Shown in pieces: positions 1 through 64,000 of a stretch of 64,000 bases of DNA (position 1 is its first letter; each line of letters starts with the position of its first letter). The position numbers and the translations under genes were made by a program. The notes under the pieces are model-generated. The model was given only the letters and a program-made list of their open reading frames with translations. It ran no database searches and had not been told where the DNA came from. The DNA is from Guillardia theta CCMP2712 (taxonomy: Eukaryota > Protista > Cryptophyta): contig NW_005434672.1 of assembly GCF_000315625.1 (NCBI RefSeq), forward strand, positions 539,503-603,502, read 5' to 3'.

Positions 1-728
1 ATATCCTTCCACCGGTCCCTTTCGGGTTGTTTGATCTCGATTCCCGGGGAACCAGCTGCTGGGGTGGTGAACTCACCAGTACCCCATGGTTTCATACTTT
101 GTCTGCTGTGAATATGGTGGGTGGGTCAAAAAGATTTGATAACTTCGAGCACCTGAGGGTCCCCTGTACCCCACCCCATTTTGCCGTTCGGTACAAATCT
201 TGGTAGAATATTGGTAACCTGTCGGTCGGTACAAATTATGGTTCAATCACTACCCCGCCCCCCCCTCCACCCCCTTTCAAGTCACCCCCATCCTACCACC
301 CCTCATGAAGTGGGTGAAAGTTGCATCGACCATGGGTAGTCCCATGGTGACCTCAGTTGTCAACCCCCACCCCCATGGTGCCTGTGCGAAGAACGATCAT
401 TACAACCCTATAGGGTCTACCTCACCAAAATCATACTTGAATCATTATGCTGATATCATCAAGGTAGATTTCTCATCGCTGAGGAGTGCCTTGTGACTAC
501 ACCCCTTGACTTGGACCCTAGAGTGATAGAATCTTCTCTCGTCACCAGCATGGAAGTGAACAGAACGGAAAGTGGTCGGTGCGGAACGGTTACAAAACAG
601 TTACCGTTATCTGGCATCGGATCATGAAAGGGTGGGCCGGGGCCCGGTCGTCGGCCGCCCGGCAACAATCCGGCCCAGTCCTGTAACCGGCCGTAACGAT
701 CTTTGTGCCAGAATTAGAGACCGCGGCG

Positions 729-3700
729 ATGGCGGGAATGGAGGGGGGGGAAGGGTGCGTCTTCCGCTATGAAGGGCACGAAGACGACCAGCCTCTGTTA
801 TGGCGAGATCCTCTCAATGATCTCGTCGGTGCTCTCAACGAGGTGAGTCACGGGCCTCCTCTTTACTTGCTGCACTCTGACGCCACGATGCGTCGTGACT
901 TCGCGCGACGAGTGCGTTGCGCCCCTGAAGTTCTCGCAGTTGATGGTCAAGAGGAAGAAGAAACTCGGCCCGGTGCTGAGCCAGGTGATACTTGGATGCC
1001 TGGGATGTCTCCTCGGACGGAAATCATTGAGCGACAGGCTGCCAACATGGAGGACATCCCCCTGGACGACGAAGAGGATTACCGGCCGAGATCTGTGCGC
1101 TCGCGCCGCCCGCGCTCAACGGGTCTGGAATTGAAGACTTGTGTGCTATGCTCATGAGTCTGATGACTTGGCAAAACAGGAAGAGACCGGCCGTCCTCAA
1201 TCGGAGTGAGATCCATCACCCCCGAGGGCCGCGCCTCCAGGGGATCGACAAGCCCGAGACGGGTTTCATCTCGCACGAAGCTGGGTGAGCGTCTGCCGTC
1301 AGGGCCTCGTCCTCCTGATTCATCTCGTCTGTCCCCAGGTGCGGGTGGGCCCTCCTATCAAGACCGGCCCAGGAGCGACAGGCCGTACCTTGCTGGATCC
1401 AATGCGCTGGGAGGGTCTCGACCAGGTTTGAAGGTTCTGGAGCGTTCCTCTGCAGCTGAGCTGCTTGCTGCAAGTAGATGATGATGATGACATCGAAGAC
1501 TGGGAAGACATCGACTCTGACGATGAAGAGACCCCCATGGTACGCCAGTTCTGACGGCGAGGATCAGGATGACCTCGGGTTGAGCAGGACGAGGAATGGG
1601 AGGCTCCTCCTGCTCTTGGCGAGGATGGCGATGAGTATGCCCCCCAGGAGCCACAAGGAGCCATTCTTCGCTCACAGGTGTGGAGGCATGGAGTGCACCT
1701 GTTGGATATTGACATCTCTACAGCCGAAAGAAGACGCTAAGATGGCAAGGAGGGAGCAAAGGAAAAAACTAAAGCAGGAACTGATAGAAAAAGAGAAAGA
1801 GCTTCAAGAAGTTCGATCTAGGATCTCTGCTGACGAGGTTTTGCTGCGCCTGAGGAAGCAGCAGAGCAGCGAGCTTGGCTCCTCCATGTCGGAATGCCAT
1901 GAAGGAGAAGAGCAAGCAAACACCTGGATCAAAGCACTCGAGGAAGTGTTTCACAAAAGAACAGCAAAGGTGAACAATCTCCTCGATGATATCGTGCCCT
2001 CACTCTCTGTCTGTCTTATAGCTGCAAGAGCATGATGGAAAGATTTCCCTTACGAAAAATCACATTGAACAGTGCGAGCACATGCTCTCAGACCTTGACC
2101 TGGAGAGACGCGCTGCCGTCTCAAAGTACATCTCGGATGAGCAGACTTTCAGCAATACGGTCAAGGTGGAAAACAAAACGAGCGATATCTGGCGAGCTCT
2201 TGAGGAAGAGATTCGTACTTCACACAAGAAGGTCCTTCCAAACTGTATCCTCGTGTTTTTTCGTGACTCGCTTCTTCCCCGCCCAGTCGGAGGAATCTGT
2301 AAGCAAGCGACAGCGAGAGCATCTGAGGCTTAGCAAACACTTGCAAGATCTCGTTGTTGGTGAGGTAGAAGTTACAAAACGTGTGTCCACCATGGAGAAG
2401 GTCGCTTCATGATTTCAACCGATGGTTCTCGTGAGACACAATATTGCAGACTTTGAAAGAAGTGCAAGACGAGGGGAAGGATCTCAATAAGTACTGGAAG
2501 CGCATCTCCATCGATCAAGAGATGCTTGTGGGAGGGGCGGTAGCCCAGGTGGATGCAGAAGAAAGGGCGAGAAGGTCTGGAGGATGGTGGTATGGAGGAA
2601 TAAGGATGTGACTATTTCTGCCAGTCATCTTGTGGGTCATGGGGAGAGAATCCGATCAAAGCTCGAGATTGCCAACGGCAACCTGAACGCGCAGAAATCG
2701 GTCATTGAAGATCAGAACAACATGGACGAGGTGTGGGCGAGGACGAGGGTGAAGAGCGAAGGGGGTTGTGAACCTAGTGGCTGTTACAGGAGCTCAAGGA
2801 GAAGACAGACGAGGTTGAGTCGAAGATCCGGACGATACAGATCGAGATCGACGAGCTGGAGGAGGCAAAGGCTTCGCTTGAGCGGCAACGCGACGAAGTG
2901 CATCAAGTCTGTCAAGACAAGGTCTTCCCCCTTGCCCCCCGTGTTCCCTTTCTTCTTCAATCATTTCCGGGGCTGTCCATGCGATTTTCTACCGGTGAAA
3001 CTTGTCGCAGGTTGACAATCTGAACTCCAGCCTGAGAGCCATCGAGACATCAGCAAATGCTGTGGCGACCGAGCAGGTTCGCGAGAGGAGGAGTCAAAGG
3101 ACGCTTGCACGGGAAGTGCTGATCCCGCCGTAGGTCATCGCTCAGAGAACTCTGGCGAGCAGCGAGGAAGCTCTTGAGACGTTGGAGGAGAGCGAAGCGC
3201 GAGCTCGCCTCGAGGAGGACATTGAAGCCCTCAGACAATCACTGCACTCCATCGAGTCTAGGTAAGCTCATCACATGCAACTGCTCAATCCCCACACCTC
3301 TCAAACCTTCTCCCGCTGTACTCACCTCCTCCTCATTTTCACTTGTTCTCTCAGGCTGCACGAGGTGCAAAAAGAACGAGCAGCAGTGAGAGACACACGA
3401 GGGAAGACTCAGCGGGAAGCGATGAACGAAGCTGCTCGTCTCAACTCCAAGGTCTCCTCTGCTGCCGCCTTGCGCCAATGCCCCATTTGACGATGGCCAT
3501 GCTCTTTGTGTGCTCCTGCAGGTCAAGGAGATCGATGAGAAGGTTGAGGTCCTCCTAGCTAAGAGGGTGAAGCTCGAAGGCGAACAGAGACAGTTGGACG
3601 GGCAGCGGGTGGTCGTCCATGCACGTGTGAAGCAGGTGCCCACCAGCTGGAATGAGAGCGATGCTGATGTGTCTGGCTGCAGTCGAAGAAGTCTGTCACC

Positions 3701-4865
3701 CCCCTCGAGCAAGAGCGCAAACTTTATGAGGCCGAGCTGGAGTGGGTGAGGGAGTTCGAGGAGCACTCCTTCATGCGCCTACAGGTGAGGCAGCGAGTCG
3801 GCGATCCCGCTGATGATGACTTGGCTGCCGTGTAGGAGAAGCACGAGGAGAAGCTCCAGCTGGAGGAAGAGCTGGCGGAGCTGAAGAAGAAAGGGTCGCA
3901 GCAGCTCAACGAGCAGAGCGAGGATGAGAGCATCGTGCAGGATGGGCTGAAGGCTGTCATCGAGCTCAAGGACAAGGTCTTGCTAACTCTCTCAGCGTCT
4001 CCCCAGCTGACTCCTATGCATGACAGATCGTCCTCCATAAGCAGCACGTGGAGAAGAAGCTCAGGGATGTGCAAGAGAAGCTGGCGAGCAGTGAAGCCGA
4101 GGTTGCGAGCCTAGCTGCCACCATGCAGGCGCTGGACGGCAAGATCTTGGAAGCAGACGACGCGGCATCAGAGTTTGAGGAGAAGTCTGTCACTCTCAAG
4201 GCTGACTGGGAGGTTCGAAGGACTGGCTCCTTTTAATCGAACTGATGAGATGGCGCAGACAAAAGATCTTGACTGGAGGAGCAGACGCAAAGAGTGCCAG
4301 GCTAAGTTGAAGAAGGAGGAGAGAGCTCTTTCTGCTCTCATGGAAAGCCGCCAAGTCCTCCAGGAAGAGCTCGATGAAGTGATCCAGCAGCTCTCCGACC
4401 AGGTCCCCAACAGCCTCGTGCTCTACTTGTCTCCCTCGTGATATCAGTCGCAGAGGCACGCCGCCAGCAACGCCCGGGAGCAACAGGGAGTCCTGAGAGC
4501 AGAGAAGTCAGAGTTTGACAAGCTGATCGCTGGCATGGAGGTGAACTCACTGACTCTAGCACTCTTGCCCTCTCCTCTCGCTCCCTTCACTTTTCTTGTC
4601 TTGCTTCCTCGCCGACCTGCCTGCAAACCACGAGCTTGGCATTTTTTCCTCTATCGTGAACATTCGGGTGACATAAAGTTGTCTCTACAGGCTTCCATCA
4701 ACAAGAACTGCGACAGGGAGGACGTTCTTGTCCGGCAGATCAAGGCTCTCCGCAAGTCCATCGTCCAGTCGCGCGTCGGCAACAGGTGCTGTCACCATGC
4801 TCCTCTGCTTCGTTGAGCCATGTTTGCACAGATATCGAGAGAAGATTGGGGAGACTCGGCACTGA
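729..4865 (+). CDS. Large multi-exon coiled-coil protein of unknown function
   Basis: Chain of short GT-AG-bounded exons encoding E/K/Q/L-rich heptad segments (e.g. KLKQELIEKEKELQEVRSRI, EKKLRDVQEKLASSEAEVASLAATMQAL). Last exon RYREKIGETRH* ends at TGA 4863-4865. Exon structure not fully resolved. Confidence 0.65.
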
Positions 4866-4911
4866 TCTCGAACGCGCGCCACATCAAATCAAGCACAGCA
4901 AGAGAGATAGT

Positions 4912-4945
4912 GATGGATGGATGGATGGATGGATGGATGGATGGA
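4912..4945. repeat. (GGAT)n microsatellite
   Basis: Direct reading: gatggatggatggatgg... Confidence 0.9.
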
Positions 4946-5049
4946 TAGGAGTGAGATGCCTGACGTTGCTGATGTTCTATGTTTCATTTTTGTCAAGGCG
5001 CATGTATGAAGTCATGTCACCAAGTCTTTATCTCAAACGAGCCTAAACC

Positions 5050-5850
5050 CTACATCTGCACTAGCAACAGGTTGCCATTGATCTGCAGCCTCGCCGGCTC
5101 GTCTTTGGCCTCCAACTGAGGCTTCCTGGAATGGATCATCCCTCTGGTCTGGCTCAGCTGCACCCGCAGATATCGCAATGGGGGTATGAACGTCTTGTCC
5201 AAGTGCAGGCAGCCCGGCAGGACCCCGATGACACCCTGCCGCTCGATCCTCGCGATCATCCTGGACATGCGCTGGTCCACCTCCTCCAGCAGCTCCTGGT
5301 GCAGGAGAGCTTTGCTCGTCAGGAGGAGGATCTCGAACTCGATCTTGGAGTAATCGACCTCAGCGGGCTCGGGGCTGCCCGTTCCCTTGCACGCGAGCAT
5401 CGTCTTGATCAGGCACTCCAGGAAGCTTCGGCTGTCCCTTATCTTCCTCGCCACCAGACTTTCAATCAGCTTCTTGACGAGCAGGCAGGAAACCCTCGGC
5501 CCATCCTTGAGCCTCGTCTGCTCTGAGAAATCCAAGCGCGCCCTGCGCATCGGGAGCTCGTCGTCCGAGCCCTCGTCCGCGGCGACCTCTTGGTAGGTGT
5601 CTTCTCGGTAGGGATGGTACCGGTACTTCCGTATCGAGCATGTGTGGCTAAACTGAACCTCCTTGCCGTCAAGCTTCCTCTTCCGTCCTGGTGAAGCTGC
5701 TGAGACTGCCTTGTGGTTGTCAATCATCCCTGGACTCTCACTGCATCTGAGAGCGATCGTGTCGTGTGCAAGGAAAGAATGGTTCCAGATCTTAGAAGCA
5801 CACATGTTCACTGCTTTATCGACTCGTGAGGAAAAGAGAGACGCACGCAA
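5050..5850 (-). CDS. Intronless hypothetical protein, 266 aa
   Basis: Long stop-free ORF with GC-rich third positions. Contains an NLS-like PGRKRK and an RVxF-like KEVQF. No family recognised. Confidence 0.6.
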   Translation of the reverse strand: MRASLFSSRVDKAVNMCASKIWNHSFLAHDTIALRCSESPGMIDNHKAVSAASPGRKRKLDGKEVQFSHTCSIRKYRYHPYREDTYQEVAADEGSDDELPMRRARLDFSEQTRLKDGPRVSCLLVKKLIESLVARKIRDSRSFLECLIKTMLACKGTGSPEPAEVDYSKIEFEILLLTSKALLHQELLEEVDQRMSRMIARIERQGVIGVLPGCLHLDKTFIPPLRYLRVQLSQTRGMIHSRKPQLEAKDEPARLQINGNLLLVQM

Positions 5851-6949
5851 GAGAGAGGATGTTCGATATCGAGAGGAACCTGATCTGTGAACGAAGGAGA
5901 GAAATTAAATGGAGAGACAGGAAGGATGAACAAAGAGTGAGAAAACGCGGGAAGAGAGGGATATATATCAACACAAGATTGCTAGGTTTATGTACAGGCA
6001 GGAGGGATGGACTAGTCGAGGTCTGACCGGTGCTGATTCCAGGTCAGGAAGGGGTGGGGGGAGAGGAGGGGGTGCTGCATGAAGAAGTTTGATGACTCAA
6101 CACGAAAGACATAGGTATAGGCAGAAGGGGGAGCGGGGAGGGAAGGGAGGGGGTGGGGTGGGGGTGGGGTAGGCGGATGTGAGGATGGAAGGAGATAGGA
6201 GCAGGAGTAGGCGGAAGAGATGAGAAAAACTCAGGGGGGTAAAGTAGTGGTAGGGGTAGTAAAGGAGGGGGTTATGATTGTATGATTTTATGGGAGTATA
6301 AGGGGTAGGGGATTTAAGACTGAAGAAGGAATAGCAGGGGGTGGGGTGACTCCTTTCTGTGTGATTTCTGGTAGGCAACAGCACCCTGTCACGTTTCAGC
6401 TGAAGATCCGAGGAGGGTGGGGTACTTACAATAGGTTTAGAGGGGTCCGTCAAGATTTGTGAGGGTGGGGTGGACTTGGGGGTCGAAAAGTAATAGATTT
6501 TTTACGTGGGAGACTGGGAACATAACCGGTTGAATCTAGGGGTAGGGGTGAAAATACGAGGGGTAATGCTCTTTTATGAGGGGTAGGGGGTATATGCTGG
6601 ATGTGATTGTGTCAGGGTAGGTACCATGATCAGGGGTACTTCGACACTCGGGCCGCTCTTTTACTGTATATTTGCTGGGTGGTGAACAAGTGTACGCAAG
6701 TAAATCAATGTGACTAAGTTGAAGGAGGGGTCATGAGCGAAAAATTGGGGTACGTGGTGTTAAAAGGGTTAAGAATGAGGGTGGGGTGGTGGCTACGGTT
6801 GATGGAGTGTTTGATATTATTGCAACGTTCCAGCGGCTGACCGCAAGAGAGCCTACGGGACCACCCACCCTCCACTTTCACCGGATGACCGTGGTATACC
6901 AAGGGGTGGTCAGACACCGGGAAGGCAAATTGAACGGAGGAACTTCCGA

Positions 6950-7530
6950 AGTCAAGGCAGCGTAACGCGAGCGAGTCGATTCTCGTCAGCCGCTCTCAAG
7001 TCAGCCGACGGCCTCCCACTTGACTCTGACCTTAGTAACAGATAAGCCTCTTGACTCGGTGATGCCGGGCACGTTCGGAGTGCCGCTCAGCGGCTGACTC
7101 AGTGAATTCTTTGACTCAAACGTTTAGCGGGCCCGGTTGAGTAAAGGCCGTAGTGTTCGTAGTGTTTCCTCTTTACTCAAAGTGAAGTTAAAATCAGTAC
7201 GAGGACAATCAGGAGAGTCGAGGAGTGTTTAGTATGACTCAGTGATCCGATCCGATCCGACCGGGCCGCGGCCCGCCGCCACTGGCCCGGGTGTGCAGCT
7301 GGCAGCGCGGCGTCCGATCACGGATCGGGCGTCCGACCGGGGGCAGATAGTGCGGCTGGCGATGATGCCAGACAAAGGCTCCGTGAACTTGCCAGTTGCC
7401 AAGTTGTTTGGCAGGCCGCGGCTCGCCGCCACCGTGCCCCCCGCCGGGCGCCGGGCCGGGCTCAGCGGCCAGCCTCAGTGAGTACTAGTCACGGTCACCG
7501 GGCCGGGTGCCCGGCCCGGCCGGCGAAGGC
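6950..7530. promoter_or_regulatory. GC-rich palindromic-word island in divergent intergenic region
   Basis: Dense CCGG/GGCC/TGACTC/CCGATCCGATC words between two divergent gene starts, flanked by GGGGT/ACCCC-rich tracts. Confidence 0.45.
7172..7224 (+). repeat. Dispersed conserved element, copy 1 (TTTACTCAAAGTGAAGTTAAAATCAGTACGAGGACAATCAGGAGAGTCGAGGA)
   Basis: Near-identical to 36382-36421. Positions 7201-7224 match the reverse complement of 59528-59551 at 24/24. Confidence 0.85.
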
Positions 7531-8136
7531 AAAACTTTCTAGAAGATCAGAAGATCAAAAGTTCCAAATGAACCTCAAAAGTTCAGAGAACAGGATGACT
7601 CATCCAGGAGGACACCGGTTCATCGGTTAACCCCTACCCTCTTACACGAGTCACTCTGGTGCATGACCCCCATCAGATTGAAATGGATTGACTTGGTGCT
7701 CTAAGATAAGAGATTTCTCTCTGATAAAAGATTAAAATCGCACCTAGATAGTTCCCTACTCATTCTGCAGGCTGTTATTATGTACCCCTACCCCTCAATT
7801 TGGTTCAGCTCGCTACACAACCCCTATTTTCAGTACCCCACCTCCTTGAAATCCTTGTACACACAAAAGCAGCCTCATCATCCTTTCCCCGTTCCCTTCG
7901 ATCCTTGCCCTCCTGTATCTCCCCTTCCTCTCTCCCTCCTCTACCTGCTTCTCCTCCTGCCTGTCTCCGTCCTCGTCCTCCCTCCTCCCTCCTCCCGATC
8001 CCAAGATCATCCACAGCTTCCTCCTCCTCCCTGGTGTCCCGATCCACCGCCGCTTGCTCCCCTTTCTCTCCTCACCTCGCAAGATCTGGTGAAGTTACCT
8101 CCTGCGGGCGACAGAGAGGCGTTTCAATCCTGAACA

Positions 8137-11100
8137 ATGCTTCGTCGTGGGCACCGAGGAGAAGTTGACATGGAGGGCGGGGCCGCGAAGCCATTCCACG
8201 ATGACGAGGGGGGTGGCCTTGACATGAACGCGCCGACAAGTTTTGGAATGCCGAGCATGTCCAGTGGAATTCAGGTTGCACTGATGAACATTCTCATTCT
8301 CATCTCTTCCTCCCCTCCCCTTCTGCACCTTCGCATTTCAACCAGTGCGAGCCTTACTTGCCCTCACACTTTCTCCTGCATCCCTTGCCGCTGACTTCAA
8401 CTCTCTTCAGTCTCTCAACGAACCTGACCCAGCCACGTTCGAGTCGCTCAAGCAGGTCATCTTGGTCGCAGGGGCGGCTGGCTCCTTGCTCGTGCTCTTC
8501 ATCGCAGGGTTCACCATATCCTTCGTCTTCCTCGTGTGCATGGCATCCTTGTGGTACGCAGCCGACATGACAAGGCAAGGCCTGCTCGCGTACTGCAAGA
8601 CGCTTGCTGACTCTTCTCTCCTGTAGTTGGATCCTCTCCTCCCCGTCAGGCACGCGGGACATGAAGGTCGTGGCAGACGCCATTCGGGAGGGAGCAGAAG
8701 GTTTTCTATCCACTCAGTACGGGACCGTAGGTAGGTGGTCGCTGGTGGTTGCAGGAGCTCTTTTCTTCATCTACCTCATCCGGCCTGTCGGGGAGGGCGC
8801 GCACGTCAGCAGCTTCAGCCTTGCGCTGCTCACCGTCCTCGGGTTCCTCCTTGGGGCTGCCTGCTCGGGCCTTGCTGGGTGGGTCGGGGTCTGGATCTCG
8901 GTTCGGTGCAACCTGCGGGTGGCAGGAGCGGCGGCGAACAACCAGGCGGGGCTCGCGCTGAAGCTTGCCTTCTGCGGAGGAGCCGTCTCTTCCATCATCT
9001 CTGCCGCCATGTGCATCCTTGGGATCTCGCTGCTCTACTCTCTCCTGTACGCGAGCTTCGTGCTGGGTGGAGGTATGAAGGTTCACGTAATCCCCCTCCT
9101 GCTCGTCGGGTACGGCTTCGGCGCCTCCTTCGTCGCGCTGTTCATGCAGCTGGGGGGAGGCATCTACACGAAGGCTGCGGATGTAGGGGCCGATATGTGC
9201 GGCAAGGTGAGTGTGAGGGGAGACAAGGTGGCAGGCAGGAGGGGGGAGAAGGGAGGAGGGAAGAGAAAGATCATTCAAGGAGGAAAGAGCAATGAAGAAG
9301 ACAAGGGTCAGGGGAAGGATGAGGCAGAGGGAGCAGGGAGCAGGGAGAATGGCAAGATGTTGACCATCGTTCCTCCTGTAGATCGAGAGCAATATTCCCG
9401 AGGACGATCATCGGAACCCTGCAGTCATCGCGGACCTCGTGGGCGACAACGTGGGCGACTGCGCGGGGAGCATGGCGGACGTGTTCGAGTCCATCGCAGC
9501 AGAGATCATAGGGACCATGATTCATGCGGGAGTGATCATGAAGCATGTCGGAGCTGCTGATATGGAGGTAAGGACCCTCCTCCTCCTCCTCCTCCCCCCC
9601 CCTCCCCCCTCCACCCCCCACGCTCTTCTCCTCCTCCTCCTCCTCATCCTCATCCTCTCCCTCTCTCCCTGGCCCCTCCTCCTCACCGTGTCTCTCTCCC
9701 TCTCTCCCTCTCTCCTCCTCCTCCATCAGCTGCTGTGCCATGTCGACTTTCTCCCCTGCTCCACCTGCCTGTTCCTCTCCTCTTCTGCTCTTCGACCCGC
9801 TATCATTCTGTCATCGTGGCCCTCCCTGCCAGCCACCTCCAGCATGTCTGAGTACTGACGAGGAGGGCAGGGCTACATGTTCTTCCCCTTGGTCGTGCAT
9901 GCCTTTGACCTGATCGTCTCCACCATCGGCATTGTCATTGTCAGGACAGCAGAGGAGAGAGAATGTCAACAACTTTTCGCTGCTGCGCCTTCCCCTCACG
10001 CTATCTCAGGTGACCAGCCGCTACAAGTCATGCGACGAGCATACGTCGTGAGTGCAGGTACACGCGCGAGCTGTTGAGAGGAGGGAAGGAAGGAAGCGTC
10101 ATGGGGAGGTGGAGGGATGCAGAGAGCAGGAGGGAGGAGCAGGAGGCGTTCTAAGCTGGACATGGCAGCGCTTGCCCTCGGCAGCTATTTCTTCATCACC
10201 TGGAGCATGTTGTCGACAAGTGCAGCCCCCTGGGCATGGTGGAAGGTAAAACCAGGAGGCGGACGGGAAAGGGGAGAGGGAAGGGGAGGGGTTGGGGCTC
10301 AGTGGCAAAGGAAAGGACTGTAAAGACACGGACGCAGACATGACAAAGGGGGGAGGGAGGCAGGCAGGGTGACTGTTCCTTCAGTTCTTTCTTTGTGGTC
10401 TGCTGGGGATTTTCTCAGCCTACGCGCTTATCTTTATCACCCAATACTACACGGACTATGAAAACCCTCCCGTGAAGGGCATCGCCAGGGCGAGCACGAC
10501 GGGACATGGTGAGTCCTCCACCACCCTCGACCCGTCCTCCCTCCTCTTGCCCTCCGATGCCTGTCCCATCTCATGTCCAGCGCTCCTGCTCTTCCTCCGC
10601 TTCCTATCCTTTCCAGTCAAGTCCAATTCATTCTCATTTGCGCTCCTCTTTTCTTGTTAGTCCTGCCTTTCTCCTCCTCCTCTCTTACAGTTCTCCTCCG
10701 TATCTCCGTCTCTCCTCCTTCTCACCCGCTCCTTCCTGTCTCCAGGCACCAACATCATCGCCGGTCTTGCGGTCGGCTACGAGAGCACAGCAGGACCAGC
10801 CGTCGTCATCGCCCTCACCCTCCTCCTCTCCTTCCACCTCGGCGAGTCCTCGGGCCTCGGCTCCGGCTCCGGTCTCTTCGGCACCGCAGCCGCGACCATG
10901 GGCATGCTCGGCACTGCCGTCTTCATCCTTGCCATGAACAACTTTGGGCCCATCGCCGACAATGCGGGAGGAATCGTCGAGATGTCCGAGCAGCCTGAGA
11001 ACGTCAGGATGGTGACTGACAAGCTTGACGCGGTGCCGTCCTGACCTCTCCCTCCGTCCATACTTCCCTCCCTCCCTCCCTCCCTCCCTCCCTCCCTCCC

Positions 11101-12649
11101 TCCCTCCCTCCCTCCCTCCCTCTTCCTTTCTCTCGCTTACTTGCTCCTGGTCGTGATGTTGTTCCTTACAGGTCGGCAATGTCACTAAAGCTGCCACTAA
11201 AGGGTATGCAGTGGGAGGTTCAGCCCTTGCAACTTTCATCCTCTTCCGCGCGTACCTGGATGAGGTCTCCTCCTCCTCCTCCTCCTCCTCCTCCTCCTCC
11301 TCCTCCTCCTCCTCCTCCTTACTTTCTCCCGAAGGTGTCTGAATTTTCGGGTCACGACTTCGAAGTTGTCAACATTGCCAAGGTCAGACTTGTCGTCCCT
11401 CTCGCTGCTCACAGCGCGACAGGTGGAGGTTCTCGTCGGGGGCCTGCTGGGCATCGCCATGATCTTCCTGTTTGTTGGCTGGGCCATCGACGCCGTCGGC
11501 AAGACTGCGCAGGAAGTTGTGAGGGAGGTCAGGAGGCAGTTCGAGATCTACCCAGGTGACTCCACCTTCCCCCTCCTCTCTCCTCCTCTGTCCACCTCGC
11601 TCCTCCTCCTTCCTTTCCTCTGTCCTTCTCTCTCCTCTCTTGTCAACAACCAGTCTCCTACTACCTCTTCCGCCTTTGATCTCGTCTTCCTCTCCCTCCT
11701 TCCCTCTCTTCCTCCCTCTCACATCATCACATCGCCCTGTCTTCCCCTTCATCGCTCCCCTCTCCTCCTCTCCTCTCTCCTCCTCTCACTCCCGCGCAGG
11801 CATCCTCGAGGGTTCGCAGAAACCCGAGTACAACACCTGCGTCGCCATTGTCACCCGGGCAGCGCTCAAGGAGATGACGAGACCAGCCCTGCTTGCGCTG
11901 GGAACTCCCGTGTTCATCGGCTTCCTGTTCAAGTTCATCGGCTCCTACCGGTACCCTCCTCTTGCCTCCTAGATCAAACTGATCCTCTCCTCTTCCTTCC
12001 TCTCCCTCCCTCCCTCCCCTCCCTTCTCTCTCCTCTTCCTCCTCTCCCTCTGTTTCCTCCGCTCTTCTTCCATCTTGGCCGACTCATCACGTAAGAGGAG
12101 AGCCCAATCTCGCGCCTGAAGTTCTCGCCTGCTTCATGATGTTCGGGTCTCTTACTGGCCTCCTCGTCGCCGTCCTCCTCGACAACGCGGTCTAGTCACG
12201 TGACAGCGTTTCTCCTTCCTCACCTTCTCTTCCTTGTCGCAGGGAGGAGCATGGGACAATGCTAAGAAGTACATCGAGACTGGCATGCACGGAGGAAAGG
12301 GAAGCGACGCACACAAGGCGGCTGTCACGGTGATGCTTGTCACATGCTCCTCCTTACCTTCTCTCTCCTTTCCTTCCCTTCCCCCTTGTCCTTCCTCTTC
12401 CCCTCCCTTCGTCCTCATCCTTCACCTCTTTCCTTTACTCCGTCCTCTTCTATCTCCTCTTCGTCCTCTTCATCGTCCAGCCTCCTGCCACCCTTCGCTA
12501 ACCGGCACCTGCTCCAGGGAGACACTGTTGGTGATCCATGTAAGGACACAGCTGGGCCAGCCTTGCACGTAATCATCACCACCATGTCCACCACCATCAT
12601 CGTCTTGGGTCCTCTCTTCCTGGATCGTGCTTCTGCCTTGCGCCATTAA
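8137..12649 (+). CDS. Membrane H+-translocating pyrophosphatase, type II (K+-independent, AVP2/VHP2-like), multi-exon
   Basis: Spliced motifs [70 protein letters not shown] (Lys marks the K+-independent class), [12 protein letters not shown] and [14 protein letters not shown]. Confidence 0.95.
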
Positions 12650-13169
12650 ACTAGTTTTCTTCTTCCCTCCCCCCCCCCTCCTCCTCCCCCCTCCTCCCCC
12701 CCCCACTCCTCCTTCCCCTTCCCCCTTCTCGTTTCCCTTCCCCCTTCTCGTTTTCCCTTCCCCCTCCCCTTCTCCTTCTCGACATCTCCCCCTCCTCCTT
12801 CCGCGCCAATTTTTCCTGTTGCTCAAGAACACGAGGTTTGGGACGCGGTTGCAAGGCAGCTATCATTCATTGCTTCCTTCTACTGGTACATCTCTGCCGC
12901 CTCCCACCATAACACAGTCACATGTATCTCACACCACCTGATTGAACTGCGTCCCAAGCATAACCTGCACATCATTAATACCCTTCTCCTGCTGTCTCCT
13001 CTCGTTTCGTCTCATCCCCTCCTTTTCTCTCCTCTCCTTCTCTCTCTCCCTCTATCTGTCTATCTCTCTCCCTCTCTCTGTCTGCCCCTCCCCACATCTC
13101 CAACCCGCTCTTCCTCTCTCCTCCTCCTCCTCCCCCCCTCCCCCCGCTCCTCCTCCTCCTTGTTCGCCT

Positions 13170-13600
13170 TCAGGCTGCTCTCACCGAGTCGGTGGGGTCA
13201 GCCTTGCTGTGGCTCATCTGCCATGCGTTCGATCTCCGGCTCCCGAAGACGTTGAAGGGAGCTGCCAGCACGAATACGTCAGGTCAACATGAAGACTCCG
13301 TCCTCTCACCTCCTAGGCCGATGTCGAGCTTTGTCAGCTGAGCCAGCTGCAGGCCGAGCTCAGAGGTCGCACAAGGAGCAAGAAGTGCTAAGGAGAGACT
13401 CAGGCGAGCCTCATCACCTGGGTGGTCTTCTGATCCACATGACAGGCATAGCTGGTCTGCAGTTTCATCCTTCAGCTTCATCCTTGAGGAGCAATCAGAA
13501 GCACCTGCGCCAGGCTCTCTCGCTGTTGAGTCTTGTCTTCTGGCAGAAACTTGCTCCACATCTGCCGTCAAAGCGTCAAAACTGACCTGGCAGTCAGTGC
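13170..13600 (-). CDS. Hypothetical protein, fragmentary model
   Basis: Coding-like segment (MKLKDETADQLCLSCG...LTKLDIGL) between low-complexity tracts, downstream of a GC island. No homology recognised. Confidence 0.3.
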
Positions 13601-13704
13601 GATGGTTCAAAGCTTGTGGAGTCGATGCGGCAGCAATCGTCGCCAACCGCCCTCCCCTTCTCACTCCTTCTCCTTCCCTTCCTCTCTCTATAACACTGTT
13701 GCAG

Positions 13705-13798
13705 CACATACCCATCATCACCACGTTCTTCCCTCTCCATCCTCTTGTTCCCACATACCCATCATCACCACGTTCTTCCCTCTCCATCCTCTTGTTCC
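13705..13798. repeat. Tandem duplication of a 46-bp unit
   Basis: cacatacccatcatcaccacgttcttccctctccatcctcttgttcc occurs twice in tandem. Confidence 0.85.
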
Positions 13799-15995
13799 CC
13801 TCTCCTCTCCTCTCCTCTCCTCTCCTCCCTCCCTATCCTCTCCTCTCTCAGTCTTCCTCTCCTCATTGCCGCTCCTTCCTCGCGCCACCCGGCGCACAGC
13901 CCGTTGCCACCCCTTGCCGCCGCCCCATTTATCACACCTAGCTTGTCGTCTGGGTGCTGTCGTACAGCTTTAATAATGGCGGCTCAGTTGCCTGAGTAAA
14001 CTGGGCAGTCCGGGCCCTCCCGAGTCCGGCGGGCCCACCGGGAAACGGAAGTGACTCCCGGACTAGAACCCGGTCGCCGGCCCTGACGCCAGAAATATCC
14101 GAAGATTTGAGCTTGCGGCGATGGCGGCCGCCGATCACAGGGAGGGGTCGGAGTGAAGGGTAGGGGTCCGAATGGTATGTGAGTTATTTTGATGGGGTCA
14201 TAGTCGGAATAAGGGGTGCTGTCGGGAGATTGCATGAGTCAGGGGCATATGTATGGATATAGGGCAGATGGAGATAGAGAGAAATTTATAGAGTCGGAGA
14301 GCTATGGATGCAGGGGGAGACAACTCGCTTTGATGCTGGTAGGGAGATGCCATAGAGGGGAACATAGGGGGTGGAGGTCAATTGAGGGGTGGAGTTGAGA
14401 TCATCAGGGTGGGTGGTTGAAGGGGGAAGGGGTCGCGATCCATTGGAGGATTCAGCAGGTGACTGGAATAAGGGTGAGATGGGGGTGGGGTAGTAAAATG
14501 GACGGGTGATTAAACGGGAGATACCATGAAGGGATTGGGGGGGTGGTGCGACTGGAAGGATATGAAGGGAGGGAGGGAGGGGTGTAAGAAAAGTTTTATC
14601 GGTCTAGTTTGTAGGGGTGGAGTTCCAAGTAGTCGAATCAGGGGTAGGGGGTAGTGTGTGTAGACCAGCAGATATACGGGATGTCAAGTGACCAGCGGTA
14701 CTCCCGTATCTAGAGATCAATGGGGGTGGTTCAGGTCCTGTAGGGGTGGTCATGAGGAAAGCAGTCGCTTTAGAACAAGGGTAGTCGAGATAAGACCCTC
14801 CGGAGTACCCCAGTTTTTACGCAATAAGATGCAGAGGGTGGGTAGAGTTTTTTTTGACAAGGGGTGGCAGATGAGTTAAAAGCTCACGGATGACTGGTGG
14901 GGTCTGTCTACCCACCCCTACCATCCAAATCGTTTTCAGGACTTAATCAGAGTGACTTTTTGTGTGGAGGGTACGGGTGATGGTGACGCTAGAGGGGTGG
15001 GGTGGATGGAGTATCATTACCCTCCGGCACAGAACAGCAGCGGGATGGGAACAAGGGTGGGTGGAGTGGTCCGTTCCGAGAACCAATCAGAGTTATATAT
15101 GAATAGTACTTGACCCCTTAATACGCAATATATGGTGTTAAAACAAGGTTAAATTGCCTTACCGAGATATGTAATAGCAAATTATTGATCAATTAGATCA
15201 TATATGGGCTGTATAAAATTGGGAATATCGGTTAAAAAAAAAAAACCTTGTGGCTTGCAGGTAGGACATCCAATGGCGCGATTTGGAACAGAACATGAGC
15301 GAAGAAAAGGGAGGGGGGAAGGGGGGGGAGGCGCGGATGGGAAGAAGCTTCAACCTCCCAGGATCTGCAGGACAAGAGAGAGGAGGAGAAATGATGGTGC
15401 GAGTCAGAGAGATGAAGGCAGCAGGGCGGAGGGGTCGGATGGGCACAGGACAGTTGCTGTTGTAAAGATCCATCCAAGTGCATTGGATATGGTCGGGGCG
15501 CGGCATGGAAGCGCGGCGATGGGGATGGATGGTTACATGACATCATGATAGAAGCATTCCTGTACAAGAGAGATCCTCGGGCAGACGATGGCGTGTAGAC
15601 AAACGCAGGACGTATGAAGATAGCAGTTGGTTCCATGTGCTAATCCCGAGGTTGTGCAACAAAAGTCACACCCGATTTCGCGCATGAGATCAGCAGAAGT
15701 AGAACGATAGATAGACAAGACATTCCAGCCTTTTACCTTTGGTGTGCGTGTGAGAATAGAGTAGGTTATGCTCGGAGTTAGATTTCCTCTGCGAGCATCA
15801 TAGTCACAAAAAGTCAACATGATGGAAGGATGGCCTACCTCTGTCTTGAGAAGTTGATCGTTTCTCTCAGATTGCTCCCAAAATATTTTCGCTCCTGATC
15901 CGACCTCAAGGCATCAGAAGCTTTCCATCACTCATCGTTTTGAAGTCCAAACACAGTTTTCGGTCTGCTGAAAAGCAGACTTTTTTCAGCAAAAG

Positions 15996-18330
15996 ATGCG
16001 TCGGAGCTCGTGAGTGCTGACACTGTCTTAGACAAGTTCCTCTTTCTCATCGTGACTTTTCAGTCTGACTCCGGTCACCACGGCAAGGAAATCGTCGATC
16101 CAAATCGGCCAGGTGAGGAAGTTGTCGCGGGTGAGTCAGGCTGACCCTGATATCAGCTATGTGGAAGCAAGAAGTACAAAGTTACGAAGAAGCTCGGTAT
16201 GCTTATCTCGCACTGCATCGAGAGGCTGAGACATGGTCGTCAGGCTCGGGGTCCTTCGGCGAGATTTACTTGGGGCTGCATGTTACAACCGCGGAGGAGG
16301 TTTGCTGATGGGCGTGATGGAGATTAGTGGAAATGATGTATACCTTGACAGGCAGCGATCAAATTGGAAGGAATTCGAACAGAGCATCAGCAGCTCTTGT
16401 ATGAGGCGAAGGTGTCGATAAAATTCCCTCGAGCTCTTCCCGAGTGATGGCATGTTCGAACAGGTGATAAGATACCTTCGAGGTGGGGTGGGGATTCCGG
16501 AGCTGCTGTGGTGCGGGACAGAAGCAGATTTTAACGTGATGATCATCGAGCTGCTGGGGCCATCACTGGAGGATCTTGTAAGTGTCTTTGCGTCACAACG
16601 ATATTTTTCTTTCTGGATCCTGAAGCTGCTTGATCAGTTCAACTACTGTCACAGGAAGTTCTCTTTGAAGACCGTCTTGATGATTGGCGAGCAAGTAGAC
16701 ATGCGGCTCGTCTTTCGGTCCTGTCTGAGGTTGTGTTTCAGATGCTATCGAGATTGGAGTACATTCATAGCAAAGGCTTCATTCACAGGTCCCCACTTGT
16801 CCGCCAAGACACTCTTGGTTCATTGATATTTGGGTGTAGAGATGTGAAGCCGGACAATTTTCTAATGGGGGCAAACCAGAAATCTCACCAGGCAAGACCA
16901 TTTTCCTTACACGTCTCTGTTTGACATTGATTCAGGTTTACATCATCGACTTTGGGCTCAGCAAGCGATTCATAGATCCCCGAACCAGCATGGTGAAGCG
17001 AGCGAGTGAAGAAATGAGCTTTTAACCATGGACGTCAGCATATACCCTACAGAAACGGGAAAAGCCTGACGGGGACTGCAAGATACGCAAGCATTAATAC
17101 GCATCTAGGAATCGAGCAGGTGATTCTGCGAGATACGCGAACGGGGGAGGGAGGGAGGGAGGGAGGGAGGGAGGGAGGGAGGGAGGGGAGGGGATGTGAA
17201 GCAAGATGAAGTAAAACTGATGCGAGAGAACGATTTTAGGGAAGGAGGGACGACTTGGAGGGCCTTGCATACGTTCTTCTTTACTTCCTGAGAGGCCAGT
17301 TGCCATGGCAAGGGATGCAGGTGATGGTAAGGAAATGAGCAGCCTGGGAAACTGAAATGCTTTGCGGTGATCAGGCATTCAATCAAAAAGACAAGTATCA
17401 CAAGGTTGACTGATTTTGGATCAGATTGGAAAGTGCTGATGATTTACTTTGGCAGATCTGTGTAAAGAAGCAGAACATCTCTGTGCGGGAGCTTTGCAAA
17501 GGAGTGCCGGAGGGTAAGACGACTCCTTGCCGTCTTGCTGTTACTGAGGGTCTCCGCCATGGCAGAGATTGGAACCTTCCTGTGTTACTGCAGAAACCTC
17601 AAGTTCGACGAGTCGCCCAACTATAGCTACTGCAGAAAGGTTTTGCTCTTGGTTTGCTCTTGGCCCCAACTCAAGTCCTTGCTTCAGTTACTGCGAGCTG
17701 TGTTCGAGAAGAACGAGTTCACTCTGGATTACATCTATGATTGGACTAAGAAGCAGTCAGGATCCACAAATCCACTTCCTAAGAATCAAGAAGCCCTCCC
17801 GGAGGTAAAGTCATCCGATCCCATTCTCCTGCCCTTGTCGTGCGATATCCCCCCCTAGCTCATCCTCTTCCTCAGCTCATCCTCTCCTCTTCCTCAGCGA
17901 ATCCTCCTTCTACAACTACTGCAAAAGCTCCTGCTGACCGTTTTTTTTTCAGGATAGTTCGCGTCAACCACAGCCATCGGGTGGAGACAAGACAGAGGGG
18001 GAGAAGCGCGAGAAGCTGGAGAAGTGAGTCGAGCTGCTAGAACTGCCATCCTGCTCTCAACCTCCTCCCCTGAACTCTCTCCTTCCCGTTACCCCTTACC
18101 CTCCTAATTGCAGAGACGTCAAAGAGCCCCCTCGTGCTCCTCGACAAGACGTGGAGCCCCCTCTAGTGAAGGACATGAAGGACGTCAAAGTCATGAGCAA
18201 GAAGCTGCCTACCACTCCACTGCCCTCTCAGCTATCCTCTAAGGTCAAACTGTCTCCTCCACCATACTGTGTCGTGGGGCTGATTGGACGCTTGCAGGTG
18301 GACAAGGATGGGCAATGTCAGCAACAATAG
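15996..18330 (+). CDS. CK1: Casein kinase 1 family Ser/Thr kinase, multi-exon
   Basis: Spliced: [81 protein letters not shown]. Ends DGQCQQQ*. Confidence 0.96.
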
Positions 18331-18681
18331 GGGGTAGGCAAGGCAGCATCGCAGCTTGAGTCACTGTGCCAGTTTCTGGGTCAGGTCGGATATTGACAGA
18401 TAGATTGGTCCGGATGTAAGGATAGAAGAGAAAGCAGGAGGAAGAGAGGGAGAGGGAAAGGAGATTCTAGGCTGGTCAAGGAGGGAGACACATGAGGGTT
18501 TGCCCTCTTGTCTGTAGAATTTCCAGATGTTGTATGATGAACGAGATACTTTGACAAGTCAATTGTGATCGTCGTTTTCCTTCCCTTCGCTTCCTCCTCC
18601 AGCTCTGCCCCACACCAGCAAAGCGCGTCCTCAATACCCCGTAGGTCCTGGAGAGCGGAATAATATTCACCTCCTTGCACG

Positions 18682-19921
<1,240 letters not shown>

Positions 19922-21855
19922 TCAGTTCCTCGTGGGCCACTATCTTTGCAGGAATCGCTGCTCACTCAAACTCCGTGAATGCATTTTTTTTCTTTAAGAC
20001 ATTTCATGTTCAACAACCAATAATCATATCACTGAAAATCAAAGCTCTTCTCCACAACACTCATCAACAGGGGAGTTTGTCCCTAGGGGAATTGCTGCAC
20101 CAGATTCATCATGGCGATTCCAGACCCTTCTCACAAGAAATTTGATTCTTCTAAACAATTTGTGATGCTCACACCAACGATCTATCATAGCACAGCACGA
20201 GTATCATTCCATCTGGGCGTTACATATTGCACGTCACGCAAGATTGGGGCCATGTTGACAGGGGCCTCAATGGGGATACAAAGCTAGAATCTCATTGCAC
20301 CTAGTGCCCTGACATCTTTGTATATCTATCTTTCAACACTCCAATTCAATTCGATCCTCTTTGCGATTTTAACAACATCTCGCACCAATGCAGTAAAACC
20401 TCGGTTTTCGAATCACTCGGACGAGCAGCAGAATCTTTAAGGACATTGAAAACGTCTAGGTTCAGCCTGCACTGAGCTATACGTATCTTGCCCTGCCGTG
20501 CCTCCAACGCTAGATGCCTGTCAGTTGAAGCCCCTCCACTCTCTACCGTTCCGAGTCCCTCAACGTCTGCTTGCCCCGCAGTGATTTGCTTTGGTTCCGT
20601 TCTTCCAAACTTTGTTCCTCTGCTGCCAACATCACCTTCCGATCCTCTTCTGCCTCGTTCAGACTTTCGTCTTGAAACATGTTTCATCTCCTCACTTTCT
20701 CTCCACCTTCCCCTCTCTCCTCCCTTCCTTTCCTAGCATTGTGCCCCTCTCGCTTCATACACCCGCACAGCCCAAGCATTCCACCTGTACTACCCCCCAC
20801 CCCTACGCCATACACAAACTGCAGGTACCCACCCTAGCTTGTTCTGTAGTGCAGTCTCCCACCCCCCCGTACCAACTACCCCACTCAATTCCTTCTGATA
20901 CCCCTTGTCCTGAACAGAATTCTTCCACCCCTGTTGCCATGTCCGCAACCTACCCACCCTTGTGGTGCAACTCCACTTAGACTACCCTACCCTTCAAATA
21001 CGGTATTGTAGACAACACCACCCCTCATCCATGACCCACCCTCATCGATAGGCATGTGACAGTTTTGAAATATTGGTTCATGAATTCAAATTTACTTGAA
21101 TTAGATAATTGTTTTACTTCATTCGAAGGTATATTTCGGGATAAAACACGAAATTTGACCACCGGTGGAATTGACAGGGTGTTGAATTGAGTTGAGTCAA
21201 CCAGTGATTTCCCCTTCCACCCAGGGTAGGGTAGTCAAGAGTCCATCAAGAGAGGGGTAGGGTCCTTCCCGAGGTGAAGTGGGTATTGGACCCGGAGGGT
21301 ACAGGCGTAGTGGAGAACAATTCACTCAAGACTTTACAAGGCTCACTAACACTGCTACACCGCCTCAGAAATGATTTAGGAAATATTTGAGGACAGCATA
21401 TAATGATCGATTCAGATGCCCAGTGCGTCTACTCTTTCGTGAGGGCAGTACCAATCACTGCAACGGTATGTAACGGTCAGGGAGCTATACGACCCTGACC
21501 GGCCCGACCGTGCGGAGTGCCAGGTCGGTCGGTCGGGCAGTTTTGTCCTCATCCGCCCTACGGCCATGGCACTGCCGCACCCAGACTCGGATGTGACTGA
21601 CTCTGAGTGAGGAGAGAGCAGCTCTGACGACACTGTGAGCTAGCAAGTTGCCAGCAGCACGTCATTGTGACTCTCAGTGAAAGACAGGCTGCTCTCGGCC
21701 CCAGTGAGAATGTGACTGGGACTGGCAGGATACTATGATACCCAGTGACAAGTTAGCGAGAGGACGCTGAGAGAAAACTATTAGTGTTGAACAACTCAGT
21801 ACTGATGAGACAACGATTGGATTGACTGTGCAATTCTTGCAGATTTTGGGTTGGA

Positions 21856-22565
21856 ATGGAGCCTAACGCAAAAGGCAGCAACTTTTTCCTCGATTGTTGC
21901 AATGGCGCGGTATGACTTGGTGACGAATTCACTGAGAGAGGATTGACAGCATGCGTCACAGATCTTCCAAGAGGATTGCTGCAACACCAAGAGGAACAGG
22001 GACAACCATCCGCACCTGAAGCCCAACAGCACTTCGCCGGGCTCAAGGTCCCTCCTGCGAGCAGCGAGGGCTGTCCTGACTGACTGATGCTCCCACGTCA
22101 CAGCCTGCGGAATCAGATGAGCGGAGTTGGGATAGTCTGGCGCGTTGCCCATTCAAAGGGCATCCCGAATGACATCTTGGTGGATGATGCAGATGCTGTG
22201 GAGCTGGGTTAGTTCTCACTACTCTGAATCAGGTTGTGGACGCCTTCGATCCTCAAAGCAGCGCTGCGGAGGCTGACCTCCGCCCAGGAGACATCCTCTT
22301 TCAAGTGGATGGAGAGGAGGTAGGGACCTCGCCTGATCCGACTGCATCACTGAAGCATTCCTTCCAGGTGATCGGCATGCCCGTCACGAGCATCGCAGAA
22401 AAACTCTTCGGACCTGTCGGCACCCAGGCAACATTAGATGTCAAGCTTGCTCTCAGTGGTCTTCTGACATCTCCGCAGGTCATGATCACGATTCTTCGAG
22501 GAGGACTTAACGGAGAAGTTGTTCTTGTACAGCTTGAGCGCAGATCTTCCGCCAATGCAGCATGA
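21856..22565 (+). CDS. Small single-PDZ-domain protein
   Basis: Spliced: SGVGIVW...SAAEADLRPGDILFQVDGEEVIGM...LFGPVGTQVMITILRG. N-terminus has two Cys-Cys pairs. Confidence 0.85.
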
Positions 22566-22696
22566 TATTTCACTGCTTGTGTAAACAAAGCAGCCCAGTG
22601 AAAACTACTACGTGAACTACCACGCTCACTGCACGCAGACGTTCGCACTCGACGTTTTTCACATCTGCAGCAGCAATGCACGTGTGTTTTACTGAG

Positions 22697-23698
22697 TTAT
22701 TCGATCAAAAGACCCTCATCTTTGTATCTCTTTTCTATTCCGTCCATGTGCGCCATCCCAACCACAGCGACCACCCGTTGAAAATTACACCTCGCTAGAG
22801 TCTGCGCCATGATTTCATCCCGCTCATCCACAAGGGCAGAGATCATCCCCGAGGAGCAGGAGTCTCGGAGTCGCTGCAGCATGCGACGAGCATCGTCCCG
22901 TGTGATTTCCTTCTCGCTCTTCTGCTTCGCGAAAGGGGTTGAGAAGATGCTTTGCGAGGAGGGTGACATGGGAGTGGAGAGCAGCTTCAGGACGTCGGAC
23001 AGGTTGAACTCCTCCTTCAACCTCCTCAGCGTCGTTTGCTGATCTCTGTCTCCGAGTATGACCTTGGCACCGACCTGCTCCGCTGCCCTCATGGCGACGA
23101 GCATCTCGTTCCCCCTGGTGTACGCGTCGATGAACTCAAGAATCTTGTCCCCAACCATAGCGCTGGCCTGCTGCCTTGATATCCCGGCCATTCTCAGGAT
23201 TGTATCAAGGGTCGATGTTTGTTGTCCTTGGTCTATCGATACTATGGCCCGCTTTCTGGCTTCGCAGAGCTCCACCATGACGGCCTGGGGGCGCACCGCA
23301 AGGATAACCTCGTTTACTATCTCCGCGCTCTTCTTCGAGATGTGTACGCTACCCACCAAGTACACCTCCTGCTGCAGCCGAGGATGCCTTAGATACGCAA
23401 CATGGCCATTCCAGAAGTCCGATCCTCCAAAGTTCATCCACCTCCTGGTCCCGTAGGCAACACCGCGCTCTGATGCGTGGAAGGGTGCCTCCGACGGATA
23501 TCCGGGGCCGACAAACTTTGACCTCGATGTACCCATCCTCATGCTCCTCGCGCTCGATACGTCTTGAGTCGAGTATGTACACATAGCAAGCCTCCTCCCA
23601 GCATCGATCAACGTCCTGCCTCTTCTGCCCTCCCTCCCTGCCCATCGCCATGAAAGAACGACCGGCATGTTCCACAGCTTCCACCCCATGATCATGAC
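22697..23698 (-). CDS. TraB/PrgY/GumN-family (TRABD-like) protein, intronless
   Basis: VYLVGSVHISKKS, PQAVMVELCEAR, EMLVAMRAAEQVGAKVILGDRD, ALVDERDEIMA, VVAVVGMAHMDGI. Start codon uncertain. Confidence 0.9.
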   Translation of the reverse strand, partial: VMIMGWKLWNMPVVLSWRWAGREGRRGRTLIDAGRRLAMCTYSTQDVSSARSMRMGTSRSKFVGPGYPSEAPFHASERGVAYGTRRWMNFGGSDFWNGHVAYLRHPRLQQEVYLVGSVHISKKSAEIVNEVILAVRPQAVMVELCEARKRAIVSIDQGQQTSTLDTILRMAGISRQQASAMVGDKILEFIDAYTRGNEMLVAMRAAEQVGAKVILGDRDQQTTLRRLKEEFNLSDVLKLLSTPMSPSSQSIFSTPFAKQKSEKEITRDDARRMLQRLRDSCSSGMISALVDERDEIMAQTLARCNFQRVVAVVGMAHMDGIEKRYKDEGLLIE

Positions 23699-23844
23699 CA
23701 CCCCCGTATTGCCCTTGAAAGACTACCCCACCAGGAATCAGACGTTTTGAGAGGGAAGAGTTTCGATACTCTGAAAGTTTCTCTGAGAATTTCAAATTAA
23801 ATCTGAAAAGTGCAAAAACATCGCGCCCCGACTCTACTACTGGA

Positions 23845-25036
23845 ATGGCTCGGAAGGGGCTTGCGACGATGCTGCTGGGGATGGCGACATGGATGGCTGC
23901 TTCATCCAGCTCGTATCATGGCAGACATGGAATGTCGTCGTTTATCCCCTCCTCGCCCCTCCCTCACGATGCCTGGACTGACTTCCTGCCTCCTGGCTCC
24001 ACCCTCATCCCTTGCGTCCCATTCTTTCGCGGGTTGTCGGAGGGTCGGAGTGGCCGGCATCGCGATGAAAGGAAAGCTCACAGACTGGCTGCTGCTCTTC
24101 GTCTCAACTCTTTCTCAAGAGTTCACAACAGCTCTCCCCTCGTCAAACGCTCTGAGGCTGTCCGCTCCTCCACGAGGACTGGCCCGACCCACTCGATGTA
24201 CCTGAAGAGGAACGACCGAGATGCTCTCGGCGAGGAGGTTCAATCTATCAATGTCATCGAGAGCGATATCAGTGCTGATCTCACTGCAACGGAACCCGAT
24301 GTGTCGTCCTCGCAGAAAAACTCAGGAAAGGTTCTCTTCAACGACGTCATAGTTGCCTACATGTTCATGATGACTCAGGTAACGCACCTCGCCCGTCGTT
24401 GGGGGAAACCTTCCTTTGCCTCGCATCCTCCTCTGCTCGCTCGCTCCCATTTTTCCCTACCTCCCCGTCCTCGATTTTTACTTGTCTTTCGAACGTGCCC
24501 TCTGCCTTGTTCAAGAAGACTGATTCACGACCCTCGTAGAAATTCAAGCAACCAACTCCCTTGCAGCGAGTGTACATAGACGCGGTTCGACTGCTCATGC
24601 TAAACAAGACAAGCCACGTCACCCTCTCCAGCCATATTCTACCAGCCATCGACCATGAGCTGCTGGTGTCGTCGAATGTTACAGACCTGTCCATGAGCTT
24701 TCCCCTCCTCCAGCGTCAGCCAGCAACGGCAGCCTTCGGTGAGTCAACCTGCAGTCTTGAAGGCTCATCTCAGCTTGTGCGCAGCTGTCGCAGTGCCTGC
24801 AGCCCTTGCGGTCGGCGGGCTCATGGACCTGGGTCTTGCCGACGCCATCATGACCATCGGCATGTCCGGCGCTGCCATCGTGAGGCATCGACTTGCTGCA
24901 TGCTCGTGAGGATGACGCTTGTCTCTAGGGAGTCGGGATGGAGCTGTTCACCAAGTCTGCTGGGGTCTTCCTAGGCACGTCGGATCCTCAGCCAGCACAA
25001 GCTGGGATAGAGCCGGTGAACAGCACCAAATCGTGA
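23845..25036 (+). CDS. Hypothetical protein with signal-peptide-like N-terminus and hydrophobic C-terminal segments
   Basis: MARKGLATMLLGMATWMAASSS leader. GT-AG exons join to ...IMTIGMSGAAIGVGMELF...NSTKS*. Confidence 0.55.
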
Positions 25037-25112
25037 AAGCGTGACGGGGGCAAACACACGTTTTCGCTGAGAAGGAGCAGCAGCATTGCAGTTCATTCGA
25101 GAAAGAGGAGCA

Positions 25113-27047
25113 TTACTGAGACGGGTTGGAAGCCTTCACCGGGGGAGGAGGAGGAGGAGGAGGGATCTCGCTCTTGGATGCTTCGGCGGTGAAAACCTGC
25201 GGGGGTTGGGTGAGCAAGAATCCAGCTCGTGGAGCTCGACCTTCTCATCCCGGATCACGAAATCTTGTCCAACAAGCCCCCCCAGCCTCAGGTTCTGTGC
25301 CGCAGGATAAGGAGCGCTGCACGACCCCAGCTCGTTCTCACCTGGTCATCCTTTGAGGTCTTCCCCCCGGCTGCACCCCAGGAGGCTGCAAGGGCGTCTG
25401 CGTCAGCCGCGAGGACGTTGAGGCGGAACTGCCGGAGGTCCTCTGCGAGCAAAGGTTCAGCACGGGCGGCGTGAGCCGGGCTGACTCACTGGGAGGCTGC
25501 AAGTCCTTGGGGAACTTCTCGATGTGCAGGACGACATTCTCGTCTGCGTGTGTGTTGATTGTGTGATGCATGTATGAATTGAGGTCACCTTGAAACCGGA
25601 GGGACTTGGCGCCATCGCCGATGAAGGGGAATGGGAAGGAGGAAACCTGGGTTTCCGGAGAGGGAGGGAGGGAGGTGGAGGCACAGCAAGGGGAGCCGGG
25701 AGCGGCGTTCGGGAAGGGGAGAGGAGGAAGGAGATCATTGGCAGGAGGAGGGGCAGGAAGCAGAGTGAAGAGAAGAGGAGGTAGAGAAGATCGAGCCAGG
25801 AAAGAGAACAAAAGTGAGAAGAAGAAGGAAAAATCAGCAAGGGAACGTAGAGTAAGAAAGGCAAGAGCACTAACCGGTTTCATCCCAAGGGACTTTGACA
25901 AGGCTTCTGCCGACTTCTGGACGTCCTCAGCCATGAACGATACGGACTTGATCTGTCAGCTTGCTCACCGACAGCCATGGGGGCAGGGGTAAGAGCTGAG
26001 GATCACCGGGTATGGGATGTTGCTCTTGTCCTTGTTCATGAAGATACGAACGGTGTACCCGGAGGGCGAGAGAAGGTCGGTGAAGGAGGCAGTGCCTGCG
26101 GTCCCGCAAGTCACAACAGCCCGCCACAGAACGATCATGATCGAAGTTCCGACCAAACCATCTTGGGATTAGAGTCCCACCAGCCTGAGCCCACAAAGTC
26201 AGTACACCCCAGAAAACCACAAGGGGAATGAAGGAAAGACGCACCTCCTGTGCGCGCGAGATGAGGTAGGGGATGTTGGGCAGCTCGATCTCGACTCGTT
26301 GGGTTTCTTGCATTTTCCCTCACGAGGCTGAAAGCGCATGCAAGGAGCTAACCTGCTGTCTTCCTCTCCTCCCCAGCCTGAACCAGCTCAAAGGTGAAAT
26401 GCCCTCCTCCCTCCACCATCCGGTCGCTGCCGTATCCTGATGAGAAGTACTCAGAATAAAAGAGCTGATGAAAGAGCAGGAGCAGCAGGAGAAGTGCACA
26501 GGTGGGTAGATGCCGGAGGTTGTGGTTCTTACCCACGACCACCGACTTGGCATTCTTCCTGATCTCCCTCATCCCGAGGCCTTTGATCCAGAACTCTGCC
26601 TCCTCCTCGAGGTCGTCCACCTCCATCGTCACTCCCTTCATCCCGTCGTCAAGGGCAGCAGGGGCAAGGCTCCCACCTCGACCTGCAGGAACGCCGTGAA
26701 GTCCTCGGGCCCCTTCGCCTGCTCCACCCGTGCGCCGGCTGGAACCGTGAATGCTCCGACGCCAACAGCCTTGGTGACAAGCAGCCCAGCCATCAGCTGG
26801 CTGGCTTTGTGCATGACCTGCGGGAGGCTTGAATGTGCTCGTGCATGCGATGCTGGACAGATATCACCTCTCTCCGCCCAAGGTTCATCTGCAGGCTCGG
26901 CGACCCTCTTCTCAGTCGCAAGCCACTGGGCAGGTTTTTTGCAGTCCGGCCATCCAAGAAGCGAGGGAGCTGAGATGATGTAGAGAAGGAAGAGGCCAGC
27001 TCGAGTGAGCAGGCAGCGAGCAAGACCGCTAGCTTCGTATTCCCCAT
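25113..27047 (-). CDS. Plastid (probably thylakoid-lumen) targeted VOC/glyoxalase-fold protein
   Basis: Leader MGNTKLAVLLAACSLELASS-F, then NLGRREVM...PAGA. VOC-like repeats QGVTMEVDDLEEEAEFWIKGLGMREIR...GYG...HFTFELVQ and MAEDVQKSAEALSKSLGMK. Confidence 0.75.
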
Positions 27048-27839
27048 GTTTCTATAGGAGAAAGTTCATCAGCAACTGACAGATGCTCATGGCTTTGTAC
27101 CATGTATCCACCAAAGCGATCGATCTACGTTACATCAATCCTTTTGCTCCTCTCACTCTCACCGTCTGCTGCCTCACGTCCGTTCTATTCTATAATCCCT
27201 GACAACGTCTTAATGGCGGGGCCCTTGCAAGCTTTGACGATCAAGTCTTCACGGCATCATCACCATCATGACAACCTCTCATCTCTTCATCTTGCTCTCT
27301 CGTCTCCTGTCAATCCTCGCTCCCTCCTCTCCCGCTCCCTCTCAGCCCTCAAGAGACTCAGCAGATCCGCACGCCCGCAAACACGACATGGCGGCCCTCT
27401 TATAACCCCTGTACCCCTCCCCACTACCCCAACAATAAATTAACCCCACCCTATTTCAAATCATGTAATTGTTCATAAATATAACCGGTACTTTGTATCA
27501 CCCACCCTGTTGGATTCGTTCTCGTTCAAGATGGAGCATGTTCATCCAACATCTGCGGTACACAACCCTGCCACCGCCGCCTCCATGGCACGCGCAAGCG
27601 GGGAGGGAGGAGGGAAGATCTAAGGAGAGAGGAGGAGAGGGAGAGACGGAGGAGCAAGAAGATACACAATACTGAAGGAGAGAGAGCTGGAGGAGAGAGA
27701 GGAAGAGTCTGAGACTCGTGCGAAACAAGAGTACGACTGCAACCTTGTGATATCTCAGGAGTGCTGGCTGTGGAGAAGGGAGACCGGCAACAGGCAGAAG
27801 CTGTGACGGCCTGGTGTGGACTTTGATCTCCAGCAGACA

Positions 27840-29920
27840 GAACACTGGTCAGCAAGAGCAAGGGAGGTCAATCCCTCGACTGGAGAAGATGGAAGAGCTC
27901 AAGCAGGTCCAAGGCTGTACCGAACACGGTGGAGCTGAAGCTTGGTTTGCAGGTGGACCATTATGGTGGGATGGTGCTGGACTATGTTCAAGTTGCAGTG
28001 AACAGTGTCGGGCTGAGTTATGACATGGACACGAGTCTGTCTTTCAAGATCACAAAGGTTACGACCTCCATTGCTCCCCTAGTGCCCTTACAATTTAAAA
28101 CCTTTGTAGATGATCGAAGTGCACCGAAAAAGCGTAGCAGATGAGAGGTCTGTAGTCCTATCTCTTCCCCTTCCCCATCCTCGCTTCCTGCTCCCACTTC
28201 CCACCTACTCATCCCATTTCTCCTCGTGCCTCTTACCTGCTTTACTTCGCTCCGCCCTCCTCCCCCTCCCTCCGCTCACTCTCCTCCAGCACCAGCTTCG
28301 CATTCTTCGGAGTGGCGCTCCTGACCCTGATCTGCCTCGGCGTGCGGCTCAAGGGATCGACAGTCTTCTCCACGAAGCTCGTCTGCCTCTTCCTCAGCGC
28401 GATGTGGGCGAGCCAGGGGATCCTCGTCTTCTCCGACACATGCACAGTACAAGGAAACTTCAGGCGAGCAGGAGGGCTGGCGCTTGCCTTGACCTCTGAC
28501 CGGACTCAGGGTCAGGAACGCGACCATGACTGGTGGAGATGTCGGAAACTTTAGAATGCCGGTGGAGGTGAGGAGGGGACGGCGCTGGAGGAGGCAGCTG
28601 GTCATGTTTGTGCTGACCCGCGCTGCCAGGGCTTCGTATCCAGCGTCTTCTTCGGCCTGGAAAGTATCTTGCTCACCATTCTCGGCAACAGCGGCTTCCT
28701 GCTGTTCCACCGCCCTGCCTCGAACATTCGCCGCTCCCCGAGCCAGCAGATGGCAGGGCCCGCTGCCCCCATCGCCCTCACTGACGCGCGCGCAGGGAGC
28801 TGTGATGCTCGCCTTCTCCCTCGCCTCGCCCGTCCTGTTCAAGTTCTTCCCCAATGTCGTCACCAAGCTCTCCTTCCCCCTAGACATGTTCACAGCAGGT
28901 GGGATGAGCGACCGCGTGCTGGGGGGGCTGAGCTGCTGCAACAGGCCTCTTCTTCTCTGCTGCCTGCGACTCGGGCTACTCCAAGCTGGCCATGCTAATC
29001 CCCGTCAGCTTCTCATGCCTCGACTACTTCCGCTCATTTCATTCTTGCAGATCATGGGGATGACGTTGAGGTCTACATTCGCCTGTACCGAGGTGCTGGA
29101 GGAGGGGGGAAGGAGGGGGAGGAGGAGGTTGAATTGTGAGCAGATGAAATCTATGGAAGAGCTTCCTGTCGTGTTCATCAGCCTCATCGTAAGGTGCTCT
29201 GCAAGTGAGAGAGTCTGTAATGGCCTCCTGCAGTCCTTCTATCTGCGACAGTCCTGGGGAAGGAGGAGAAATGCGTATGACTGGCCCGACCAGAGGTCCG
29301 CCTCCCTCCCTCCCTCCCTCCCTCCCTCCCTCCCTCCCTCCCTCTCTCCTCCTTCGGCATCGTACCTCCGTTCGAATACCCTCTGCCTGTTTTCCTCTTC
29401 CTCCCTTAGTTGCCTCATGTCTCTTCCTCCCTTAGTTGCCTCATGTCTCTTCCTCCCTTAGTTGCCTCATGTCTCTTCCTCCCTTAGTTGCCTCATGTCT
29501 CTTCCTCCCTTAGTTGCCTCATGTCTCTTCCTCCTCCGCGAGCTCCTCCGCTTATGTTGCCTCTGCGTGACTCATTGCCAGGGGAAGACATCCTCCTTCT
29601 CATCAACATCAGAAGGTGAAACCGCGAGCTCCTAAGGTGATGCTCCCCCTTTTTCCTCCTCCTCCTCCTCCTCCTCCTCCTCCTCCTCCTCCTCCTCCTC
29701 ATCATCATCATCATCATCATCATCATCTATTCTTCTCCTCGTTCTCCTCCTCCTCTCATCATGGATCATGCTCGTTGCCTTTCATTTCCTTCATTTTCGA
29801 TTGTGTATCGGTGCCCTCCTATCGCTCTTTCACTTCGCTGCTCCTGTCTGCTCCTGCCCCCACTCAAGTCCCACACGCTTGTGCTCGTGTGTTCCGACTT
29901 ATCACAAGGTGGCTCCGATG
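27840..29920 (+). CDS. Multi-pass membrane protein, multi-exon; ends approximate
   Basis: In-frame spliced hydrophobic exons: FFGVALLTLICLG, LFLSAMWASQGILVF, FFGLESILLTILG, GAVMLAFSLASPVL, FPLDMFTAGLFFSA, MLIPIMGM, EELPVVFISLISF. Confidence 0.6.
29395..29534. repeat. 26-bp minisatellite, about 5.4 copies, intronic
   Basis: Unit ctcttcctcccttagttgcctcatgt repeated perfectly. Confidence 0.92.
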
Positions 29921-30276
29921 ATCCGAGAGGTCCATGACGGCAAAGGAGGAGTACAGGGTCTGTCGTTTGTGAAGGTGAAAGAGGAAGAGGAGGAGGAGGA
30001 GGAGGAGGAGGTTTTGCTTACAGGCGTGCAGGAACTTCAGCTTGTGGACGAGGATGGAGACGAGGCGATGGAATTCTTTGAGGTAGGAGGACGATGAGGA
30101 ATAGGGGAAGGGGGGAGGTGGGTAGCTGATAGCATGCACAGGTGACGGACGAGGGTCTAAGGAAGAGAGTTCCCCATAACAATACCTAGAGGCCAAGAGG
30201 AACTTTGAGATTGAACCAGAAGTCTACCCCTCTTCCTCATATCGCCCCATCTGCCAGGGAGCCAGTGACGCAAGTC

Positions 30277-30359
30277 CCAGCTCCAGCTCCAGCTCCAGCT
30301 CCAGCTCCAGCTCCAGCTCCAGCTCCAGCTCCAGCTCCAGCTCCAGCTCCAGCTCCAGC
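30277..30359. repeat. (CCAGCT)n hexamer repeat, about 14 copies
   Basis: Direct reading. Confidence 0.92.
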
Positions 30360-30382
30360 AGGATGGGCTCTCCCCCTGCCTC

Positions 30383-32460
<2,078 letters not shown>

Positions 32461-32574
32461 GCCGCATCTCCCACACCGTTACGAGCGGTTATCAAAGTAA
32501 AACCACCCACCTCTACGAGATATTTTCCCTGGATTTGTACCCGGTCCTTCATTAGAGCCTGTCGGGGAGCTGCT

Positions 32575-35115
32575 ATGCAAGGGCAGGAGGAGTGTGGGAG
32601 GGAGGGGGAGGGAGGGAGGGAGTTGGAGGAGATCCCGACGAGGAGCGAGGATGAGAGACTTCGAGTCAAGTGAGTTCGAGCATGCTCTCTCGTTCGGGCG
32701 TCACTGGCGCTGATGTTTGCTCATGGCTCAGGTCTCTGATCGACATGTACCGGGCGCGCTGGGGTGGGGAGCCGTCGTAGGATCATCGCTGGTGAGAGGT
32801 GTGAGGAACTTTGACCTCTTGCCCTGCAGTTTTGTGTCAAGAGCACCTGGGAGGGTGAACATCATCGGTGAACACATCGACTACCACGGATATGACGTAC
32901 ATTGACGTGCTCGGGTGAAACGCGTTGAAGACTCTCCAGGTGTTGCCCATCGCCATTGACAACGACGTGGGGACAGGCTGTATTTGAAGGCTATCACATG
33001 ACTTTTGAGCCTTAAAGATTGTGATTGTTGGCGGCTGCGACGGAGTCGATAGTTCGAGGTCCGAGCAGGAGCTCCAGTTAGAGGTAAGTCTGCTGTGCTT
33101 GTAGACTCATCCTTCGCCTTCGTGTCTTCCCTGTTTGCTCTCTCCCTCCCTGAGAAACATGAAGGTCATCAACGCATCTGAATGCTATCCTCCTGCCAAA
33201 CTTTCGCCGCTCTCTCCCGAGTACTTTGAAGGGATCAGGTTGAAATCTCGATCGGTGGCTTGGTACGACTATGTGGCCTGCGGCGTTAAGGTGAGATTTG
33301 TAACAAGACAGCAACAGCCATGAGGTGTCGTTTCAGGGTCTCTATGAAGCAGCAAGAGAGGTCGAGCAGGTAGTCTTAGTTGCCACGTCGCTTTCCTTCT
33401 CCCCTCCCTTCATTTCTTACTAGCGTCCTGCAGCTCCAAGGGCTCAGACTTGTTGTGCATGGATCGGTCAGTCCAGGCTCGGGGCTTTCGAGCTCATCGG
33501 CACTTGTTTGTGCTTCTGCTTTAGCCGCCAGCAGAGGTGAGAGGACGACGGGGAGGACTGGAGCAGTGACATGCTGCAGCATGGGGGGTCGTGGGGCTGC
33601 CGCGTGATCAGTTTGCCTCTATCTGTGCCAACTGCGAACGTTACGTAGGGACTATGGGAGGAGGTGGACGAGACTGAAATCTCTTGCTGCCTCTGGGTGT
33701 GTGACGGTGAGGACAAGGTATGGATCAGGCAGCGTCCATGCTGAGCAAGGAGGGCGTTGCCCTCAGGGTATCTTTCACCCCGAAGCTGGCGGTCCGGCCG
33801 GTGGGTAGCACGACGAGAAGTCCAACGATGTCCATGTCTAAGTGAGACTGCCCGCTCGTCGCAGGTCGCTCTACCTTGCCGTGCGATGTTCATCGTTGCC
33901 AACTGCTTGTCCGAGTCTCACAAGGTGCCCACCTGACTCGAGACTTCCTCTTGCCATCGCTAACGACTGTCAACAGGCAGAGTCCGACAACCCATTCAAC
34001 GTGATGCCCTCCATCATGCATCAGGCTCCCTTGCTCATGGTGCTGCTCAGGTGCGGGTAGTCGAGGGAAGGATTGCCTGCTTGCTCCTCCTTCAGTCCTT
34101 GGGGCTCGAGAGGCAGAGTCCTCTCCTGTCCCTCTCTCAAGTAGGACTTCGTTTCCCTCCCTCCTCCCTTCAACTCACCCTTGAGCTCGCCAGGTGCAAC
34201 GCTGCGCAGACATCGCTGACCTGAAATCCTTCCTTGCCGCCGCCATGGAGAAATTGCCTGAAGATCCGATCACTTTCGCAAAGGTTGACCCTAAACCCTC
34301 ACCCTGTCACTTCATCCATCTTTGCTCCCTCCCTCCCTCCTCTCCTTCCCTCCCCTTCCCTTCCCTGTTTCTCTCACAATCTCTCGATCTCACGACGATC
34401 GCCTGGCAGGCTGCAGAGTTGCTTCAACTCACCGTTGCTGAGTTGACCGAGAAGGTTTGCGCGCGCTGAATCTTTCGGACTCAAATGGTAGGACAGGTGC
34501 AGGGCCACAGGCTGAGTGACCGCGCTCTCCAGGGGAGCCTGCAGGTCAAGAAGAGGGCGAGACACATCATCAGCGAGGCTCAAAGGGTAGATGACTTCTG
34601 TCGAGAATGCGCAAGACAGACTTCGGACCCTCACGTCGACGAGGACCAGCTGCTTGCTAGTCTCGGAGGTTTGATGCTTGGAAGTCACGAGAGCTGCAGA
34701 CACGACTACTCGTGCTCCTGCGACGAGCTAGACGAGCTGGTTGGCTGCTTCCTGCGCGCGGGGGCCAACGGCGCCAGGATGACAGGAGCAGGCTGGGGAG
34801 GTTGCGCAGTAGCGCTGGTTGACAGAACCATGCAAGACAAGGTGAACTTTGAAAGTTGAGATCTCGACTAACAAGAATTCCAAGGTCATTGGAGAGGTAT
34901 GGGAGAGGTGACAATCATCGATTTCTTTTGCTATCCATCCACTGAGACTTGCGAAAAGTTTTTACAAGAAACGCAACGTCAAAGACGAGGATCGTGGGAG
35001 GTAAGCATGTAAGAGATGCCTGCAACTCGGCTCATCGCGTCTCAGGTTCATATTCAGCACTCTGCCATCAGATGGGGCCAACTTTCTATCGATCAAATCC
35101 CTACAACTCACGTGA
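32575..35115 (+). CDS. Galactokinase / N-acetylgalactosamine kinase (GHMP family, GALK2/plant GAL1-like), multi-exon
   Basis: Spliced: [93 protein letters not shown]. Confidence 0.94.
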
Positions 35116-35175
35116 AGATTCTCGCTCTCTAGAGTCAAAGCTACTCTGTTGGAATAGACTTGATGACTCGCGTCT

Positions 35176-35763
35176 TTAAACCTGGTCAGGGCGTTTTGGC
35201 ATGCGCAATGGTTTGAGCTCTTCGCCTGTGATCGGGTTGTACCCGTCACCGGAGCTGTAACGAAACAACTTCTCAGTGCGGACGCCAGCTCTGTACTTGG
35301 CCATGTCATCTTCAAACTTCTGCTGGTCCCCTGCTGGGGTCGGGTGATAGTCGAGGCTGATACAATCGTAGGCGACGCTGGAGTGGTTCCTAGCGCCTTT
35401 GGTCGAGTTCTGCATGACCATGAGCTTCTGCTGCTGGTCGTCTCGTACTTGCTCCATCTGATTCCACCTCAGGTCCTCTCGCTCCAAGTTGACGTTTCGC
35501 TTCCGCTCGTACTTCTCTTCCCTCATGTGCACCGCCCGCTCCCTTGCTGCCTTCTCCTCCCCCGCCGTGTCTGTATGAAATCTGTCCACGTCTGCGAGGT
35601 ACCCCAGCGCGCCAGGAGTCGCTTCTGTAACGGGCCCGAAGTCTTCGTACTTGACGAACTTCTCTCGTCGCTGCGCCAGCCTCATCTTCTCCAGCGTCGT
35701 CTTGTCTTGCTTTGCTGCTCGGTCTCCCCGAGTCTCAGCCTCTACTGCTCGAAATCCACTCAT
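35176..35763 (-). CDS. Intronless hypothetical protein with coiled segment and C-terminal YNPITG motif (possibly cilium/centriole-associated)
   Basis: ORF from MSGFRAVE to ...GDGYNPITGEELKPLRMPKRPDQV*. Confidence 0.7.
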   Translation of the reverse strand: MSGFRAVEAETRGDRAAKQDKTTLEKMRLAQRREKFVKYEDFGPVTEATPGALGYLADVDRFHTDTAGEEKAARERAVHMREEKYERKRNVNLEREDLRWNQMEQVRDDQQQKLMVMQNSTKGARNHSSVAYDCISLDYHPTPAGDQQKFEDDMAKYRAGVRTEKLFRYSSGDGYNPITGEELKPLRMPKRPDQV

Positions 35764-36067
35764 ACCTGCGAGCCTGAGCTCAGACCTCCAACACTTGGAA
35801 TGGCGCAAACACTCCACGCCCCTCCTTCTCCTCTCCTTCAACCAGCCGCTCTTCTCCATCCTCTCACACTTATTCATCCTTATGTAAGTTCTGCATGGCC
35901 TCTACGCCTGTAGCTCAGGCCACCTTGTTTCCTATACGCTACAGAAGCATCGAATAGACCTGCAACCCTCCAACTGCCTTTGCACTCGTTCTCCTCTTTC
36001 ACTTCCATATACGCATGTTGATGTCCTTATCAGTATATCATTCCTTCTGCTTCTGTCACTTATCTCC

Positions 36068-36308
36068 TCTCATCTCATCTCACCACACCTCACCTGACCT
36101 CACCTCACCTCACCTCACCTCACCTCACCTCACCTCACCTCAATCTCAACTCATCTCATCTCATCTCATCTCATCTCATCTCAATCTCATATCATATGAT
36201 ATCATCATCATCTCATCTCATCTCATCTCATCTCATCTCATCTCATCTCCTCTCCTCTCCTCTCCTCTTCTCTCATCTCATCTCATCTCATCTCTCATCT
36301 CATCTCAC
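36068..36308. repeat. Compound (CACCT)n/(TCTCA)n pentamer microsatellite
   Basis: Direct reading. Confidence 0.9.
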
Positions 36309-36381
36309 GTCAACGGCAAACAACAGCTCGGCGGCTCTCATCACCCTCCTGATGATAGGGCCCGACAGGTTGTGCCAGTCG

Positions 36382-36421
36382 TTTACTCAAAGTTAAGTTA
36401 AAAATCAGTACGAGGACAATC
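36382..36421 (+). repeat. Dispersed conserved element, copy 2
   Basis: tttactcaaagttaagttaaaaatcagtacgaggacaatc differs from 7172-7210 by one substitution and one extra A. Confidence 0.85.
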
Positions 36422-37322
36422 GACCCTGACACCAGTCACTGAAGGCTCAGCATTGACTTCCGGTCGGGCCGCGAAGCCGGCAGGCCGCGGGCGTGGCCGT
36501 GACAGAGTGACCACTGGGAGTTACGGTAGTACCGACCCGATAGCCTTGAATTAAGTTAATACGGCGTCACAATTTTTAACTGCCCGGGAGGAGGCCGGGG
36601 AGGAACTGAGTAGTAGTAAACTTGAAATCCTATTTTTACTGTCACTATGGTAGTGACATCCCGCTGCCTCGTGCCCTAATCTTACTACTAATTTTACGGC
36701 TATTATTATTGAAAAAGTCAGCGTCCTCGGTACCGTGGGTATACTTTCGGAGTTCCGGTACCCGGCGCTGTCCAAAAGACGAGATTTCGAGTTCTCATGA
36801 TTCAGGCCCAGCAGCCCTCAGAGTAGGGGTACATGAGGCTCTAGAAGCAGGGGACCCGATGACCCGGGGGTCCTAAAGAACCGATTTTGACCCGGTAGTA
36901 CGTTGTGCTTCTAAAGTGCCCCATTCCCCCGGCCCTTCCGCCTGCCCTGTCCGCTCCCCCTCTCCCTGCAGCTCTGCCTGCCCCAACAGATTTCTCTTCA
37001 TCGCCCATCTTTTGGGCCTCCTCCCTACAAGACGACCTGCTACAATGTCACTGTTCCTTTTCTGCTCTCACTGTGACTTGTTGTTACTCTTCCTGGTTGC
37101 GTTGGTTTCTCCTTCCTGCATTTGCCATCTGTATCTCTTCATCTTTTCTTCCACGGCTTTAGCTTGCTCCACAAGCATCCGCTTTCCCCAGCATCCCTTA
37201 GTTTCATGAGAGCTTCGCACAAGGACTTGATGATGTAACTGAAAGGGAGAACATTAGGGATGTCGAAGCACGCTGTCTCTTATTTTTTACCCTTGCAGAA
37301 CATCCAACGCAACTGCACAGAA

Positions 37323-38858
37323 GATGCTGAGAGGAGATCTAGTCTTCCAAGATTCTGCCCATGCATCTCCAACAACTTCAGGGGAAGCAGAGAAGTTGAA
37401 GCATGACACTTTCAAGACTTACTTCCAACCTCAGGTATTTTCCGTCAAAAGAGAGGCAGTGTTGAATCGTACTGTGCCAGAAGAAGCATTTGTTTGACAA
37501 TCTGAAACGCAGGAAGTGAAGGAGCTTCTTCTGGCTGGCCATGGAGAGGTCTTTGATGAGGAGGGAGCGATCAAGAGATCTTTCGTCGAGAGCGTTGCGG
37601 GAAAGAATGGAACCAAAGTTTTCGTCTCTCCGTATTTTCCCGAAGATTTTCCCGAAGAGAGGGTTGGCAGAATTATGAGTACACAGGATCTGGCTCAGCA
37701 TGTACATCAGAATCTGTCTTGTCAGGAGAATATCATGCTTAGAAAGCTGATTCCTTCTAATGAGACTGTCGTTGCCGAGTTGCCCACCGTCGGCTTCATC
37801 GGCTTTCCTAACTCAGGCGAAGAGCTTGCTGGGTCAGGAAGTATCTTGCTGACAGACAAGAATCTCTACTTCCTCTGGAGCAACTACAAGTGGGAAGCCG
37901 CTGCTGAGGAGACCTTGAAGGGAACCACAATTTGCCCGTGTCCATGTGTCGGGTGCTGGGGCTGCTTTCAGTGTTGCAGGACATACTCGGGTGGATACTC
38001 GCACCTGGGCGTGCGAGAGTCGGAGGACAAGATCAGTTCTGTGCCCGTCAGCTACCTCACACCTGGAGGGGTGAAGTGCGAACGATCTGACAGACTGAAG
38101 GTTCTCCGCAATGTATCGTTGTCCAAAGAATGCTCCTCAAAGGACTGCTGCTGCAGCTTCTGCTGCAGCTGCAAGATTTGGTGCCTTTCACTCTGCACCC
38201 AGTGCCGCTACCATGGTGAAATGAGCTTCAAGTTTAGTAGCGATCAGATGAACGGCTCTTCCATCGAATCCAAGATCATCAATAACATCAGGAACAAATC
38301 GCATGATGAGAAGATCTACGACGGTCGCTTTCGTGTCCTGAGCATCAAATTCTTCGACGTTTCAACCAATCAGGTGTTCACAGCCTCTACCACTTGATAG
38401 CAGAGGGGGCGGGGGGGAGAGAACTGAAGATGATCGTGCAGGTGCATCAAGTGAACTGTGTTGTCGACAAGGATGCCGTTCCTCTGGAAGAGATGTACAA
38501 GTTCAGCATGACCATCAACTCTGCTTGCAAGGTGCAAGATTATCTCCAAGGCTATCAGCAGGTGAGAGTCTTGACTCGATGCATCCCTCGGACTGTTGTG
38601 CCACCATATCGAGGGAGAGTGAGGTGGATCTGTGGATTGATGATTCATACCTGTCTGCAGACCAACTCCATGTCGTTTGTCGACTCCGGCAGAGTGCGAG
38701 GGATCAAGGACTCGGTGATGGAGAGGAACGCGCTGCTCGACCTGTTGAAGAGTTTTGTGAACTTGATGCCTCTGAAAGTCTGCTGCTCCCTTGGTGCTCG
38801 CCGCAGCAGCAGCGCTTCCACGTCCTGCAACTGCTTCAGGTCTGGCGTCAACGTGTGA
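37323..38858 (+). CDS. Cysteine-cluster-rich hypothetical protein, multi-exon
   Basis: One long exon of about 290 codons plus spliced exons. Clusters CPCPCVGCWGCFQCC, CCCSFCCSCKIWC and CCSLG..CNCF. Start approximate. Confidence 0.7.
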
Positions 38859-38929
38859 AAGTGAGGCTGTAGAGTAGGCAGCCTGCCTCTGACCCTCCGG
38901 CGTGCCAGCCAGTTAATGAAGGGCTTCAA

Positions 38930-39303
38930 CTTAACTTTGAGTAAAGAATCAGGTAGGAAGGCCCGGCCCCCTTTGTTGAGCCTGTGGCCGCTCATCGTCC
39001 GATCCGACCGTACTGTCGGAGCCGTCCCGGGCCCTGGGCCCTGGCACCCGGTAACTGCGGCATGCCCGGCATGATTCTGTGAGCACCGTGACTCTTCAGC
39101 TACGGCCCCGTGCACGCCGGTCAGCAGCCGCTGACTCAGCCTGGCAGTGAGCGGCGCTCACTGTGCAATCAGTGAAACTTCGAAGCCCTTTTCAGAAGCA
39201 GGGCCTCGGAAGCTGGTTCAGAAGCAGGTTCTGAGAAGCTGGTTCAGAGTAAACGAGAAGGTTCAGAACTGAGCTGGTTCAGAAGCCTTTACTCAAAGTT
39301 AAG
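38930..39303. repeat. 374-bp segment bounded by 17-bp perfect inverted repeats
   Basis: cttaactttgagtaaag (38930-38946) and ctttactcaaagttaag (39287-39303) enclose a GC island and degenerate GAAGCTGGTTCA repeats. Confidence 0.7.
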
Positions 39304-39699
39304 AAGCTGGTTAAGAAGCCTGTTCGGAAGCGGTTGGGTATGTGAGGGGACGAGGCCGACATATTTCAAGCCGTTTCCAAATGGCGGGAGGGAAGAGCAG
39401 TGAGAACGAGCGAGCTGCAGTCACTGAGGAGCCTGAACTTCAACTTCTTGCCGCGTGTTCATCTGAAACACCTTCCAGTAACCCTCACATCCTGCTAGAA
39501 TGATGGAGCTATAGCTCAAGATTGCCAGATTGATTCATGATTTACTTCTCCTACCACAGCAATTCTCTTGAGTGCGACTCTGTTGTGTGTACCTTGTTAT
39601 TTTGTATACAGTTTATATTAGAATGAGACTGAACAAGTTGATCGAATTGATTCTGAAGACTTTGCTGTTTTTCAGGATTGGGGCGTAAACTGCAGCGTA

Positions 39700-40791
39700 A
39701 TGTCAGAGTCTATATTCAACTTAATTTCGCAGCACGATTATGCCAATTCATCCAGCCTCGCTCACTCCAACCCCAGCAAGCCTCGACCAGACCATGCGCC
39801 AAGTTACAAGCTGCACGGCCAAGCAAACAAACAAGGAGCAAAAACAATATCTGGAATGACTGCTTATGAACTTGCGATGGGGAGCAAATTCTCTGAAGCT
39901 GAAGAATACCATCGAGCTCCAAAGAATATCACCAAACCCGCCGTTCCTGTCTTTAAGAAGCAGTCTGACTTGGATCCCTCCGAAGTAGCAAGACGAAGGC
40001 AGCAAGCACAGATGAGGGGGGGTGCCATTGCCAACATTTTTGGAACAACCTCTGGCTCCAAGGGCCTGCAACGTCATGTCTCCGACAACAAGATGTCTGT
40101 CAAAGAGCAGTCAATCATCAACGGCCTGCTGAAGGAGCAAGAGTCGAACCCAATGACATCGCAGGTGAAGAAGGACAATCGAGGTGGCAAGGCGCCGATG
40201 TATCCTGGCCAGAGGAATTTTGTGGAAGACAACAAGAACTCAGTTGCCGAGCACGCAGCCAGGAAAGTAGCCTCGATGACACTGAAAGAGAATGCTCCTT
40301 CGAAGATGGCAGATTCTTTCAAGAACAGACCTGCCGGGCAGATCCCAAAGTACGAAACCTTAACGATTGCTGCACAGAGTCTTTGACTGTTCCAATCAGA
40401 TATTTGATAGAGAGGAAGATAGAAATGCAGGTGGAGAAAGCAATGGCAGACGAGGAAGAGCGTAAAAGAAATGGCGAGCTTGAGATTATGCCAGAAGTAA
40501 GTCGTCATGTTTCATTCTTTCATCTCATTTGATGCTTTCCGGTCAGGCTGAGAGGCTTGCGACACTGGAGGAATTGAACAGGCAGAAGAACGCTGCGCTT
40601 CAGGAGCTTAACTCCATACCGCCATCGAAGGTTACTTCGTTGTGCCTCATTAGCTTGTGTGCATCTGAAACGTGCATGAACAGGCGGCCTTGGAAGGATA
40701 TAAAGCGCAAGCAAAGAAGATTGAAGAGCGACTCAAGGAAATCGACAAGGCTGTAACATTATTCTCAAAGAAAGTAGTGTACATTCAATGA
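39700..40791 (+). CDS. Enkurin-family protein
   Basis: N-terminal ESIFNLI. Spliced C-terminal domain GQIPKYLIERK...MPEAERLATLEEL...IEERLKEIDKAVTLFSKKVVYIQ*. Confidence 0.85.
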
Positions 40792-41359
40792 TATGCAAAG
40801 GCGAGTAGTTCTAGTTCAGTTGAATGAATTCCGTTGCGCACGTGAGTTGTCCGATCGTCGGGGCTGAGTATTAAACCGTACCATCAAGTTCTACGCATTC
40901 CGAAGTTCGGATGGAACTTCCGAGTTCCGAAGTTCGGAAGCGCCGAGCCGGCCAGTCGCGCGGCCGTCGAGGCCGGGCTAGGCCTCACAGTGCCCGGCCG
41001 CTCCGGCACGCGGCCGCTGCGCCCGGCCCGGGGCAGCACTGTCCGATCCGATCACCGGGAGAGCCGCTCTCAGTACGGTACCAGGGCCCGGGGCGGCCGG
41101 GACTCGGCGGCTCAAGACTGTAGACCTTTTACAACTGGACCGATAATTAGGAAGGCCTAGTAGGAAAAGATATAGAGAGGGCGGTGTGGGGGAAAGGGCT
41201 CAGGAAGCAAGCAGCGACGTGAAGAGAAGAGAAGAGAAGAGAAGAGAAGAGAAGAGAAATACTTACCTGAGTTGACCTTGGAGCTTTGAGCTCGAAAGAG
41301 ATCTTCCATCAGCATAAGACAGGCTGCAAACTCGTTCCCCTGTTTGTTTACCATTCTTC

Positions 41360-42181
41360 ATGGAAACAGCGAGGTCTTCAATGTGTAGCTTGGCAGAGCC
41401 GCGGGCTGATGGGGAAGAGGATGCGAGTTTGATGCACAGCTTCTTCGTCAAGCTTCCTGTCGAGCTCCTTGCGAGAGTAATGAACCACCTGAAAGCTGAG
41501 GAGCTCCTCGCCTGTAGCTGTGTGTGCAAGGTGTGGAAGACCAGCGCTCTTGACCATGGCTGCTGGCTCAACTTGTGCCACAAACTATGGGAGGGGAGAT
41601 CCTATGTGCCGTCTCGATTCCTTGAGATGGCTGAGACGCACGAGGGCGTGATCAGAGCGTACTTTGCCTCCATCAAGGATGCGAAACGATGCTCCATCAC
41701 CACTGAGGAACTGTGCTCTTTTGAGTGGAGCTTTCGGTTCAAAAGATCTGCTGGTCGCTTCTGGACGAGGTCTGACCCCTACTGGAACGGCTCGCCGGCC
41801 CGCACAGTGAAGTTTCATCCAGAAGGCCTGGTGAAGTGGGAGTCGGATTGGACCAGGATGCGATGGAAGTTCGTGGAGATCCCTGACCAGACCGACGACA
41901 ACGACGAGGAGGACAAGATTGCTCTGACTGAGGGCAAGGCGATCCGCATCGAGCACCTGGACATGGGGAGGTTCCCTACAGAGCTTGTGCAGCGGCATCG
42001 CTCCTGGGGCTTCATCCTCAACTCGCCGTGGGTTGTCTACGCCTCGTTCCCGATGGTGCGATCGAACCGAGACAGGCAGCTGTCGGACAAGGTTCTCGAG
42101 AAGCGCGTGAGACCGTGGCAGTGGATTGAAGCAGATGAGTACAACATGCTGCAGATAGAGTCTGGAAGCGACAGCGACTGA
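41360..42181 (+). CDS. F-box protein, intronless
   Basis: FVKLPVELLARVMNHLKAEELLACSCVCKVW..LDHGCWLNLC. The C-terminal ITTEELCSFEWSFRFK..FW..DPYW..FHPEG recalls plant At5g52880-type F-box proteins. Confidence 0.9.
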   Translation: METARSSMCSLAEPRADGEEDASLMHSFFVKLPVELLARVMNHLKAEELLACSCVCKVWKTSALDHGCWLNLCHKLWEGRSYVPSRFLEMAETHEGVIRAYFASIKDAKRCSITTEELCSFEWSFRFKRSAGRFWTRSDPYWNGSPARTVKFHPEGLVKWESDWTRMRWKFVEIPDQTDDNDEEDKIALTEGKAIRIEHLDMGRFPTELVQRHRSWGFILNSPWVVYASFPMVRSNRDRQLSDKVLEKRVRPWQWIEADEYNMLQIESGSDSD

Positions 42182-42364
42182 AATCGAGCAGCTTGCCAAG
42201 AACGTGTGCTGTGTGATAATCAATTCTTGTGAGTTTTTCTGTTACTTTAGAATTTGAGGGCTGTTGAAGTGCCTGTGCCCCAACAATTCCTTGTTGTGGT
42301 TAGTGCGTGTTTGATGATTGAACTTAGTTGGAATCTTACACTTGCTTCTCGCTCTTCTCGCTCA

Positions 42365-43020
42365 TGACACTGGCAGGCGAGCCTGTGACTGCCGGCCGCA
42401 GTGCCGAGTTGCAACTCAGCGGCGATGATAATCTGCCACACTGACTGCTGCGCGCTGTGTCGGACTGCCGCACTGCGGCAGCCTTCCGGTCGGACGGCAC
42501 GGTCCCTGAGTCCATCTGATCGGCGAGTCGAGTCCGGTACAGTAACACTGCCCCGTCAGCTGACCGTGACTGAGCCGCCTCGGGCGGCTCGGCCCTGGGC
42601 CTCGGAGGACTCGGTACGGTCGGATCGGACCGCCCGCTACCGTACCGTACTATCACGGCGGTACTGGCCGCCCCTGAGTGTCACCCGGCGCAGTCACCGG
42701 TACACGGTCGCAGGGGGGCCATCACCGTCGTGACAAAGTCCGAGCCGAGTCCATTCACTCACGCCGGACTCCGGGCTCCGCCGTTCCGAAGTTCAAGACG
42801 GTTGGCAACCGTTGCGGATACCTTACGGTACCGTACCTTGTGACAGTGTCAAGTCAGTAACTTCGGCTGGAAGGCCGCCCGCTGTCCGATACAGTGTGGC
42901 GTTCCGATCAAGTTCCGGCCCGAAGTTCACTGTCGGACTTCAAGGACTCAGCAGTAGCACTGAGTAGCCCGGGCCGGCCGGCGGCCGGGGCCCGGCCGGC
43001 CTCCCCGCGTGTGGCCCCGG
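42365..43020. promoter_or_regulatory. GC-rich palindromic-word island
   Basis: Same vocabulary as the other islands (CGGTACCG, GTCGGATCGGAC, CCGGCCGG, CCGAAGTTC). Confidence 0.45.
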
Positions 43021-43405
43021 AAGATGGGGTGTTTAGAGAGTCTCGAAGGGGTGGGGTGGTCTGGACGCCTTTGGAAAATGGCGAACCAAGAAGCAGAAAT
43101 GGTGATGGCGCGAAGCGCAAACACACGATGCTCTTATGCTCTCCTTGGCACGTCGTCTTGACTTCTCTATTGTATCTTCCTCCGACTTCTTGTGTGTCCT
43201 TCTCCTCCCTAGTCTTCTTGCCCCATCGTACAGACTTTCTCAAGTGACTCCTCGCTTCGCCCTTGACCTCTGCATCTTCCTTGACTCTTTCTCTTCGAAC
43301 CAAGTCACAAAGTTTCCTTCGCTGCATGTATCATTACCATCATTCTGTCTCTTAGCTGCCTTTGATCGTTTCCTCTCATGCGGTCGTTGACATGTTCGGT
43401 AGACA

Positions 43406-44010
43406 ATGTGGCAACGGCTTCAGGATTTGTTGGACCTCGATTACAACTACGCACCATGGAACCTCGAGAAGCATGAACCCTCCAGGTGGACATGTGAGAT
43501 GAATGGGCATCAGTTCACTGATGAAGGATGCAGGTCACTCCAAGAGTTCAGCGAAGGACTGCTCTCCCCAATCTACGCTTTCGTCAGCTTGTCACAATCT
43601 TTTGACATTCGTGAAGAAGCAAAGATCTGGGGTGACATCATTTCTGATGTGAGTAGCTGCTGTGTGATGAATCTTGTCTGATAGCGTTTCCATGCCAGGG
43701 CCTGAAAGGGACAAGAGAAGGAAACTCTCTCGGGTTCACCAGCAAGTGATATGTTCTCGGAATCCATTCCAGTGCCGCAAGGCTGTCAATAACTTTCAAG
43801 CAGTCTCTTGCGTTCAAGAGATTCCCCCCTTCTGCTTAGATGCAGCATTGGTTTCTTGGATGATCGATTCAGAACTGAAACACAGGCAGTTTGCTACTGT
43901 TTTATATGTAAACTACGTTGTGCGAGACCCCTGGAAGTTCTTGCAAGCTGTGTTGAGCGATGGCAGGCAAGACGCCATCAAGTACACCATTCATTCTCAT
44001 CGGAGTCGCA
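43406..44010 (+). CDS. Hypothetical multi-exon protein, fragmentary model
   Basis: Coding-like segments MWQRLQDLLDLDYNYAPWNLE and FATVLYVNYVVRDPWKFLQAVL separated by GT-AG-like gaps. Confidence 0.35.
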
Positions 44011-44018
44011 GACAATCT

Positions 44019-46098
44019 TCATTGGTTCACAATGAGGTAGATGTTGTCAACAGCCCCTTCCGATCGGCGATAGCTGGCGCAAGAACGAGTGAGCGCCTTA
44101 TGAACAGCAGGACTCAGTTTCACCTCAGCAGGAGGTCCTCCGTGCTCATCTCCCCAGCCTTCAGCTCCTCCATCTTCTCCCACCAACCATGAACCCAGCT
44201 GCAAGACGCAGCCAGCAAGGTCTCCATCCCCGGGGAAAACGCGTCCTTGTTGCAATCGCTGCGGGCTCGAGCAAACGCCTTGTCCCTAGCGACCTGAACG
44301 AGGGAAAATGAGGCAGAGGAGGTTGTGTTTGCAGGGCAGAAGCTACCTTCTTCTTGAGACTGGCTTCTGCTTTTGAGCTCATCCCACGAATCGTCCCATG
44401 TCTGGTCACCTGGAGGGGCTCAGTATCAACAACAGCAGGGCAGTTCGCGGGCATTTCTCACGAAATTCAGCCTCTCCATCACATACGCTGCAAGGTCGTC
44501 CCTTGCAGACACTCTCTTAGCATCTTGAAAGAAAAGGCTGGCGTGCCATGTGAGCTCATCGCACAAGAGCACGGCATGTAGACCGGAAGGACGAGCGGTC
44601 AAACTTGAAGCTTTTCCTAGAGCAGGCATCGCTGCAGGCCACCATCAGTCTCCACTCATCAGAAACAACTCCCTCCGACCTGTGCCAGAATGGCCTGTCG
44701 AAGTGTCCTGAGCGGTAAAAGTTGGTTGCAAACTTAGTAGGGTCGTAGCCACGTTCCATGCCGCTGAACCAGGCAATTCTCTCCACGTAGCCCATGAAGT
44801 TCTGCCCGTCCAGACGCTCAGCAGCAGTCTATCTTCATCAGTCCACCTACCGAGCCCATGTCGTTGACGTTTCGCTTCACCTCGACAATGGCCAAGACTG
44901 GATGCAGCAGTCGGCAACGAAGACAATCGAGCAGAAAGGCGATTCACCTAAGACTGGCTGCTCGGAGAGCCCCTGAAGCTGCGCCTTGGTCGGCTTTTCC
45001 CGCAAGGTAAGCGAGCGGGGTGAGCAGGGGAAGATCGAGAGACGAAGTCAAACATCAGCTCCTAAAGGATTGAAGCGATAGAGCACCTGCGGGTGACCCC
45101 CGACGCTCTTGCCAGCAGGAGCATCAAGCTCTCCACTTGGCATAGTAGACTTTGCGACGATGACGTAATCAAACTCGCCTCGCGCTATCCCAAGCGTCAA
45201 GCCCCTCAGCACAAAAATATTCTTCATATCGAACTGCTCGACAGGCACATCAGCTCCTGATGTTCTCATTGCGCTCCTCTCCTGGTCCCACCACGACTCT
45301 GCGTCTGCCAAGAATCTTGGAAGAATGAGCTCCTTAACGACTCGTTCAGCCTGCCCCTCGAAATCGAAACCTTTCTGCCACAAGTTGTAACATCAGAACA
45401 AACTCCATGTGACAGGCGCATCTACATAGCTCGTCTGCCTTCCAATCGCTCTCTCCGACTCCTTCATCCTCATCGAAGCCTCTTCTATCCCCACCTCCCT
45501 TCTCAGATCGAGCAGCGCCTTCTCAGCATCCTGCAGCTCCTTCCACTGTTCACAGTCAACAGGAGTTACAGCATCTCAGAACCGTCGTTACCTCTGCGCA
45601 GGAAGATATCTTCGACTCGAGATCTCTTGTCAGCCCGTCAAGCTCCGCGTACGCCGCCTGGAGCCTCTCGGAACTCTTCTGATTCTTTTCCCCGGCGGAG
45701 TTGAGCAACGCAGCGTCACCATTCGAGGCAGCGAGATTCTGCCTTTCTCGGCCCTGGCACTCCATCCTCAACTTGGAGACCTTGTCTCGGAGGCCGTCGA
45801 TGATTGACCCCGCAGGGCACGAGGCATATTCCTCCTGGGCTCGCACCAGCCTCTGCGAAGCTCGAGATAGAACGTCTTCGTGCACGGTTTCCAAGTCGAG
45901 GATTCGCAGCTGCTCTGATATTGTGGGATCCAAAGACCAGCGTCTGTAACTTGTTTGCACCCACTGAGCAAAGCTTTCTTCACTTTCAAACGGCCTCTCC
46001 ACGTTCGACTCCATGAGGAGACTGTCGATGGCTGCACGGCCGGCAACCGTACTGCCATCAACCGACGGACTGGAAGAAAAGTCCCGAGCATGTGCCAT
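44019..46098 (-). CDS. Coiled-coil plus PD-(D/E)XK nuclease-like domain protein, multi-exon
   Basis: Spliced: GRQTSYKGFDFEGQAERVV...RGLTLGIARGEFDYVIVAK...PVLVLAIVEVKRNVNDMGSNFMGYVERIAWF...DNIYLIVNQ*. Confidence 0.7.
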
Positions 46099-46449
46099 GA
46101 AGCTAGACGCAGGCTCTGCGGTGAAGGGGGCAAGGGGGGGCAGCACAGAACCGAATCTTCGAGAGACCAGCGAAAGAGGGGGGGGAGGAAATTTCGGGGA
46201 AGAAGAAGGGAGATATAGAGATGAAGAGAAGGAGAGGAGCTGGAGCGGACGAACGAAGAAGTTTCGCTCTCTCATCAGACCCTCTCCTTCTCTCCTCCTC
46301 TCCTCTCCTTCTCTCCTCCTCTCCTCTCCTTCTCTCCTCCCTCTCCCTCGAGGCTCCTTCGTACAGAGTGGATTTGCGGGATCGTAAAAAAATTCCTTGT
46401 AAAATAAAAAACTTCAGGTCGCTAGCGACCTTGAAGCGTTCATTCAGGC

Positions 46450-46521
46450 ATGATGCGCCCTGTGGCTTCGTCGGGGTCGGAGGAGGAGCATGGGAGGGAG
46501 GAGGAGCAGGGCAGCGCAGAG

Positions 46522-46556
<35 letters not shown>

Positions 46557-47865
46557 TGAAGTAGAAGGCGGAGATGAGGAGATCGTAGCTTCAAGCCAGC
46601 CTGGAGGTTCGCAAAGGTGAGTGGAGATGTGCCAGTGCACAAGGACAAACGCTGAACTTGAAGTGCATGGGGAGTAGCAAGCGGATATCAAGCATGAGCA
46701 AGGCAGCGGTGAGAGCAGCATGGAACTGGGCTCTTCTTGTCACTGAACACGTGTGCGGAGTAGGTACCAGGGATGAAGAGAAGCAAGCCCATGTGAGTGC
46801 CGGACATGCTGGCATTTTACCTGAGAGGTGACTTGAGCAGTGGCCCTCACAAGTGCGAGATATGCCAAAGGTGACTTGACTGCGAACAATGACAAGACCT
46901 GAGTATGAACAGATCTTTCAAGTATCCCTTCGCTCTTCGAGCCCATCTCCGCACTCATTCAGGTGCCGAGCAATCAGTCGTTGCGCGCTTCTTAGCTGAC
47001 GTCCACCAGGGGAGAAGCCGCACAAATGCAGGAAAGGCTTCCTCTCTGACACTCTCCAGTTGACCTGATGTATGACGAGCGATCTGCAGTCATTGTCCCA
47101 TGTCCTTCAATTATCCTTCTGCCCTAAAGGCGCACTTGAGGACCCATACAGGTCTCAAGGGCCTGTCCTTACACGCGTCATGATTGACTGCATGGCTAGG
47201 GGAGAAGCCCTTCGCCTGTGACGAGTGCGGCAAGGTGAAGTCCCGTACTTGTCGAGACTCTATGTCGTCCTGATATCCTTCGACCCAGAACTTCTCGTCA
47301 AACTCCTCCTTGTCAGAGCACAAGATGCTGCACGCAGGAAACAAGGTGCGACGCCTCGCGGTTGTCTCGTCGGGTTTCAAGGGGTTGACCTCTTGGCAGC
47401 CTTATGTCTGTGACGTCTGCGGCCTGAAGTTCGTCAAAGTGTCAAAGGCAAGCTGTTTGCTTCCCTTCTCCGGCCCTGACGTACGGCATTTCGTGTAGCT
47501 GCGATTGCACATGAGCGGTCATACTGGGGTAGGCCGCCACCACAAGTGCAGGTAGTTGTCTTGGTTTCTCTTCCACGAGGATCATTCGCGATTCATAGTC
47601 AATGCTCCAAGAGCTTCCACCATCTGATTCAGCTGCAGCAGCACGAGAGAACACACACAGGTACATCCGTTGTCGCCCCGAACCCCGCCTGAGCTCACAA
47701 CTGGTGATGGTAGGGGAGAAGCCTTTTGCCTGCCCGCACTGTGGGAAGGCCTTCTCTCGACTTCTGGCGATGAAGAATCACCTGAGAAAGTGCGGCTGTT
47801 GTTCTCCTCTATCGCACTCCCGTCACGGTCATCCAGGCACATGGCTGGGAAGGACTATCTGAAAG
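46450..47865 (+). CDS. C2H2 zinc-finger protein with acidic N-terminus and six tandem fingers; gene probably continues to about 48580
   Basis: Spliced fingers CEIC..HLRTH, CSHC..HLRTH, CDEC..HKMLH, CDVC..HMSGH, CSQC..HERTH and CPHC..HLRKH, with S/TGEKP linkers. Confidence 0.9.
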
Positions 47866-49284
47866 TCTGCGCCAGTCAAGTTGACGTTGACAAGGAACAT
47901 GGCAAGACAGTCTTGCAGCTCCTCCTGAAGCATTCTTTTCGAGCAGGTTGCTGCTGAGAACACCTACCCGCCGTGCATGACAATACCGGAGGTCAAGTCT
48001 TTCGAGATGAGGTGATGTGCTACTGAAGGCTCACGACTAGGCCATCACGTGTCACTGCGGAGCTGTTGAGATGTGCTTCACCGCGCCTCCCAGCTTCATT
48101 TGGATCTGTCACTGCCGCTCCTGCCGGGAGATGTGATGATTCCGGCATATGGGAGGGCCGGGAGACGTCGTGACTCCCATCCAGGCGAAGGGCTCCGTTC
48201 GCTACCAACGCCGTCTTTCTTGATGGACCTGCCGCTATCACGTGTTCGCGGGGTTTCGAAAACATCACGCACTACCGGGTGAGTCGTCACGTGCATTGAA
48301 GTCCCTTCACATGCATATCGGCTCCTCCCCCTCCTCCTTCTCCTCCTTCTCCTCTTCAACTCTTGCGGTGGTTTTGACGCGCGCCGTATGCAGCTCAGCC
48401 ACATAGGAGCCGGGCTGCTTGTAAATAGGTTTTGCCGGTGAACGGACAGCCAAGGAGCAAGTGCTGCTTCGCTTCACTGATGCCTGCTGCCCTATAGGAT
48501 ATGTGGAATGTCGTGCTGGACGACGGATCGCTTCAACTTCACGCTGGTGATTTGAGTGGAGTCATGCAGGGAGTCTGAAGCATGTCAAGATCAACCTCGA
48601 GAGGTTCCGAGACTCCGACGGGCGCCTCCCCCTCGACTTCAGGAAACCTCTTCTCACCTTGACCTTGTTTGACCCACAGACTTCAGGCCGGCTTTCCATG
48701 TGTTCTATCCTGAACGTGTCGAGGATTACAGCGACTCCTTGGACAAGTACGAGGTCTGCTGACTCGACTCGTCGATCCCTCCCACCCTCATCCTGCTCAT
48801 GTAGAACTTTCCCACCTTCCTTGGTGGAACAGGCAAGAGAATAACCAACGAGGTTGTAAGGTTGTTTGGCAGGTTCACATGCCTTTCTGGCTTTGCAACG
48901 TTTCTAACATCTCCGTGACACAGGGGGGCGGAGGACTGCGCCATTGAGATGGAAGCTTGTGCACGAGCCAATGAGATCTGTGACGTCACTCGTCACTAGC
49001 AAGAGTCGCAATCGTCAGATGCAGGAAAAGTCCCTTGAGGCTGTCATTTCCCGTTGCAATGCACTATTCTTTGACCTCAGACAAGTTCAACTCTTTTCTG
49101 TGTATCCTATCAAGCTTGCTTTATTTGACAAACTTGCTTATCGCTGATGAAGCTTCACTGCACGAACACAGAACCCAATCTTGCAAAACAATTTTACAAA
49201 TCCCTGACAGAAAAGTCCACTCCACAACATCCGTTAGGCCGTGGTACGACAAGGATGTCATGATGATGAGTTTGTGTGTGGGCT

Positions 49285-50612
49285 TTACTGATAGTGGCAG
49301 TTTGGTCCAGAGCAGTCCTCGTTCACGTTAACCTGGATCAACAGTCAGCATCTCTAACTTTCGTCCCAGTATGAGCGCTCACCTGGATGGGCTGCTGTGC
49401 GGCGAGTCTTTGAACGCCAGACCTCTTAGCTCCCTTGGGGGTTGTGGTGTCCCCGAGCGAGAAGGTCATCGCAAGATCGTCAGCATTGAAGACAGTCGAG
49501 TCCCAGATGTTCGCGTTAGAGCCGAACCAATCCCATCCCACGAAGTTGATGAAACCGCAGGAGCAAGGATATCCGCGGGCCTCGGCAGCCGGGCACTCGA
49601 TGACCTCAACCTTGAGGGGCAAGCCTCCCTGGGTGTAGGGGTCCTGCCAGCGAGTCAGCGAGGAGCGTGAGACCGCAGGTTTGACGTCACCTGGATCTGG
49701 CAATAGCGGGCAATGAAGCATGGGGTTCCAGTGGGCACTCTGGGCCAGTTGTTGTAGATGATGATGGAGGCGCCGGGAAGGGTGAGGGTGTCGACGGCAA
49801 CCTACATCCCAACCATCAGCGTACAACACGACCAGAGTCAACGCATGTACCATGTCAGCAGTTGGCGCAAGCTTGTTAGGAAGACCTCCGTAGTACGTGG
49901 CACCAATCTGACGCTCCACAGCGTAGGCCTGGGGAACGGAGGAGGCCGTGGAGGGATCTCCCATGATCATGAGAGCCTCGCGGCGCTTGTATCCAGAAAT
50001 GACGGGAACTTCCTTGATGTGGAAGCCGAAGTACCTGTTCATGAACTCGACGGTATAGCTGCAAACCAAAGCATTCAGTTCCTGTCAGGTCGAACTTATG
50101 TCATTGGAACCTGTCGGCTCCGTTGAACATGAAGGTGTTCCTGTTGCCAACGAAGTTGCGGATGTTCAAGGCATAGGGGCCTTCCAAGTCCAACTCAAGT
50201 GGGAGACGCTCTCCATGGCCAGGTGGAAAGAATAAGGTCCTGCAGCAAGAGTCCGAGAACTTGGCGAACATATCCGAGGTGAAGAAGGACAGATAGTCGA
50301 TCGCCAATGCCTTCGCAGGAGGGGCCGGTGGTGCCAATTCACCGGTGGCATGCCACATAGGAGGATGCTCCTTGCGGACGTCAAAACCCTCAAGCTCTGT
50401 GGCATGATCGTTGTTAAGAGCAACTGCAAGAACAGCTGCCACAGCAAGGATCGCAGCAGCGGCAAAGGCCAACGCTATCCTTCTTCTGCATTGTTTCACA
50501 TCGTTAGTCCGCAATCAACACAGAGGAGGCATCATATGAAGATATGTGCTACTACAAGAAGGTTGAAGCAACTCCATCAACATTCTCATACAACCAAAAG
50601 CTGCGCTGCCAT
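49285..50612 (-). CDS. Type II membrane-anchored hypothetical protein, multi-exon; start approximate
   Basis: RRIALAFAAAAILAVAAVLAVAL TM segment followed by Cys/aromatic-rich exons ending VNEDCSGPNCHYQ*. Confidence 0.6.
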
Positions 50613-51199
50613 ATTCTGCGACCGCACAACAACAGAGGGATTTCGTCAACAAGAGGTACAAGAATGTGGTATCAGCATGTTCTCATTCAGAACAATGAGG
50701 AGCTCGCATATTTCGGCCCACGTTTCGCTTCTCCTCACCTTCCTTCGCCTCCTTTCACGCCCGCGCCATGTTCCACCGCTCCATAGGCGCGCACCATCTC
50801 GAAGTGGCGCTCACCGAAGAGGCATCCGTTACCTACGGTTATCTCCTCCTGCGTTACGGACCGTTAAGGTAGGATTTTGCTCAGAGGAACTTTTTTCTAT
50901 GGCAACCTTTCTGTCTTTCAGCTGTGGGCCCCACAATATCTGAGGCGAGCTTGCCGAAGGAAGAATCAACCTCTCACCCCTCATTTTCCCCTGTAGACTA
51001 TGACCCCCTATAGGGGGGTAGTAGCTCCTCCAGGCACCTGCTACAACCAGGACCACGCGCCCCGCAGGAGGATGGTCCACTGAAGCAGATCGCCTGCTTC
51101 TCCGCCCTTGCTCCCTCTCACACGGGAAGAAAGAAAGAGACAGATGATCAGAGTGAGGACCGCTGGGGTTACAAGGTTATGATCCAGCAATCACACTGA

Positions 51200-52442
51200 A
51201 TGGTTTCTACATGCATGGCTGCCTCGTCAAAGGAAGAAAGCGCCAAAGCACCTCTCAAGGACGACAAAGACTTGCAGGAAAACGACATCGAATCAAATGT
51301 CGTCTGTTGTTGGGGATATTCTGCTGCTTGGCGAGGGCTCCCTGCTTGTTCTGCTCCAAGCTGGACTGTTCGACCATATATTCACTGGGGTAAGTGCAAA
51401 AAAAGTACTTGACTTCGATTGTCGAGAAACTGATGGTTTCATTTTTGTCTTTGTAGGATATCGAGATCATCTGACCTTTAAGGAATGCCTGGAAAGTCTT
51501 GCGTACTGTCACAATGAGGTTGGAAATATTTACACGCATCTTACGGCTAGCATTCTTTTCCTGGTGCTACTGGCAAATGACTCCATGCGAAATGACCTCA
51601 ACTCCCACCATCGTGCAGTGGCGGTAACCCTTGACTGTTGTGACCATGGATGGAGGTCTCTTTGATTAGACTACAGGTGTTATACGATCTTGCATCGATC
51701 GTTTGTCTGGTCTCTTCAGGCATTTTTCACCTCCTTGGCCCAGTGAGCAAGAGTGTGTATGAGAACACGCTGAAGCTGGATATGACTGGGATTGCCTGCG
51801 TGATCGTGGCGAGTTTTCTTGTTGGCATTCACTACGGATACTGGTGTCATCCAGCTCTCGGGCAAGCATACTTCTGGATTATTGCCTGCTTATCTCTGGT
51901 TGCCATGAGTTGGCCACACGTCCCCTGGCTCTTCCACAACTTTAATGCAAGCGGTAAGTCGTGGACTTGACCCTTTCTGTTTCAAGTGTTTCTCGATTCT
52001 TTTGACTGTTTTTGCAGTCGTTTTCTTTGCTTGCTTTGTAGCGTTTGCCCTGGTACCCCTACTTCACTGGGTACACCTAGTTGGTGGTCCATCCAGCGAG
52101 CAGGTGCGACATTAGAATCGGGCTGACTGTTTCTGGCTCATTGTTGATTGCCAGGCGCTTCTGTTCTTCTATAAGCTTCTATTGACCATGTTCGCTTACT
52201 TTCTTGGATTTCTGTTTTACATCACCCGCTTTCCGGAGAAGAAGTTCATCGGTCGTTTCGATTTCGTTCTGCATAGCCACCAGGTGTTTGCAACTTGTAG
52301 AAGCTGTCACTCAAAAACTGACTCGCATATCTGAAAGTTGTGGCACATATGTGTTGTGATAGGTCAGCTGCTTTTCTACTGGGCTATGTCGACGTACGCA
52401 AGATATCGAATGGAGAATTCTTGTCCTATAACACCTCAATAA
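51200..52442 (+). CDS. PAQR / AdipoR / haemolysin III family 7-TM protein
   Basis: Spliced: YIHWGYR...HNEVGNIYTHL, SSGIFHL, LKLDMTGI, YITRFPEKKFIGRFDFVLHSHQLWH. Confidence 0.93.
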
Positions 52443-53251
52443 ACATCATTTTTTGCACAGAAGGTTGCCATCACGATTGCTTGGCAGAAAGCAGTGCACG
52501 CCCTTGCTCTCAAAGTTTGAACACTTGTAAATTGCTGTCCATGGGGGACGGTTGGGTCAATATTCCTTCCCGTGTACATTCAGCCAGGTTTTCATTGTCT
52601 GTTTCTGAAGTTGAGAAATGTATGAAGATTGTAACAACTGAAATACGAAGTTGCCTTCCATGTGCATGATCGGACATATCCTGGTTCCACCATGTTCAAT
52701 GCGGCTTCATGGTTTTCGCACCTGCATGGATTATGCGTGCGGCAGGCAAGTTCCCGATTTTCGAGGACCCTCCCTTTACGAAACTCCCTAGGAGCTACCA
52801 CCCAAAAGTAATCATAGTAAAGTACCCCTTAATTTTAAGAAACAAGAACCCCGACCCCTCCTTTTTGTCGTCCCAACCGAACGACTACCCCCCAACCCTT
52901 CTGAATTCTTGGTGTTGGAGTATCAGGGGGTTCTTTACCTATGGATTGAGGGGTAGTGCAAAGAGACAACCACCCACCCAAGAACTCGTTTGATATGGCT
53001 GGTGAGTTTGATATCAATGGTGTTGAAGCGATAAGGACGCGAGAGCAAGAGGAGGAGGAGGAGGAGGAGGAGGAGGGAGGAAGGAAAATTTCAGCGAAGA
53101 GCTCTTGTTTCAAGCAGCTGATGACATATCACCACTTCAAGTCAGATGATTGGGTCTGCACTCTAGTGTAATATCAAAACATAACAAATTCGTAACGTTT
53201 GTTCTTCCTGAGCCTGACTTGTTCGTTTCTTGCCCTTCAGGCTCTTTCATA

Positions 53252-53587
53252 ATGACGGAGAAAACAACAAAAAAGAAGGCAGAAGCTGATGAACTAGGAG
53301 AGACATATCAGCTGGCCGAAGAATCGGTTGCAGAAATCAACGACGAACTTGACGAATTCGAAGCGAGACTGAGTGGAAAGAACCCTGCTCCCCGTCCAAG
53401 CGGACAGGCAAAGTCATCCAAACCCACACCTCAAAGCCATGCACCGCCTATGTTTGCTCCACCCAAGAACTATGTCAAGGTCAAATCGACAGCGATGAGC
53501 GAGGAGAAGGAGGATGACATGGAAGCGATCAAAGCAGTCTCAGAGTTGGAGGCTTTCGAGCTTCGCATGGCGAACGGCAAGAACTAA
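53252..53587 (+). CDS. Small acidic hypothetical protein
   Basis: ORF MTEKTTKKK...EINDELDEFEARL...ELEAFELRMANGKN* with an internal EL(D/E)xFExR repeat. Confidence 0.55.
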   Translation: MTEKTTKKKAEADELGETYQLAEESVAEINDELDEFEARLSGKNPAPRPSGQAKSSKPTPQSHAPPMFAPPKNYVKVKSTAMSEEKEDDMEAIKAVSELEAFELRMANGKN

Positions 53588-53640
53588 GTGTTGACAGACA
53601 GGTGCTACCACGAACTCACAGAGGAATCTTGACGAATGTC

Positions 53641-55937
53641 TCACTTTATTGTTGTACCTCCCTCAAGTTTTAAGTTAAAGCTCGAAGCGTCGGGCTTCTT
53701 GTAAATCGCTGACTTGTTGCTTCTTGAGCTGCTGGGTATGAATGAACTCATGAATTCATCCATCGATCGTTGCAGTCCGAGTGAAATGTCGGGAGCATTC
53801 CTGCTCTGCTCGTGCTTAGATTTGCTCTCTTGCAGAGTTGACGCCATCTGCAGCACCAGGGCTTCAGTCATTGCCCAGATGGGTCGAACCAGACCTGTAT
53901 GATCGAATGTTGCAGGTTGTCATCTTCCGGCAATCCTTGAGCTGCCTGCACGAGCTCTTGCAACACCTGCGCGCAAACCTTACGTTGGGGAAGCTAAGAG
54001 GATTCTGACTTGCCTGTATCTTAAGCTGCCTCCGGCGATTCCGTTGCTGGGTCATTATGAAACCCCTCCACCTAGTTAGAGAATCAGCACGATTTCCTGG
54101 GCCGAGAAACATGGACATTCCTCAAGAAACCTCTCAGAATCTGACACATTCTTTCATTCGAATCCGTTGATCTTGATTGACTCCACCTGCCGGTGTTGTG
54201 AGCAGATCGTTGTGCGATGGGTCCTCGTTTAGAATTCGATTACCTCATCCACCAAGCATATAACGCATTTCTTCTCCTTATCAATCAAAATATATCAGTT
54301 CTGACTCTGTCGAGGTTAATTTGAGTTACCATGACTTTGTAGATCGCATTCCCTTCCAATGACTCCAACAAGATCGCAATGCCTGAGACAGATTTGTCAC
54401 TTTTTGCAATGATTGGTTCTGCCTGCTTGCCGATCTCAATGATATCGACCGAAATTTGTGAACCCTTAATATATTTGCTTTCCAGCTTCTTAATGCATAC
54501 AAGGCAATCCGCTGAGCACAGAATCATTATGAGAACATGAAAAGCGTGTCTGGTCTTACATGTTCAAGGCTTTTCTTCAAACGGTTGGTATTCTTATCAG
54601 TATCGGGTCGAATATTTACAATGGCCCATTTCTTATAATGATAGACAAGGCTTCTCCTCCATGTTCGTCGATGGAAAAGGGAAATAATCCTTGACTAGAA
54701 CATTTCAAAGCATCGTCAGAATGCAATATTTCCGAAGACAATGTCCATTACATTTTGGTTCTTTTGGTCTCTCCACGAAATCAAAATTCTTCTTGTGCGC
54801 GCAATTCTGACTTTCTGAACGATTTTGTGATTGTACTTGTTTACTTGCCAATTCATCACCATGTACTGCATGAAATGATTCAAACGTCACTCTAGGGCGA
54901 GGTGTGCACAGGAATTCAACCTGTACACAAGCTTTGAGCTTCCTCCTCTTCATGTGAGCAACAATCCATCGGTGCAACGACTCAAGATTGGATTCATGAA
55001 GTATCTGCGACATCGTCCGATATCTTTGTGACAACATGCAAGCAAGCGATTTGTCAGATTTCTGACCTCAACGGAGATCTCAGATGTTACCCACCGCTTT
55101 TCTGCAGCTTCCATGGTCTCCGATATCTTCTGGTCAGTTACCTGCAGAATACATGCTCAGTTGCAACATGCTCTCTTCGCACCATCGACAAATGCTCACA
55201 TCGATGTCAGACACTGAGTAAAGCGGCGTGCAGCTTCCACTGGCTGCACTGGAGCCCCGCTGCTACAACAAGAGGTTTGAGCGCATCTTGAACATTGCTC
55301 AGTGTTGGGATGTGACCTCAATATTCTTGTCGAGATATCTCAGCATCTCTTCGTGTGAGCGACCATGGATAAGTCTTTCACCTTCAGATCCATCAAGAAG
55401 CCTCGACCTCAATCTCTGGCTCGAGTTACCAAGTTCATGGCTGCGAGCTGGTCTGGAATCCGATTCATGGGACGATTTCACAACTAGGGATGGGAATGCT
55501 GATGACGAAATCTTGCTGATGGGACTGGTTTGCACCTCGAAAAGAGATCCTTTCAACGGAGATATCTCAGCTCTGTCTGCTCGTTGTAGCCCTGGTGAAG
55601 CTTGCAAGGAGTCAGGACTGGCATCCTGTTCTCGCACTTCCCATCCTCCTCCAGCCATGGAGAGAAGGGAAGCGCCGGACAACGCATATTCCCGTGCAGC
55701 CAACAGCGCTGCAGCTTCCTCTCCCGCTTTCCGAGCCATCTCGTCTTCCCACAAAAATGAAGAAACCGGTGCCCGCGGCCGTAATGCGGCGGCGGCGTTT
55801 GGCTGTAAGGTTGCAGGAAGAGGAGGAGAAGCGAAGGAGGCTGTGAGGGCATAAGCAAGAGCCTTGTCTGCATCGCCATCGCCCCCCATCAACCCCTGTC
55901 CTCGTAGCCGTCGCGATGTCGCCATGCTCCTCGCCAT
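53641..55937 (-). CDS. Hypothetical multi-exon protein
   Basis: 212-codon first ORF, then several minus-strand coding-like segments ending ...LEGGTTIK*. No family recognised. Confidence 0.45.
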
Positions 55938-56818
55938 CGGACCGACGGCCAGTCAAACTTCAAGTTTGAACTCTGGGCGGAGCCCTCATCACTCCTCAGG
56001 CCCATATCACGGTTACAACGCTCTTTAACGGTTGTAACGCCGGATCGCGGAGGTTTTTTTTCCTCTCCTCGGTTCGCTCGCTCCCTCCCGCCTGCTCCTA
56101 CCCCTCCATTGGTGCCGCATGCGCGGCATATCCTGCCTTCCTGCATGGTCCCCTGGGCTCTTGAGAGTCATTGAAAATCCCAAGACACTTGATGATGCTC
56201 TCCAGCATGTTTGGAAGGCATATCTTGACATGCATGTCTGTGTGCTCCATGTTCTGAAATGAGGGAGGAGATGTTCTAGATTCTTTGATATTCGGGCCCT
56301 TCCAACTCTGAGCGTAGCGATGTGCATCTAGGGTACTTATCTTGGTGTTTTCGCTGTTATGAGGCATCCTTGCATGTCGGCGAACACACAGTTTGAAAAA
56401 TTCGTTTCCTGTGTTCCATGTGCTCATTATCTATGGCACTTGCCTCGCTCAGAGAGGATCAACCTATAGGTCTCGTCTGGGAAAGCAAGCCATATTCTAG
56501 ACCCCATTCCGAGAGATATAGAAAGTGGAAAGTCAAACCTTGAAGATTGAATGGCGGAGAATACCCTTTTTTGTTTTGGACGAATCGCATGCTGCGATCA
56601 GTCAGAAGTGCAAAGAAACCAGCAGTGAAATCCTAGACATGTGCTTGCCTGATATGAGCTGAGTAAAGCATGTAGAAATGTCTATTTGTTTGTTTTTTAT
56701 TCCACGAAGCTGTATCCATTTGTTCTGACTAGTTCTTTTCAGCTACGTTTTGTGCTGGCCGGATTTCTGGCTCTTGAATACAGCTCTGGATACCGAGTGA
56801 AATCGTTCTCGAGCTGAC

Positions 56819-57819
56819 ATGAATATCGTACCGCACATAAATGCCCTTTTTGCTCCAAGGCCTCCACTCGAGTTCAAGCAACCCTACTCTCAGCAAGTTG
56901 GCAAGAAGCGTAAGCTGCCGTATGAAGGTATTGCCAAATGTTTGGATAGTTTTGAAACGCCGGATGAGTACGAAGAAAATTTCAAAAAGTTCAAACCAAT
57001 CGAACAGCGTAAGGAAAGGAGAGAGAGAATAGCTGAGGAACGCAAGACTCTCAGCCAAGACACTGTGAAAGCCAAGGCGGCGGCATGGGATCCGAGCAGC
57101 TACAGCTTTGAGAGCGATGCATATAAGACACTCTTCGTGGGAAGGCTTAGTTTCATGACTGATGAACACAAGCTCAAAAGGGAGATGGAACAGGTTATTA
57201 CTTGTTTGATATTTTCCTTATCTTGTGACTGATTTTTGTTCAGTACGGCCCGGTCAAAAGCGCAGTGCTTGTCTATGACAAGGATACGTCGAAGCCTCGA
57301 GGATATGGATTTGTTGAATTTGAGCATGAGCGGGATATGAAGACTGCGTACAAGCATGCAGATGGACGTAAAATCGATGGTCGGCGTATCCTGGTAGATG
57401 TTGAGCGCGGGAGGACAGTGAAAGACTGGAAACCGAGAAAGATTGGTGGTGGTCTAGGCTCAAGCAGGAAAGACCGTCCAAAGAAGACAAAGCAAGAGAA
57501 GGCGGAAGCTAAACGCGCAGCTGCTATGGCAGCTAAGGCTGCTGCCAGGGCTGCGGCAGCCAAAAGAGAAGAAGCAGCTAGAAGAGAAGAACGAGAGCGG
57601 GCTGCCAACGACAGCAGGGATCGAAAGAGGGATGACAAGGATCGCGAGCGAGATAGGTCTCGAGAACGTGACAGGGAAAAGGACAGAGATCGTGACCGTG
57701 ATAGGGACAGGAACCGTGACCGGGACAGGGACAGGGATCGGGACCGAGACAGGGACCGTCGCCGCGATGACCGGGATAGGCGATATGACGAATACCGAGG
57801 GGACAGGAGGTCGCGATAA
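56819..57819 (+). CDS. SNRNP70: U1 snRNP 70 kDa protein (one intron, 57194-57243)
   Basis: [79 protein letters not shown]-rich tail. Confidence 0.96.
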
Positions 57820-58041
57820 ATGTTGGTTGTTGTCTTTGATGAGATCGCAAGTTCTTAGCTGTCACGGACTTCGTGCCCCAAGGGACTTGCAATTTTTAAT
57901 CTGTCCAATGAAAATGGCGTTGAAACTTTGGTCAAGCTGTGGTGCCTCGGGATTCATTAGTGAAAGAATAATCAATTTACAGATGCAACATTGTTGTATG
58001 TTTCTGTATGAATGCTCTTGTTCCAAAACGGAACTTAGCGC

Positions 58042-59528
58042 TCAGATGTTCAATCCGCAGGAGCTGATGAAGAGCTCACTTGAAGGGACACCAGAGGTTG
58101 TAGCGTATCTGTCATACGGTCAAGGAAGCTGAAGCAACATCTCGCAAAGGCGTTCAACCTTGCAACCATTTTCCTCAAAATTTCGTAGCCTTGCATTAGT
58201 TTTCCGACCACTACGTTCCTACCATCCAGCCACTCTGCCCTGCAGAGTTTGAGCCATAGCTTTTTGTAGCGTGCAGAACAGTCACCTAGCAAGTAGAATA
58301 GCAAATTGAGAATTGTTCGAATCAGGGCCGTTGTTGATCATGGTCAAAATACCTGGCAAAGTCACAAGTCAGTCTTGCAGAAACATGCAAGAGGCGCGTA
58401 AAGGAAAAACAGAGGGCAAGAATGTGGTTCAGGTTCAGGGAGGTTTGGCATTCTTGCATGGAAATAAAGCGGGTTCAATCTTGCCTGGCCCGACATGGCA
58501 GAGCTCGAAACTTTCGTCTGGAAAAGTGTCTCCATAGACTGATCTTCCGCCGGATCCGTCCCCATTCGTAACATCCCCCGATACGACCATGAAGTTTTCT
58601 ATGATGGAATGTACTCGACATCTCCTGTAGGTCAGCTCGTCCTAAAAATCCCGGAGAAGGAAAAAGTTACGACGTGTTTGCCAGCTCACTCTTGAAACGA
58701 TCCATCAACTAGATATGATACCTTGGCAGGATCACCACAACACAGCGAGATAAAATTCTTGGCTGTCCTAGGAACAATGTCTTCGAATATCTCGAATACG
58801 AGCTTACCAATGACAGTATCTTCCGAAGAGAATTCAAGGAAAATCATCTGACCAGGCATCCATGGAGTTAGTGGCGTCTTAAACCTTGTTGTAGGCCACA
58901 AGGCACTCACCGGATTCTTCTTTTGCAGAGCAGGGTTTAGTGCTTGAATGGGATAATCATATATCGTGGGAGAAGCATAGTAATCCTCCACAGTTTCAAC
59001 GAAGGCATTGACCGACTTGAGGGTCTGTCGTTCCCTGTACGCCGTGCTTCCTGTTCCACTCCTATGCAGAATGCACAATCCCAACTCGTCGTCGTTGTCT
59101 ACCGACTTCTCTTCACCTTCTACGTCGGGAACCTCCACCTGCACTGCCCCATTCTCGACTAAACCGGGGCGCGAGACGTCCTGTTTCGATACTGTTTCCC
59201 TCGCCTGTGCTTCGCGAGTGCCTATCGTGCTTGCATTTTCCGTTCTGACAACATCACTTTGAGCCTCTTCCTGGGCAATCTCTATCGGACTTGCATTGAC
59301 TTGCTCCATTGTCTCTCCTTTCCCCACAGTCTCCTCCTCTTTCTCTGTCTTTCCGCCCGAACTTCCTGAGAAGTTGTTGTCCTTTTCACTATCCCTTGCT
59401 CTTTCGTCCTCTCCACCATCTCCTTCGCACTCCTTCTCGTCTTGCTGCTTCTGTGTCTCTCCCTGGCTGCTCTCCTGCCTATCCTCCTCCACGCTCCCCT
59501 CCACCCCTGAGGGTGGCGTCAACGCCAT
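58042..59528 (-). CDS. Cyclophilin-domain protein with long acidic N-terminus and degenerate active site
   Basis: Spliced: GKLVFEIFEDIVPRTAKNFISLC, SGDVTNGDGSGGRSVYGDTFPDESF, GILTMINNGPDSNNSQF, EWLDGRNVVVGK. Confidence 0.92.
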
Positions 59529-59551
59529 CCTCGACTCTCCTGATTGTCCTC
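59528..59551 (-). repeat. Dispersed conserved element, partial copy abutting the cyclophilin ATG
   Basis: Reverse complement gaggacaatcaggagagtcgagga equals 7201-7224 exactly. Confidence 0.85.
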
Positions 59552-59559
59552 ACTGTGAC

Positions 59560-60300
59560 ATAGCCGTGCTTGGCCTGAAAACTGCAGTCCGATCATCATC
59601 GGCGTCAGTAGTTTCAATGACCCCGGCGCTGCGCTGCCCGGCCACTGACACGGTGCGGGCCGGGCCGCCCGGGCCTCACCGTGGCACGGCATTTACTGAG
59701 TTACGGTGGCCGCCCGCCGGCAACTTGCCGCAGTGCAGCCGCGCGGCCGCCGGACTCTCCGACACTGTGACCGTCCGACAGTGCACCGGCGCGGCCCGGG
59801 CCGCGGCGCCCGGCGGCGTGACCGTCCGACGGTCACGCGGCAGCACTGCGGCAGGCCCCCGGGTGACCGGGCCGGTCTGTGCTCCGAGGCTCCGGCCCGC
59901 GGGCCCCGCCACCGGTCGCGGCACGCCGAGTCCACCGCGCCGAGCCTGAGCCTGACTCAGTGTGACCGTACTCCGACACCGGCCCGGCCCCGGGCCCGGC
60001 CCGGGCCCGGCCCCGCGGTCCGGCGTCCGATCACAGTTCAACGGTTCCGACGTCGGACCGACTCGCCGGAAGGCTTCGCGGCCTGCTACCCGCCGCCGCC
60101 GGCGTGACCCCGCGTGACCCGGCGTACAGACTTACTGTCAGTGTCGGACCAACACTGGCCGCTGTGGCCCCGGGGGGCGTGGCAGTTCCCCGCAGTGCAA
60201 GTCTGAGTGTGTCACGGCGGCACGCCGGGCCGGGCCCGCCGGCCCCGGGCCACGGGGCCGTCGGCCGGCGGCGCGGCCACTGTCACAAACACGCCTGAAC
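59560..60300. promoter_or_regulatory. GC-rich palindromic-word island in divergent intergenic region
   Basis: Very high GC with CCCGGGCCCGG, TGACTCAG and CCGATCAC words, followed by a GGGGTAGGGG/ACCCCTACCCC tract. Confidence 0.45.
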
Positions 60301-60880
60301 TTCAGTCACCTCTACCCTAGTTTGCTGACCAAGGGGGTAGGGGGTGGATGTTGGGCTATCGGCCTAGTGGATGTCAGGGGTAGCTGATGGGGGGAAGGAG
60401 GGGTTAGGTGAGGGTCAGCCACTTTCGTATCCCCGGCCCCACCACCCTCAGACTTAGCGACCCACCACCCCCACCCCCTGATTCTATAAATTCTTTCCTT
60501 AGTTTGATAGGGTGCATTACCCACCCCTACCCCCTAAAGCAGTATTTGTTCAAACTGGCGTGTAGATAGCACCTGAATCCCAAGCCGCAGCACCGTCACC
60601 GCATGCCACTGCTGTGAACGATTCTTGTTAGGGCACGGATGCACAAATCATCATGTACATGCGTCCTTTCTTCATCATGATCAGGATAACATGCGTCCTT
60701 TCTTCATCGTCATTATGTTCATCACCATCACCACCATTATCTTCAGCACTATTACCACCTTCACAACCGCCACCATCATGAACATTCTTCCATCGATCTT
60801 GCACACCGAGATTATTCGTTCTCACTGATTTCTGACACGGTTGCAACTGCAAGGTATAAGCAGCATTGGACTCCAAACAG

Positions 60881-63833
60881 ATGCATCTAGGGATGACATC
60901 CCTCCTGCGCTCGAGCCTTTTCTTCCTCTTGGTGGTAATCACCAAAGTCTCCGTGGGTAGCTCTGATAGCACCCACCCTCCTCCTTCCTTGCTCTCTCAA
61001 AGTGTCCTTCGAGGTGGATCCCAGGTAGAATCCCTGGGCCCCAAGGGGGGTGTGAGGCTGCCGAGAAGGCAGGGGTATGCCTGTCATACAGCGCGGCCGG
61101 ACGTTTGTTACAACGAAGAGTTTGAGGAGGACGGGGATTCGAAGATGGGAATCCCTACCAGACAGTACAGGGAGTGCCTGCAACCCGGAAGCGACCCGGC
61201 GACAGTCGCAGGAGAAGCCTCCTACAATGATGATGAAGTGAACCCTCCCCCGCACAGGACAGAGCCCCCGCAGAGCGCTAAACCTGTGGAGTTCGGACAC
61301 GTGTGCGGGAATCTGAAGAAGATGCTGATATCAGGAGGGAACCAAGCGCACATTCGGAAAGAGCTCAAGGAGATGTTTTGCACCATCTTGGCCTCCAGTC
61401 CTGACGACATGACCGCACTCTTGTGCTTTCTTAGAGATCAGATCTCTTCGCCGACACTGGCTGGTATCGAACTGATTCCCTCCAGCATCATCGTCAAGGC
61501 GCTGGCTGAGTCTTGTGGCAAGACCTTCGACGGCGTGCGAGATTGTATCGCCCAGGCGAGCCCTCCTCTCCTCCCCTGTTAACCCCTCCCCTCCTCTCCT
61601 CCCTTCTCCTCCCCTCTCCTCCCCTCTACACACGTCAATGCGACGGATTATCTGCCCGACACTTGGATAATATTTTTTCAGCATAAGAATAATAATGAGA
61701 TCTGTAAATCTGGGGAAGAACTGTACACAATTTGATTGAAAAGGTCACATGTGCGCTGGGCCACTTACTTAGTTTTGTGGCCTCGCTCAGTTCCACTCTC
61801 AATAATCACGTTCAGACATGATGATTTCTTGTCTCACACGAGATTATTCCGATCACTACTTATTAGTACACAGAATGAATCTACCACCTGCACTGCAACA
61901 CTACACTGCTTCCATCTATGAATNNNNNNNNNNNNNNNNNNNNNNNNNNNNNNNNNNNNNNNNNNNNNNNNNNNNNNNNNNNNNNNNNNNNNNNNNNNNN
62001 NNNNNNNNNNNNNNNNNNNNNNNNNNNNNNNNNNNNNNNNNNNNNNNNNNNNNNNNNNNNNNNNNNNNNNNNNNNNNNNNNNNNNNNNNNNNNNNNNNNN
62101 NNNNNNNNNNNNNNNNNNNNNNNNNNNNNNNNNNNNNNNNNNNNNNNNNNNNNNNNNNNNNNNNNNNNNNNNNNNNNNNNNNNNNNNNNNNNNNNNNNNN
62201 NNNNNNNNNNNNNNNNNNNNNNNNNNNNNNNNNNNNNNNNNNNNNNNNNNNNNNNNNNNNNNNNNNNNNNNNNNNNNNNNNNNNNNNNNNNNNNNNNNNN
62301 NNNNNNNNNNNNNNNNNNNNNNNNNNNNNNNNNNNNNNNNNNNNNNNNNNNNNNNNNNNNNNNNNNNNNNNNNNNNNNNNNNNNNNNNNNNNNNNNNNNN
62401 NNNNNNNNNNNNNNNNNNNNNNNNNNNNNNNNNNNNNNNNNNNNNNNNNNNNNNNNNNNNNNNNNNNNNNNNNNNNNNNNNNNNNNNNNNNNNNNNNNNN
62501 NNNNNNNNNNNNNNNNNNNNNNNNNNNNNNNNNNNNNNNNNNNNNNNNNNNNNNNNNNNNNNNNNNNNNNNNNNNNNNNNNNNNNNNNNNNNNNNNNNNN
62601 NNNNNNNNNNNNNNNNNNNNNNNNNNNNNNNNNNNNNNNNNNNNNNNNNNNNNNNNNNNNNNNNNNNNNNNNNNNNNNNNNNNNNNNNNNNNNNNNNNNN
62701 NNNNNNNNNNNNNNNNNNNNNNNNNNNNNNNNNNNNNNNNNNNNNNNNNNNNNNNNNNNNNNGCTGCTCCAGACCTCCGGATGGTGAGTAGCACCAGCAA
62801 TAGGGAGGATCTTCAACCTGCTGATGACCTGCATACCTGTCCTTTTCGATCCTCCCTCTTCCCCCCCTCCCTCCCCTCCTCCCCTCCCTCTCCTCCCTCC
62901 TCCCCCTCCCTCCTCCCTCCCCTCCTCCTCCTTCCCCTCACGAGCGTCTCTGATAAGATCGCCATCATGGTCTCCTCGATCAACCTCTCTGTTGACCTGA
63001 CGGAAGTGTGACCGTTCTTGTCAGGTCATTCCTGTCCTCTTGAAGCATGACATGGCAGACGTGCTCAGGTCCGAGGGGAGGGAGGACTGGAGGGGCTGGG
63101 GGAGAGCGGGAGAAGCTGAAGATGATGTGGAGGAGGAAAGGGGAGGACGGAGAGAAGGAGGAGGAGAATAGAGAGGAGAATAAAGAGAAGGAGGAAGAGG
63201 AGGAGAGTAGAGAGGAGGAGAGAGAGGAGGAGAGGAGAGGAGAGGAGGGAGAGGAGGGGAGTAGAGAAGAGGAGGAGAGTAGAGAAGGGGCAGAGGAGGA
63301 GAGTAGAGAACAGGAGGAATAGGTGGTGGTGGTCGGCGCTTACTAGACCGGCGTGCAGCGCTCTCAACGTGGAGGAGAAGCGACCGCGCATGCTGCGAGG
63401 AGCCAAGTGCCGCGCATTCGAAGCGCTGAGGGACTGGACGGAGCTGGATGTGGGTGCTGGAGGGAGGGAGGGAGGGAGGCGGGGAGGGGGGGAACTTCGA
63501 CCCCTGACGGGACTTGGCAGGAGACGGACTCGCTGCTGAACAGTCAGGAGGCTCAGCAGTCACGGGAGGAGGCGGTGGAAGTTGCCAACGAGAGGAGGAG
63601 AGCCGCTCTGCACCATGGGTTCTCTCCTACCCGCCTTGCGGACATCGAAAGGTGGGAACGAGGACCGCGCTCCTGGGTCCCTCCTCTGCCTACTCTCTCC
63701 CCCCACCCTCCTCCTCCTCCTCCTCTACCCTACCACATCTGTTCCCCAGCTCTCAATCTCAGCTCACTCCAGGTCTCTCTATGCTAAACATCTTGTCGAC
63801 GTCCCTTCTCGAGCATCGCGGATACGCAATGAG
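60881..63833 (+). CDS. DNA ligase I-like protein: signal peptide, DNA-binding domain and degenerate adenylation domain; spans the gap and probably continues past the window
   Basis: LKEMFCTILASSPDDMTALLCFLRDQISSP...IIVKALAESCGKT matches the ligase N-terminal domain. After the gap, APDLRM|VIPVLLKHD aligns with Lig1 VPDLDRIIPVLLEHG. Confidence 0.75.
61924..62762. other. Assembly gap (N run)
   Basis: About 839 consecutive N. Confidence 0.99.
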
Positions 63834-63864
63834 GTGCGACACTGGGCATGGAGAAGTCCTTTGA

Positions 63865-63895
<31 letters not shown>

Positions 63896-64000
63896 GAGGA
63901 GGAGGAGGAGGAGGGGAGCGCGATGACCGCCCTCGTCGTTCCTTTAGGTTGGAGGGGGGGGAGCACTAGGAAGATAAATAACATCTACTTATTGTTAATA

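Follow-up and report, generated by a model that had tools for sequence, protein, structure and literature searches.

A ligase-I-type DNA-binding domain in what is probably the 5' third of a gap-broken LSD1/KDM1-type amine oxidase gene of Guillardia theta

Introduction

Does a gene that opens with a signal-peptide-like leader and a DNA-ligase-I-type DNA-binding domain encode a DNA ligase? This question is raised by positions 60881-63833 of the window, by which we mean the whole 64,000-nucleotide stretch of Guillardia theta CCMP2712 DNA that was analysed. A sequence-only reading had taken the locus for a DNA ligase I homologue with alanine at the adenylation lysine. We find a known enzyme family in a new domain architecture. 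The locus is probably the 5' third of one large nuclear gene, broken by assembly gaps, that would encode a leader, a ligase-type DNA-binding domain, a linker and an LSD1/KDM1-type oxidase. What appears to be new, in that keyword searches of the literature did not turn it up, is a ligase I DNA-binding domain that lacks the ligase catalytic core and is fused to an LSD1-type oxidase.

Results

All of the letters quoted for 60881-63833 were recovered by direct reading. The open reading frame begins at the ATG at 60881, and its hydrophobic, signal-peptide-like leader MHLGMTSLLRSSLFFLLVVITKVSVG takes up 60881-60958 (+ strand, as are all features below apart from the gaps). It continues through a VLRGG motif (61004-61018) and a GDSKMG motif (61133-61150), which are copies of the family-wide motifs [LIVG]RGG[SA] and (D/E)GDS(L/K)MG.P, respectively. 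By homology, 61280-61555 then encodes the opening ~90 residues of a ligase-I-type DNA-binding domain, KPVEFGHVCGNL...GVRDCIAQ. Exon 1 ends there, and its likely donor at 61556 is GC instead of GT. Homology to relatives stops at ~61555, and 61556-61923 is a homology-free, intron-like stretch; P0001, the public gene model of 233 aa that covers exon 1 alone, reads eight codons into it before a stop. This stretch forms the AT-rich left flank of the first assembly gap, and a repeat origin for it was ruled out because it is unique in the genome.

The first gap occupies 61924-62762. No continuous coding crosses it, and its right flank begins in the middle of an exon. It must hide the middle of the DNA-binding domain together with introns; comparison with relatives puts the codons absent between the flanks at ~100-145, equivalent to residues 279-423 of the family member P0016. 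What can be seen of this domain within the window is limited to its initial ~90 residues and its last helix.

To the right of the gap lie exons A to E, whose quoted letters and splicing were confirmed: the four introns all have a GT donor and an AG acceptor, and the frame is kept throughout. Exon A (62763-62783, AAPDLRM) has its 5' end inside the gap and a GTGAGT donor at 62784; it aligns with (V)ADWRK in the family and with PDLDR in LIG1. Exon B (63025-63068, with VIPVLLKHDMADVL at 63025-63066) corresponds to the last helix of the domain, being placed on VLPALVSHGPH of the family, which itself aligns with IIPVLLEHG of LIG1. The family profile places exon C (63359-63449, (S)ALNVEEKRPRMLRGAKCRAFEALRDWTELD), which carries RPRML, in a family-specific linker with an ALNV invariant across the family. 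It likewise places exon D (63521-63651, ETDS...SREEAVEVANERRRAALHHGFSPTRLADIE(R)), which aligns with AEEEAQAAREARYAALTFGLSALKLSRME of the relative L025 and holds the 12-mer EVANERRRAALH at 63578-63613. Exon E (63773-63833, with SLYAKHLVDVPSRASRIRNE at 63774-63833) begins a SWIRM-like stretch whose family counterpart is CLAPLLTSPAQTRRILLLRNE. It ends on a GTGCGA donor at 63834 with no stop codon, so that the gene continues into a second run of N, 2,923 long, whose first base lies directly past the end of the window. The whole gene is broken by three assembly gaps (61924-62762 of the window, C2:603503-606425 and C2:608370-608470), and P0001 covers only its tip.

No other domain match of the family profile in the window scores as high as exon D, which reaches 9.5 bits over profile positions 70-99. 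When the exons were compared with 1,000 shuffles against the same profile, exons C and D scored above all of them (p <=0.001 each), exon B gave 0.013 and exon E, taken alone, 0.12; the Fisher combination is 2.5e-6.

The domain encoded at 61280-61555 is recognizably that of ligase I. Searched against solved structures with phmmer, its best 10 matches are all LIG1 (E 0.25-1.8), and tblastn against the genome's own ligase I loci gives 2.7e-4 for C90 and 0.011 for C30. It matches its relatives more strongly (L025 ORF1, 4.9e-16; P0016 domain, 3.5e-13), and P0002 of Hanusia phi is 61% identical. PF04675 is found in the scanned family members at 25-62 bits, above the cut-off, with up to full profile coverage. 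The P0016 domain aligns by phmmer with the DNA-binding domain of human LIG1 as far as its final helix (E 1.7e-18). For an AF2 model of the domain (pLDDT 78.9), the best 32 structure matches are likewise all LIG1, with TM scores of 0.65-0.78, and of 0.74-0.78 against human LIG1. On C33 the P0016 domain gave a separate match, at 1.5e-4 and interrupted by stop codons, which tblastn of that stretch failed to reproduce; it was set aside as compositional.

A profile search of 1.84 billion proteins (E<=0.001) returned 13 further family proteins. The relatives share the hydrophobic leader, the (R)LRGG(S) motif and the GDSxMG motif, and their ligase-I-type DNA-binding domain is complete. When P0016 and L025 ORF2 were used for word searches, metagenome proteins were the only matches, and an Atlas search returned generic ligase N-terminal clusters and nothing more specific. 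In L025, ORF2 is one 666-aa open frame that runs from the last helix of the domain through the linker into the N-terminal half of an oxidase. The independent genomic contig L029 has the same order and is 45-62% identical in the part from the leader to the SWIRM-like stretch. In at least three lineages the ligase-type domain is combined with an LSD1-type oxidase, in every case behind an ER-type leader. A further relative, L032/P0020, carries the leader and the ligase-type domain with no oxidase within 2.6 kb downstream, and stand-alone versions may therefore exist. Keyword searches of the literature turned up no relevant report of this domain pair or of nucleomorph demethylases.

The oxidase is of the LSD1/KDM1 type. 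L025 ORF2-4 contain colinear pieces of the Pfam Amino_oxidase domain (PF01593; 1-103, 220-287 and 285-427), and the best solved matches of the L025 oxidase are KDM1A (1.3e-28) and then KDM1B, with other oxidases reaching only 1e-8. The GxGxxG start of the FAD-binding region is VVVVGGGFSG in L025, and L029 has the adjacent FAD-binding block; the G. theta counterpart would fall within the second run of N. The L025 segment mgfgllnkvv aligns with MGFGNLNKVV of LSD1, ending at 663 in full-length numbering, which sets the lysine of LLNK on LSD1 position 661; the G. theta exon IQRMGFGLLNKV has the same LLNK. Lys661 is the active-site lysine of human LSD1. The protein is probably an active flavin amine oxidase with a borrowed ligase DNA-binding domain.

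No test for a SWIRM domain reached significance. A single phmmer stretch of 5.3 bits, weak though in register with the start of the LSD1 SWIRM, was obtained. Pfam found no SWIRM (PF04433), nor did a profile search of solved structures; hhalign gave P 0.068, and an AF2 model reached a pLDDT of 38.

The G. theta locus is colinear with these relatives. By tblastn, the L025 ORFs map onto L009 in order on the + strand, with exon 1 at 4.9e-16, and beyond the second run of N on L009 lie six oxidase exons, including ILQWHHANLEFALGAPLANVS and IQRMGFGLLNKV. Identity to L025 over a comparable stretch of the oxidase is 56-76% for the C2 exons, versus 34% for the C27 paralogue. In short conserved oxidase blocks, the G. 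theta exons are colinear with L025 and 56-83% identical to it. A genome-wide search for the C-terminal ~115 residues of the oxidase found them only in the C27 paralogue. For this gene, the assembly lacks the start of the FAD-binding region, the greater part of the SWIRM-like stretch and these C-terminal ~115 residues. What the sequences show directly is which domains are present, that their order is colinear and that no ligase core is among them; from the sequence we infer a single transcript in G. theta, as well as the putative substrate, DNA binding and localisation considered below.

How, then, does the proposal of a ligase fare? In its full form it describes a full-length degenerate DNA ligase I paralogue with a lysine-to-alanine change in motif I, a dead clamp or pseudoenzyme in the periplastid compartment or nucleomorph, and we regard this as highly improbable. 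Part of the ligase homology stands, in that the N-terminal DNA-binding domain is genuinely ligase-I-like, and the alanine codon (GCC, 63584-63586) is indeed present inside EVANERRRAALH. This 12-mer occupies roughly the place expected of motif I behind the domain, and RPRML bears a loose likeness to KPMLA. However, the gap-free match of EVANERRRAALH to motif I amounts to 4 of 12 identities, a level reached by 104 of the 87,070 12-mers of the window; among the forward-frame 12-mers of 62763-64000 (n=908), ~1.1 such matches are expected and exactly 1 is observed, which is the level of chance. The PML of RPRML is not kept in the family, which has ARRRAAG, SRQRASC and PRQRGTG instead. A Pfam scan of exon 1 and of three ORFs over 63353-63926 gave no meaningful match. 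Searches of the genome with PF01068 and PF04675 matched only C49, C30, C90 and C6, the four genuine ligase loci, and not this locus, and full Pfam scans found neither PF01068 nor PF04679 in the scanned family members or in L025 ORF2-4. The phmmer alignment of the relatives to LIG1 goes no further than the final helix of the ligase-type domain. Since the relatives lack both the nucleotidyltransferase domain (motifs I-V) and the OB domain, the protein cannot be a ligase, dead or alive, and there is no adenylation domain in which alanine could replace a catalytic lysine. The EVANERRRAALH exon aligns instead with the L025 linker QAAREARYAALTFG..., which in relatives lies between the ligase-type domain and the LSD1-type amine oxidase; the protein is therefore no dead ligase clamp or pseudoenzyme. 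In L025 and L029 this linker reaches the oxidase within ~240 residues, and no KxDG is found there in L025. A false lead is thereby removed: there is no K-to-A pseudoligase at this locus.

The remaining alternatives concern the gene itself. It is unlikely that the locus comprises two genes, one for a leader, ligase-domain and linker protein that ends in the second gap and a separate LSD1-like gene that starts there. The junction is hidden within 2,923 N, L032 carries the ligase-type module with no oxidase nearby, and the public model P0001 spans exon 1 only, all of which would suit such an arrangement. Yet exon E ends on a canonical donor with no stop codon; exons C to E match the linker of the L025/L029 type, which is continuous with the oxidase in the L025 frame, and not L032; and strand, order and the missing amount (ORF2 residues 134-371) fit one gene. 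That the locus is decaying or silent, a pseudogene whose remaining exons are merely intact-looking, seems quite improbable. Such decay would agree with the non-GT donor of exon 1, with the Hanusia phi transcript P0002 retaining the first intron, and with the missing C-terminal part of the oxidase in the assembly. So would the transcript evidence: four runs aligned over 60800-64000 gave no joints, the RNA contigs contributed low-complexity pieces only and none aligned on the exons, and a single RNA read, from a ~6% sample of an RNA-seq run, fell on exon 1. A contig of run X1, outside those aligned, nevertheless has 98% of the exon-1 words, which makes the missing RNA evidence a weak argument. 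Against decay stand the five consecutive exons in frame across four canonical GT-AG introns, and the retention of both the lysine at LSD1 position 661 and the WH.ANLEFA motif. In addition, identity to Hanusia phi is ~85% over the domain part of exon 1 and much lower near the leader, a pattern of purifying selection. We thus favor a single gene for a leader-bearing protein with a ligase-type domain and an LSD1/KDM1-type oxidase.

The signal-peptide-like leader and its LRGG, both part of the sequence-only reading, proved to be real and are conserved in every N-terminally complete relative. The strongest 11-residue window has a KD hydrophobicity of 2.68 (residues 13-23), and an equivalent hydrophobic segment is present in all family members checked, with the [LIVG]RGG[SA] motif following it by 15-45 residues across the family. 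Behind the likely VSVG|SS cleavage site, at which no aromatic residue stands, lies a Ser/Thr/Arg-rich stretch. In cryptophytes, a signal peptide followed by a transit-like peptide lacking an aromatic residue at +1 directs proteins to the nucleomorph/periplastid compartment, a rule stated for nucleomorph H2A (PMC5443833). It is plausible by analogy that the leader here would route the putative protein by way of the ER into the periplastid compartment and the nucleomorph. This nucleomorph reading would weaken if the metagenome relatives lack nucleomorphs.

Discussion

The arrangement described here suggests a mechanism. The oxidase would do the catalytic work, most likely by demethylating methyl-lysine in histone tails, and the helical ligase domain would serve as its built-in DNA tether. 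The leader and the Ser/Thr/Arg-rich stretch would most likely take the protein via the ER into the periplastid compartment and the nucleomorph. The sequence (R)LRGG is that of the ubiquitin tail, and the motif may be processed during import, for example by a deubiquitinase of the ERAD-derived import machinery. Taken as a whole, the picture of an imported LSD1-type demethylase that acts on nucleomorph chromatin via its ligase domain, with (R)LRGG as an import processing site, is tentative, being possible rather than probable. Should the leader behave as it does in other proteins of cryptophytes, the gene would be a candidate for a host-encoded factor that edits nucleomorph chromatin, and if the import reading is true it would offer a first handle on host editing of the histone marks of an enslaved nucleus. 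The family would also be a natural case in which the ligase "clamp" domain serves by itself as a module for binding DNA.

Several known systems can be compared with this family. It has the N-terminal DNA-binding domain of human LIG1 (1X9N, 8B8T), including the final helix (IPVLLxH), whereas the nucleotidyltransferase and OB domains of LIG1 are both absent. For the oxidase, the points of reference are the human LSD1/KDM1A and LSD2/KDM1B structures, including 2V1D and 4GU0, and the plant relatives LDL and FLD. In common with LSD1/KDM1A, the family has a FAD amine-oxidase domain that is closest to KDM1A/KDM1B, the WH.ANLEFA motif and the lysine at position 661. The LSD1 SWIRM domain, in contrast, aligns only weakly and is not detected by Pfam, and where KDM1A has its Tower domain the family has an insertion at the same place in which no Tower-like coiled coil is recognised. 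Relative to LSD1 and LSD2, there are ~480 extra N-terminal residues (leader, LRGG/GDSxMG and ligase-I DNA-binding domain), and an ER-type leader is unexpected on a host-nuclear chromatin enzyme such as LSD1. The proposed ligase-domain tether resembles what is found in LSD1-CoREST and LSD2, which carry additional modules that bind nucleosomes or DNA. Finally, the putative targeting extension at the N-terminus resembles that of cryptophyte proteins delivered to the periplastid compartment or nucleomorph, in which a signal peptide is followed by a transit-like stretch lacking an aromatic residue at +1, but it differs from that delivery pattern by the conserved LRGG motif in its leader.

Results

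The window spans C2:539503-603502 of the genome. All of the sequence letters quoted by the sequence-only reading are present in it on direct reading: an open reading frame with a hydrophobic N-terminus opens at ATG 60881, VLRGG is found behind the leader at 61004-61018, and positions 63578-63613 encode the 12-mer EVANERRRAALH, whose Ala codon GCC occupies 63584-63586. The homology of exon 1 ends at a GC rather than a GT donor (CAG/GCGAGC at 61556), and the public gene model P0001 (233 amino acids, window 60881-61582) consists of exon 1 plus eight intron codons (ASPPLLPC), followed by a stop. The coding sequence is not continuous across the assembly gap at 61924-62762. Homology on the left stops near 61555, 61556-61923 is unique non-coding sequence, and the right flank opens in mid-exon; comparison with complete relatives indicates that about 100-145 codons of the DNA-binding domain are absent between the two sides.

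To the right of this gap lie five short exons, A (62763-62783, donor GTGAGT), B (63025-63068, GTCCGA), C (63359-63449, GTGGGT), D (63521-63651, GTGGGA), which carries EVANERRRAALH, and E (63773-63833, GTGCGA), which has no stop codon before its donor. GT is present at 5/5 donors and AG at the 4/4 acceptors between them, and the frame is maintained. The introns at 62840-62950, 63080-63320 and 63860-63915 are full of purine- or pyrimidine-rich simple repeats of the GGAGGA/CCTCCT type, which are 74-83% identical to dozens of genome sites and draw spurious RNA-contig matches.

The locus had been read as a DNA ligase I homologue with alanine at the catalytic lysine of motif I. We searched the whole genome (87.1 Mb, 669 contigs) with the Pfam models PF01068 (ligase adenylation domain) and PF04675 (N-terminal domain), and observed no match to either at the locus. 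Only four loci matched, and each of these genuine ATP-dependent DNA ligase loci (C49:320476-321907, C30:169307-171277, C90:238213-240546 and C6:746365-748514) carries both domains. Pfam scans of pieces of the window likewise found nothing. Exon 1 residues 157-224 are similar to the beginning of the DNA-binding domain of human LIG1, weakly (E 0.25-1.8) and with LIG1 as all ten of the ten best matches; against the genome's own ligase I genes, the values are 2.7e-4 and 0.011. The ligase I homology thus stands for the DNA-binding domain but not for an adenylation domain. Nor does the alanine survive as a catalytic substitution: EVANERRRAALH shares 4/12 identities with motif I, which is the chance level (about 1.1 such matches expected versus 1 seen among the 908 forward-frame 12-mers of 62763-64000), and the residue occupies a variable position of a family linker.

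A word search recovered both the public model P0001 and a transcript fragment, P0002, from the cryptophyte Hanusia phi, which supplies the closest named relative of the encoded protein. The identity of P0002 is 61% overall, rising to about 85% within the domain part, and it continues past the same exon 1 boundary as P0001. Searching 1.84 billion representatives with a profile of these two sequences yielded 13 further proteins, all from metagenome assemblies. In the N-terminally complete members, a hydrophobic segment at the N-terminus is followed after 15-45 residues by [LIVG]RGG[SA], then by (D/E)GDS(L/K)MG.P and by a PF04675 domain that exceeds the Pfam threshold (25-62 bits) and covers up to the whole profile; Pfam scans found PF01068 and PF04679 in none of them. 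The domain of one relative, P0016, matches human LIG1 with an E value of 1.7e-18 in an alignment that extends as far as the final helix of that DNA-binding domain, with DWRRVLPALVSHG versus DLDRIIPVLLEHG in LIG1 and nothing aligned beyond. An AlphaFold model from 15 family sequences (pLDDT 78.9) has LIG1 as its 32 best solved matches (TM 0.65-0.78, best E 2e-9). A more distant relative, the marine metagenome contig L032 (69% GC), encodes leader and domain at 1199-2710, and no oxidase was found within 2.6 kb downstream of this gene. Its PF04675 domain is weak, an exact ubiquitin-tail LRLRGG lies 10 residues upstream of GDSLMG, and the next genes are on the opposite strand or encode an acyltransferase.

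The metagenome contig L025 (9.7 kb, genomic, with introns) carries four colinear open reading frames on one strand. ORF1 encodes the leader and ligase-type domain. ORF2, 666 uninterrupted amino acids, contains the last domain helix, then ALNV..RGAKLRALER..AEEEAQAAREARYAALTFGLSALKLSRMETACLAPLLTSPAQTRRILLLRNE, followed by GKVVVVGGGFSG and VLHWHAANLEFALGAPL. Pfam Amino_oxidase positions 1-103, 220-287 and 285-427 fall on ORF2, ORF3 and ORF4, respectively. The best solved matches of this oxidase are KDM1A (1.3e-28), then KDM1B (7e-19), whereas other amine oxidases reach 1e-8 at best; its MGFGLLNK lysine aligns with LSD1 position 661. An independent contig, L029, has the same order and is 45-62% identical to L025 from the leader to the SWIRM-like part. 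A 15-nt direct repeat, ggcatcatctggcag ... ggcatcacctggcag, borders the first L025 intron (6178-6272), within which a 20-mer is duplicated; the intron resembles an introner-type insertion that duplicated its target site.

When the L025 frames were compared with C2:600000-609999 by tblastn, the matches were colinear on the + strand, with exon 1 at 4.9e-16. The window exons were also searched singly, as separate fragments. In the family alignment, exons B-E occupy the last helix and the linker in sequential order; exon A (7 residues), for which automatic placement was wrong, was matched by eye to (V)ADWRK. Across all six frames of the window, the strongest family-profile domain match is exon D, at 9.5 bits over profile positions 70-99. 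With 1,000 shuffles each, p against the family profile was 0.013 for B, <=0.001 for C and D, and 0.12 for E (Fisher combination 2.5e-6). Together, these placements indicate that EVANERRRAALH is the counterpart of QAAREARYAALT in L025.

Two further N runs break the same gene just past the window: 2,923 N at C2:603503-606425 (3504-6426 of the C2:600000-609999 stretch), starting at the first base beyond the window, and about 100 N at C2:608370-608470 (8371-8471), 4.9 kb further on. Past the longer run, tblastn revealed the exons ETCNLYNSDGKR, LFNELLDSA, ILQWHHANLEFALGAPLANVS, WWNFDDLCAYPGQHW, DAVVVTVPLGVLK, IQRMGFGLLNK and VILEFPSSFW...FAYMFWP, which are 56-83% identical to L025, compared with just 34% for the comparable stretch of a paralogous oxidase on C27. 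The sequence absent before the first visible oxidase exon (L025 ORF2 residues 134-371) is compatible with the 2.9 kb gap. The C-terminal ~115 oxidase residues were not found anywhere in the assembly, where the C27 paralogue is the sole match. That nearest paralogue (C27:83884-85659, positions 1885-3660 of L028) is an intron-free 591-residue frame encoding a complete amine oxidase of canonical type (PF01593, 277 bits), with neither a Pfam SWIRM domain nor a ligase-type domain.

Discussion

In our interpretation, the gene product joins a leader and a ligase I DNA-binding domain, through a linker containing a SWIRM-like stretch, to an LSD1-type amine oxidase. The stretch may be a SWIRM domain: it gives a weak, 5.3-bit match in the LSD1 register, and hhalign matches the same register (P 0.068), but SWIRM was not recovered by Pfam, by a fold model of this region or by a profile search against solved structures. 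Since the oxidase retains both the WH.ANLEFA motif and the lysine matching LSD1 position 661, it is the putative active part of the protein, and the ligase-type domain would serve as a DNA tether.

A pseudogene would be another reading of the locus. Evidence for expression is thin, with one RNA read and no splice joints when 6% of one run was sampled, supplemented by the Hanusia phi transcript; run X1 contains 98% of sampled exon-1 words (window 60881-61565), yet no contig of that run was placed on exon 1, a step at which filtering can drop records. The pseudogene reading is disfavoured because the frames are intact, the splice sites are canonical and the pattern is one of conservation.

The LRGG behind the leader is conserved in the family, and the putative leader would fit the pattern seen in cryptophyte proteins of the periplastid compartment or nucleomorph, which PMC5443833 describes for nucleomorph H2A. 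A narrow literature search found no account of this domain architecture or of a nucleomorph-directed demethylase.
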